From: Lama glama
Taxonomy: Eukaryota
Assembly: GCA_028534125.1 (NCBI GenBank)
Contig: CM052851.1
Coordinates: 17,422,001-17,486,000 of the forward strand
Length of the DNA stretch: 64,000 nucleotides
Reading direction: 5' to 3'
Shown: in pieces, positions 1 through 64,000 of the stretch
How the letters are laid out: each line of letters starts with the position of its first letter
Numbering within the stretch: position 1 is the stretch's first letter
Made by a program: the position numbers and the translations under genes
The notes under the pieces: generated by a model
The model's input: only the letters and a program-made list of their open reading frames with translations
Databases searched by the model: none
What the model was told of the DNA's origin: nothing

Positions 1-739
1 TCAACTGCTAGTTACTATTAATATTTTCTATTTTTGGTATTATCATAAATAATGCTGTGTTAACAACATTTTTTCCCCTCTAAGGCCAGAATTCCATGCT
101 GTGTTTTCTATGATTTTTCCCTTGATTTTTCCAAATGAAAGGGGTTGCTCTTTCGCTTGAACGTGCTTGAATTAACTTCTTTAGGCTATTTGCATGCGTG
201 AATTGTCTCCTGTAGTAGGGTCTTTTTGTTTTCTTCGATTAACTGGTACCTTCTAAGTATTCTCTAAATATTTGTTAAACAAATGTTTAAAGAAAGAACT
301 GTTAAGGAATATAATGATTTTTTTAAATTAGCTTTTATATCTAGAACTCATTGTCAATATAGTCACTTGCCCAGGAGATTATGTTTCCTTCAGGTTAAAT
401 GCAGAGTTGTTGAAATTCAATCATAAGCTCATTCAATGAAAGTTCTTACAATTGTCAAAAACATCAACTTAACTAAGCATTAGCCTTGGCAAAATAAATT
501 TGAACTGGCAGCCACTTCACAAAATTGCTAATTGTTCTTAGTTGACTGTATATCTTAGTGGGCATTTGAGCTTTCACAATGAAATGCATATACATAGTCA
601 ATCTTAGTTTCTTCTAATATTATCTTAGCTCCCTGAATTACTCAAAAGTATAATTCACAAGTCAAATATTTTATGTTTCATTTATTTAAAGTATAACTTA
701 TACTAACCTATGTATCTATACTGTCTGTTGATAAATAAT

Positions 740-1990
740 ATATTTTTATTCATTATGCAGTTAACTAGTATTTCTGGAATGCATGTGGTGGCCTTGAACA
801 CAGGACTTTGGAAATATGGTTCCTGTCTTAAAGCGGTGATTCTCAGCCAGGGATGTTTAAGACCCCACCCCTCACCCTTCGGACATTTGATGATGTCTGG
901 AGACATTTTTGGTTGTCATGTCTGGTGAAGGTTGGTAGCTACTAATGTTTAGTGGCTAGAGGTCAGGGATGCTGCTTCATATCCTGCAATTCATAGGGAA
1001 GCCCACACTACGAACAATCATCTGGCCTAATGCATCAGTACCACGGAGGCTGAGAAATCCTGTCTTAAATGATCTCATGATTTCAGAGTAGAAGGCAGGC
1101 GTATTGTTAATGGAATTGAGATTCTAACAAGTAACTTGTAACAAAGATTAGTATTTCTGCCAGGGATACAAAGGGGGATGGTGTCATGTTTCCCTGTAAA
1201 AGACTGAAAGATTTGAGAAAGTGATGTTGAGCTGAGGAGGAGGAGGAGAGGGGACAAGGAGAAATCATTTCAGGAAGAGGAAATCTTTTGAGCAAAGTCA
1301 CAGAAACATGACCCTACAAATAGCTTAATTAAACTGGAGTTCAAAGTTGTGGTGTGGAATAAGTCTGGACCTGCAGTCAGAGGTTCAGTTATGAAGACTT
1401 GGTTTTGCAGGCTGAAGTGTTTGGACTTTATTCTGTAGGCAAAGGAAATCCATTGAAAAGAACTGTGGGATTAAAAAATATGAATACGTTACTTTTTTCT
1501 GATGAAAGAAAATACTTCTGGCAGCCCAAAGAAAACTGGAGGAGAACAAGAACGATTAGAGGCATGGACGTCACTTTGGCTAATTATGAAATAGTGCACG
1601 TTGAAAGTCCTGAGAAGCTGCTCTGTCTCACTAGACGCTGCATTTGGTGGTTGCCTCTGTGAAATGGTGATGCTAAGACGGCTGGCTGGATTTGCTTCTC
1701 CATCAAATGTGGGGGTTGAGATATCAAATAGGAGTTTTCAAAAATGAGTTACTTGTAACATTGGAAGTAGACTAGTTTGTTCAGTGAGAACATCAGAAGA
1801 GGAGACTGATCTCTGAAAATACCGATATTTACCTGAAGTGGAGGAAAAGACATTAGCTTTTGTAAGTTATAATAGGTAGTCAAAGATATGGTAGGGGTGA
1901 GAGAGGTGGAGTAATGACATTTAAAGGGCATAAGAGACACCTGGCCATTACTTGAAATTAAGCTGATGCTGAAGGATTTCATTTCCACTG
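740..1990 (-). mobile_element. L2 LINE relic (3' region), interrupted by MER20
   Basis: Purine-rich antisense L2 signature (tggttcctgtcttaaa...; ttggactttattctgtaggcaaaggaaatccattgaa; gttgagatatcaaatagg). Boundaries approximate. Confidence 0.7.
834..1062 (+). mobile_element. MER20 (hAT-Charlie non-autonomous DNA transposon)
   Basis: Diagnostic ggacatttg..atgtctggagacatttttggttgtca and gtcagggatgctgct motifs. Degenerate TIRs cggtgattctcagcc / ggctgagaaatcctg. 8-bp TSD tcttaaag (826-833) / tcttaaat (1063-1070). Confidence 0.9.
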
Positions 1991-2511
1991 CAAGTCAAAT
2001 TATGAAAGAAGTATTTTTTGAAACACTTAGCCTGGGCAAAAATCAAGAAAGGGACTCCTTAGTTTCCAGAGTGAAGAAAAAAATGTCAAGATCAGATCAC
2101 TAATCAGAGGCCCACATTTTCCAGCTATCAGACCTGGGAAACAGACTTTAAAGGCAGAATCCGATATTTTCATGCCCTCAGAGGAGCGCCCAGTGCAGAG
2201 GCTGCATACACAAGGAGACTGAATGCGTATTACCCACAGAAAGCTTCGAGGCAAGCAGGTATGCTACTGTGTCCTTGAAAGCAAAATTCTGACCACTATC
2301 ATTGAGTCATTTTTGAGAAACCTGCAATGGGAAACAGCTTTAAGCAAATTTGTGAGTTCCAAATTTTATTACTTAACGTGATGTAAAAACAGAGGGTAGA
2401 GAAATTAACAAAATTCTAATGTAAACTCAGAAACCACAACAACAAGGAAGCAGTGGATATGAACTGGCATTCAGTGAGTGTTGCTACAAACCAGGGCTCC
2501 TGACACACCCC

Positions 2512-2888
2512 TGTGTAAGTCAGCTGAGGCTGTCATTACGGAATACCACAGAAAGGTGGCTTAAACAACACATATGTATTTTTCCTCACAGTTCTGGAGG
2601 CTGAAATTCCGAGATCAAGGTGTTGGCACTGTTAGTTTCTGGTGAGACTTCTCTCCTTGGCTTGAAGGTGGCTGCGTTCTCACTGTGTCCTCACGTGGGA
2701 CTTCCTTCGTATGCGTGTTTCTGTTCTCTCCTCTTATGTGAATACACGTGCTGTTGGAGTAGGACCCCTGTTGTGTGACATTGTTTCACCTTAATTACCT
2801 CTTGAAAGACCCCCATCTCCAAATCCAGTCATATTGAGGGTTAGGGCTTCAACACAAGGAATTTGAGGAGACGATGCGGTTTGTAACA
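2512..2888 (-). mobile_element. MaLR solo LTR, MLT1A-type
   Basis: TG...CA ends; ggcttaaacaac, ctcacagttctggaggctg, gagatcaaggtgttggca and gggttagggcttcaaca motifs; 5-bp TSD acccc/acctc. Confidence 0.88.
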
Positions 2889-2899
2889 ACCTCCATGAA

Positions 2900-4440
2900 G
2901 ATTACCTAAGAGTGAAACATTCAAGTTGCCTGTGGGGACTCATGATTAAAGTGAATCAGAAAATTCAACAAATAGAATTTACACCCTAGAACTGGAAATA
3001 ATAGAACTATCCAGAGGAGACATGAAAATAAATTGTGTAAAAGTTTAAGTACGTAAAAGAAGAAAAATCACCACAGCCATCATACTTGAAGGAGAACGCC
3101 AAACTTGAACTGTGGGGCATAAGAGCTGTACTATTTGGAGATTGTGAGCAAATCCATTTGGCAAAGATGTAGATAAGTGTAAATAAGTGTTAGTGACTTG
3201 GAAATAGATCTGGTTAAATTAATCAGATATGCATCACAGATGTAAAGATATAAAGAAAATAAAATAACAGACTACAGAAAACGTACAAGAGAATTTTTAG
3301 AAAAGGAGGATAGGGAAAAATGAAGGCGAGAGCTCAGAATTTTCCTGGACTGAAAAGAGATATCAGTCTTCAGAATGCCTGAGTACACCATATCCTATCC
3401 TTGATGGGATAATCAGAAACAAATCTATACCGAGATGCATCACTGTGAAACTTCAGAACTTGCACAATCAGAAGAGATCTTGAAAGCAATCAAAGATGAA
3501 ATATCTATTACAATCAAAGGAATGAAAATTAGAATTACAGAAGATGTCTCACAGTCATAATGGAGATGAGAAGCCCAACTGAATGGTAACTTTACAGGGT
3601 GGGTGAAAAGTACTTGTCAACTAAAACCCTATACTTAGCCAAAACATAATTCAGGGGGGGTCTAAATTTTAAAAAAATGTTCATAAAAATACTGTGACAA
3701 TTCGTTAATTCATAGACTCCCACCAAAACCAAAAACAGAGCATGAACATTAATAAGAGGAAATTGAATCCCCTCCTCCCAGAATAAGGCTGGGATGGTTT
3801 GGAAATACTAAACTGTATGTTTATCAAGCATATAGGTGAATGCAGGCAAACTTGGACTGTAAAAAATGATTGATGCACAGATAGATGATAGATGATTCAT
3901 ATTACTAATTTCTTGGTCATTTTAGACAAAGCATTTCATAAGGCACAAACAAGACAACATAATGTGGTAAATTACAGAAAGAAGTTCAGTGTGAATATGC
4001 TCTAAAGCCTCTCCTGGTTTGAGAGGGGATTAGACGTGTTTATGATCTATAGATGCTCAAGTGTGTATGTTTAAAGTTTATTAGTGAATGCCAACAGGAA
4101 AGAGATTTAATATCCAGACAAAGGAAAAGGAAAGGCAGGAGGAATAAAGACGACTGTATCAATCTAATAGTAGGATTAAACATTTGGACGTAAAAGATAG
4201 AGACCAACCAGAGTATAATGGTTTCCTCTGGGCAGGGAAGGGAGTAAAATTGAGGAGAATTACAGACTGGGCTTCAGCGCTTTCTAATATATCTGTTCTG
4301 GAAAAATAAATTAGTCCAAATTGTTAAGCAAAATGTTAACATGTTAAATCTGCGACTAGAGGAGATGTTTTAGTTGTCACAATCAGTTTATTTCTGTCTG
4401 TTTGAAATACTTAGTTATGATATTAGCAAGTTTAAAAATG
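2900..4440 (+). mobile_element. Ancient ORF1-only L1 derivative (HAL1-like) with decayed ORF1
   Basis: Manual translation of 3418-3550 gives NKSIPRCITVKLQN, a frameshift, then EILKAIKDEISITIKGMKIRITEDVS, matching the L1 ORF1p RRM/CTD region. An L1ME-like 3' end follows about 0.5 kb after ORF1, with no ORF2 visible. Confidence 0.7.
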
Positions 4441-4444
4441 TACA

Positions 4445-4650
4445 TTGGTGCCAGATAAAGCTGCGTTCTCATCCCATTCCTCGTACATCCTGTGTACCTT
4501 GGGCAAAATTATTCAATTTCTTTAGGTTTCACTTGCTTAATTTTTAACTGTGTTCAATATTATAATATTGCCTACATTTCAGGGCTGTTTTAACAGTGTG
4601 AAGTGTGTGGCACAGTATTTGTAGAAAATATATTGTAACTAGTGGAAATA
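4445..4650 (+). mobile_element. MIR SINE
   Basis: Core ctgtgtaccttgggcaaaattattcaatttctttaggtttca and 3' tgtggcacagta. Confidence 0.7.
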
Positions 4651-4689
4651 AAACAGTTTATTTCATGCAGCGGAATGCAACCAAAGAGA

Positions 4690-5300
4690 GGAACATTTTT
4701 AAAAGACGAAAGGCAGTATCATTAGTTTCCTATGCAAGCAAAATATTCAAATTACTGATATTGACCATGGGGTTTAACTCTAATGAGGTCACTGATGAAG
4801 TTTACGTGAGCAATTTGGGGAGATCCGTGAGAGCAGCCAACTGTGGGCGTGTGTGGAAGAGGGGAAACGACAGATATAAACCTTGCAGTGTATTGTTTGA
4901 AACAAGAAGGCGACAAAAAAAAAAATCACCCACTTATTTATAGAAGCAGGAGAGAAAACAAGGAATTTTGAAAGTGGGAGGCTGCCAAAGTGAACTATTT
5001 AAAGTTTGGTTGCGGAGAAAAATAGGTCAGGGACTAGAGGCAGACAGAGGGGTGTGTGTGTGTAGTGGTAAGGATTTGGGCATGTTTACGGAGTGAGAGG
5101 AGAGGTCCAGTAGCAAGGGGGAAGGTGCAAATGTAGGAGCAAAGGTAAAGCACTGGTGGACCAAGGTCCTAGAAGAGATGGTAGGGGTGAGACTCAGGAG
5201 CACAGACGGAAGTGTGGAGAGAATCAGTTGTCTGAGGTGAGGAGAAAGCTGCACACGAGTGCTGGCGGTCCTCGTGTTTACGTGCGTGTGAAGGACAATG
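4690..5300 (-). mobile_element. L2 relic
   Basis: Purine-rich antisense L2-like sequence (gaggtcactgatgaag...; atttgggcatgtttacggagtgagagg). Confidence 0.55.
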
Positions 5301-6169
5301 CGGGGCTTATGGCTCTGAGCTTCAGATTGGTCTGTGGAAGATACGAGGCCACGTCCTCCACTGGGGAAGAATGTGTGCTTTGGTTATCGTAGTTTGTGTG
5401 CCTTTCCCCGGCCAAGAAGAAAGACTCAGGCGTTGAAATTCTCTGGAAGGGATGCTGATGGGAAAATTGGATTCAGGCCCAAGTCTCCCTCTCAAAAGAA
5501 GGGTTTTGTGTACGCGAACAATCATTGTTTGAGACTTCAGATCACCACACTCATTTCAGAAAGTCATGAGCCGTCCACAGAGGGGACCGATGGGCGAGAG
5601 TTCCTGGCTAAGCCTTTTGGGACATAAACTGCAGCCAAGACTCCACATTTCCATGTCCTCTACAAAACCAGCTTTCTCAAAACAGACTCATACAAGCTGC
5701 AGTCACAGCCGAATGCCATGTTTCTATTATTGTGATGACATAAAATCATTAAACCACTGCTAGTAGTAAAAGCAGTTGTGTCTGGCAATAGACCTGCTCT
5801 GTGCCCATTCAGAGGGAATTGCATTTTAAATGACCCCTGGAGAGCAACGACGGGAGAGGCGCGGGACCGAGGTTTGACTTCCACGGTAATTTATTACATG
5901 TCCTCCTTTGGTCTTGCTGCCGTACTCAAGCTCTTTGTTCTGAAAAGTGGGTCATACTGGCTGGAGTGCATGAGCACAAACTGTAATGAGGTTTCAAATT
6001 TTTGTTGGAGTCATATACTAATTTTTAAATAATATTTCCCAAATTTAAAGTCACAAAAAATAATTAAAAGGTCCCGATGTCAAGACTCAACTCCCGCGTC
6101 CCTAATCGCAGAAGGTTCTCATCTAGACTTCTTTTTACACCATATATATCACATAAGCAGAATTACAAC

Positions 6170-6320
6170 TACCTACGCCATGTCAGGCACAATATCTCAG
6201 TGAATCCTCATACAACCCAATGAGGTAGAAATTATTACCAGGGACAAATGAGTACGCTGACATCTCAAGACTGAACTCAAGCTTTCCAATATCAATTGGG
6301 ATTCAAATTCAGGTCTGAAT
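6170..6320 (-). mobile_element. MIR SINE
   Basis: gaatcctcatacaacccaatgaggtag and tgggattcaaattcaggtctg. Confidence 0.7.
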
Positions 6321-7349
6321 TTTAAAAATTGAGGCTGAAAAGAGACACTGCATCAAATGTCACTTTTAAATTCTGAACCAATTGAAGAATGGACAAGGAA
6401 GCTTTGACTTCCTTAGATGTTAACTTTATTATTAGTAAAGCTGTATTGAGAAACATGGTACATAAGGTCAAAACAGACTTTCTATCATGCCCCGCAAACT
6501 GGCCCCTGGCCCCTGAGACCGGTTAATTGCATGTAGGAACAGAGCCCGCCTCTCACCTTGCAAGAGCAATTGGTACAGGTGCACTAATCTTATACAGTAA
6601 AGCCGCTCCTCTTCTTGTGGGGAGGGAAATGGTCAGAGGTGTAGGATTGGATTCTGACCAACACCTCCAAGAGAGCCAGAGGTTTATCAGTAGAGGAAAT
6701 AAATTATTCCCCTGGGACATGGCACAGACTTCCCATGGCAGCTTGTTCTGTTAATTTTATTTGTTTAATATGCTTAAGAATTATATGATCTTCTATGTAA
6801 TAAGCTTCTTTAGAGTAGCAGGTGCATTGATCAAACCAGGACAAGACACCAGGAAGTTCACACACTAGGAATGATGACAGAACATTATATTGGAGACATT
6901 CACAATGGTAGAGGTCTGTGCTCTCCAATTTCCCATTGTATTCTGGGAGAAGCACATAGGAATCTAGCAAATCTAAGCATTGGACAGCAGAAGGCTTTTA
7001 CGAAACTAATTAGCAAAGTGATAGTCCCTCCCTGGAATGATTAAGGGCTGAATCCATCAACTCCGTGTAAGGCGTAGTCTCAGCTCCTAGTCCTGTTCTG
7101 CCAAGTTTGACATCCCTGGTTAAGAGCACAAGACCTCCTCCTTGACGGAATCAGTGTGCTAACGTGTAAACCTTAGAGTCCCGGCTCTTTGACGTTCTTG
7201 AACATGCTTGAATCTGCTGCATCAGCGTTTTACCAGAATTGATTGCTTAAGCATTTTGCTTTGACTTCCAGGTGATCTGCAGGAGGCCAGCTCCTACTTT
7301 GGGAGACTGGCATGTAGGGAATAAGTTTTGGACAAGCTGATTCCTACTT

Positions 7350-7475
7350 CACAACGATGGCCTGGTTTTTGTTTTCTTGACACACCGTGGTGTTTAGTAC
7401 TGTGTATTGCAATATGTGACTGTTGGATAAAGGAAATAATGCAGAGAAGAATGAATGAATGAATGAATGAATGAT
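7350..7475 (+). mobile_element. L2 3' end with (AATG)n tail
   Basis: aatgaatgaatgaatgaatgaatga at about 7449-7474, preceded by an L2-like terminal region. Confidence 0.5.
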
Positions 7476-7821
7476 TATGTAGGAAAAAAAATGTCGTCAC
7501 TTGGGCTGTCTTTCTCTCACACCCACCTCTCCATTCCTCGTCTATTGAGAAGTACAAACAGATGCCCAGACACTAATTAGGAATGGAAGCCTAACTCTGT
7601 TTTATGTTATAAATCTCTCTTCTATCTAGCTGAAATTCAGAATCACTTTATTGTCATATAATCCTTACCACATTAACAATGGAATCATAAACTATAAAAT
7701 AACAGTTCTCTAAGTCTCAATGAAAACCCTCAAGTCTATCTTTTAGTTCCTTTTGAGACATGATTGTTAAAAATCTCCCTTATTTGTATTAAAAACTCCC
7801 TTGGAATTAAATCCTAAATTC

Positions 7822-8030
7822 TAATAATAGCTGGCATTTTTGAATGTTCACTATGTGCGGGTGCTGTGATAAACACTTGACATAGATTATCTCATTTAAT
7901 CCTCACAGAAACCAAATGAAGTGTTTACTGTCATTATCCCTATTTGATGAAGAGGATACTGAGGCTCACAGAGAATTAGTAACTTGTCCAAGATCATCTA
8001 ATGTTGAGTAATCAAGAGTGAATGACCTGA
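7822..8030 (-). mobile_element. MIR SINE
   Basis: attatctcatttaatcctcacag and actgaggctcacagagaattagtaacttgtccaagatca. Confidence 0.85.
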
Positions 8031-9884
8031 AAGCACACACAACCAGCCGGGACCAGCCTTTTATCGAGGCGAAAATTTGCAGAGACAGAGCAGCAGCAGG
8101 TGAGCAGTCTTCTCAATGCCAGCTGCACAGGGAACTGGTGAGCGAGACGTCATACTTCAGAGGGGTCCCAGTTATGAGCTGTGGGGGTCATAAGCTTCAT
8201 GGTTGGGGAAACACCGGTAGCCCGTCCTCTAGGACGGTTTGGGGCTGATGTTCAAACTTTGTGGTTACTGTTCTGTGATGTAGCAGAATCATAGCTTCCA
8301 GCTCTGATTTTCAACCCCAGCGTTTATAACTGAGAGCTCATCGGCTCCTCCCTTGTTGTGATCAGAGCCCAGGACCCAAGCCTTGTGTTTAAATTATTGC
8401 CCTTCAGCTCTGTTCTATCTCATCAGTATTCTATCAGTATGTCTGCCTTAAGTACTCAGTTGTAGCCAGTGTCCATGTCTTCTGGGTTTTAATTTCGGAA
8501 TGATGCTGCTCTTTGAGGGAAGGGAGATGACAACTGGTTTTCTGGGATCCTAGCCTCTGGGTATCCAGGTCAAGAAGACCAAGCCTTGCCTATCACTTAG
8601 CCATTAAGTGGTGGGACCTTTCTTCAAGTGCTGCAGCCTGACACCAGAGTCTTCCTGGTCTTTAATGATTTGCAATAAGAACTTGATACAATTATCTGTA
8701 TGTGCATTTCAAGTAATATCAGAGTTTATAGTACTTACTTTTCCTGTCATATATATTTTTTCTTGTGTTCCTAGTTGGTCATTTTAAATACTCATGTGTT
8801 ATTCATCTATTTCTGTCCTTTATAACTCCCCATTCCTGTTCTCTCTGCTCTGTTAGAGTGGGAGATTTAATTTGTCTGTGAACCATCTAAAGAGGATGTG
8901 TTGTTGAGCATGGCATTGATTGACGTGTATACCAGGGTGTTTGGGATTGGATGACAGGGAGATCTTAAGAGGTAGGGTTCCTTAGAAGAAATGAGAAATC
9001 CAAATTCAGAGTTTGTGATTTCTGTGCTAAGTATAGGTGTCTTTAGGAGATTTTAAACTAGAACTAGTGATATTAAGAACTTGTCTCTGTGTCAGTTAGA
9101 TTTTGTGGTTACAGAGTTATTTGTTGTCTTCAAATCTATTTGTTTATATCACAATGTCTAATTTTACTCTTTCAAATTGCTCCTACTTCAACTTTATACA
9201 TTCATAAACTTCATAAATATAGAATGCACTGAACTAAGAGGAAACACTAGTGTAGTAGTGATAACGTCTTTACCGCCAAATACAAGGTCAGAGGTGTGGT
9301 CTGTTTCATTGATTGCTATATGTACTCCGTGCATAGATACTAAAATAAAGCAAAGTTGTTGCTCAGTGAACATTTATTGTTTTAATAAGAAAAGTAATGA
9401 ATGACTCTTTTTCTATGAAAATTAATTATTAAATTGTTTGACTTATCTTGGGATAGCAAGGTATTGTTTTAATTGTGTTTATTAATTAAATTAGAGGTGA
9501 AAGGAAGGCTTTTCCTTACCCCAAATTCTTTGTCTATGAATGTAATAAGAAGGGAAATGTGATTATCATTTCTTACTGTACCACATCCAAATTGTTTGGT
9601 TTTCAACAGGGAAGGGCCAATATATCCAAAATTGATTTTTTAAATCTTGCCATTGTTAAGTCCTTCCAGGTGTGTATAAGGATACATGTGTGTATGTGTG
9701 TATGGGGAGGGGGTTAATGATTTGAAAAGTATACTCATTTCTGGTAATCATCTATGGGTTTGGATATATAGCCCCCCTCTCAAAAAAAAAAAAGAAAAAA
9801 TAATATTAAATAGGAAGAAACCAGAAAAATTCCTGCTTGCACGGCCCTCCCTTGCAGACAGTTATTACATATTATTTAAGAGAT

Positions 9885-10080
9885 GAGGCATTGTCTGCTA
9901 GTTGTATGTCCTTGAACAAGTTACTTCATCTTCCTGTGCCTTGTTGTCCCACTGACAGAAAGGGAATAGTAACAGTACTGAGCTCATAATTTTGTTGTGA
10001 AGAACCAGCGAATTAGTACATGTAAAGCATGTGGAACAGTGCTTGGTGCAAAGTAAGCACACAATAAACATTAGCATGAC
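9885..10080 (+). mobile_element. MIR SINE
   Basis: ccttgaacaagttacttcatcttcctgtgcct and catgtaaagcatgtggaacagtgcttggtgcaaagtaagcacacaataaacattagc. Confidence 0.85.
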
Positions 10081-11161
10081 TTTTACCTTCACATGTTGTT
10101 GCAGAAAACATCACCTTACCCACAACAACCTATGTAAGTGAGGAATGGGTGACCTCTGATTTTGGCTCCAAAGTTTCATGATCCCTTAGACAGTCTTTAA
10201 GACTCCCTTGTTGTCTCTTAATGAAAATCTAGGTCAAATCAAACCAAAATGCAAATAGAGGGACCAGGCCTGTTATGTCTCAATGAAACTGTATTTCCTG
10301 GAGTCCCCCAGTCCTCCTTGATACGTCTTCAAACTCTGAGTGTGGCCTGGCTTCCTTTGTAGTGTTTTTTTTTAAACTGGACTAGCCTGAGACTGACCAG
10401 GGTGGTAGATGGGGGAATATTCCAGCTCTGCATGCAGTCCCAATTCAGCAGAGTTTGGGAGGAGCAGGATGAGGTGAACACCTGATTTTTCTCCCCTGTC
10501 AGCATTTCCAGTCTGATATTGTAGGCAGAATATTAAGCATGGCATGTGATGGTTCTGCTAGGCAACAGAACCATGGCAATGAACAGAAACTCCTTCAGGC
10601 CACGAAAAATGAAGCTTTTAAAAATGAAAAAAAAAATACGGCTGTACCTTTATATTGAAACACACATACCCAGCCAACTGGATTTCAAGAAGGTGTGTCG
10701 AGTTCTTGAGTAGCAGTGGAAGGCAGTCTTCTGATTTAGACTTCTGTAAACGTGCCCCACTGCCCTTCTCTCTCTCTTCCTGGCCCTTATCCACTTGACT
10801 TTCTTCCCAATGATCTGCTCTCTGACTTCTTTAGATAACTTGAAAATAGCGATGGTACAGAGGCCAGAGGTCAGAGCTCTTCATCACCACTGAGCTCCAA
10901 GTAGCAGCCTTCTTTCCTCATTCCCAGAGGAATCTCTGTAGTCTTCTTGGAAGTATTTCTGCTGTACAGTCATGTCCACGGAAAAGGATAATGCACAAAG
11001 CTTCTCATTAACTACATTTTAATGGGCTTTGTTAAAAAGTCAGCTTACCCCAGTCTCAAAGTGAAAGCAAAAACAAAATTTGATTTTACAAATGAAATAC
11101 ACACGTGAAAGTTAAGATGTTTTTAGTCAAAATAATATGATGAAGACAATGTAGACTCCAT

Positions 11162-11352
11162 CATTGTGATTTAAAGTTTGTAGATCCCATGGCTTTTTTG
11201 AATAAAAAATGAAAGTCCTCTCTCCTTACAAAATAAACATACATACAAATAAAATGTATAAAAATTTTTGAAGATACTTCCAAGAGATGTATTTGAGGAA
11301 CCCTATGCAGGTGTATCACATAGAAATTACAGATCTCACATCAAAACCCCTG
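11162..11352. mobile_element. hAT-Charlie MITE relic (MER103-like)
   Basis: Ends in aaaacccctg; internal tttgaataaaaaatgaaagtcctctctcc...aaataaacatacatacaaa resembles MER103. Heavily diverged. Confidence 0.45.
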
Positions 11353-11604
11353 CATTAACTCACGTTATTGCCAGACCCTTGCGATCGGTCCATGACAAGA
11401 CCTTACTGTGCAGTGAGTGACTTACAGGTGTGCCAAGATCATAGTCCCTTTCTGTCTTCAAAGCAACAAGATGGAGTCAAGGGTAGCTAAAACCTCAGTT
11501 TTCCTCTATCGTTGTGAGCTAGCATGATAATTTCCCCCAATCAGCCATAGAACTCTTATTCTCTACATAATTTTTAGCATGAAATAGGTTGAACACAGTG
11601 CTAA

Positions 11605-11870
11605 AGAATTGTTCATTTATTCTTTCAGTGGATGTTTATTGAATTCATATTACCTATGAACCAGTGTGCTAGATGTGAGTGGGGTCATAAAGGTGACTAA
11701 AGTTTATTTTCTGACCTTGTGGAAGTCATTGCCTATGAGGGGAGACAGTAATGTTGAAGTATACCGCCATATGCCATATACAGACCTACGGGAACACAGA
11801 GGGGAGTCAGCCTAATTTTATTTGGAATGAAAACCAGAGTGAGGGCACATCCCATTGAACTTCGCTGGTT
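11605..11870 (-). mobile_element. L2 3' end
   Basis: ttcatttattctttcagtggatgtttattgaa...ccagtgtgctagatg...ggggagacag. Confidence 0.7.
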
Positions 11871-11899
11871 AAGTGAAGCTCACCAGAACGAGTATATGT

Positions 11900-12200
11900 T
11901 GTAGTATTGTTTTGGCGACAAATAATTTTGTTACAAAAATTTTAATGGTTGCATACTATGCCACAATGTGAATAGAACACAGATAACTTAATTGAGCACT
12001 TGTTTTTTGTTTTTTGTTTTTTGTTTTGTCATTAGGCTAGTTCCAATTTTTGGGCAACTGTGAATAGCACTGAGATAAAGATTTGTGTGGGGAAATTATG
12101 GTACAGGCCTGTAATTCTCTTCTCAGAATAAAGTCCTAGATGTGAAATTACTGGTGCAAAGGACCAGCCCATTTTTAAAACTTCAATACATTTTCTCAAA
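11900..12200 (-). mobile_element. Old L1 (L1M) 3' fragment
   Basis: Antisense L1 motifs: ttccaatttttgggcaactgtgaatagcactg; cctagatgtgaaattactggtgcaaagg. Confidence 0.7.
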
Positions 12201-12204
12201 CTAA

Positions 12205-12390
12205 CATGAAAGAGTGGGTCTTTGAGGTCAGACCAACTTGAGTTCAAAATGAGTTCAAAACATTATTATTGACCTTGGCCAGTTGCCTGTGCTTCATTAC
12301 TTAGTTTCTTCCTTCATGAGGATAATACTTACCTTAACTTGCTGCTTTAAAAGCTGTAGTAGAGTTTAATAAATACTTACTGAATCATTC
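12205..12390 (+). mobile_element. MIR SINE
   Basis: tgggtctttgaggtcagaccaacttgagttcaaa...gaccttggcc...gataatacttacct. Confidence 0.6.
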
Positions 12391-13669
12391 TTATTTTTTG
12401 ACAATAGATCCCAGATCATTGCTAACCCCTAGCAATATAATGCAAATGTTCTAAATATTTGAGGCTGGTAACATTAGTTAATTTCTAACAGGAAATGTGC
12501 ACTGTGTAAATAACTGTGTGGTATGGTTACACTCAATTCATTATATGGCCCACATTTCAAAAACCCTGACTCATTGTCCCTGTAATTAATTTTAAAACTG
12601 CTGGACTCCAATCTGAAATTTTCTCCTAAAAACAGGAAAATACCAGAATTGGATGAAGTGACAGTACCCGGGAATAAAATTCTTATTCCCTGTGTCATTT
12701 AATCTCTCAGACCCTCAAAATTATCATCTGAAAAAGGAGCCTAAGCTACACTTTCTTTCTGTGTCAACAAATCAAATGAGTACTATGAATAAAAAAGACA
12801 GATAGGTCTCTAAATTGTTATTCTGGTATAACCCATGATTCACATTGGTTTTTAAATCTACCGTGAATCTTTTTACTTTCTGCAAAAGAATGGGCATCAT
12901 GCAAACTGAATATTTCTCTCATGCTTGTCAGTCTGTTACGAGTTTTTTTCATATTATATTGATGTGGGGCATGGGCTTGAAGGATCTGGATTTATTTTTG
13001 AACTCTTGTCAGCACTCCATAATTAACGTTGCCCAGAAGAGAAATGCTATTTTGCCTCCTGCATCATCAACACAACTGTCAGCAAATAAGGAAGGCTTCG
13101 TCTTTACCATTATTACTGCTAATGTAAGAAGCAGAGAAGAACACCTGGATGTTCACACCCTGGGCTGTTAGAAGCCCTGGAATTTAGCGAAATCTGTTTG
13201 CAATATCTACCTACCTCATGTTGCTTTAAGAATGTATTTAAAGGGAAAAATACCATTTTTATCCCAAAGACTATTTTTAAACTCCTAATTTGGGATATTT
13301 ACAGATATCAACGTTGTTTATCTCAATGTTATTTTTCCTCCTTGACACAAAAATGCAAAGTTAAACGTTGATTTCCTGGTGGCTGTTTTACCTCTGCTTG
13401 TACTGCTCTGCGTTCTCTGTGTCCTAAATTCCCTGTTATGTTTCAGTTTCTCTCTGCTCTCCAATTTTGCTTAAATTTATAATGGCAATGAGTGGAAATA
13501 ATCTTTTAAAATGAAGAATCGCAAGGGCGAAATCTTGCTACAGAAAAGGGCAATGCTCTAGCATAGACATTTGCTCTTTATAAAGGCAGAACAACCTCCA
13601 CAGTCACAGTGTGCCAAAATTAGTCAGTCTGTATGGTAATTTTGTTAAATCGGTTTTTTTTATTGCTGC

Positions 13670-14270
13670 ATATATGGTGGGATTGTGAAATCGTGCACCC
13701 ACTTTGTAAAGCAGTTTGGCAGTCCCTCAGAAATGTTAAACATAGTTACCATATGATCTAGAAATTCTGCTCGTAGGTGTATACCTAAGGGAGTTAAACA
13801 TATTTCTACACAAAAATGTGTACATGAATGCTCATGGCAGCATTATTCATAATAATCTAAAAGTAGAAATAACCCACATGTCTACAACTGATGAATGGGT
13901 AAATGAAATATGGCGCATCATTAAATGGAACATTATTTGGCCACTGAAAAGGAATGAAGTGCTGATACATGCTATAGCATGGGTGAACTGTGAAAACACA
14001 CGGACAATAAGAAAAGATAAATACAAAGGGCCACATGCCATATCATTCCTTTTATATGAAGTGTCCAAACTGGGCTGGAGGCGAAGGAGACTGAGGAGTG
14101 ATTGGAAATGGGCGTGGCATTATCTTCTGAAGTGATGAAATGTTCTTAAAATTAGAGGTCGGTGATCATTGCACAAGTCTGTGAATATGCTTAAAACCAC
14201 TAAATTATGTACTTTTAAAGGTGACCTCTTGGTATGTGAATTATATCTCAGAAAATCTCATATAAAAGGT
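13670..14270 (+). mobile_element. L1MB/MC-type 3' end (ORF2 tail plus 3' UTR)
   Basis: agcagtttggcag...ttaccatatgatctag...gcagcattattcataata...aaaggaatgaagtgctgatacatgcta...gtatgtgaattatatctca. ORF 13818-14135 is a decayed piece of this region. Confidence 0.9.
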
Positions 14271-16399
14271 AACATATATTCACTGATAAAAAAGAGAAAT
14301 TGTGCATGGTGGAAATAAATGGGGAAATCAGGACTAAACAATTGATCATCACAAGCTTTTCATGTATAATATTTTTCATGAACGTTCCCCTTTTTTTAAT
14401 GACTTTGGAATGCCTTTTACCTAAAGGAACCAGAATTTACTTTTAGTATTTCTTTGTTTCAAGTGTAGGTGATTGCCAACTATTCGCTAGTTATTTTTTT
14501 CTCTTCTTTTGAGAACCAGGCAAGGTGTCTGTGGTCACCGACACACGCTTGGTATAGTGGTCAGCCTTCTAGGGCCTGGACATATACTCCAGGAAAGAAC
14601 TAGCAACTGGCAGCCTAGTGACCCCAGAGGCTCTCGTTCTCTCACCCGAGTCACTGCTGTCACTGCAGCTCACTTCAGGAACAGACGCAATGACACAGCA
14701 TATGAAGATGTCCTTCATATGCTCCTTATTTGGGGGAAAATGTGGATGTGCATTTTTTTTTTTCTCATTGGAAATAGATTTCAAGGCTTCACCTCGCTAC
14801 ACATAGCAGGCAGGTAATTCACAGACTTGTCATTCACAAACACTGATAGTCTAGGATGGAGAATAGGACAACAGATCAATTGAAAAGCTTCATGTGTCTT
14901 CTCACTAATGCAAGATTTAGTGCATTTAAGGATATTATAACAAGACCAAATCAAATTTACAGCAGAATGAACAAATGTGAATAACAAATGGAGGTCAGGA
15001 TGTGCTTTCAGAGCTCCATGTTGCACCCGTTAGATCTGCGGGGAAGGGACTTAATGCAAGTTGATGTGTGGATTACTCCAGTTTTAAAAGAATGTAATTC
15101 AGTTTACATCTGGTTTCATTAAGGCTGTTGAGATACCACTTGAGGAATTCAAAGAGAAGAGAAATGTGAGGTGCACATTTGTGAGTGTGTGAGTGTGTGT
15201 TTACAGAAGTGTGTATCAATCCTGCACTTTGTTATAATGTGTGAATCTATTAACTCTTTAATGTGCAAAGTCTGCTATGATTTCTTCTTGTATAACTGAG
15301 AGCTGGCAGCTTTGCCACGCAAAGAAGTCATGTGATCTCTCCCACTAGACCTTTTCAGTGTGACACATTCACTGTGTGGTTGACAGGATTCCGAGAGTAG
15401 ACAGAGACTTACGGGCATGTGACCTGTTTGTTAAACTAAATTAAAATGAATGTGTTAACACTTCATCAGTTTTCATCTCTTCAGCCTCACAGCTGTTTAT
15501 AAAAGGAAGATGTTTGTGTGAGAAAAAGTCTACATAATTTTACATAAAATAAACAAACATTATCATAGTACTTGATATGCCACCAAATCATTTCATGGAC
15601 TAATGAACATGTATCTGGTTATAATCTTATGGGAATGTTTATATTGTATAGTTTACAGTTTGTAGAAACTGGGAATCAAAGTGATTTTAACTTTTTAATA
15701 ATTAAAGTATAGAAGCAAGAGCTGAAGGAACTAAGAAAATCAAATCAAATCACAATTATGAAGCCCCTATTCTATCACTATTTGAGAAGATTCTAAATGT
15801 CAATATATTTAATTCTTCAGAAATCATAGGAGGTGGACTTTATTATCTCCATTTCACAAAGAAACGTGAAGTTTCCAGGTCACATGCCTAGGTCTCAGCA
15901 GATTTTCAATTCAGTGCAACAGGTTTCAGAGCTTACATTTTTACTTTGGGCAACATATTCTAAATACCATCATGATGCTGGGGAGATAGTCTGCTTTAGC
16001 TTTTGTTATGAAAATGGAATCATCACTGTCTTGCAGCCCTTGATTAATCTCTTAATACTGTAGCCACCCTCATGTTTGATTTGCCACATGTGTTTTCAAA
16101 AAGGTTACAACTCATTATTTGGTCAGGGCACTGGGAAAGCCCAAGATCAAAAGTAATCTTGATTCAAACAAAAACATGCTGTGGAAAGGAAGGCTGGGTT
16201 TCCTTCACATACTCAGTATTGTTCCCAGTGCAGGACCAATTATAACTCTCCCTGATCCTGCACCTGCCACACACACACACATTGTCTATTCTATAAACTG
16301 TCTATTACACTTATTTAAATCTAAACACTGTATGATGTGACATAACAGAAAACATTCTATATACTATATATATACATCGTATACTTAGAAATGCAAGTG

Positions 16400-16575
16400 C
16401 AAGATAGTAGGCAAAGTTCTCGAATCAGACAGCTAGGGTTTTAATTCTGATTGCATGACCTTAACATTCCTAAGAAAAATAAGAGTGGTAATAATTGTTT
16501 CTACCTTTGTTATTAGATTAAATGAGATTATATATGCCAAGTTTCAAGTAATCCATCAGTGTTATTATTAGCAAT
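16400..16575 (+). mobile_element. MIR SINE
   Basis: gaatcagacagctagggttttaattctg...agattaaatgagattatatatg. Confidence 0.65.
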
Positions 16576-17409
16576 AGTCACAAGAAATCAGGTTTGAAGA
16601 ACCCAAAGGGTCTATTCCCATTTATCTTCTCTCTGAAACGCGAAGATCCTAGGTTTTGGAGCAAGGGATTCAGCAGTGTATCCTCACAAAGCCTAAATTG
16701 GCTACATTTTACATATCAAAGTGGTGGGACTTGGGGCAATCAAAGGGCATATGAAAATAGCAGAGTAATTCTTAAACTGTGGTTAAGGTCACCATAGAGA
16801 TGCTGGAAAAGCTCTGAGCAAACTTCTAGCTATTGGAGGTGATTTTTGAGTTCTGTGAGGATGTTGCTAGTGCCCTAACAGAGAATGAAGACAGCCCTTT
16901 TTAGGTCACTCCTGTTCTGTTGGAATATTAGATTTTTTTGTCATTAATTTTTAGAATCCGCAAACACAACTTGCTGAAAATTGTCAGAAGACATCAAACA
17001 AATGTGTTTTGAGTTGAAGCTGCCCTATGTTTCTCAGCTTTTTCTGAAACTCTGAGCAGTTCAGTTTGGCATTTCAATCTGTCTCCTCTTACGTTTATAT
17101 TGGAAAAAAAGCAAACCTGGTAGAAATGTTGATTCCGAGCCTGGAGAATGGTTAAAAGATAAATCTTTTGTTCGCTTTCTTTTTGAGATGCTTCCTTCTT
17201 CTCATCTGAAGTGTGTGGGAAGCCTTGCCTGTCTAATCTTTAGCATTTTGATGAAATTGCCATAAAAAGCTTTTCTGTGTTTCGTGTGAATCTTTATCTT
17301 AATTGGAGGTTGAAAGGAGGTTAAAGGGGGCTGTCTTCCCGGGAATGTTTAAAGTATACCGCTCCGGCATAGAGACGCTGGCCAGCTAAGGCGGTTTCTT
17401 CTTAAATTG

Positions 17410-17630
17410 CTTAGTGGTTAAATGCGTAGCCTCAGAGCGAACCTGCCCGGTTTGAAATTTTGCCTTTGACATTTACTAGTTTAGCTTCTCTAAAACTCTG
17501 ATTACTCATCTGCAAAATGAAAGTAATAATAGCACGTGCTTCATAGAGTTGTCACGAACAGTAAGTTTGCTACTGCCTAGGGAACACGTAGAACACTGCG
17601 GGGTCCATGGCAAGCATCACTACATGTTCA
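17410..17630 (+). mobile_element. MIR SINE
   Basis: tagtggttaa...ctcatctgcaaaatgaaagtaataatagcac...tcatagagttgt. Confidence 0.8.
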
Positions 17631-17914
17631 GGATTCCTGAAGCTTATTTTAAGCTTCTTTTGCCAAACTCACTAAAGACGCACTAAAGTCTGTGAGAAAG
17701 GAAACTCGCCTCTAAACCACACTGGTCTGGGTTTGGATTGGGACTCCTTCACACAGGAGCTGAGTCATTTTAGGCCATGAGCACGAGTAGCCTTTGGTAA
17801 CTCATCTCTAAAACAGAGCAATGATAAGGTCCCCTTTGTATAGTCCTGTAAAGATTAAATGAGATGAACTTACACTGTCACTGTGAGTTGAAGCCACTGT
17901 TATTACCTTGCTTT

Positions 17915-18520
17915 CAGGGTTGCAGGAGCCTGTAATTGGTCTCACAGCCTCCATTCTTATCCACTTACAAGCCACTCATCATGCAACAGTCTAAATAATT
18001 TAAAATATAAATTAAATTGTGAGACTGTCCTGCTTAACAAATTTATTGGTTTTCTATCGTTTTGGGAATAAATGCCAGTCTTACCACCATGATGTATGTG
18101 TCCTTGCAATGATCTGTCCTTGCCTGAATTTCTAAGCTTATCTTGAACACTGCCTACTCCCTTGTTTAATGTATTCCAGTCACACTTGCCTTTCCTTATG
18201 ATCCTAGAACATTCCAAATTACTTCTACCCCAGGACCTTTGCACATGTTTATGGCCATCAAATTCTGGGCTCTACAAAAAGTTGGTGTTCGTGCATCTCT
18301 GCTGAAAGTCACCTCTTCAAAAAGTCCTTTTTACCATCTACTCTAAAGTAGGCAACCCTCCAGGATGACCTACATCATATTTCATTGCTTTAGTATGTGT
18401 TGTCATGCTTTATAATTATCTCTGTACTTATGTATCTGATGCTTGCAGGCAGAATCTTGTCTGCGTTGGTTGTCATTATATTCATAGTGCCTGGCACATA
18501 GTAATCCTCAATGTGTATCT
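17915..18520 (+). mobile_element. L2 (L2a/b-type) 3' region
   Basis: cccaggacctttgcacatg, gtcacctcttca, agtgcctggcacatagta. Confidence 0.85.
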
Positions 18521-18606
18521 CTGGAAGGGAAAGTGAGTGAAAGGTAAAAAGAATGACAGCATGATATGTGCTCGACATATTTGAGCGGGATTAAAGAAAA
18601 AATAAT

Positions 18607-18682
18607 CACATTGTACACCTTAAATATACATAAGTTTTATTTGTCAAATATTCCACAATAAGCTGGAAAAGTTTAAAAAAAG
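18607..18682 (+). mobile_element. Severely 5'-truncated L1 3' tip with TSD
   Basis: cacattgtacaccttaaatatacat...ttttatttgtcaa...caataagctggaaaa plus an A-tail. Flanking repeat aaagaaaaaataat (18593-18606) / aaagaaaaataat (18683-18695) at a tt|aaag site. Confidence 0.75.
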
Positions 18683-19564
18683 AAAGAAAAATAATAAAGA
18701 CGAAGATTTATATGGAATAGGCAAGTCTTACTAACAATTAGAGAATGCCGTTCATCAGAATCTGGACTCTGGAATGGACTTCTGGGAAGGAAAAATGGAG
18801 TAGACCTTTTAAAGCTGAGTCTGAGAGCTGTCTCTCAGGAGGAAATCAGTCTCTCTCTCTCTATCGAAGGGGTGTTGCTTGGCTGTCAATCTCTCGACTT
18901 GTCCATTAGGTAAGCACCAGGCTGGATGAAGGTTAGCCACTGTGCCAGGACTTTGGCACCATGCTACTTCTGCCACAATCACACCACACTTAAGACATTG
19001 AGTGTTCAAAGCAGGATGTGGTACCCAGTTAGGTCTCCACGGGCTTCAGCAGGCTAGTTGGTCAAGTCAGGATTTGGCAGGGCCATCTCTGCTTTATAGT
19101 CTCCATCATTTCCTCTTTTACTGAGCAGCAAAGTGTCTGCATGGATAATCTTATTTCTTTGCAGTCTGCATCATGGCACTTCTATTTCTAGAAGACCAGG
19201 ATAATACTTTCTCTCCAAATCTGTTCTTGAAGACTCTTGTCTCACTGAAATTTCTTTTCCTGTCTCCACCAGCTGGACACTCAAAAAACATTATCTCAAG
19301 AGGACCTATTTTAGTTTTGCTATCCATCATCTGGAGAAAAAAAATGTGAATATTCTGGTCTAACAATTGTGTGTGGCTGCTTCAGAGAGAGAGAGCATGC
19401 CTGGTGCAATGCCTCCTGTTTCTCACAAATGTCACCTGTGAGTGACTTCTCCGGAAGTCACCCTCCCACAGGCTGCCTGAGGGGGCAGGCATTTGGGGCT
19501 GTGAAGGTAGCGTGTACGCATATATTGTCAGCAATACCAATGCTGATACTCAGTTTTCATGGCT

Positions 19565-19748
19565 GACCTTATTCTGGGTACCATTCTCACAGCCTCCCAT
19601 ATTTAGTTCACTTACCCTCACATTCACCTGATGAAAAAACTGAGGCACAGAGAGGTCGATGGCAGTGTCCAAGGTGACCCAGGAAGCTGCACAGCGGAGA
19701 TGGTAACCAGATGATCTGGCTTCAGGTGGTTTGCTCCTAACCACTGCA
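19565..19748 (-). mobile_element. MIR SINE
   Basis: gatgaaaaaactgaggcacagagaggtcgatggcagtgtccaaggtgacccag. Confidence 0.85.
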
Positions 19749-20479
19749 GGCTGCACACTTGACGGTGGTAGTCTCACAGCGTCTGTGTTTCTAACCTGGG
19801 TCCGTGGGATGCAGGGTCTGTCACACTTATCAAAAGCAAAGTTTACAACTGTATTTTTAAAATGTTAATCATCTAAGAATAATAGTCTCTGAAAAAAAAA
19901 TTGCTTCCTATTTGCTTCCAAGCAAAATTTCAGGCAAATTACAATTCGACATCTAAAGCTGTCCAGTGTTTGAATCCTTGTTACCAAAGCAACTGCCTTT
20001 TCCTCAGCATCTTAGATGACATTTGCGAAACTAAAAGATTTATATTGACTGTATTCTAGAATTCCTGTGGGGTTTTCAGGTATATGGGATCCTCAGAATG
20101 GCAGATACATAGAGTGAACCACCCAGCCTGTCGGTCCGATTGTCTGTCTGTATCTCATTCTCAAGATGACAAGAGCAACGAAAGATAAAACAGTAGAAGG
20201 GCTGAGTTTAAGGACTCCCTGAAGAAAGGAGGCCTTACGTGATGAGTACAGTCCAAGAAACTGATAAAAGTAGTCTATTTTCAAAGCAAGAGTTTCTGAT
20301 AACTTAGAATCAAAGTTATATAATCTCATACCCTTTTGATACGTTATCAGTTATGTGTGCACGTGTGTATATAGTATGAGTCTCTGAGAGGCTCAGTTTA
20401 TTATTAAATAGCCATTTGGGAGGAAATCATCTTTATGCCACAGAGTTTCCATTTCAAAGAATATTGGAGACAACAACAT

Positions 20480-20670
20480 TTCTATCCCAATTCTGCTAGT
20501 TACAAGCTGAAGTCGATTAAGGAAGGCACTGAACCTCAGTGGTCTTGTATCTGAAATGGGAAGAGAAGAGCTCTACTTTAGGGCTCTTTTGAGGATTCAT
20601 TAAAAAATGCATGGAAAGTGCTTTTCAGTGCCAGGCCTGATACATAGACACTCAGCAAATGGCATTTAGT
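20480..20670 (+). mobile_element. MIR SINE
   Basis: cctcagtggtcttgtatctgaaatggg...gtgccaggcctgatacatagacactcagcaaatg. Confidence 0.7.
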
Positions 20671-20874
20671 AAAAGGGAGTCACTATGCAGATAAAACAAA
20701 ATCCTTAGTTTCAGGCTGATGGTTTAACTTGAGAGAGGCCAGCAGAACTAAGTCCCTAATTAACAGGGGAGCTAGTACTCACCCTGTATAGATGGACTAT
20801 GAAGAGATGGTGGGAATTCCAAATAATTCCCTACAGTGCTCCTCACTGGTACTCTGTGTGTCAAACAGAAAGCA

Positions 20875-20900
20875 ACACACACACACACACACACACACAC
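20875..20900 (+). repeat. (AC)13 microsatellite
   Basis: Read directly from the sequence. Confidence 0.97.
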
Positions 20901-21218
20901 GCAAATTCGGTATCAGCAGAAGACCAGTTCTATTTTATTTTATCCCTGAACTCAGCGTTTTGGGCCTTTTCATCAATTCATTCGTGGTGACTTGATTCAG
21001 TTAGGTAGGAAATAGAGAAAGAATGGAACATTGGACGCTGTCCATTCAGAGAAGAGTCAGGGTGCCCAAGAGGACATCAACAAATTCTGGAGGGGGCCCA
21101 GGATGATGGGGTACCAAGTGTGGAGCAGAAAGCCTCCTGGGAGGACACAGTATCCTATAGCTAATTTTTTTCCCCCACTTTGCTCTAAAAATTATACTAC
21201 AGTTGCTGGAGTTGAGGA

Positions 21219-21257
21219 GTGTGTGTGTGTGTGTGTGTGTGTGTGCGCACGCGCGTA
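21219..21257 (+). repeat. (GT)13 microsatellite extended by gcgcacgcgcgta (39-bp alternating purine-pyrimidine tract)
   Basis: Read directly from the sequence. Confidence 0.97.
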
Positions 21258-21814
21258 GGTGGAGCAACCAAAAGCATCCTGGGTGCTTGAAGAAACTCAA
21301 TTTAGAATCAAAACACCCCAAATGTACAAAAGCAAAGAAAACCAGCATGGCTAATTTTTGTAAAAACAATTCTGAATAATTAACATTTTTCAAGAAAATT
21401 TATCCATGCTAACATCTTAAAAAAAAAAAGCAATGTATGATCTCCTTCTGAGATGTTTATCAATTTGTAAAATGGAAAAGTTGTCAGTTAGCATACCAGA
21501 GAAAGAACTTCAGGTCTTTGAATTTGTAAATTGGAAGATATTTGTAGGGGGTGAGGAATATTCACAGATTCTCAGCAAGAGACAATTCATTCTAAATCAG
21601 AAAACAAAACAAAACAAAAAATAGCTTGGATATCATCTTCAAAAGTATAGTTTATCATTTTATTCTAAAGAACCTCTTCTAATAATTGACTTTTCCCGGG
21701 AAATAAATACATTTTCCTCCCACAGAAGTGAACTTAGCGTTCTCAGAAATGAAGGTTTTGAAAACCTTGTAAATGGGTATTTTTTTTTCAGGATCTAAAG
21801 AGTTAAGCCTGGAG

Positions 21815-21833
21815 CCGCCACTAGGTGTCAGGT
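21815..21833 (+). promoter_or_regulatory. Candidate CTCF binding site
   Basis: CCGCCACTAGGTGTCAGGT. The core CCACTAGGTGTCAG (21818-21831) matches CCASYAGRKGGCRS at 13 of 14 positions and lies in non-repetitive sequence. Confidence 0.6.
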
Positions 21834-23789
21834 TGGGATCGCTTTTGGAAACACAAGCTCCCTCACTGGTTCCAAACAAGAAGAGGCTCCTTCTAGGTTA
21901 ATTTCAGCTACTGTTCAGTTTCTTTAAATAGAGATTCTTACTCTGCACATGTCAAATCTTCAGAATCCTTTGCTTTGTCTTACAGGTATTTACAGCCATT
22001 TAAACTTTTCACCCCACCACGCAGGCCTAGCAGGGAGCAGATTTTGAACTATTGAAGGTTTGACTTCATGGGTCCATGTTGCAGAGAGAGAAGGCTCTCT
22101 TAGCCTTGAAACCACCAAATCTCCTTTAGTTCCCCCATCCTAGGATACCTGAAATTAACATTCAAGCTGACAAACAATCTTGCTCTTACTATAAAAACTG
22201 CAGCAGGGAGGCAATTGATTGCTACCCCTAGATAAGTTCCATACATGGAAATTCTGGGGCTCCTGCTGGCTTTCTTCATCACACCTCCTCATCTCCCTCT
22301 CTCTGTGCATCTCTTTCCCAGCTCAGGTCTTCAGCATTCTTCTCCTTGGGTCATTCAGTTAACTTAGAAAAAATTTCACCAATAAAATGGTCCAAACTGG
22401 ATTGTTAATCTTTCAACAGTTTGCCAATTCCAGGAACTCTGTGTTTCAAAAGAAGATAGTTTAGGAAGGCTATGTTTTGACCACGTAGGATGGCAATTTA
22501 GCACAAGTAAACTAGGTGATGACGGAGGAGGAAGGATTGTTTGAAGCCCAGGGGGTGGTTTCCACATTACTCTGATTTGGAAATATTTCACATGGCTCCC
22601 TATCCTGCTCTGTCACTAGGCATGCACAGGTATTTAGTCACAGTTGTTAATACAACCTGAAGCCTTTTTTTTTTTTTTTTTTGGAATTGGATAGGTTAAC
22701 GCTACCTGAAACAAAAAAGTAAAATAACAAAAGGAAATTATGCCAAAAAACCCCCTGTTTCTGGAGGAGAACAAGTCTCTGTCTGAACTTATAAAAGAAA
22801 AGCCATAAGAAAAATGCAGAACCAGATAAAACCCTAGAGGAGTCACATTGCAGCAAAGCAGGCACACATTGCCAGGATCTGAACACCTGTAGAGAGCCTC
22901 ATTCTACTGTGAAGGGACTGTCTTTTCCCTTCCTGGAAAATTTCCGATTTTTAATACATTTCTGAGTAATCCTTTCATACATTCCTTCCTTCAAAATTTA
23001 TTTAGAATACCTTCCAATAGTCATCATTATTCTAGGAACTCAAGACATGACACTAAACAAGATGGGGATTGACAGTGTCCCACCTCTGTGAAGCTTACAT
23101 TCCAATCGGCGAAGCAGGCATCAAAGAACTGAGAAAAATATATAACTTACTTCAGGAATGAGAAGTCTATGAGGAGAGTCAAGCAGGATTAAGAGCTGGA
23201 GATTCACAAGACAACAGGGCTTTTCATATAAGCTTTTATAGAAGTAAATGGGATGGAAACAAGCCAGAAGGTTTAGGCTCGTTGGCTGTATAATCATGAG
23301 CAAGTCCCAGAAGCTTGGTTTACTCATCTTTAAAATGGGAATGGTGCTGAGGGATTTCTGTGAACTCTGGAAAGACCTCCGAGCAGGAGTTTCAATTTTA
23401 AGGAGCCAGACATGAGATCTATGAAAACACTTTGCAGAGAGAAAGTCCAGCATGTGGAACTGTCTCAGCCAGGAATCATGGGAAAGCCAGCATGGCTGGA
23501 GTTTCATAAGCGAAGGGTGGAGACGAGGGGAGGTGAGTTCACTGAGAGATTATAAAAAATTGTAGAAAATGCTCCCAGTGAACATTTCTAGCACAGATCA
23601 CAGCCCATGTGACTGTTCAACAAACCTATCCAAACAGTCCCCATTGTACCTGGAGTCAAATTCAAATCCCTTACCAACTCCTTGCCACAGAGCCCTATGG
23701 ATCTTTGCCTCCTAAGGTCAAGTCGTACAAATGGAGGTGCCCAGAATGTTCCGTTGAGTGAGCGTGTCAGTCTGTCCAGAAGAGGAATC

Positions 23790-24270
23790 ACATGATGGCA
23801 AACTCTGCGAGCTGCCGTTCAGCCTTTCCCAGCGCCTCCATTCCTGTTGGCAGAGCCAGCGTCCCACTATGGGGTTGCAGCCCCCTGGGTCCCCAACTGC
23901 GGCACCTTGGCGGGTCACCCAGTTCTGGCCAATAAGACAGGAGAGAATATATGAGAGCATTTTTCTTTCCTGCTAAAGAGACACGCAAGGCCTGCCAACC
24001 CCTTCCTGCTTTTGAGCACTGAAATGTGTGGTTGAGGCTCTGGGAGCTGCTGCAGCCGTTTTCCATCAAGGGGAAAACCATCCAAAGCTGAGGATAGTGG
24101 GAAGATGGAAAAACCCCTAGGTTTTTGGAGATATGATGTAACCATTGAATAAACTAGGGAATAATCATCTCTTGATTTACTGTTTTAGAAATTACTAAGT
24201 GCCTTACTATTCAAATCTTTTTTCTTTTTAAATTCTCATAGTTTTACAGAATGTATGGTAGCTGATAAAG
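23790..24270 (+). mobile_element. ERVL solo LTR, LTR33-like, inserted in an L2 relic
   Basis: cacccagttctggccaataagac, tttttctttcctgctaaagag and ggagctgctgcagccgttt motifs; L2-like sequence on both sides. Confidence 0.7.
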
Positions 24271-25469
24271 TTGTCCTTTTTATTGCTATGTAGTCGGTGC
24301 CGTGCAAGGACATCAAACCACACTTAGTAAACATTTGTTTGTTAAGCGAATTTATCAAGATGTAATTCTTCAATAAACAAAGGCATTCATATCTTACACT
24401 TTTAGAGAAATTTTAACCCAAGAAGGGAATAACTAGAACAGTAGTCAGGACACCTGAGCTCTAGATTTTACTCAGTACTGAGCTAATTAAGAGTGGAGGG
24501 CACATGGGGGGTCCCAGGAGACTGGCTTCTACTCTTTGATATGCGTGTGAAGTTTGAACTACATGTTTGTCTCCCTATTATATCTCTGGGACTTTTACTG
24601 CATCAAGTCACCCTCCTCACCAATATCTCAGCAGCTGGAGCACCTGGAATAAAAAAAAAAAAAAACTCTGAAAACAGACTCTTTCCCATAGGCCAAAGTT
24701 GGCCATATTTTTTACTTCCCGTGACTCCCCTCCACATCTTGTTTAAAATGCTCTTTTCAGAAAGGCTCACCTTGCCCGGAAGAGGTTCACGTCCCTTCTC
24801 TGTTTGGATTCCAGTTTGTAATTAGATTCTGAAATGCTTGTATGACTTTCTCTTTGAAGCAAATGCTTCACTTTACATTCAAAATGTGTTTATTGACATT
24901 TTCTAAATCCTGAAAATGTTGATGTTGATAACAGATATTTAAATAGTTTCTTATTTTTTACTTCCTGAAAAATTAAAAAGATTACTATCAATTATACCTG
25001 GGTAACTGTTATATAAAAATATTTTTAACCTGAATAACTGTCATAATTATTCATAGTAATATAGATTTCCATCATAATACTATTTTTTAAATGGAGGAAG
25101 TTAATAAAGAATCTTAGAATGAAGTATAGTACATGAGTATATTTCATGTTAGGAATCGGATAGCAGCTGAGGCATATACAATGGAAGAATAATATAAATT
25201 TCATTATTCAAACATCTATGGAACCATCCATTGCCAAAATTGTTTACTAGTCTTTTGTTACTTTTGTCATGGATTCTCATAAATGACTTATAACATACTT
25301 AAAAATAATGAGCATTTTAAATACCACCCAACTTTTTTTCGCAGAAAGTTTCTACCCCTATCTTTCTCAGGTAGGAAATAAAAAAGAGAATGATCTTGAG
25401 CTCAAGATGCTTGGTGATGATGACAGCAACAGAGGTAATGGCAGTGATGGTGGAGGTTGTGGTGAATTT

Positions 25470-25620
25470 TATTATTATTGATACCAGTTCTCATTTATTG
25501 AGCACTTACTATATGCCAACATTGTAGTGAGCTGTTTACTGGTCATACATCACTGTTATTCCATGAATTAGGTAATATTATTCTCATCTTATCCAAAACT
25601 GACACCTGGAATGACTAATG
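25470..25620 (-). mobile_element. MIR SINE
   Basis: catttattgagcacttactatatgccaa...ggtaatattattctcatctta. Confidence 0.75.
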
Positions 25621-26621
25621 GAACTCCTTATTTTAAATTGTCTGATGGGAATAAATACTGAGAGAAGTCACTTCAATGAGGGCTGGAAACCAGTGAACAG
25701 TGAAATGGCTGAGAAGAATTCATCATCTAATATGGCAAATGATAACAGAAAGAAGTATCTATTGTCAAGGAAAGGAAATTCTATCTCTTTCTGGAGAAAA
25801 AAAACCAGTTTCTGTATTTTGCTAGTAAGGAGTTCAGGAGGAGCCCTACAAATTTCCCTCGAAATACTAAATCCTCTAGAGAACAGAACACAATGATGTG
25901 TAGGACAAGCAAACAGCTTTTCCTTTCTTGTTATTTTCTGGAAGGTATTTTTTAGCATGGTACCAGTTGGGTTGCAGAGTCCAAAAAAAACCTGATAAGC
26001 CTGTCTTCCCAAATGTCAGGATAAGCGTCAGGATCCACCACCTCAGGCATCTCTTAGCAATAGAAAGATCTGAACCTGGGCTGTATCAGCAAAAGAGCTT
26101 ATTTTCTAAAATAGTGTTGTCTTATATTGTATCCATGAAGGGTGCTGGTGTGCATCGAGATCTGCAGGTGAATCCACTGACAAACAACAGCAACAAATCC
26201 TTACTTTATTGCAGTACACCACTTAGAGTTAAATGCGACTAACTTGACCCCAGAGAAATGGTCCTTCCATTACAGAAATTCCTCGATTCAGATCAAGGCT
26301 CACTGTCTTATTCTTAAGGTTTAGGCCAGGGAAACAACAGAAGGAATTTCAAGCTGAAGAATGAAGAATCAGCTTTAAGACTTTAATGTGCATCTTCCTT
26401 TCGGTCCTCTGTGCTTACCACAAGATAATTAAGGTGTCTCACCAGACAGTTAATTTTCTACCTGCAGAAAATTGGGGACAGGAGTTATTAAAAATTGTTA
26501 TCACTGAATGATTAATTAGATCCTGGCGTTAAATGAACGATCAGTCCCTGGTGAAGTTGAGTTGAAATCTCAAAGAAAACTTGAGACCTGTTGGAGAATA
26601 ACATGAGCAGACATGTGTTAT

Positions 26622-26720
26622 CCCATCCATCCAGCCAGCAAGCCATCCGTCCAACCACCCAACCACCCATCTATCTATCCATCTGTTCATTCTTGCATTC
26701 ATTTATTCATCATTCATTAT
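26622..26720. repeat. Degenerate (CCAT/CCAA/TCAT)n simple repeat, probably an antisense L2 tail
   Basis: ccatccatccagccagcaagccatccgtccaaccacccaaccacccatctatctatccatc...cattcatttattcat. Confidence 0.75.
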
Positions 26721-27212
26721 ACAACTCCCAAAACGGAGACCTTCTGATAAGTGTTAGGTAATTATTAGTGAACAAATACTGATCTCCCCTCTATTTAATG
26801 ATGTGGTTTTAATCTTTCATCCTCCCAGTCTATATGCCCTATGAATTTTGATGGACTCAACTAAGAAAATTGCAAATTGTTGTTGTGGTTCATAATATAG
26901 ATTCTCATCATCACACTACTGTTATGTTGATGAGTCTCTTTGGATGAGGCGTTTAACTTTCCTCTTCCTCATCTGAAAAATGAAAGAGCCAGCCTAGTTG
27001 ATTTCCGACCAGTGTTCTTGTTTATAAATGCTGCTGTTGCTGTCCTTTCCTCCAAAGTTAGCTGTGAGCCCAAGGAGTGTTTCTCTCTTTGAACAAAATG
27101 CTCCATATCATCAAGAAACACTTCACTTGAGGGAGAGGCGTCTTTAAACTTCATATGGACCTTAGGTGGAGGTGCTGGTACACGGAGAGTAGTAGGTTTT
27201 GAAAATACTCAC

Positions 27213-27279
27213 ATTGGCATTTACAAATGTCATAGAGATAATGTCACTTGAATATAGAGTACATGCAACAGGTGTTACT
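27213..27279 (-). other. Candidate 67-nt internal exon (host transcript unknown; coding or lncRNA)
   Basis: On the minus strand: acceptor tcttttttcctgggcttttag, then 67 nt, then AAT|gtgagt donor. A ctcat branch-like motif lies about 35 nt upstream. Only one frame is open (VTPVACTLYSSDIISMTFVNAN), and I do not recognise the peptide. Confidence 0.35.
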
Positions 27280-27489
27280 CTAAAAGCCCAGGAAAAAAGA
27301 AGCTGGTTTAAATGAGCAAACCGGGGCACTTGGAGAGCTCGGGTAAGAAAACTGAGCAAATCTGTGATAGAAAAGTAAATATACATACAGATACACAATT
27401 CCCTAATATCCATGAAAGGAACTTATTATTCCTAGGCCCATTTTATGGATAAATAATAAAGAGGCTGGTAGCCTGAGGTTGAGAAGAGA

Positions 27490-27760
27490 GACCCCTCCAC
27501 CTTCATCTTCATGTCCTCAGACTCATCTAAATTCTAAGACCCAGCTGAAATTCTTACTCTCACAAAAAAGTACCTTGGGAGTCACTCCCCGTAAAGGAAG
27601 TACTTGTGTCTCACATTTATCTCTGGTATTTTTAGTTTATGTCAGTGTTATTTTGCTCCTTCAATGAAGTATTTTTCCAGTTAATAAAGTGTCTGCATTC
27701 ATCTTGTTTCTACCACTCAAGATAGTACTTCACACATAGTAGCTAGGAAAAAAAATGACT
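27490..27760 (+). mobile_element. L2 3' region
   Basis: ttctaagacccagctgaaattc...gtctgcattcatcttgtttct...cacacatagtag. Confidence 0.65.
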
Positions 27761-28084
27761 AGTAGTTCTAGTTAGTTTGTTGTCAGAATTGCAGCCCCCA
27801 CCAGAGATTACTTAGGATGATGACATTATTTATTGGCAGTTTTCCCATGTATATCATTGTGATTCCATGGATCCTTTACTCAAAGAATTTTTTAATGATG
27901 TCCATTAAGAAAAGTCCATAAAAAAGTGTCCATTAAAGAAGTGTGAATTTAGTGGATTTAATGGAAAACCGTAGATTTATTTTCTAAAATTTGCCTTCCT
28001 TTCTATGCTTCTTCTGTTATTTTTTCACATTTTTTTATACTTAGGTGAGAAGATTCATATATACAATCACAGTATATAGAGCTG

Positions 28085-28510
28085 GAAGAAGGTGACTAGC
28101 CGCTCACCAAAGATTTGCATTTCCTTCCCATAGTACAGATTCTCGGTGGAAAAGGCTGCTCATACTAGAACCGTTGACTATTGTTGGCCGTGTGACTCTT
28201 TCCAATCAACAGAATTTGAGCAGAATTGATGGGTATCACAGTTTGTTTGAAATGGTCAAGAAATGTGAGGGCTTCCACCCTCTCTTTCTTTGTCTGCTGG
28301 CTTGAAGCAAAAGACTCTGAGGCCCTGGGAGATGGCAGAAATTACAAAATGAGAGTGGCTTAATGACTGATCCATGTTCCAAGTTTTATCCACCAACTGC
28401 TTTAATAAACTGTTAGGTGAACAAGAAGTAAACTTCTTATTTTGTTCAGCTGCTGTGATTCTAGGGAATCTTCTCTTATAGAAGTTAGCATTATCTTACC
28501 TCATTTAAGG
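28085..28510 (+). mobile_element. MaLR solo LTR, MLT1I/H-type
   Basis: ggccgtgtgact...cagaatttgagcagaattgatg; gaggccctgggagatggcagaa; gaacaagaagtaaacttcttattttgtt. Confidence 0.75.
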
Positions 28511-28692
28511 ACTTTGATGAAAATGTTAGGAATCTGAACCTCGGCCAAGTTAGAAATTTTAAATACATTATAAGGTGCTGGCAAAACTGGGAATAGAACT
28601 CAGAAAGACTGAAATTACCCATTGTGAGGGCCTCAAGCATAGAAAGCAACAGATTAGGAGAAATTGAAAAGAAATAAAAGAATGAAAGAAGG

Positions 28693-29036
28693 GGAGGGGG
28701 TGGGCCAAGACGGCAGAGTAGAAGGACGCCTAGCTCACCCTCTCCCACAAATACAGCTAAAACCACAGCTACATACAGAAAAAATCACACAGGATACCTA
28801 CTGAACTTCTGCAGAATATCTCTTACATTGGAAATACAAGGAAATCCTCACAAAACTGATAAACAAGTTTCTAGTGTATAGCACAGGCAACTATACTCAA
28901 TATCTTGTAGTAACCTATAATGAAAAGAATATGAAAAGAATATATTTTTGTGTATGTATGACTGAAACATTGTGCTGTACACCAGAAATTGACACAATGT
29001 TGTAAAGTGACTACGCTTCAATTAAAAAATAAAAAT
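28693..29036 (+). mobile_element. Bipartite mini-L1: L1 5' UTR start (166 bp) fused to L1 3' UTR end plus A-tail (178 bp)
   Basis: The 5' module begins ggagggggtgggccaagacggcagagtagaaggacgcctagctcacc, the L1 5' terminus with a near-match to the YY1 motif aagatggc. The 3' module is homologous to the L1 tails starting at 36911 and about 62253. 16-bp TSD aaagaatgaaagaagg (28677-28692) / aaagaaggaaagaagg (29037-29052). Confidence 0.85.
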
Positions 29037-29599
29037 AAAGAAGGAAAGAAGGATCAAAGAACTGTATCACTAATGATTTATTATCTAGAAGGAGTCCTTG
29101 ATCAAAAAGTAGATGGGATATTCTTCCCCTCTCTTCTTTCCAGAGGGAGTAACTCCTCTGTTCTTTAAGTCAGATTTGATGCAGAGGACCAGCTTGGTAA
29201 ATACCACATGTGGTCCATTGCCTCCTCTAATTCTGTGTGTACTCTTAACTTAAAGGAAGACATAAGAAAGGAAGCTTAAAGAGATTTATTGATTAAACAA
29301 ACAAACAAACTTGCTCTTTTCACACTTGTATACGACCTGCTTACTTCATTGTCCATCTAAGGTTCCCGTCCGTTCCATGTAACATAATCTCTCTTTCTGA
29401 TATTATCCAGTTATTCTGCATCTGACCTCATGGAATTATAAAATCTGTAAGCATGCATTTCTAAGTCTATGCATATCTCTAGCACCTTGCTCTTTGGTAA
29501 ATTGTATATGCTCTATTTTGGGTGGAAATATTTTTACCCAGAGAAGTTTCCTGAAGTCAAAGCCAGAAAGACAACTGCTTATCTTCTGGCTGTACCTTT

Positions 29600-29900
29600 T
29601 CCCAATTTATTGCTCATTCTCAGAAACATGCCCTGCTTGACAGCCATAGAGAGAATTGACATTTTGTGCAGTGTTAATAGTTCTGATTTTTTTGAATGGT
29701 TTCATCTATGTGGACTAATTATGGTACCTTTTTCAATGGCTAGATTGTGATTACTTACTGGCTTATGTTTTGTCAAGCCAGCATTTGTGGAAAGAGCAGG
29801 CCATGATCTGACAAGGCTAATTTAAATAGTGTTTACATTTGTGAGCAGTTTGCAAAGGGCATGTTCACACAATGTGATTTGTTTTGTTAACCTACAAAGA
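29600..29900. promoter_or_regulatory. Candidate conserved non-coding element / enhancer
   Basis: Repeat-free complex sequence with ctaatta, tgacag/tgacaa and tgtttac motifs. Conservation is inferred, not measured. Confidence 0.35.
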
Positions 29901-30229
29901 AAAAATTGACAGAGGGTAATACCTTGGGAAATGAACTTGGGACAGGAGGGTTGGAGGGGCCTGTAAGGGAGGGAAAAAAAAAAAACAGCAGACAAGCCAA
30001 AAAGAAATTATATCTGAAATACATCTTTGCCTACTTTATAACAGTACAATGGGGAAAATATATGCCAAGTGAAGCATCAGTTATTTTTTTGAATCTCAAC
30101 GGAGTTTACTCCGTTATTGAGTTTTGCAAAATTAGAAACCCTGACGTCAAAGGCATGGTTAGCCCCTTGTCCTCCACGGGTATAAGGCTCAGTATGTTTG
30201 ATAAACCTGCCAAAGGGAATGTTCCATAT

Positions 30230-30775
30230 CTGAATTACTTACATCTTATTATACGACAACATTACTACACATGTAGTAACTTGAAACAACACACATTCAT
30301 TATGTATAGCTTTTTATGAGTTAGGGGTCCTGGCTGGTTTAACTGGATCCTCCGCTTCAGGATCTTACCTTACAAGGCTGCAGTCAAGGTCTTAGCTGGG
30401 GCTGAGGTTTCATATGAGGCTAGACTGGGGAAGGGTCCACTTCCAAACTCACATGGTTGATGGCAGCATTCTGTTCCTGGTGGTCTGTGGGACAGAGGGC
30501 CTCAGTTTCTTGCTGGTTGTGGATCTAAAGGTAGCCCTCAATTTCCTGTCACATGAACCTCCCCAACATGGTCACTTGCTTCCTTAAAGCCAGCAAGGGA
30601 GGGGGTCTCCTAGCAAGAGGGCCATTATAATCTCATTTAATGTGGTTACGTACATCCTATCACCTTTGCTGTATTCTCTGGGTTAGAAACAAGTCACAGG
30701 TTTTATCCACATTTGAGGAGATTACACAGGACATTTAAAACAGTAGGCATGGAGAATAGGATGTATTTCTATATC
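30230..30775 (-). mobile_element. MaLR solo LTR, MLT1E/F-type
   Basis: ttgaaacaacacacattcattat, caaggctgcagtcaaggt, gggaagggtccacttccaaactcac, gagggcctcagtttcttgctgg, ggttagaaacaagtcacagg. Confidence 0.85.
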
Positions 30776-30994
30776 ATCATAATCATATAATTTCAGCATC
30801 TGACCTCCCTTGATATAAGTATGCCCAAACAAGTCCAACGAGGTAAATTGACTAGCCAAATGCCATCTAGTGAGCTACCATTAACAACAGTCCTAGAATC
30901 CAGGATTCCTCAAGCTATCCAAAACCCCTTTTTTTTTCTCTCTTCTTATTTATTTGGCAATAACCACTTTACAAATTATTTTTGAAAAAAGAGG

Positions 30995-31320
30995 TGCTCA
31001 TTCATTCACTCAAGTAATATATTTTGAATGTCTGCTGTGTGTAAGCACTATTCCAGTCCTGTTGATAAACTAATAAAATTTTTTTAAAAAATTAAAAAAG
31101 GACAAGTCCCTGTTCTTCTGGAGCTGACATGAAAGAGTGAGAAGACAATAATGAATGAATAACACAGCTTAATGTGTAGCAAGTCAGTGACTCTGGAGGT
31201 AAATACACCGAGGTGAAGGCTACAGTCATGGAGTAGAGCTATTTTAGATGGATGTCTGTGGAAGGCTTCTGATACGTTCTGCTGTAGTAGAGAAATGAGT
31301 GAGTTGAATGAAGTCCCATA
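30995..31320 (-). mobile_element. L2 3' end
   Basis: cattcattcactcaagtaatatattttgaatgtctgctgtgtgtaagcacta...gtccctgttcttctggagctgacat. Confidence 0.8.
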
Positions 31321-32199
31321 TGGCTCTCTGTGATCCATAAGGGAATAAAAACTAAAAAGGATCGGATCTCCCATACAAGAAGCCAACTTTACCCATCTTC
31401 TTAGATAGACTTGGATATACCACTGGAGGTTAATGTCTGTCTTTGACATAGAAGTTAGAGGTCGTTTCCAAAGTCAGACAGCAAGGAGATGCCATAGGTT
31501 TGAACTTGTCTGTTTGATTCCAGAATTAGAGTCCGTGCCCCAGACAAGTGATCACTTCTCTTGAGTTGCAGAACTGTTTTTCAGATGTATTTCATGCATC
31601 AATAAATAAAATGGATAAAAGTGGAGCTGCTGTGTTTGGTGTAGAAGGTAGGCAGGGGATCTCCAGGACTCATCTGGTCTACTACCCATTCCAAAGTGCC
31701 CCAGTTCCAATGCAGCAGCCCCTTAAGTTTTAAACTGAAGAGCTTAGTTTATAAACCACCCTTGTTAGACCTTCTCTGGGACTACCCTCTGCTTAGCAGG
31801 ACCAAATATCTTAGCGATGTGTTGTTTCCAAGGCTACCTTGTTCACAGTTTAGGTCACTACAGAGTTTGGCTGTTATGATAGGAACTGGTGTGTCCTCTT
31901 TTGCATTTCTCTCCCATTTAGGGATGATCTGCAGGCTGAAAGACAGATGGACTTAGCTAAATTGGCTGCAGGATGGAAAGGACCATGTTTAATCAGGCAA
32001 AGAGACTTCTGCTATAATTGGTTAAGTCTAAGGCCAATAAAAGAACAAGAAAAGTTTTTCATGGCAAAAATAAAGTAGGGAACCCACAAGAGGCTCTTGG
32101 CACTCAATGTAGATTATTTTATACTCAATGCAAGTGGTTAAAAAAAACTGTGTGTCTAGGGAACTGTGGCTTAGCTATGTCTACCCTAATTTAAAATAA

Positions 32200-32670
32200 A
32201 AATAATGCATGGGACAGAGTGCGAGCCAATTATCTTTGACATGAATTGGGCGCTATTAAGGTAAATTTCTACAGATTGCAGAATGAAAACTTTGCCCTTA
32301 AGGAAAAAAGAAATAGCTGGGGGGAAAAGAGGCCAGGGAGGGGTTAAGACAGCTTACAACAATCAATTATTAATACAGATGAGCCAAGGCCAGCTGGTGC
32401 TATCATACTTCATCCTTCAAATTTCTCATTATTGGAATATACAACAGTACGTTACCGCACCAGTCTTTCCTTCGCCGTGGCAAGGAGCGTTAATTTCTGA
32501 GGCACCAAACAAGTGACAGTGAGCTTCAGAGGGCTCAGTGCTAAATGATTGGATTGTAATTATTCTGAAAGGGCTTTCATCATCATTAACCCAACATTCT
32601 GCGGATGCAGCATGTTTGAAAATAAACTATGGTCAAACTGGAGTCACATCATTAGAAGCTTTAAACATCA
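32200..32670. promoter_or_regulatory. Candidate conserved non-coding element / developmental enhancer
   Basis: Repeat-free; many TAAT/ATTA cores, atctttga (TCF/LEF-like), tgattgg, tgacag, and a cluster of retained CpGs. Confidence 0.45.
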
Positions 32671-32949
32671 AGCCTCTGGTTTGCTGATACATTTTTGTGT
32701 ATGTGAGTGTAGATGAACACAAATGTACTCAGTCTAGCATACATCATTTTAAAGCTGTTTAGCTGATGCATCTGCATTGGTGCAGACTAGGAAATCTGTG
32801 TGTACAGTTCTTAGGCCATGATAAATGCTGGGGAGGAGAACATTTATTCATTCCTGCAACTTTAATATGTTAAGTGCCTGGCACTGTGCTGTTACAGCAG
32901 TAAGCAAGACGAGTAAAACCCTGCCCAAAGGCGTTCCCCGTCCACGGAG

Positions 32950-33100
32950 TTTTTCCAGTAAACGTTTGGATTCTCCTCTTGTTTACAACAAAAAGGACAA
33001 GCTAATTGTCTGTTTGCTTTGCCAGTTTGCCTTAATTATAAGGCTTTCAAGGCCATTAGCAGATGAAGCTGTTTACAGTTTACAAGTAGGTTGGAATTTC
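32950..33100. promoter_or_regulatory. Forkhead motif cluster, candidate enhancer
   Basis: tgtttac at 32980-32986 and 33070-33076, tgtttgc at 33011-33017, agtttac at 33077-33083, plus ctaattg and ttaatta. Confidence 0.4.
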
Positions 33101-33559
33101 ACCTCTCTGGTCCTTCACCCCTCTTGCTCGCCACTGGGGCTCAGCTGGGAGAACAAGAGGGCAGGACACCAGGATAAGTACTTAATCCTCGTCACTTTCT
33201 GCATTAAAAAAAAAGATAAAGCAAGTGCTCTTGAGAAAGTGTCAGTTGCATTGCATCGCATCACACAGATAGTTCTCAGTGTCATTTTTTACAAGTATGC
33301 ATGACACATGGATGATGCATGGATGACTGTCAGATTCTAATTATCCAACAATAGGACAGTGGACACAGGAACTGGTGAACTGTAGCACTGGCTAAATTAT
33401 CATGAAGAGACCCAGTGACTGAGGCCAGCATTAAATACTAGAGCCTTTCCAAGAAGGGGTGTGTCAATGTGGAGACATGGAACTGGTTCATGACATTAGG
33501 AAAGTGTAATGGAAATGAGCTAGGTAGAATTGAAATAGATTGAAGTTTGGGGAAAAACT

Positions 33560-34045
33560 AACTATTATCCTATTAATTTATTTCCTAGTTCCCACTTTAC
33601 TTTTGTCTTCAACACCACCACCCTGCTTTCATTCTCTTCTCATTCTAATTTCATAATATTCCTTGTGTCCATCCCTTCGTCTTTATCCCTCTACCACCAT
33701 CTTGGTACAGGTTATGATCTTTGTTAGAGCTGCCTCCTAGTGGGCTTCTTTTCCTTTATTCTTTATTTCCTTGACCTTTCTGCTGTGATCTTAATATTAC
33801 AGCCACATTTTTTAAAACATGTAAACAAAATCACATCAGTCTTCCATTTAAACCTTCCCATTGCACGTAAATCCAATCTGCTTATCATGGCTGGCAGACA
33901 TCACATGATCTCATCCCCTAGCAGGCTGTCCAGACACAGTTTTGTCACTTACCCCTTCCTCCATACATCCTAGTCCCACTGGCCTTCTCTTTATTCCTGT
34001 AACTCACTAGGTCCTTCCCATATCAGAACCTTTGTCTTTGCTGGA
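33560..34045 (+). mobile_element. L2 relic
   Basis: Pyrimidine-rich L2 body (ctaccaccatcttggtacagg; ccactggccttctctttattcctg; cctttgtctttgctg). Confidence 0.75.
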
Positions 34046-34234
34046 TAGTATTTAATTTGTAATGCTGTATGTAAAATGATACTTAAATACATCATGGGAG
34101 TCAGAATGCTTGAGTGTATTTTGAAATTATTGGACACGTGAAAATTGCATCTATATTGTACCCCAGGGGAATTTTTGAAGACATGATAAATGACTCAGCT
34201 ACATTACCCAACTTCTAATCACAAATTCTAGAGA

Positions 34235-34410
34235 TCCTTGCAGGATGCTTTTACTTTCATAGTATTTTCAACCATGACATAGGTTATTATTATCAAGAGT
34301 GTACAGATGAGAAAACTGGTCCAGAAAGATGAAGTTGCTTATCCATGATCATACCCCTAAGGCACTGGCAGAGTCAGACTTGGAACTTGGGTTTTCTGAC
34401 GTGATTATTT
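34235..34410 (-). mobile_element. MIR SINE
   Basis: tacagatgagaaaactggtccagaaagatgaagttgcttatccatgatcatac. Confidence 0.8.
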
Positions 34411-36422
34411 CTTCCTTGAGTTCATACTACATATACTGAAGAAAACTACTAGTTTTTATGCTGAAATTACAGAGATACTCTACTTCCGATGTCTCTAATA
34501 AAAATTCCCCTCTAACATCGCATGGTTTCAGGTCTTTTTACCATACTGTAAGGTTGGGTAAATGAACACAGCCAGGATCCCTTTAGTAGTTGCTTTTACC
34601 TAGTAACTGTGATTGTTGTGAGTCATGTGGGGCATGTAAACGGTATCAGTTGGCCTTTTATTCTCTATCGGATGCTATTTCAATCTCTTTGGTCTATGAG
34701 TGTTACTGCTTTAAACACGGATTTTCAACGTGACTCATTAAGTGGTTATATTATCCTAAAATACTTGAAGAATACATCAGAGGTAAGTGTTAAGCAGTTG
34801 GGACTATGAACTGGGATCCCAGATAGTTCCACTTATACTGAAATCATCACTGTAAACTCCTTTGACACGTTCTAATAGCAGCTAGATGCTTTTTCAGGTA
34901 ATAACTCAAAGGAAAAGAATATTTAAGTAAAAGCTTTCTTTTTCCCTTAAAAGAAATTCATTAGCATATGCTAGATGAGCTAGTCTTCAGGCTAGATAAA
35001 AATCTAATACAACTAAACTTGCACTTGAACATTAGCGAAGTGGCAAAATGATAGTGATTGGTTAGTATTATGTATTTACCTCAGATGATCTTGGAGGATG
35101 AGGGAAGGGATTGGATTGCGATAGCTCATTAGCAAGTTACAGCTCAAGAAGCCGTGCTGTGGGTATTGCGAGTTGACTCTGTTTTGTTCTACTACTAATT
35201 TACTATAATACTCTGAGGGTATCCATTAAGGCCAGGAATTGATCCTCAGCATTGAATTGATAAGCTAGATGTCTCTTTCTAACTCATTAAGTTAATATCA
35301 AGAATACTTTCCAAAATGAGCCCAGCAGAGCGGGAAGATCCTATATGACAGCAATTGGTTCTTGAGTGTTGGGGAATTTATTCTCCAAAGGCTATTTAGT
35401 GAGACCAGTTATGGTTCAGAGAAACAGGTGAACGTTGAGAATACAGATTTTTGTGCCTTTGACTTTTCTTTTTCGGGAGATCTAGTTCTTTTGGAGATCA
35501 CTCTTTCAGTATGCATCAGATTTCCCTTCCTCCAAATTCAGTGTTTATAAAAAGAATCCCTAAAAAAATCTAAAGCCCATTTTGACAAGGTTGCATGTGT
35601 ATGGCTGAGGCGGAGGAAATAAGGGTAGAAATCTAAAGAATCACACCAGTGGAAAGCAGAAGATATAATGTCTTGCTTTTCATATGGTTAAACCAAAGAG
35701 GAAAACTTTTAAACGGAAAGGGGAAGTTACTTCACTTATTTAATAAGGAAACGGCTCATTCTGTAGCTGTAAATATTTTATAGATTTTTTAGTGACCAAG
35801 ATTCCTAAAATTTCTCCCAGTGATGAGGGCTGATAACTGAGTCTGAAAGAGATCTTGTCTCTTTGGGGATTACCAGCTCATGAGGATGTTGAGCTGAGGT
35901 CTAACCATCATTTTTTCTCATCACCTCTAAGTTAATCAAATTGGAAGTTGACTATGGAACCCTTTTCTTGGCTCTTTGCAGTAGGCATGTTCTGATAGCT
36001 CAAGCTGTCTACATTAAGGATAATAATTAGTCGTTGGATGAGGGAACTGTACATGGTCAATGTTCCTGTGGAATATGGAGAAAATTGTGATACGATGCTG
36101 GAAGACACCAGCTCAGCCCTTGAATGACTTTAGTCAGGTCATCAGTGCTGGGCAGTCATTTTGAAGGCTTCAAAGATGACATAGTGAATCAATCTCTCAT
36201 ACACCTATATCGGCACGTACACACATCTCAAGTCAAATTTTACTCCTGACTCCTTTGAAAAGGGAAGGCAGAAGCAGATGATCTCCCATCCTAATTTGTT
36301 TAAATGGAGAGTAGTCTTTTTCAGCTGGCACATCTCTGGATTTAAACATCCTTTCTCTAGAGGTGGGGACAAAACAGCACTTTTATACATGAAGTCTATG
36401 AAATTTTAAAAATGCTTTTTGT

Positions 36423-37080
36423 GATCCAGCAATCCCACTCCTAGGTATATATCCAGAGAAATCTCTACCTTGAAAAGATACATCCACCCTGATGTTCAAA
36501 GCAGCANNNNNNNNNNNNNNNNNNNNNNNNNNNNNNNNNNNNNNNNNNNNNNNNNNNNNNNNNNNNNNNNNNNNNNNNNNNNNNNNNNNNNNNNNNNNNN
36601 NNNNNNNNNNNNNNNNNNNNNNNNNNNNNNNNNNNNNNNNNNNNNNNNNNNNNNNNNNNNNNNNNNNNNACATGGATAGACTAGAGGTTATCATTCTAGG
36701 TGAAATAAGCCAGAAAGAAAAATAAAAATACAATGTGATATCACTGAGTTGTGGAATCTAAAATAAATATGTAAATGAACTTATTTACAGACTCAAAATA
36801 GACTCACAGACATAAAGAACATACTATGGTTAATAAAGGGGAAAGGGGTGGGGGGAGGGATAAATCAGGTGTTTGGGATTAAAAGATATACACTACTATA
36901 CATAAAATAGATAAACAAGAATCTACTGTATAGCACAGGAAACTATTCAATATCTTGTTATAACCTATAATGGAAAAGAATCTGAAAATGAATATGTATA
37001 TATGTATATATTTATAATGTATCATTGAATCACTGTTATACACCTAATACAACATTGTGAATCAACTATACTTCAATTAA
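36423..37080 (+). mobile_element. Lineage-specific 5'-truncated L1 with TSD (contains N gap 36507-36669)
   Basis: gatccagcaatcccactcctaggtatatatcc through a complete 3' UTR. 15-bp TSD aaaaatgctttttgt (36408-36422) / aaaattgctttttgt (37081-37095) at a canonical TTTT|AAAA site. Confidence 0.95.
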
Positions 37081-37219
37081 AAAATTGCTTTTTGTTGGCA
37101 CAGCTGTTAACATTGTTATTTTGGCTTCTCTCAAAAACTACCTTACTTGATGCCAACAATCACCTGGTGGCAAGTTGGATTAAGTTCATTTTACTTGGTA
37201 AAATTAGTAAATCATGACA

Positions 37220-37690
37220 CCTTGATCATTAGCGTCACAACTTGGCCGCTTTCTCCTCTTCTGAGGTTATTTCCTGCTCTCCTCCTGCTCAGGCTCCAAT
37301 CACACTGATCTTACAGCTTCTTTCCCATCTCAGGAGGTTTGCGTGCACTTTTAGATCTCTTCACAGCATTCTTTCATGCTTCCCTTCTGCCTGGTTGACC
37401 CTTACTCAACTCTTAGCTTTCCATGTGGTGTTATTTCCTCGAGGAAGCTTTTCCTGTCTCCCCCACCTCCCTGACTCGATTTCCTGTCCTGTGTAGATAT
37501 GCTTGTCCCACAGCAGCCCAAGCTCTTCCTATACAGCTCCTACCACAGTTACTCATTTAATTCACTGTTTAATGTTTCTCTTCTTCATTGACTGTGATAT
37601 CCAGGAGGGAAGAATTGTGTTACTAACAGCACCTACCATTGCCAAAGATGTAGTAGGTGCTCAGTAAATAATTGTTCAGTGGATGAATGG
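37220..37690 (+). mobile_element. L2 3' region
   Basis: Ends in tagtaggtgctcagtaaataattgttcagtggatgaatg. Confidence 0.8.
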
Positions 37691-38109
37691 TATCTATGCC
37701 TGAAGTTAATTAATGCCACAATTGTGACTGGAGCATAGTTCCTTAGATCTCAAAAGTCATATTCATGGTGCATTGCAGGACACTGTTGCATGCCTGTTAC
37801 TTGGCAATGATTTCCTACCTGTGGGAACAAAAAAAAATGGTTTGCAGTTGTTGCAAAAAATGATTTTAAATGAAGAAGAGACCAAGTGAATGTGAAGAAA
37901 GAGGCAGAAGAGAAGGAGATCTAAATGTTCGGAAAGTAAAGGGATGTGAAACTATTGTTAGGGGTAAACCAGATAGTTAATGAAGAAGAAATGAGAAAAT
38001 TACTAAAAGCAACCACAGTCCAATTGGCAATTAAATGTGAGAGCAAGTGTCGTGCTTCACATCCAGGCAGAAGTCTTATAAACCAGTACTTACAACCCTC
38101 CCTACTGCT

Positions 38110-38295
38110 GCATTGATCCAGGGATCACTGAGGTTCCATCAGCCTGGATTCTTGAGCACTGGTGACCAGCAGAGCACCCCTGCTGACCCACAGTAGACAT
38201 GCAGTGTGCATGCCAAATAACATTTTATTTGGTTAAGCCACTGATATTTGGGGATTGTTTGTTCCCACAAAATAATCTGGACTCTTGGGAATGAC
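38110..38295 (+). mobile_element. MaLR LTR fragment, MLT1J-type 3' half
   Basis: tccatcagcctggattcttgag, agagcacccctgctgacccac, ttaagccactgatatttggggattgtttgtt. Confidence 0.75.
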
Positions 38296-38341
38296 AAAAG
38301 AGAAGATGTATGATATAATTAAATTTTTTTTAACACTTTAC

Positions 38342-38471
38342 TTTTTTTTTTGGTAGGGGTAATTAGGTTTATTTATTCATTTAAATTATATTTATTTATT
38401 TATTTATTTAAATGAAGGTACTGGGGATTGAACCCAGGATAAGCTCCTGCCACTGAGCTATACCCTCCCCC
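38342..38471 (-). mobile_element. tRNA-derived camelid SINE (Vic-1-like)
   Basis: Minus strand reads ggggagggtaTAGCTCAGTGGcaggagcttatcctgGGTTCAATCCccagtacc-(AAAT)n-aaacctaattacccc-polyA; Pol III A and B boxes are present. Confidence 0.85.
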
Positions 38472-38479
38472 TGAAATGG

Positions 38480-39060
38480 GTTTTTTGAAAGGCAACTTAA
38501 GCTGTAGTGAGAAAATGAGATGGAATAAGAAAAGCCAGACACCTGCAGATGAGTTTGAGGTTGTTGTAATTTAAGTGAGAGAAGTTGCAGGAATCGTACA
38601 TATTTTACAAATATCAGGTAGAAGAATGGTGGCTAGGAGCAGGACCTCGGGTATCCATAGTGGGAATAGAAAAAAATGGGCAGTTCGTAGTATATATTGG
38701 GCAGTAGAACCAAGGGAATTTAGTGACTGATAAGGTATAAGAATGTGAAAGAAGTAGAAAACATTAATGAGATTCTCAAATTCTGGCTTGTTTAACTACA
38801 TGAACTCAGCAGGATACAGAATACTGACGAGAGAATATAGTCTACAGGACTGTGAGAGATAATCAGTTCAGGTTTAGATACGTTGGGTTTGAGATGCCTG
38901 CCCCAAATCCAGGTCTAAGTATAGGTAGACAGTTGTTTAGAACTGGAGCTCAGGAGTGGGAGATCTAAACCCAATATATATAGATCTGTGAAGCGTTGCG
39001 ATTGAGATAATAATTCTAGCTATTGTTGTAGATGAGATCACCCTGGGAGTGTGTATTTTA
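38480..39060 (-). mobile_element. L2 relic
   Basis: cagttcaggtttagatacgttgggtttgagatgcctg; tagatgagatcaccctgggag. Confidence 0.8.
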
Positions 39061-39929
39061 TGACAGAATGCGGGTGGGCATATCAGAGAATAGCCTTGTT
39101 TGGTTGGTTAAAAAAGTGCATTATGACTGAAAACTACATAATCTTGAAAAGCAAAGTCGATAAAAAATTACCCAACGTAGATTTGATTCCGGATAACCAC
39201 TCTGAATTGAAGAGTCCAAAATAATACCTACACTTTGATTTACTATTCTTCTTACACCAATAACTAGACCAGTTATACAAGAAATTATATATTCAGTCTC
39301 CAGGGCTAAAAAAAAAAAACCTTAATGATCTGCTACTTTTAACCTCTGTGATTTCTACATGAGAATGTATTTGCATTTTTATTTTAGCCTGTCATTTGAA
39401 TCAGTAGCTAGGAAATAAAGTCTAGAATTTTAGCTGGAGATAAATTGTTATTCCCATTTAATTATTTTGAAGAGACCTTAAGTGATAAGCTTATCTAGAT
39501 TGCATAACTCATACACAAATTACTTGATAAGCTTGGTCCAAAATAAGCTCAATTATGATGTTGCTATTATGCTAAGTTTATTTGCCTGCTCTTTCAGAAT
39601 CATTTTGTGTGTATGTGCCTACCATAAGGACAGCAAAATAGTCAATTTGATTTTGTCATCTGTTGTGTAATAAATTATTTTGATGTGATGCCCAGGTATC
39701 ATATAGTTTAAAAATGAAAGTTCAGTTATCATAACACATAATTTATATTCATTTGGGCATGCAAACGTTTATGATAACAGAGAAAGATTTACCTGAAAAA
39801 TACGAATTTTAAAATTTGGACATTTTCTGAGAATAGACTTCCCTTATATTATTTGTTTATATCAGTTTGGCTTATTTCATGAGACTATGGAAAAGTCCTC
39901 TGGCGTAGTTACCAAATAAAAATAAGCAT

Positions 39930-40220
39930 TCAACATGAGGCCACGCACTGAAGTTGGAGAGAGACACTAATTCTGTCTTGAGAACGCAGGAGGTTGACTG
40001 CTACAGAGTGATTTTCAACTTGGGTTTCGAAGGATGAGTGTGAGCTACCTAGACTAACAAGGTAACGCAATCAGGTAGAAATTTCAGGTCAAAGGCAGCA
40101 TGTGCCGCAGATCTAGAATAGAATGTGGTTGATCCGTTTCAGGGCCTGCAAAGTGCCATCCCATAAAGCTGGCGGGTAGAGCAAATGCAGAAGAGCAGTA
40201 ATTGGTGAGGTGGCATGTGA
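39930..40220 (-). mobile_element. L2 relic
   Basis: cttgggtttcgaaggatgagt...atttcaggtcaaaggcagcatgtgc. Confidence 0.55.
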
Positions 40221-40559
40221 ATGTTCACCAAATTTCAGGTTAGCTTTCACTTAAATTTAAATTGATCCCTTCGCATCAGAGACAGGATCGTGGAATTGGT
40301 GGTTTTGAAACCCATAGCCTCTACATTTCAAATTAATCATGGTCTCTAGTCTAGAAAGAGCTGTGAGTCAATCTTATATAGTCGTCACACAGTAAACGGG
40401 AAGCTTCTTTATCATTCCCCATTAGTTTGCATTTTCAACATTTCTCATAGAAGGAGCTGATCTTCCCAACTGCCCCATTAGCTCATTTAAAATCAATTTA
40501 AAATGGTGCCTGGGAAACTGGGTTCCGCTCTGGAGGAGAACCACATATATTTCACGTAT

Positions 40560-40760
40560 GTCAGAGGGTAGAGTGCTTTCTTACAAAACCCACTGGAACT
40601 GCATCCCTAATGTCTGGCTTCTGCCACTAACCAGCTGGGGGAACCTGGGTTTCTGGACCTAAGCCAGCATCTCAGCCTCAGTCTCTTCATTTCTCAAATG
40701 GAGAAGTTGAAAGAAACCATCACTAGGGCCCCTTCAGCTTCTGTATTGTGCAATTGTATG
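40560..40760 (+). mobile_element. MIR3-like SINE
   Basis: ctgccactaaccagctg...gcctcagtctcttcatttctcaaatgg...ggccccttcagcttct. Confidence 0.7.
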
Positions 40761-42979
40761 ATTTTACTTTCCTGAAGATTCTTGATTCTCTTGGACTATG
40801 ATGCACAAGGATAGAAATGATCCCTCCACTGAATCCATCACTTTTCAGTCTGCATCTTGTGTGAGGTTCAAGGAATGCAATATTGAGGGAAAACAAAATA
40901 AAACAAAAAGAAAGTGGAATTAGATTTCATAGGCAGGAAGCTTATATCCTGATTGAAGGAGAGAGATTTTAATGAGATGAACACAGAAATAATCTGTGGG
41001 TGGAAAGCAAATGGGATAGAGCTAGGAAAGAATTAAAAAAAAAAAAGCACCTGCAGGGACTGCGTGAGCACACAACAGAAAGAATCTGACATGTGGACAC
41101 AGGGACAAGGGATGGATGAGCTGGGCACTGAGCCTTGTTAGGGAGAGATTCTCTGGAGAAGTGACCTTTGGAAGAAGGAGATGATCTTGAGCCTTTTCAG
41201 AATGGCTTTGTGGTTGTGGTCAGTCCTGGGGAATCAGCAACTTCCTCAGAAGCATATGGCCTTGTGGTATACAAAGGTCAGGAAAGCAAACTACAGAGCC
41301 ATATTTTATGAGTTTGCTAGAGTTGTAGGCACAATTCAAGATATGGGAGAGATTTTATTTCAGATCATGAAATTTGATTTGATGGCATTCAGACTTTTAT
41401 GATTAAGAACATGAATGCAAAATTGCTTTTTTTATAGCTTGGCACATCGTGGATTCCTCCAAATTATGTTTCCAGATAGCAGGTAAGGCTGTGCATCAGG
41501 TCCCCCCTCCCTTATTAACACCAGGCTAATCTGAGTCATCGCACAATAATTACACTTGTTCACGTCTTGTCTCAGTTGATGCTCTTTCAGCGTCTGCCTT
41601 CTGCCTGTGTGGCAGGTCTGGACGAGTTTTAGGCAGTAACTGCAGCTTGTTGTACCTGAGGAGAGTCAGAATTGGGCATAATGGGATGCCCGGTACCTGG
41701 GCCTGGTGGTCATTCACTGCTTTGCGTAGTGACATAAATGACAACAGAAATGCTGCACATAGGTGGCCTTTCAGCCTACCTGTGATAATCAAGACTGGAA
41801 TCCTCTAGACTAGGTCACCTGCTAATGGTAATTAAGTAAAGCCAGCAGCTTAAGACTTAATGAAGAATATTTTCTTGCAGTTGCATTTAGAACATTCTGT
41901 GGTGTGGAGTTTGACTGACTTACAGGTTATGCAAATTAAAATATCTAGTATATAAATGGATATGGAAATTAAGTTGAAAAGCTGAGACTTGCTGTCAGTT
42001 AAGGAGTCAGTCATGTACATGGTATTTGAAGCTATGAGGATGGTTCCGATCACCCAGGTAAAGTGTATTCTTCATCATATTCATTTCAGAAATGAGCCCA
42101 CTTTTGGGTAGGTGTATATATTTTTCATGGGACAGAATTACCTCATATTAAATTAAGAGAAAAATGTCTTCTATCTGACCATTTATGAATTAACTAAAAA
42201 AAGTTCTCAAATGTAATTATTGACCTATTTTCCATTAAATACCTAACCATGATTTTCCTATATTCACTTTAAGATGGAATTGAAAGGAGAGCAGTTAAGT
42301 ATGTAGTATTTTCTTACTTTTGTCACATAAAAAGTATAAAACATACTACTTTTCAGTTGTTGTCTGGGTCGTGTGAAGGCAATAGTCTTGTCCTATTTAT
42401 TGCCGTCACTTCAGTGCTTTTAGTGTTGAATATAATTTAAGTGTAAAAAAATCATGCCAAAGGATTTTTTTCACCATGACATATAATGGACCAAATTGAA
42501 TCATGCAAATAAAATATTATACAGCCAAATATTCTAACTAGAGAGTCTTCCTCAAATTCTCTTACAATGAAAGCCCTTAGTATTTGTTTATATTCTGTGT
42601 TTATCGGCAGGGTATGTCATAGATTTACCACGTGGAGCAAATATGTGATTGGATGACTGAATTCTAGCACGAGCCCCTGGTATTTTAGGGTACCAGTGGG
42701 CTCCTATGGATTGGTATGCAGTTACATGTGGATGAACTAAATTAACTAGTCCTGGGATAAAACTCTTTGAAGAAAAGATAGACTCACTTAACAGTTATCT
42801 AGGCTGTGTTTTAACTTGAGAATTTTCTTTTTAATTGCTTGCCCTCAACTCTGGAAAGACCTTAAAGAATTAAGGGAAAATAGCATAAGGGATACGTTGA
42901 AAAATTGTATATTCTCTTTTCATCTGGAGATTCTTATAAGAATATTTATACGCAGGGCTTGGAAAACTTTTGAGGGAGG

Positions 42980-43185
42980 TTTAAGAACTCCAAGACAATC
43001 TAGGTTTGAGTTTTAGCTTTGATTCGTACATTCTGTGTAACTCTGAGCAAGTTAGCTAATATCTCAGAGTTCATTTTCTTGTTTGTAAAACAGACATAAC
43101 GTAACTATTTCAAGAAGTCCTCGTGGGGTATGATCACGTATGTGAAGCACTGACATAGAGCGTTGTGTGGAGCAGGTACTCTGTC
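42980..43185 (+). mobile_element. MIR SINE
   Basis: ctgtgtaactctgagcaagttagctaatatctcagagttcattttcttgtttgtaaaa. Confidence 0.75.
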
Positions 43186-43689
43186 TCATTTCTGCTCCAG
43201 CAGTGGTCTGGGATTTGTAGTGATGAAAGAAATGATTTAACTTGTATGATAGCCATTGGCTTTTTGGTCTAAACTGAGATTTCCCCGTTTAGACACCTGC
43301 TAGAGGGCATTTCTGCCAATGGTTTCTCTATGAACTACCCCACGGAACAGTAACCGATTGAAAATAAATCTTTGTGATTTTCTTAGACATTTCAATTCTG
43401 AAACTACACAACTGAGATGTGTAATTGAACATTCCCTCAGTCTTCTAAGCACTTTAGATTTGGATTCATGTATTTCTGGGTCAAATGGCAGCCAATGGCG
43501 AGGGCGTATCCTCCTTCATCCTACATTAGTCGTTTGATTGATGATGGTCCCCAAAGTCAAAGTTATGATGAACTTGATGTTGGAGACTGGAAATAATTCT
43601 TAGATGGCAGCTTTCCTCTTGCAACAAACTGAGCATGTCCACTGCATACATTCAGCCATAAGCACTAAAAGATGTAGAAAAACAGCTTC

Positions 43690-43910
43690 ACTTAATGGTG
43701 GAGAGCCTAGATTTGGGAACCAGGCATCTGGGTTGATTCTGGACTTCACTGTTTATCAGATGTAAGCTGTTAGCCAAGTTACTTAAACTCTCTGTGCTTT
43801 TAACATCTGTTTTTTTTTTTAAAGATAGAATTGTGTAGAGTAAATTAGTAAAACTATGTGGAGACCTTACAGCAGTACCTGGCATATAGGTAATAAATAG
43901 ATGCTAGTGA
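43690..43910 (+). mobile_element. MIR SINE
   Basis: caagttacttaaactctctgtgct; gcagtacctggcatatag. Confidence 0.8.
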
Positions 43911-44857
43911 TATAAGCATGTTTTCCATAGTCTGCCAAGAAATCACAGAATCATAATGGGCTGATGTCTGTCCATTGGGGCCACTGTCTTAGCCACTGAA
44001 CCACCTGATTTGCATTTTTAATAGATAATGCGTTTCTAGTGTGTACAGTCATAGTTGAGAAATAATCTCCTGTTGATTAGCCAGTCAAATTACTTGAGTC
44101 ACCTCTCCAGATCCCATTCAGTACATAATTAGTGTTTATTTCAATTTTGCTATTCATTATGCAAATTCATTGCAGGCGTGCTTCACCACTGAGGAGTATG
44201 TGGCTCACGATTTTTTTATTGGGGGTCATTGAGATGAAAGATGGGCAGGTAGAGGGGAGCTTCTGCTTAGTTTAATTTGGTGACACTATTCTGTATTTTG
44301 GGCAAAGCATCAGTACCACCACATTAGTTTTATTATTACTGTTAATTAGATGTGATTGTCAGAAAAGTGTTTCCAGTTGTGGAGTTGATTAAGTGATGAT
44401 GCCTTTCCCCGCAGATTGATTTTTTGGGCCAGACTGGCCAAAGTATGGAGTCAACACACCCCGGGGAGGAGTGGTATGAATTAAGCGGTAGAGTAAATGT
44501 TTTCCATTTCCTGCTACATTATTTGATAATGAGATGTGCAGCTCTGCTGGAGCTGGAGGCAGCCTGTGTTTCTCTCTGGAAAGGAGTGAGATGTTCAGAT
44601 GCATCAGCGCAGCCACTGTCCAAAAGGGAAAGCACCGTGAGCAGCTACCACCTGCTCAGAGGAATCAGCAGAAAAGTCAACCTTCTGTGTTGGGTTGCAG
44701 TGCTGGGAAAGGGTTTTGCTCTTGACCCCAGCATGTCAATGACTTTGTGCACTTGGCTATTTGAAAGACCTAGTAAAGTGTTGGGAGACATAAAGTGACC
44801 TTGCTATGGATGTGTTTTAGTTACATATTTTCTTCCAGAGGAAAAAAAATGTGTATC

Positions 44858-44882
44858 ATCTATCTATCTATCTATCTATCTA
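44858..44882 (+). repeat. (ATCT)n tetranucleotide repeat
   Basis: atctatctatctatctatctatcta, read directly. Confidence 0.9.
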
Positions 44883-44929
44883 CTGAAGCAAAATGTACCT
44901 CACTGGATTTCTTGCATCTATTACATAGT

Positions 44930-45160
44930 GATAAAAGCCATGGCATTGTAGTAAAATATACCAGCCTCTGAATCCAGGGTTTTGTTACAATAAGCAACTG
45001 ATAAACTTGGGGCATGACACTTAACCATGCTATGCTTCAGTTTCCCTTGGGGTTGGGGTATGGGTAATACTGGGCTTCATGTAGCATTGTTAGGGATGAA
45101 TTGCAACCGTGTCTGTTAGACACCTAGCATGAGGGAAGCGCCATGCACATGCTTGTTTGC
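44930..45160 (+). mobile_element. MIR SINE
   Basis: cttggggcatgacacttaaccatgctatgcttcagtttccc. Confidence 0.65.
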
Positions 45161-45189
45161 CTTCATTTCTCTAACATAGTGTGGACCAT

Positions 45190-45500
45190 ATTCAATCAAC
45201 TCAACTTAACAGACATTTATTGCCTCCCAGAACTGTGGCAGGTTCTAGGAAAACAGTACCGGATAAGACAGACACGACCCCAGTCCTGTTTGACTCACAA
45301 ATTATTACAAAGGCACAAAGACAAAAGGGAAATATGCTGGGTGAGGATATAGCAAGGGAACTGAGAGCTCAGTGGTCAGGGATAGCCTCCTTGAAGGATT
45401 TTTCAATCTGGGATGTGAAGCCTGAGTAGGGGAATCAGCCAAGAGAAGGAAGGGTAGGGCTCAGAAAAGAGAGTGTTTCTAGTTTCTAGCAGAAGGCACA
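45190..45500 (-). mobile_element. L2 3' end
   Basis: aacagacatttattgcctcccagaactgtggcaggttctagg. Confidence 0.65.
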
Positions 45501-45809
45501 CATTATGGGCACCTTTGAGTAAGTGAATTTATTGAAAATAAAAATCTAATTATTTTATGGAAGCATACTCACCCACCAAAAACAATCCCATGTGCATTGT
45601 GTTGGACACTAAAGCATGAAGTTTGAAGGCATGATTACAGGTGAGTCTGCAGCCAGGGAATGTAAGTAGCAATATTTGCATGGTTCATAAACTAAATCTG
45701 TTCACCACACACTTGCTCACACTCAGGAACAGTGATAGAATCTACTCTAGGGACTGAGGGAAATACAGTTAAACGTGTGTGACTTCACCATCAGGCTTTG
45801 AGAACCAAA

Positions 45810-46320
45810 TAGATTCACTGCATGCCTTCTGTGTTCCAGGTTATGTGCTAAACATTTTACATCTCATTTCGCTCCATGAGGTAAAGGCTGTTATTTTGCT
45901 GATTTGGGGATAAATAAATGAGCCATTAAAGTCCATTTTATCATCAGTTGTCCAAGGTGACAAAGCTAGAACACAGCAAGAGAGACTTTGGGAACTTCAT
46001 CGTTAGCCATTAAGCTATACCAAACCACCAGACACCCATTCTCCTACAAGTTTGAGCCAAACTGAGCTGGACTAAATATGGCAGGAAGAGAAGGAAGAGC
46101 ATTTGGTTTCCATGGAAATTCCGAGTGACCCGTGGGGAGGAGCCTGGGCCCTGGAGCGAGGAATTTAGAAGCTGTGTGGCATGGTACAAGTTACTGAAAC
46201 TCTCTGAGCCTCAGGTTCTTCTGAAGTGGCAATATTAATAATTTTTACCCTCATCTGTAGGTTATGAGAATAAAATACGATATTGTGTGTAACAAGCTGG
46301 GGGCATTACTTGGCACAGAG
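45810..46320. mobile_element. Two MIR SINEs (about 45810-46010 minus; about 46130-46320 plus)
   Basis: ttgtccaaggtgacaaagctag (minus); caagttactgaaactctctgagcctcagg (plus). Confidence 0.7.
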
Positions 46321-46425
46321 GAAATGTCACTTTCCATATCTACACAACCACCGGAGTTCTCTGAGACAAGACCGTGAGCTCCTCCACGGAGCAGCATCCC
46401 TGAATCAGTACTAAAATTATGGGAA

Positions 46426-46902
46426 TGGTCGAGGGGGTTGGAGCGGGTGGAAACTTTTCCTTCATCCCTTCCTGGTTTTGTGGCTGGCCTAATAATTAAA
46501 TTGACGTAAGGCAGATTGACAAAAGAAAAAAAATTATTTCAGATACACAGAAGCTCCTAGAAGTATGAGACTCAAAGAGTGACCAAAGCCGGCAGTTCTT
46601 CTACCTTGTAGATAAATAAACCATAGATTTCTGAGGAATTGACAAGACAAAGAAGTTTGGGCTTGGAGGAGTCAATTAGTAAAGAAGGTTTGTCTATACA
46701 GCCTTCTCAGACCTGACTTCCCTCTCTCTTCCTGGTGCAGAGAGAGCACCTTTTCACATCGGAGATTGATTTTTTTCTTTTCAAAGGGACAGAGGAGGGT
46801 CAGAGTGGCCTTCTGGTACCAAAGGCTTCTTAAGTAAATTTTTTTAAATTAATCAATATGCCAAAGTGGCATATTTGGGGCAACCTGCCCTGAACCCTAT
46901 CA
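46426..46902 (-). mobile_element. ERV1 solo LTR, MER34-like
   Basis: The minus strand starts tgatagggttcagggcaggttgccccaaatatgccactttggcatattgatta, a typical MER34-group 5' end. TG...CA; no PBS or PPT next to it. Left boundary uncertain. Confidence 0.75.
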
Positions 46903-48709
46903 GAGTTCAGTAAATAATATCCCTCTTTTGTGCCTAAGGTCTGGACTAATTGAGAAGTAAGTCAAAAGTAAGAGAAGATACTAAGGCATAGGGAACAACG
47001 AAATTACGTCTTTCTTGGTCGTAAAGACAAAAAGGACATCTTGGTGGTGTGTCTCCTAACAGATCTTAGTCTGAAAGTGAAAAAGGCAGTACCAGCTGAA
47101 GCCCGTGTTGGACAGACTTGCTGTCCAGCCACAGACGGTGCTGGACGGCGAGGACCTGCAGCGCGGAGGGGAGGCAGCGGGCGCCTTCTCCCTGGGCCCC
47201 CGCGTTGGAAGGGAAAGGACCACATATTTTATTCCTCCTTACTCTAACGATAGTATGTCTCCTACCTCACAAGAGGCAGAGTGAACAAAGTGGGTGAAGT
47301 GAAGCTGAGGATATTGCCTTGGCTTTCTGTTCAGTGGCACCAGGAGTGGGGCTTCAGTGTCCCCTTGGTGAGACCACCACTGGTGAGACCCATGAAGCCT
47401 CCTACGCTGAGACTTGAACGACCGAGCAGATTCCTCACCAGCAGGTCAGGGCTCTGGTGTGGAAACAGGAGTGTTGGGACTTCACACCCCTTTTCCTGCC
47501 CCTTGTCCTGGCATCCGGCTGACCCCCTAACGAGGGACATCTGTGGCGGTGGCACTCAGAGTCTCAGTTCCGGGAAGAACACAAGTCAGCCCCGGGAGAA
47601 GACCCTCGCCTCAAGCCCAGTTATCCTGAGTGCCTTCCTGCTGAGACTTTCGGTCCCAGGCTGGCCCACCAGCTGTGTGTTTGGTTCTTGATCTGCCCTG
47701 TGGTCCTTGTCACCCTGTCCCTCTGACCTCAGATTCAAGTCCCTTACATGGTAGCTAGAGGCATAGGCATTCTACACTGGGTGTCCCCCTTCCCTACAGG
47801 AACGTTTTCCTAACTAAAGGGGGAGCTGTGAGCTGATGGGCTGCCCCATGCTGGGGACAGGGAGTGGGCAGATCCCACACAAACCACACAGGAGGCGTCA
47901 GGTACATGCAGTGTCTGATCAAAGCTCTGGCTGACGGTGACACGAGGGTCAGCAGTCAGTAGAAGTGGGTGTGGGGACAAAGGACTGATCCTAGCCTGGT
48001 GTCCTCCCACACTTAACAGGGTGAAAGGTGGGGTTTGATGTTAATTAGGTCTCTGACACTCAGGCAGCCCTATTGGGTTGAAAAAGTAGGCCAACGTTAT
48101 TACTCTAAATTAGCAATTCCCTCTGCAAAGCGGAAAGACACTGGTTATTTTCTCTTACATGCGCATAAGATGTACCGTATTCCACTCAACACAGCTAGCA
48201 ATGCAATGCAAAAGCAGGTTGTGACAGAGCATTTCAAAAAAGTTAAACTCCCACCGTCAGCATTTTTCATAGGGTACCTCAATGTTCATGGCCGTGATTT
48301 TAACTAAAAGGTATCTTACACCTGTTGGTTTCAGTGAGCTGCCTGTAGAAATGTTGTGTAGGCAGAAGTATTTAATATAACTGTACATTCAAGAGTAGAT
48401 AAGGATCTTATTATGCATCTGGATTTAACAGTATGCCATTCAGAGAATCTTAGGTAACATATGGGTGAGGATGAGCAGTATAACATTTTTCAAAGTTCTG
48501 CTAGTACCCTGTTCTGCAAGTTGTAACAATGCCTCGGAAAACAAACAAAAAGGAGCAGGAGGCAGTCCCTGATTACATCAGTTCAGCTAATTTCTCCGCT
48601 GTATGATTTCTCACAGTCTTTCTTATGTTAACGTTTCAGCATTAAGTTTAATACAACATTATGAAACATGTGGTATGGTTTTGCTCCACAGGACTGCTGC
48701 TTCATTTAG

Positions 48710-49225
48710 GTGACCTATAGCCCATACATATGTTTAAAACTAAAGTCATCATTTCTTCCCACTCCTTGCAAGCCCGTTCGAGGATGCTTTTATTCCCTGC
48801 ATCTTAATTAATGGAAGTAGCAAGTAGGTGTTTGGTAAGGATAACACCTGAGTCACCTTCATCTCAGCTTTCTGCCTTCTCTCTCCAGTCCATTAGTTTG
48901 GCCACCATATTGTATTGATTCTTCTTCAAAAAGGAAACTGAACTTTGTTTTTTTTTTTTTATTACTGTGCCCTTTCCTTTCGTTCATGCCCTTAATATCT
49001 CTCTTCTCTGCTAGAACTTCCTTCTCCGTGTTCCCGTAACAATTTATACAAGCTTCTATTATAGCTCTTAAAAAATTTCAGGATAGGCATTGAATGTCCG
49101 TATTCCCAGCAAGACAGTGAATTCTGAGAGGGAAAAATACCATGTATGTTTATTATTTTTTATTCTTACCATAGAGCCAGCCACCCGCGCCACACTCAGT
49201 AAGTTCAGTTAAACTGATGAATAAA
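48710..49225 (+). mobile_element. L2 relic
   Basis: acctgagtcaccttcatctc...; ends cactcagtaagttcagttaaactgatgaat. Confidence 0.65.
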
Positions 49226-49519
49226 GACCGGCATCCCATTCACATCTTTTCAAGCCTTTTAACACCAACTGGAGAAAAATGAGTGAATCCTCATTAGGAT
49301 GTGTGGCCGCAGTTCATCGGATCAGCAACTCACAGGGAGAACAGAAATTTGTAGTTCAAATTTTTAGCATTTTAATTCAAATGCTAAAAATGTTGAATAA
49401 ATGGATAAAAATCTATATTGGGAAAATGTATACAAAAATCTTTGCTGTATTTTGTATTTTAGTTCATATTTTGATGAATGCTATTATAAACGTCTTACCA
49501 CAGAAGTACAGAGAGTGAA

Positions 49520-49760
49520 ATTTGAAAGTTCTGGTCATACCTTAATGAAAAGAGACAATTTGAGAAAATAGAGACACAGGATGATTCTATTTATATAAAA
49601 CAAAAGTGTGCACACTCACAGAGACATGCATGGAAAGGAAAAGGACTAGGAAAGTCCATGAAACGTGGTTCCATCCAGGTAGAGGAAGGGAATGGAGAGG
49701 GTAAGGGAGGCAGTGAACAGAGACTTCAGAGTCAAACTTCTCTTCTCTCTAGATTTTTCT
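49520..49760 (+). mobile_element. Old L1ME-type 3' UTR fragment
   Basis: caggatgattctatttatataaaac...gaaaaggactaggaaag. Confidence 0.55.
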
Positions 49761-50309
49761 CTGACCTTTATCACCCTGAAACAACAGCTTTGTTCTCTTT
49801 TTCAACTACCTGATTTGCTTATCAGCCTTGTCTGTTATGCCATCCAGCCCAGTTCTATGGAAGCCTGCTCTTCTGTGGATATGATCAGTTTCTTCAGGAT
49901 CTGAGAGCATAACTTTAGCTCTTTCCCAATTGTCGGTTTGCTCTCTGAGGTCTGTGGTCTTGCAGATCTTATTTCTCCTGTGCATTGAATTTGATCATTT
50001 TCCTGGTGTTGTTTTTCAAAGGTCTGGGCATTCCACATTACCTCCTCATCTTTAGACTGGAAAGCAACTGCTCTCTGATGCCGCGATGACCTGATTTGCC
50101 TTTGACAGTGCGTGATGGCCTGAATGAGGGAGGGGAGAAGGAAGGAGAGCATTGGTTCTGCACGTGGAGCTCCCTTTTTATTCATTTTTCCTTCTCCTCC
50201 CACACCCGCTGCTTTATCCAGGGGCAAAGATGTCAGCTGCCCTTTCTTTGTATACATTTCGGAAAGACCTCAAAATTCCTAAGGAACCGTCCTGGTTTCT
50301 AAATGATGA

Positions 50310-50550
50310 AGCGTAGCCTGAGAGCTAAAAGTGTGAGTTTTGGAATCGGCCTGCCAGGGAGAGAATCCTAGTTCAGCTGCATCACCGTGAGCAAGTTACC
50401 AATTGTTTTTTCAGTGCCTCAGCTTCCTTACCTGTAAAATGGGGGGAAAGTAATAATATCCTTCTCAGAGACTTGTTATGGGATAAATGTGTCAACTCAT
50501 GTAAACAGCACCTGGCACACAGCAACCACCCACAAAAGGCGTGGTGTTGT
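50310..50550 (+). mobile_element. MIR SINE
   Basis: gcctcagcttccttacctgtaaaatgggg; cagcacctggcacacag. Confidence 0.85.
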
Positions 50551-50989
50551 CATTCCAATCCTCTTAAGACAAAAACAAGCTTACAACAACAACAATAACA
50601 ACAACAAAACCCTCTTTTTTTATTTGAAGAGATTTTAGAATTGAGCTTACTTGCCTGGGCTCAGTCTACCCACTTGGGGCAATTCTCTTTTAACGTTTTA
50701 AGTCTCATTTTCTGGATATAAAACAAAGCATGCATATTGAAAACATCATGTCAAAGCCCAGTTAGGAAATGAATGAAGCCGTGTGCTTGGTTTTCCTTCT
50801 GTTGAGATGATGATTTTGCCTGTCCTGTGCTTTGCAAGATATGTAAACTCTTGTTACAAGATTATAAGAGCCCAAACATAATTTTTTTTTTTTTGGTTAC
50901 TTCTGCCAGTAGTGGCTTTAAGAAGAGCAAATCCTGCTTAGGAAGACATTGCACGGTTAGGTGCGGTCCTGGTGTGCAAGTATTTGTGT

Positions 50990-51530
50990 TTGGTATGGCT
51001 TTCCTTTGCTGTATCCATGCAGCCTTCATGGTCTGTCTCCTTTGTTTCTCTACTATCCTTTTATTCTGCAGTCCCCCTCTCTTCCTCCAGTTCAATCGCT
51101 CTAACTGATCTGTGAGCAGGTTGGCCATCCTTCCATTAAAAGGTCTTTGTTTTTGCTCTTCTCCTGACTGGGAGCACACACCTCAGATATCTGCCTAGCT
51201 AATTACCTCGCCTCTTCCAAGCCTTGGCTCCAATCTCAGCCTGTCAATAAAGCTCATTCTGATTACCCTCTTTAACACAGCAACATCTGCCCTGAGCTCT
51301 CTCCATTTTCCTTGCCATACTTTTGCTTTTTAAAAAAAAAACTCTATCACCTTGCAACACATTAGGTAATTCACTTATTTTTGTGTGTGTTTATTGTAAT
51401 AAAAGCTACACAAATGGAAGATATTTGCTCTGTGTGCTGATGTCCTCCCAGTGCCTAAAACAGTGCCTGGCCCACAGTAAGTGTTCACAAGGTGATTTTT
51501 GCAAGTGGTTGTATAAATATGTAGAATAGA
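50990..51530 (+). mobile_element. L2a 3' region
   Basis: cctcagatatctgcctagct; tcctcccagtgcctaaaacagtgcctggcccacagtaagtgttcaca. Confidence 0.85.
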
Positions 51531-52899
51531 GAGCAACTCACGAATGCCAGGTGTGAATATTTTTAACCTATTTGTGGAAAAAGATCATCAAAATGTTGAC
51601 AGTGGTGACAGCTCTACCAGCTCATGGTGAAATATTAAAGAGACCGAGTCATTTTTGTTTATTTCTAATGAGCAAAATATTTATCCCAGATCCAAGTATA
51701 CTGGCAAGGAAATGAGTGACACATTGCAATTAAGGTGATAGTACTGCCATTTGCAGTCAGTTTCAGGGGTCATGTTGGGTTATCATGTCCTCCCTCACCT
51801 TAAAAATGGCAGACCTTCCGTCATACGATTGCAGCGATGCTGGGGCAGACATGCATGTGCTCTGTTCCTTCTATTCTGTGATCTCTTCTAACAAGTCTGT
51901 TTATTTTTGCTTTGCGTAGATGGATCCGTGGGTTTTACAAAGAGTTGATTCAGATCATTAAANNNNNNNNNNNNNNNNNNNNNNNNNNNNNNNNNNNNNN
52001 NNNNNNNNNNNNNNNNNNNNNNNNNNNNNNNNNNNNNNNNNNNNNNNNNNNNNNNNNNNNNNNNNNNNNNNNNNNNNNNNNNNNNNNNNNNNNNAGATTT
52101 ATGGTGGCTCTTGCCTGAAATAAATGCATGCAAGGAGGAATAATTTATCGGGTGAGAAAGATCAGACTTTAATTTGCAAAGCCATAAAAAGCTTAAGTGG
52201 TTTTCACAACGTAGGAAGAAAGAGAGAGACAAAGAGAGAGAGATATTAGTTATATTCTATATATAATGTCCATAAGCAATTCCTAATATAAGAATAGCAA
52301 GAATAGGGAAAGGGGAGAGAGCGTTTCTGCAGAGGTCTGCTTTAGCTGCATGAGGAATGGCTATGTCCCGTGGTACACTGCTCCAAAAGCTCTAAGCTGA
52401 TAAGAACCCATCATTTGAGGATGGAGAGCAAGGAACTGCTTTTTAGGATTGCCATGGAGGGAGGCAGGGCAACATAAGCAACCCCAATATTTGAGTCAGG
52501 CAACCCCATCATTCTTCATCCTCCTCCTTTAATGCCACCACAAGTGAACTAAGTTAAAAAACAATATGCTTAGTAGGCAATGAAGTGTCAAGATAAACGC
52601 CATCCCAATAAACATATAACATGTGTAAAATAGGTTCTTGATAAAGGAACTTCAGGTGGAATCTCCTGGCTTCCTTTCCAGGAAATCTGCTACTCCTAGG
52701 TTCAGGGTGAATAGAACTTCCGGGGCTACAACTGCCTGTGAAGTATACTTGAAGGTACATCCTGTGAAGGTATTGGTAGGAATCAAGCAAAGAATTCCCT
52801 CAAGCTGTGGTTGGCAGGAGTGGAAAGTCCCTAGGGTTTGCACTGCCCTAGAATCCAAGCTCAGGAAGAAGACAATGTTAGTTTATTTGCAACACGGAG

Positions 52900-53150
52900 T
52901 CACCACATCAGAATCAGCTGTCTGGACTGTCTAATCTTAACTTTCCTTCACCTGTATGTCAAATATCCTCCTCCTCTTCTAAAAGGACACTTGTGATGGT
53001 ACTTAGGGACCAAGCAGCAATCCAAGATGACCTCACTTCAAGATCCTTAAATTAATCAACGTGCAAAGACTCTTTCCAAATAAGGTAACATTTACAAGTT
53101 CCAAGGATTAGAACCTGCTGTCTTTGGGGCCACCATTCACCCAACTCCAG
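52900..53150 (-). mobile_element. MaLR LTR fragment, MLT1B/C-type
   Basis: aaggacacttgtgatgg, aatccaagatgacctc, caagatccttaa, ttccaaataaggtaacatttacaagttcca. Confidence 0.85.
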
Positions 53151-53459
53151 TGGGCAAAGAAGGAAACCCTAAGAGTACAGGATGAAGAGCCCATCACTGT
53201 GGTAGGCATGATGTTAGTGAGAGAGAAGAACTATTATGCCACAAACTACCATTTTTAGTAAATTGATTTGATGATCATGGGGAGTATTTAAGCACAGTGC
53301 ACTTCCTAGCCTAAGACAATCCTGTATTTGCTTCCTAGAAATGTATTTCTTATTTATTCCAAAGCCTGCATAGATTCCACATTGTACTTCAAATCTGAGG
53401 TTACTCAGAGTTTTTTCTTCAATTAAGTGATGAAATCTTCCTGGTCTCTGCTATAAGCT

Positions 53460-53920
53460 TTTGATCAATCATTCACTCATAAATTTATTCAGTACACATT
53501 TATTGAATCAACAATGCAAGCCATGTACTATATTCTAAGGATACAAAGATAAAAAAAAATTACTCAAAGAATATCCAGCTCAGTTGAGTGACGTATGCCC
53601 TCAATATCTAGCAAATGAGGAATATTCAGTGTGCTATGGCAGCTCTAAATTTGATGTAATTTAATAGTGCTCTTATGGAGATGACAGTTTTCATCAGGGT
53701 TTTGAAGGGTAGTGGAGTTTACAAGGCAGCATGGAGGAGCAGGAAATCCGGGCAGTTGGAACAGCATGAGAAACTTGTGAGTTACTAAGAATTATGGATT
53801 TGGGAATCTACAAGTAGCTTGATTCACCCAGAATGTAAAATGGGATTGGTAGTGGAAGATTAAGGTGAAGAGGCAGGCGAGAGAGGCCTCTGAAAACCTT
53901 CCTCACTGTGGATAGGCATG
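53460..53920 (-). mobile_element. L2 3' region
   Basis: atcattcactcataaatttattcagtacacatttattgaa...tattctaaggatacaaagat. Confidence 0.75.
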
Positions 53921-54499
53921 AACCCTGAATAGCAGAAAATAAGGGGAACCTCACTCAGTTACCTCATTTTCCTGGTTGCCTGGTAGTGTGGAGTGGATGA
54001 CATTGCAGTCCCCCCACCCTTTCCCAGAAAGGAGACCAACACCTTTCAGATAAATGACCTTTCAAAGTCTACCTATTCTATACAGCCATCCTTTGACTTT
54101 GGTCACTCCCTTCTATATTTTGTACAATATTTTCTCTTTATGAACCATAATGACACTCCAGGCATTCCTTAGTTCGTTATTGGAATGTTAGATTATGGAA
54201 ATTCCTTGAACTATCCTCTTTCATATTTGAAAATATTTAGTGGCGCAAATGGGTGGATTTTAGAGGTGAATTACCCTGTGTACATTTTGTAGATAGCTTT
54301 TATAGCATTTTTCTATGCTAACTAGACCTGGATTCATAAAATTGTACTTTCTCCTGTGGTGGCTGAAGATATGACTAATGCCGCCCACTGCTCTGGGAGT
54401 TGAATTTCTTTCATTGCTCTGTGGGCCATCAGGCTATCAAGGACTTCAGAGAAAACAGGGATCGAAATTTGGATTTTGTAGGCTGGAAAAAGAGTCAGC

Positions 54500-55135
54500 A
54501 TAAGAAAGCAGACTGCTGTGGGCTGTGATTTGATGTTAGGCTGGGTTTGAATCTGAGTTCTAACATTTGCTACCTCTGTGACTTTGGGGAAGTCACCGTA
54601 TCTCTCTGAATATGAGTCCCTTATTTGTGAAACAATGCAGCCTGCACGATCAGCGGTGTGTATTCACGTTGGGGTGGGCGTTGTACAGGGAACCCACAAG
54701 GACGAGTGATCCCGACAGGCTTTTACTACCTGTGGACCTGGATAGTGAGTGAATGTAGTGATCATCTCAGTCTGAAATCAGAGAACTATATGGAAAGCTC
54801 CTCCTAGCTAGACCTGCCAAAGGACTCAGCCACCTGTGATCTTCGTAGAAAGGGAGCCAGGAACACAAAGACCTTGACCTTCTCTCTCCTCCTTCTGACA
54901 TCCTGCCACCTTTCCACATTGTTTGAACCTAGTTCACAGCCAGAGGACAAAGGAGCTCACAGTCCACACAAGTTCACTGATAAGAACGAGGAAGGATGGA
55001 TAGAGTGACTATACCTGGGCAAACGGGCACTGTCCCCCACGTAGTGCTGCCTACTTCGTGGGAATCTATGAGAACTGAAAGAGGTAATTCACGTGAAGCA
55101 TTGTCCCCTCACCTTAATATGTTAGCCATTATTAA
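54500..55135 (+). mobile_element. MIR SINE split by an LTR insertion
   Basis: 5' part 54500-54635 (ctgggtttgaatctg...tgtgactttggggaagtcac); 3' part about 55040-55135 (tgcctacttcgtggga...tgttagccattatt). Confidence 0.7.
54650..55040 (-). mobile_element. ERVL solo LTR, LTR16-like
   Basis: gggagccaggaaca, accttctctctcctccttctgacatcctgcc, cagccagaggacaaaggagctca. Confidence 0.65.
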
Positions 55136-55309
55136 AAATGTATGTCAGCCACAGTTTTCCTTTTCTTTCTAAATTTTTGTTTAAATTTTTAGCTGTTAGC
55201 ATGATTAGGACTTATTTAATGTTTAGATTACAGTTCTCTATCTGTGTAAGGGAGATCTGTGTATGAGAGATCTTGGTCAGAGCCCAGAGCCCTAAGTATG
55301 ATGTTCTTG

Positions 55310-55480
55310 TGGCAACTGTGGAATGGTTGTTTACGGGATATGGAATGCAGACCAGAGGGACCTGGGTTCGAATTTGCAATTCCATCACTTCATGTGTAGG
55401 AGACCTTTGCAAATTGATTAACTTCCCCCAGCGCTCCCTTGTGAGTTTGACGTGGAATTCCATGAGTACAAGCCTGTACC
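55310..55480 (+). mobile_element. MIR SINE
   Basis: acctgggttcgaatttgcaattccatcactt...agacctttgcaaattgattaact. Confidence 0.7.
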
Positions 55481-57171
55481 ACACCATGCAAATTTGGGGG
55501 CTGTGTACTCCCTAAATTGTCCATTTCCTTCCTCATGTGGATGCCCTGTCCTGTCCATTTCACTGGGACTCTGATTATTAAGCAAGAAGCCATTGCTCTA
55601 ATGCCTTCAATGCTGCATATTCCACCTAAAATCCAAAACACCTGCCGTGCTTTATCTGCCTTTTATATAATCAGCTGTAATAAGGATTCTGCAGTTAGAA
55701 TTTAGCTGACAATTTTGTTAGTGATGAACTAAGCTGAGGAGAAACTAGCTCAACTCTTTCTTAACAGGAAGGTCTCCTGTGGAGGTAATAGGTAGCAGAA
55801 ACTTGTTAAATCAACAGACATATCTCAGAGACCTAAGCTGCAAAGAAATATTTTATTAGGAGGTGTGAGTAAGAAGCTTACTGATGGCAGTAAAAATGGA
55901 CTAAGTTGTATTTGCTTTGTGTATGTGTGTCTGTGTTGGGAGGAGAAGGGGTTCTGGAAGGATTTCCACCAAAATATGAACAGTGCTTGTGCCTTGGTGG
56001 TTGGACCAGGAGACATTTTTATTTGTTCCCTATCTGCATTGTTTCTCTGTTTCTCTTTAAATAATATTTTGCTTTACTAATAAGAGTAAAAGTAATAAAA
56101 TTATTTTACTTTAAATCATACTTCTAGTGTAAAAAAGTTAATCGAAGGACATTCTGAAGAAACAACAGGAGAGATGTAGACTGCATTTGAGGGAAAAAAA
56201 AACTAATATTTGAAAAGTAATTGATGTTCAAAACATAGAGTAACATCATATTCTAAGAAATAAAGACTTTCAAGAACCTACTATAGCCTTGCAACTTAGA
56301 GCTAAAGTTGAAGCAGGCCTTCAGACTTGAAGACAAATGTTGAAATTATGCCAGCAATTTTTTCAGCTAAATAGAGTGGGATGAAATGGTCATGAATTTT
56401 TCCTGGATGTGTCAACGGAAAATGGCATTTTGCGAGGGGGAGCTTGAAGTACAAGTCTGATTTTGGTGCCCAAAGGAGGGGAAGGGCACTTTAGTCAGAG
56501 AGAAGGCCATAAGCAAAGGCTTGATGGCATCTGAGTGAATGACACACTAAAGGCATGTATTGTCTGTTGTGAAATTTACAAAGCCTGACTTTTAAGACCC
56601 ATAGTGACAAATGTATTTTTCAAGGATGATTTAAATGTAGCTTTTCTATGAAAGAAAGACAGCAAATTAACAACTCCTCTGTTGAAAAAAGGATGCAGAA
56701 ACACAGAAAATTATATGATTTTGGTTTAAAAACAATAGTTCAGTTGACCTCATCTAGGCTAAGTTAAGAAGGATCTCTATGTGCAGGGTGCTTTCTGAGT
56801 TACTCTTAACTTCTCTTTCCTGATTGTTTCCTTCACTTCTTAGACCGCTTCATCGATCAAACACCCAAAGTTGTACAGCTTTAGCTTTAGCTCCAGGAAA
56901 TCTCCATGCCAGAATAAGGCCAACCCAGCCAAACTGCACCTTTCCCCCTTCTCTACCCATCATGTGCCCCCAGGAAGGCAGCTAGATTTCTTGAACTGGA
57001 ATCAATTTTACCTTTCCCAGGGCTACACTGAAACAACACCAATTACTGGAAGATTTCTTCACCACCTCAGGTGTTTTGCTCATGTATTCCTTTGATACAG
57101 TCCCAGGACCTGAACTAGCCATGTCAGGGAGGGACACAGATCCAGCTCCTGCTGTGATGCTATGACTGCAT

Positions 57172-57370
57172 GGATAATAAGAATAACAGTTGGCATAAGT
57201 ATCATTATGTATCAGGCACTGGACTGAGTATTTTGTAGAGAACACCTAATTTAATCTTATAACCACCCTACGAGGTAAATGTTGTTATCCCCATTTTATA
57301 GATGAGGAGAGTCTCAGCCAAGGTCACATATGGTATGTGACAGAACTAGAATTCAAGCAACAACTTGATG
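57172..57370 (-). mobile_element. MIR SINE
   Basis: aaccaccctacgaggtaaatgttgttatccccattttatagatgagga...ccaaggtcaca. Confidence 0.88.
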
Positions 57371-57439
57371 AGTTGTACCTGTTGTAGGGCAGAGAGCTTG
57401 TCCAGAATTGAATTTTCTTGTTGTTTCTTGGGTGACTGG

Positions 57440-57685
57440 CTAATGGTGTATACTTTATAAGAGAATAAAAGACCATCAAGGTGATTTCTATCTTCAACTT
57501 TGCACACAATTTTCCAGAGCGAGGTGTCACAAACATCACTGACTATCAAGGGCAAACTTCATACCTAATCCTCCATGCCTCAAAGTTAAGTTGTGTATTT
57601 GATTCAGTTTGCATTTCTTTAATGAAAAATGATCTCGAGGGTCTTTCATGTGCTTATTGGCCATCTGTATATCTTCTTGGCTGAC
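57440..57685 (-). mobile_element. Old L1 ORF2 3' fragment
   Basis: tttgcatttctttaatga...ttcatgtgcttattggccatctgtatatcttctt; on the minus strand this reads EDIQMANKHMK, an L1 ORF2 motif. Confidence 0.8.
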
Positions 57686-59044
57686 ATGTCTAATTAATGC
57701 TTTTTGAGTATCCAAGTGGTGGTTGTGTCTGAAGTTGTAATAGTCCAAAGTGAGTGTGTTTGTAGGTTTAAGCACTGAAAGATTTACTGTAAACATCATG
57801 TCTCTGGCATCTTAAGGCTTTACGTCTCTAATTCTCTCCCAGACCAAGGAAGAGGAGCCATCAGACATGGAGTAGGGTGATATACTGGGCATGACACTGT
57901 TCTCTCAATTTTACCAGCCAGTCACTGACCCTGATGAACAATGCAGCTAAGTGGCCTTTGTTTTTTATGTAGCTCCATGCATTTGTGATGATGCTGAGGG
58001 TATTTTTCTTAGTGAGGAAACTGAATGCTCTGGAATTCATCATTGCCATTCTACAAATGAAGACATCATCTAGGGAATTGCCAGAGAAGAGGGCATATCT
58101 TGGTAAAATTTTCTTTAAAAAGACATTGTAATTAGAAGATGAGAAACACTAGAAAGACAGTAACACACTAATTTCTACAACCACAAATTTACCTCCATTA
58201 CAACAATTACTAGGTGATTGTTTTAAAAATTGAAATCACTCATGATCCGTAAAACAGAATAAAGTAAGGATTTGGATGGGACCACACAATCTTCAGTTTG
58301 AGGAATCTGTTGTCAGCCATAAACTTAATGGAATTTTTAGAGTCAGTGGAATTGTCTTGTGGGATTTTTATTACATGGATAAGAAAATTTTCCCCAGAGA
58401 GACCAATTTGCTATGTGGCCTTGGGCTAGCCATGTCCTAGATTGGCATATAATGCCTGGCTATTTTTTGTTGGTTTGTTTTGAGTTTCCCTGGAGAGAGC
58501 ATACTTTCAAATCTTTCAAATCCATTAGTTGAGCCAAAAAAACACAACTTTACAAGATGGGCTCCTTCACTCTTGAAGGAAAAAAAATTTTTTTTGAGGG
58601 GGGTGTATATTCCAGGATTTAGCAAATAGCTTCTTTCAGATCAGGTTCTCACTAAATATTTGTTAAGTGCATGACCTGAGGAAATACAGTGATAGAGTTT
58701 CTTAACCACATCCTTCCTTTCCTCTCCTAAGCAATGCCAAGAGTCAGAGGCTGGTAGAATTATTGGGTTCATTGCTTTTCTCTTTAGCAGCAGAGACCTT
58801 GTTAAAAAGGAATTCTATATCCAGTCAGGGAAATGTTCAGTGTGGTTTAGAACAGAATGTTACCTGCTGTGAGAAGGGAATGATTCCATGTCATCCACAA
58901 GCAGTCTGGTCAATTAAGCACCCGACTCCAAGGTGGACTGATGGAGATCCTAACCTTGAGAGCTGATGGGGAAATATTATGTTTGGTGGTTAAATTAATG
59001 CAGAGGAAAGTTAAATGACCCAGGCTAAGATGAACAATGAGTAT

Positions 59045-59400
59045 ATTCTTCATTCATTCACTTAATGAATATTTAATGCAAGGCCACTATTTGCTGGATG
59101 CTGTGGGCATAAAAAGAAACACAAAATAGAGTCTCTGATCTAAAAAAAAAGATCACATCCTATGAAGGAGGACAGGCTCGAACACTCTTAACTCTTAATT
59201 ACTCTTAATTATAATGTGAGGTGATAATTCTGTACTATTGTACTATTGGTTTTTCCAGAGTCTTGTGATTGTATACAGAGGAGGAAGCCATTGGCTTATT
59301 CATTCGAGAAGGATATAGATTTAGAGAATACACTCATAAATAATATGTCATTTGCCTTTGGCCTTGAAGGATAAGCAGAATTCAGCCAATAAAAAGAAGA
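59045..59400 (-). mobile_element. L2 3' end
   Basis: ttcattcattcacttaatgaatatttaatg...ggccttgaaggataagcagaatt. Confidence 0.7.
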
Positions 59401-59638
59401 GAGGAAGCCTTCTTTCAGAATTAAACCTTCAGATGTTTTTCAGTCACTTAAGTTTCCTGAATTTTATGGTCCTTGATCAAACAGGGATGATATTGGAAAT
59501 GTTCACTCAATACAGCTCCATGCCAGGGACTGGACTAGGTAAAGGGCACTTGATGATTGAAGTGTTGTCCCTGTGCTTACAGTGAAATGTACAGTCCACA
59601 AAGGGAGGCAGTCATTGACAGGAAGAATCACCATAGAC

Positions 59639-59857
59639 CAAGGTCAGCTAGTTTTTTCTTTGAAGGGTTCAATAGTGCTTTAGTCTCTATGGGCCAAAAT
59701 GTCTCTTGGGAGACTACTTGACTCAGCCATTGGCACATGAAAGCAGTTGTGGACAATACGTAAATGAGTGGATGTGACTGTTTTGCAATAAAACATCACT
59801 GACAAAAACAGGCTGCAGGCAAAATTCGAACTATACACTGTAGTGTGCCAGTCACTG
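59639..59857 (+). mobile_element. MER58A-like hAT-Charlie DNA transposon
   Basis: actacttgactcagccattg, gaaagcagttgtggacaatacgtaaatgagtgg, caataaaac, acaaaaacaggctgcagg; degenerate TSD ccatagac / aaatagag. Confidence 0.85.
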
Positions 59858-59948
59858 AAATAGAGGCGAGACAGGAGGAAAACTTGATTACTAATTATGG
59901 GTAGCTTAAAAAACAAATATGCAGTAGAAAAGAAGAACTGATCAGCTT

Positions 59949-60342
59949 TGTGAACCTAAAGAAAGAGGTAACCTGGGGCATGCTCAAATGACTAGAAATT
60001 GGGTTTATCCAGGACTAGCAGAGCGATTGCAGTCCGGGGAAACATATGCTCTAGCAAGCTGCAGGGAGTCCCTTGAGGGTTTGGGATGGACTATGTTTCT
60101 GGGCAAGGAGTGCAAAGAGGAGGACATCCAGCCAGAATCCAAGCAGTAAGTTCACTGGCGTGGGGACGGGGAGAAATTCTTAGCAGATCTTATTGGTCAG
60201 GAGAAGTCTTGGGTCTTTTGTAAATCAGGCATTTAATGGAAATCGGTGTCTCAGGTCTTAAGTTCCATTCTTCTGATGGTGTATGCGTAAGATTCTCCAT
60301 TCCATATCTTCTGGTTTCATTTTAGGTTGAAATTCTTTCACA
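59949..60342. mobile_element. Probable ERV1-class solo LTR (family unassigned)
   Basis: Perfect terminal inverted hexamer tgtgaa...ttcaca, 4-bp flanks gctt/tctt, 394 bp long, GC higher than its flanks. Confidence 0.55.
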
Positions 60343-60509
60343 TCTTCACTAAAAAACTCAAATGAAAACAACCTCGTGGTGTTAGCACTTACCCTTCAGA
60401 TAAGTTGAAAGTTTAATAGTCTCTCCATGCCTGAAACTTGCAACATTGTCTAAATTTGTGCAATTCTTCTTGAGAACCATCTGGCAAAAGGTAAATAAAA
60501 CTTTAAAAG

Positions 60510-60735
60510 ATAACATGCATAGAGCTCCTGCTAAGTATTTGCTTTGCTCAATACATTACATGTTTTCCTTCAGGCCTCATAACCATGATGTGGGCAATAT
60601 TATTACCTCTATTTCACAAAAGAAGAAATTAAGACTCCAATTGCGAAGTCAGTTGCTCACTTAGTAAGCATCAGGTACAGAACTTGAACCTAGATCTGTC
60701 TCTAGTGTTAGCCTTCAACACACTATACCATACTA
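60510..60735 (-). mobile_element. MIR SINE
   Basis: cctcataaccatgatgtgggcaatattattacctctatttcacaaaagaagaaatt; cttgaacctagatctgtct. Confidence 0.75.
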
Positions 60736-61075
60736 GCACCATGCTAGGGAAACTTGATATGTGCATTCGCTTTATTGCAGTGATTCTGCAGCCAGGAATT
60801 TATACAAAGAAAATAAGACAAGTGCATGTGATTTAAGTATGAAGTATTAAAAACTCATTAAATGTCCATTAATGAGAAATGAGTAACTAAAATAATCCAT
60901 TTATTCAATTAAATATAATATAGCTTTGGAAAGGGTAAGGTAGAGCTATGGCTATAGAAATGAAAAGATGGCTGTGACCAGGCTGAGTAAATTAACAGCC
61001 TGTGTATTAATTTGTATTGTGTGACCCCATATAATATAATTATGTATGACCCCATGTGTATATAATTAATATATG

Positions 61076-62425
61076 AAGACTGTCTCGTTGGCAAGTGGTG
61101 TTGGGAAGGCAGGACAGCCTCATGTAAATCAATGAAATTAGAACACTCCCTCACACTATACACAAAAATAAACTCAAAATGGCTTAAAGACTTAAATATG
61201 AGACAGGACACCATAAAACTCCTAGAAGAGAACATGGGCAAAACATTCTGTGACATAAATCGTAGCAATGTTCTCCTAGGCGGTTTACCCAGGCAATAGA
61301 AATAAAAGCAAAAATAAACCAATGAAAACTAATCAAACTTTAAGCTTTTGCACAGCAAAGGAAACCAAAAACAAAACAAAAAGACAGCCTACAGAATGGG
61401 AGAAAATATTTGCCAATGATGTAACTGACAAGACCTTCATTTCCAAAATATACAAGCAACTCATACAACNNNNNNNNNNNNNNNNNNNNNNNNNNNNNNN
61501 NNNNNNNNNNNNNNNNNNNNNNNNNNNNNNNNNNNNNNNNNNNNNNNNNNNNNNNNNNNNNNNNNNNNNNNNNNNNNNNNNNNNNNNNNNNNNNNNNNNN
61601 NNNNNNNNNNNNNNNNNNNNNNNNNNNNNNNNNNNNNNNNNNNNNNNNNNNNNNNNNNNNNNNNNNNNNNNNNNNNNNNNTAGAGAGGGTGTGGAGAAAA
61701 GAGAACTCTCCAACACCGTTGGTGGAAATGTAATTTGGTGCAGCCACTGTGGAAAACAGTATGGAGGTTCCTTAAAAACTAAAAATTGACTTACCATATG
61801 ATCCAACAATCCCACTCCTGGGCACATATCCAGACAAAACTCCAATTTGAAAAGATGCATGCACCCCAGTGNNNNNNNNNNNNNNNNNNNNNNNNNNNNN
61901 NNNNNNNNNNNNNNNNNNNNNNNNNNNNNNNNNNNNNNNNNNNNNNNNNNNNNNNNNNNNNNNNNNNNNNNNNNNNNNNNNNNNNNNNNNNNNNNNNNNN
62001 NNNNNNNNNNNNNNNNNNNNNNNNNNNNNACCTAGACATTATCATACTAAGTGAAATAAGTCAGAGAAAGACAAATGTCATATGATATCAGTGATATGTG
62101 TAATGTAAAGAATGATACAAATGAACTTATTTCCAAAACAGAAACAGAATCACAGACATAGAAATCAAATTTAAGGGTGCTAAAATGGAAAGGGTGGTAG
62201 AGATAAATTAGAAGTTTGGATTAGAAGTTTCAAACTACTATATATGAAATAGATAAACAATAAGGTCCTACTGTATAGCACAGGGAACTATATTAAATAT
62301 CTTGTAATAACCTAAATGAAAAAGATATGAAAAATAAAATATATATGTATAACTGAATCACTTTGCTATACATCAGAAACTAACACAACATTGTAAATTA
62401 TAGTTTAATTAAAAAGTAAATAAAT
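61076..62425 (+). mobile_element. Lineage-specific 5'-truncated L1 (ORF2 C-terminus plus 3' UTR; N gaps 61470-61680 and 61872-62029), adjacent to an older L1 relic
   Basis: Translates as [50 protein letters not shown]...[13 protein letters not shown]...[11 protein letters not shown], with frameshifts, followed by a cetartiodactyl-type 3' UTR. Confidence 0.95.
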
Positions 62426-63202
62426 TTTTAAAGGTTTGTAATGTAAGGAAAAATACATAGTACAACATATTAATGCTTGGATACATTGAAAAAGCTTAAA
62501 TATGCGTCAGATCCATAACATTGCTTATCCAATGGGTGTGGGAATACATATTTGACTCTATACATGGCTGTGTATATTTAAGCAAACATGCCTGAATGAT
62601 GTTTTTACTAGTTTAGGATATTTCTGCTTGGGGGCAGGTGGAATTAGGAATAAACTCTTTCTTTCCGATTTTGCATTATTTTCTTGGATTCTGAACTGGT
62701 GTCTGGAGTGTCTTGTCCTCTGTCAAATCACATTTCAATGGCCTTTTGCTGCTTTGGGGCTGTCTTGGAAAGCAATCAATGTGTACCCTTGCTTACAGCC
62801 ATTTTATTCCCAGTTGAAAGCTACAGCAGAGTAGTTTGAACATTACACTTCATCTTGAGCAGCTCTGGTTTATGCTTTCATTCACTTTTGTTCAACATCG
62901 TTTCCATCTTCCCTGGTGCTTCAGTTGGATATGGGTGAGGTGATAGGGCTGAAATGTCCCTGGACGTCCTCTGGTTTGGAAGTAGTGATCACTGCAAGTG
63001 ACACTGATCCAGTGGCATCCTTTTAGTTTTCTGATTGTTTCAAACTCTGAAAAGTGTGCTTATGGAACTCAAACAATATTTCAAACAAGTTAATAATCTC
63101 TTTGACAATGCTGAAAATGACGTATGGAAGCTGACTTGACCCAGGATATGGTAGAATAACCTGAAAAGGATACTTTACATGTCAGGTCTTCCCTCTCAAT
63201 TG

Positions 63203-63379
63203 CTGTTTCTCAACTTCAGTGGCACTTTCGAAACAACAGGAAAGCCTGTAGAGAGTTCAGATGGTTCTATACCCAGAGAGTATGATTTCATTAGTCTGGG
63301 GTGGGGTCTAGACTAATGATTAGATGGCTTAAGCATTTCCTGGGTAATCGTGATCTGGAGCTGGAACTGGCAATCACTG
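63203..63379. mobile_element. MER5-type hAT-Charlie MITE
   Basis: ctgtttctcaact...cccagagagtatgatttcattagtctggggtgggg...aatcactg. Confidence 0.75.
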
Positions 63380-64000
63380 TTCGAACTCCTTTATTTGGGG
63401 GATTACCCTTTGGATAAGTTATTTCAGAGAACAAATCTCCCAACCTCCTGATGGGTCTCTCATCTTCAGTGGAAACATCACTATTTTCAACCTATGTCAC
63501 TTTTCTTTAGAGTCAATAAAGCAGTGAAAAAGCTTTGCATATGAATACATAGTAGCAGGCTTTCTTTTTAAATTTTTATTTATTTACTGATCTATCAGAC
63601 CATCCATTACTCCTCAAAGAATTGAAGGTCACAAAGACATTTTTATTAGAGCAAACACAGTAGATGGTCTTCTTGATCCTTTAATTAAAGTTCTTGCTTA
63701 TTAGCTCTGGAAAAGCATGCTTTCATGTTGCTCAAAGAATATGTGGATTCTATTACTTTTTGAGTTTTGCTTCTATTTTAACACATTTGTTGAAGTTCAG
63801 GATCAGAATCATTGAAACCTGTTACATTCTGCATTGGCTTCAGAGATATTATGGTAACATTTTTGATAAAAGAACAACCTTTCTGCCTTATCTCAGACTT
63901 CTCCCTCAGTCTCCCTTTCCCTGCCACCAAAATAAAAAGTGGGAATAAGAAAGGAGTATGTCTTAAATTTTTTGTAACTCAGAGACATAAATTATCCTTA

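What the first reader, a model, noticed from the sequence alone, without database searches (positions are those of the whole stretch)
28677..29052. 344-bp TSD-flanked mini-L1 made only of the L1 5' terminus and 3' terminus: candidate spliced or bipartite non-autonomous retroelement
Seen in the sequence: a 166-bp module (28693-28858) begins like an L1 5' UTR (G-rich start, ccaagacggcagagtagaaggacg). It is joined at caaaactg|ataaacaag to a 178-bp L1 3' UTR end with an A-rich tail. The whole unit lies between 16-bp direct repeats with one mismatch, so it occupies a single insertion site. In both other young L1 copies in this window the homologous point follows an AG (cataaaatag|ataaacaag at 36910/36911; tgaaatag|ataaacaat near 62252). 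Established: L1 has an internal Pol II promoter with a YY1 site at its 5' end; spliced L1 RNAs can retrotranspose (SpIREs in primates); bipartite 5'+3' non-autonomous LINEs are known mainly for RTE/Vingi-type LINEs. Inference: almost the whole L1, including both ORFs, was removed, possibly as one GT-AG intron. From memory, cetartiodactyl L1 5' UTRs continue with g|gtagg near this position, but I have not verified that. The product keeps the promoter start and poly(A) end and could be mobilised in trans as a SINE-sized Pol II family. Caveat: the putative acceptor has a poor pyrimidine tract.
Basis: partly seen in the sequence, partly recalled or inferred. Interest (0 to 1): 0.8.

Follow-up and report, generated by a model that had tools for sequence, protein, structure and literature searches.

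The report
ORF-less mini-L1 retrocopy, multi-copy junction
This is a real 344-bp retrocopy made only of the first about 166 bases and the last about 178 bases of an L1 retrotransposon. The same junction recurs at other places in the genome, so it is either a repeatedly retrotransposed processed L1 RNA or a small L1-derived parasite of L1.

Summary

**Structure.** Positions 28693-29036 are a 5' module joined at 28858|28859 to an L1 3' end. The unit has an A-rich tail, a 15/16 target-site duplication (shuffle p about 1.5e-4) and an AT|AAAA target.

**Two modules.** Contigs of three organism labels show two very different repeat classes:
- 5' module: summed depth 1,600-5,800, against about 10 for single-copy flank.
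- 3' module: 10^4 to 10^6.
- The step lies exactly at the junction.

**Other copies.**
- Two paralogous loci bridge the same junction with at least 31 nt on each side.
- About three more reach 4-8 nt past it.
- The scan's first readers noted four similar mini-L1s on other DNA of this genome (unverified).

**Age.** This copy is old, about 15-17% different from its paralogs. It is present in all three organisms laid.

**Splicing.**
- The acceptor AG is seen in both L1 3' ends of the window.
- The donor GT could not be read, because no full-length L1 of this genome could be fetched.
- Ruminant L1-type 5' ends are significantly similar only over the first 41 nt. Their only GTR motif within about 35 nt on either side lies 152-153 nt in, against 154 nt here. 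This is a positional clue only.

A self-propagating family is not shown.

Verdict: a new variant of a known kind (SpIRE-like, or a bipartite non-autonomous LINE). Interest is moderate.

The parts
28677..28692 (.). Left target-site duplication, aaagaatgaaagaagg. It is preceded by aaat, so the target reads AT|AAAA, close to the L1 endonuclease TT|AAAA.
   Evidence: 15/16 match to 29037-29052; shuffle p 1.5e-4.
28693..28704 (+). G-rich leader (ggagggggtggg) at the extreme 5' end of the element.
   Evidence: Paralogous contigs start aligning at 28693-28705 while the contigs continue into other flanks (records 2, 10, 11, 18, 19). The leader is therefore part of the repeat's 5' end.
28705..28746 (+). 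L1 5'-terminus homology, with a YY1-box-like ccaagacggcag.
   Evidence: 83-96% identity to the 5' termini of six ruminant L1-type repeats. The resemblance to the human L1 start and YY1 box is from established knowledge.
28747..28858 (+). Rest of the 5' module, presumed to be lineage-specific L1 5' UTR. It is repeated roughly 160-580 times.
   Evidence: summed contig depth 1,587-5,794 against about 10 for the flank, and about 60 contigs per run. Similarity to ruminant 5' UTRs is no better than shuffles.
28858..28859 (+). Junction caaaactg|ataaacaag. Most paralogs read A at 28857 (..caaaacAG|ataaac).
   Evidence: depth step at the junction; records 8/16/24 and 23 bridge it; 28857 T>A accounts for 1,131 of 1,492 depth.
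28859..29023 (+). Terminal part of the L1 3' UTR, including the AATTAAA and AATAAA signals.
   Evidence: 76.5% and 74.1% identity to two L1 3' ends in the window. (summed depth 10^4 to 10^6).
29024..29036 (+). Short, degenerate A-rich tail (aaaaaataaaaat).
29037..29052 (.). Right target-site duplication, aaagaaggaaagaagg.
36901..37085 (+). Comparison L1 3' end. AG at 36909-36910 lies immediately before the point homologous to 28859.
62250..62420 (+). Comparison L1 3' end. TAG at 62250-62252 lies immediately before the homologous point.

Best explanation
The element is an old, fixed retrocopy of a processed L1 RNA. That RNA kept only the first about 166 nt (5' terminus with YY1-like box) and the last about 178 nt (3' UTR end with poly(A) signal) of L1, and lost both ORFs.

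Insertion (shown): it was inserted by the L1 endonuclease and reverse transcriptase. The evidence is the 16-bp TSD, the AT|AAAA target and the A tail. Because it encodes nothing, the proteins must have been supplied in trans (inferred).

Other copies (shown): the same junction occurs at several other loci, so this is one member of a multi-copy set.

Origin of the deletion (inferred): the interior was most likely removed at the RNA level, by splicing from a 5' UTR donor to a weak cryptic acceptor (TAG|) about 180 nt from the poly(A) site.

Copy number (inferred): the set could arise from repeated retrotransposition of that isoform. A 344-nt template is almost always copied to its 5' end, whereas most L1 copies are 5'-truncated. 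A rare trans event could therefore leave as many 5' ends as full-length L1 does.
For: Structure and TPRT hallmarks.

Two modules of very different copy number with a sharp step at 28858/28859: (depth 1,492 at 28857 against 24,216 at 28871).

Other loci with the same junction:
- Records 8/16/24 cover 28785-28937 and occur in all three organisms.
- Record 23 covers 28733-28926.
- Records 2/10/19, 7, 11 and 18 reach 28862-28866.

Evidence that the 5' module also exists unjoined: other contigs carry it and stop matching at 28853-28858 while the contig continues (records 12, 15/21, 22, and RNA record 26).

Acceptor: AG precedes the homologous point in both L1 3' ends of the window.

Donor, positional clue only: in ruminant L1-type 5' ends the only GTR motif within about 35 nt on either side (GTAGGA) lies 152-153 nt after CCAAG. 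The module here is 154 nt.

The locus is real and old:
- The left flank-element joint is in contigs of three organism labels with 0-1 differences (records 1, 9, 17).
- 14 runs from 8 studies hold at least 81% of the locus's sampled words.

Precedents: L1 RNA is extensively spliced (PMC2896524), and spliced L1 RNAs retrotranspose (PMC5860796).

Four other first-stage notes describe the same architecture in this genome (unverified leads).
Against: - The donor GT was not read in any L1 of this genome.
- Beyond the first 41 nt, the 5' module is not significantly similar to the available ruminant 5' UTRs. That 28747-28858 is L1 5' UTR therefore rests on the class of contigs that continue differently, whose letters I could not see.
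- The acceptor has a poor pyrimidine tract: about 42-50% pyrimidines in the 18-19 nt upstream, by my count.
- The 10 nt left of the junction (cacaaaacAG in most copies) match the L1 3' UTR (cataaaatag) at 8 of 10 positions. This also fits a deletion or template switch between short direct repeats.
- L1 cis-preference makes trans-mobilisation of ORF-less RNA inefficient (established knowledge).
Confidence: 0.6

Rival explanations
1. It is a self-propagating non-autonomous family. One founder, made by splicing or deletion, kept enough of the L1 promoter and the poly(A) end to be transcribed by Pol II from its own copies. It then amplified as a bipartite L1 parasite, comparable to RIME, NARTc, Vingi-N, RTE-N or Bov-A in other LINE clades.
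For: - The identical junction occurs at several loci, although the acceptor is weak.
- Five first-stage notes in about 33.6 Mb scanned extrapolate to a few hundred copies. That is the same order as all copies of the 5' module (about 160-580).
- All visible paralogs are similarly diverged (15-17%), which looks like a burst.
- The first 55 nt, which include the YY1-like box, have no listed base substitution among copies. Only indels at 28729-28735 are listed (tables 3 and 4; 36 rows are hidden).
Against: - There is no evidence of diagnostic changes shared by the mini copies, or of subfamily structure.
- Human SpIREs that keep only the first 97 nt of the 5' UTR have reduced promoter activity and are dead ends (PMC5860796).
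- The copy-number extrapolation rests on unverified notes.
- The copy number is also explained by complete copying of a short template.
- Bipartite ORF-less derivatives have been reported only for RTE, Ingi, Vingi and R2 (PMC5786205).
Confidence: 0.3
2. The deletion was not made by splicing. Either the reverse transcriptase switched template during TPRT, or a slippage deletion occurred between the short direct repeats ca(c/t)aaa(a/c)(a/t)ag in the 5' UTR and 3' UTR. Either this happened once in a founder or it recurs.
For: - The 10 nt left of the junction match the L1 3' UTR at 8 of 10 positions (majority A at 28857).
- Other 5'/3' chimeric joints with different breakpoints exist (28761>28883 and 28748>28975, table 5).
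Against: - A template switch would leave the 3' UTR version of the repeat in the product, or would need homology on the already-copied (right) side. Neither is seen.
- Two of the eight matches are the AG expected at both an exon end and an intron end.
- The sequence is A-rich, so the match may be chance.
- The breakpoint coincides positionally with the GTAGGA motif of related L1s.
Confidence: 0.2
3. It is a local event only: post-insertion deletion of a full-length L1 at this locus, or an assembly collapse.
For: L1 inserts commonly decay by internal deletions (PMC5872511). No laid contig spans the whole element.
Against: - The same junction occurs at other loci.
- At least 81% of the locus's words are in 14 independent runs of four organism labels.
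- The TSDs abut a complete 5' end and a tail.
Confidence: 0.04

Closest known systems
SpIREs (spliced integrated retrotransposed elements) of human L1 (PMC5860796)
   Same: - It is an L1 retrocopy with TPRT hallmarks whose internal deletion recurs with the same junction at many loci.
- The deletion starts in the 5' UTR, about 100-170 nt from the 5' end.
- It arose from processed L1 RNA.
   Different: - Described SpIREs splice within the 5' UTR or into ORF1, and keep ORF2 (and usually ORF1). They can therefore insert in cis.
- Here both ORFs are gone and the acceptor lies in the 3' UTR, so insertion must be in trans.
- The donor GT is not verified here.
Bipartite ORF-less non-autonomous LINEs: RIME/Ingi, NARTc/L1Tc, Vingi-1_EE derivatives, RTE-N, Bov-A (PMC5786205)
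   Same: It has only the 5' and 3' terminal parts of the autonomous LINE, is SINE-sized, is multi-copy, and depends on the parent's proteins.
   Different: - The parent here is L1, a clade for which such derivatives were not reported as of 2018 (PMC5786205).
- Self-amplification is not shown here.
HAL1 (half-L1) elements
   Same: It is an L1-derived non-autonomous element made by loss of internal sequence.
   Different: HAL1 keeps ORF1. This element has no ORF (frames; 344 bp in total).
Processed pseudogenes (trans-mobilised spliced Pol II mRNAs)
   Same: It is a spliced, polyadenylated Pol II RNA copied by L1 in trans, with a TSD and an A tail, and it is usually dead on arrival.
   Different: The source RNA is L1 itself, and the copy keeps the L1 promoter start and 3' end.

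Membership tests
SpIRE | Collinear, same-strand L1 sequence on both sides of one internal deletion | tested here: met
   Caveat: only the first 41 nt of the 5' module are significantly L1-like in the sequences I could fetch.
SpIRE | Deletion bounded by GT...AG in the unspliced progenitor | tested here: inconclusive
   AG is seen in two L1 3' ends of the window. GT could not be read in this genome. The only support is the positional match to GTAGGA in ruminant 5' ends, without significant alignment.
SpIRE | TPRT hallmarks (TSD, A tail, endonuclease-type target) | tested here: met
SpIRE | Same junction at independent loci | tested here: met
   records 8/16/24 and 23 bridge the junction with at least 31 nt on each side. 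Records 2/10/19, 7, 11 and 18 are probable further loci.
SpIRE | Splice within the 5' UTR or into ORF1, with coding capacity largely kept | tested here: not met
   The element is 344 bp, and the acceptor lies about 180 nt from the 3' end.
Bipartite non-autonomous LINE | Consists only of the extreme 5' and 3' parts of an autonomous LINE | tested here: met
Bipartite non-autonomous LINE | Many copies with different flanks and TSDs sharing the junction | tested here: inconclusive
   Several contigs with different flanks are seen, but their TSDs and the total count could not be read. Four further first-stage notes are unverified.
Bipartite non-autonomous LINE | Own amplification: copies form a lineage with shared diagnostic changes and transcription from their own 5' end | not testable with these tools
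   Sequences of the paralogs could not be retrieved.
HAL1 | Retains ORF1 | tested here: not met
   No ORF1 is present. The whole unit is UTR-derived.

The most novel reading that the evidence does not exclude
The mini-L1 is the founder type of a true L1-clade bipartite non-autonomous retrotransposon. It would be a SINE-sized, Pol II-transcribed, ORF-less parasite of L1 that amplified to a few hundred copies in this lineage. Such derivatives have so far been reported only for RTE, Ingi, Vingi and R2, so this would show that L1 cis-preference can be bypassed by an RNA carrying only L1's two termini.
Probability: 0.3. Interest if true: 0.75.

Novelty: new variant of a known kind. Interest (0 to 1): 0.55.

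Why it matters
L1 is thought to protect itself from parasites by cis-preference. Its known hitch-hikers (Alu, B1, SVA, processed pseudogenes) do not carry L1's own termini.

A recurrent ORF-less 5'+3' L1 unit would show one of two things:
- A 5' UTR-to-3' UTR splice isoform of L1 is made and trans-mobilised often enough to leave hundreds of copies.
- Or L1 can spawn bipartite non-autonomous derivatives, as RTE and Vingi do.

Either result bears on how strict cis-preference is and on what the L1 termini contribute to RNP recruitment. It also bears on how L1 5' ends should be counted: these units would be miscounted as full-length L1 5' UTRs.

Tried and rejected
**Full-length L1 in the window.** None was found. 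The 5' module is unique there. ORFs near both L1 3' ends give no Pfam hit, and motif scans show only short ORF2 C-terminal remnants. The ORF2-like parts are N-masked and were left unfilled.

**Pattern scans.**
- The metagenome-contig scan with the 5' start returned only ruminant contigs with Bov-type SINEs beside them. They are useful for the first 41 nt only.
- My first MAFFT alignment suggested collinearity up to a GTAGGA. A shuffle test showed that similarity beyond nt 41 is not significant, so I do not use that alignment as evidence. Only the distance is used.
- The genome contigs and viral-contig scans with two lineage-specific patterns were blank.

**Protein-word searches.**
- The ORF through the 5' module found nothing.
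- The ORF through the junction found two generic L1 3'-end ORFs from ENA.

**Other look-ups.**
- The search of earlier findings by sequence, and by further words, was blank.
- The Camelus TE paper (PMC8605555) does not describe such an element.
- The L1-chimera paper (bioRxiv 10.1101/2025.02.02.635956) does not cover it.

**Limits kept.** The progenitor was not reconstructed.

Full report
**1. Observation**

The element runs from 28693 to 29036. It is flanked by aaagaatgaaagaagg (28677-28692) and aaagaaggaaagaagg (29037-29052), a 15/16 direct repeat that abuts both ends. Only 3 of 20,000 shuffles of the two flanks gave a repeat as long in the same geometry. Among 8,847 pairs of window positions with the same spacing, 3 had a repeat of 12 nt or more.

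The target reads ..aaat|aaaag.., close to the TT|AAAA preference of the L1 endonuclease (established knowledge). The 3' end carries AATTAAA and AATAAA signals and a short degenerate A tail. This is a single TPRT-type insertion.

**2. The two modules**

*3' module.* BLAST of the unit against the window aligns 28858/59-29036 to two L1 3' ends: 62252-62420 at 76.5% identity and 36901-37085 at 74.1%. In both, AG directly precedes the point homologous to 28859. These two copies are short, diverged, partly N-masked fragments. Calling them young is not supported.

*5' module.* It has no second copy in the window. A scan of JGI metagenome contigs with its first 22 nt returned six contigs of a ruminant host, identified by Bov-type SINEs beside them. 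In each contig a repeat begins, after unrelated flank, with CCAAGATGGCAGAGTAGAAGGA. Positions 28705-28746 are 83-96% identical to these termini. Together with the well-known L1 start and YY1 box (established knowledge), this supports an L1 5' terminus.

Beyond nt 41 the similarity to these ruminant sequences is no better than shuffled controls. The identity of 28747-28858 as L1 5' UTR is therefore inferred, not shown by homology.

**3. Genome-wide picture**

I laid Logan contigs of three DNA runs (organism labels A, C, D) and one RNA-seq run on 28500-29230 at 80% likeness.

- **Flank depth.** The left flank has a single contig per run (depth 7.5-9.8). That contig runs from the flank into the element (28500-28741) with 0-1 differences in all three organisms. 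The insertion is therefore shared and fixed among them.
- **Module depth.** The 5' module has summed depth of about 1,600-5,800 from about 60 contigs per run, roughly 160-580 copy equivalents. The 3' module has 10^4 to 2x10^6.
- **Step at the junction.** Depth is 1,492 at 28857 and 24,216 at 28871. Ordinary L1 3' ends therefore do not align left of the junction, and the two-module structure is real.
- **5' boundary.** Paralogous contigs begin to match at 28693-28705 while the contigs run on into other flanks. The 5' boundary is thus the same elsewhere.
- **Locus support.** 14 runs from 8 studies and four organism labels hold at least 81% of the sampled words of 28300-29450. This argues against an assembly artefact at this locus.

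**4. Is the junction single-copy? No.**

- Records 8/16/24 cover 28785-28937. They are the same short contig in all three organisms, with 23-24 differences.
- Record 23 covers 28733-28926.
- Both bridge 28858/59 with more than 31 nt on each side.
- Records 2/10/19, 7, 11 and 18 match from the 5' end through 28862-28866, that is 4-8 nt of ataaacaa. They then stop in a stretch where this copy differs from most L1 3' ends (28871, 28873, 28874, 28888). They are probable further members.
- A second class of contigs stops matching at 28853-28858 although the contig continues: records 12, 15/21 and 22, and RNA record 26, which ends exactly at 28858. This is what unspliced elements carrying the 5' module would give, but I could not see their letters.
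- Most copies read A at 28857 (..caaaacAG|ataaac).
- This copy differs from its paralogs by 15-17%, and from the majority letter at 28758, 28768, 28781, 28784, 28793, 28809 and 28810. It is old.
- The scan's first readers independently noted four more 5'+3' mini-L1s on other DNA of this genome, in about 525 windows. These are unverified leads. Extrapolated, they suggest a few hundred copies, the same order as all 5' modules.

**5. Splice or not**

*Acceptor.* AG is present in both unspliced 3' ends. The tract upstream is only about 42-50% pyrimidine (my count), so it is a weak site.

*Donor.* I could not obtain any full-length L1 of this genome:
- The window has none.
- Two protein-word searches found nothing useful.
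- Four further collection scans were blank.
- The read laying loose-end table was filled by the much deeper 3' module.

The remaining clue is positional. In three of the six ruminant 5' ends, the only GTR motif within about 35 nt on either side, GTAGGA, lies 152-153 nt after CCAAG. A fourth has the mutated form GCAGAA at 151. The module here is 154 nt. If the local L1 reads ..caaaacag|gtagg.., the deletion is a GT-AG intron. That is a sharp prediction, not a result.

*Against a simple splice story.* The 10 nt left of the junction resemble the L1 3' UTR at 8 of 10 positions (cacaaaacag against cataaaatag). This would also fit slippage or a template switch between short repeats. However, two of those matches are the AG expected on both sides of a splice, the context is A-rich, and a template switch would leave the 3' UTR version in the product.

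**6. Mechanism**

*Shown:*
- It is an ORF-less unit made of L1 termini.
- It was inserted by TPRT.
- It is one of several loci with the same junction.
- It is old and shared by three organism labels.

*Inferred:*
- The interior was removed from L1 RNA, most likely by splicing (about 0.55).
- The RNA was copied in trans by L1 proteins made in the same cells.

*Copy number.* A short template is copied to its 5' end nearly every time, whereas L1 is usually 5'-truncated. Here L1 3' ends outnumber 5' modules by 100-fold or more. A trans event at well under 1% of L1's rate could therefore leave as many 5' ends as L1 itself. A self-propagating master copy is not required to explain the numbers.

*Promoter.* Human SpIREs that retain only the first 97 nt of the 5' UTR have reduced promoter activity and are dead ends (PMC5860796). 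This lowers, but does not exclude, the self-transcribing family reading (about 0.3).

**7. Comparison and novelty**

The unit works like a SpIRE or a processed pseudogene of L1 itself. It fails one SpIRE feature: SpIREs keep coding capacity, with splices within the 5' UTR or into ORF1.

Architecturally it is a bipartite ORF-less non-autonomous LINE. Kojima (PMC5786205) states that such derivatives were reported only for RTE, Ingi, Vingi and R2, so an L1 example would be new for the clade. Amplification of its own is untested here.

I found no description of such an element in the Camelus TE survey (PMC8605555). Repbase and Dfam could not be consulted, so an existing entry cannot be excluded.

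I rate it a new variant of a known kind, with interest 0.55.

**8. Limits**

- Organism names are coded, so the camelid attribution is unverified.
- Contig depths are not copy numbers.
- The right flank (29075-29230) had no contigs in any run. The tool says this can be a filter effect and proves nothing.
- N stretches were not filled.

Noticed in passing
window 28731-28857 (read laying): One very deep unitig (depth about 610-700, against about 10 for single copy) carries the 5' module with its own variants (28797A, 28800C, 28818T, 28845G) and ends at about 28857. This suggests about 60 near-identical young copies whose assembly graph branches at, or 1 nt before, the junction.
   Followed up: no
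window 28700-28850, RNA run X16: In the RNA-seq contigs the first about 75 nt of the 5' module are roughly 10-fold over-represented relative to the rest of the module, unlike in the DNA runs. This could mean short promoter-proximal L1 RNAs or another splice donor near 28775.
   Followed up: no
window 28748-28975 (table 5): Other 5'/3' chimeric contigs have different breakpoints (28761>28883 in organisms A and C; 28748>28975 in C and D). These are further deletion derivatives or independent events.
   Followed up: no
window 49835-50257 (-): A 140-aa ORF has a weak Pfam Bcl-2_BAD match (E 4.9e-4, 21 bits, below the 28.2 cut-off). It may be a BAD coding exon.
   Followed up: no
window 36507-36669, 51963-52094, 61470-61680, 61872-62029: Four N runs are present, three of them inside the ORF2 C-terminal parts of the two L1 3' fragments. 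They create spurious long ORFs (for example 61322-61789 and 61333-61860).
   Followed up: partly
L002:1980-2019, L005:346-385, L006:2031-2070: Three ruminant metagenome contigs share the same 40 nt upstream of the L1-type 5' terminus. There, the 5' end is part of a larger repeated unit.
   Followed up: no
window 29075-29230: No contig of any of the four runs was laid on the right flank, although the left flank is covered. The tool warns that a filter for human-like records can cause this.
   Followed up: no
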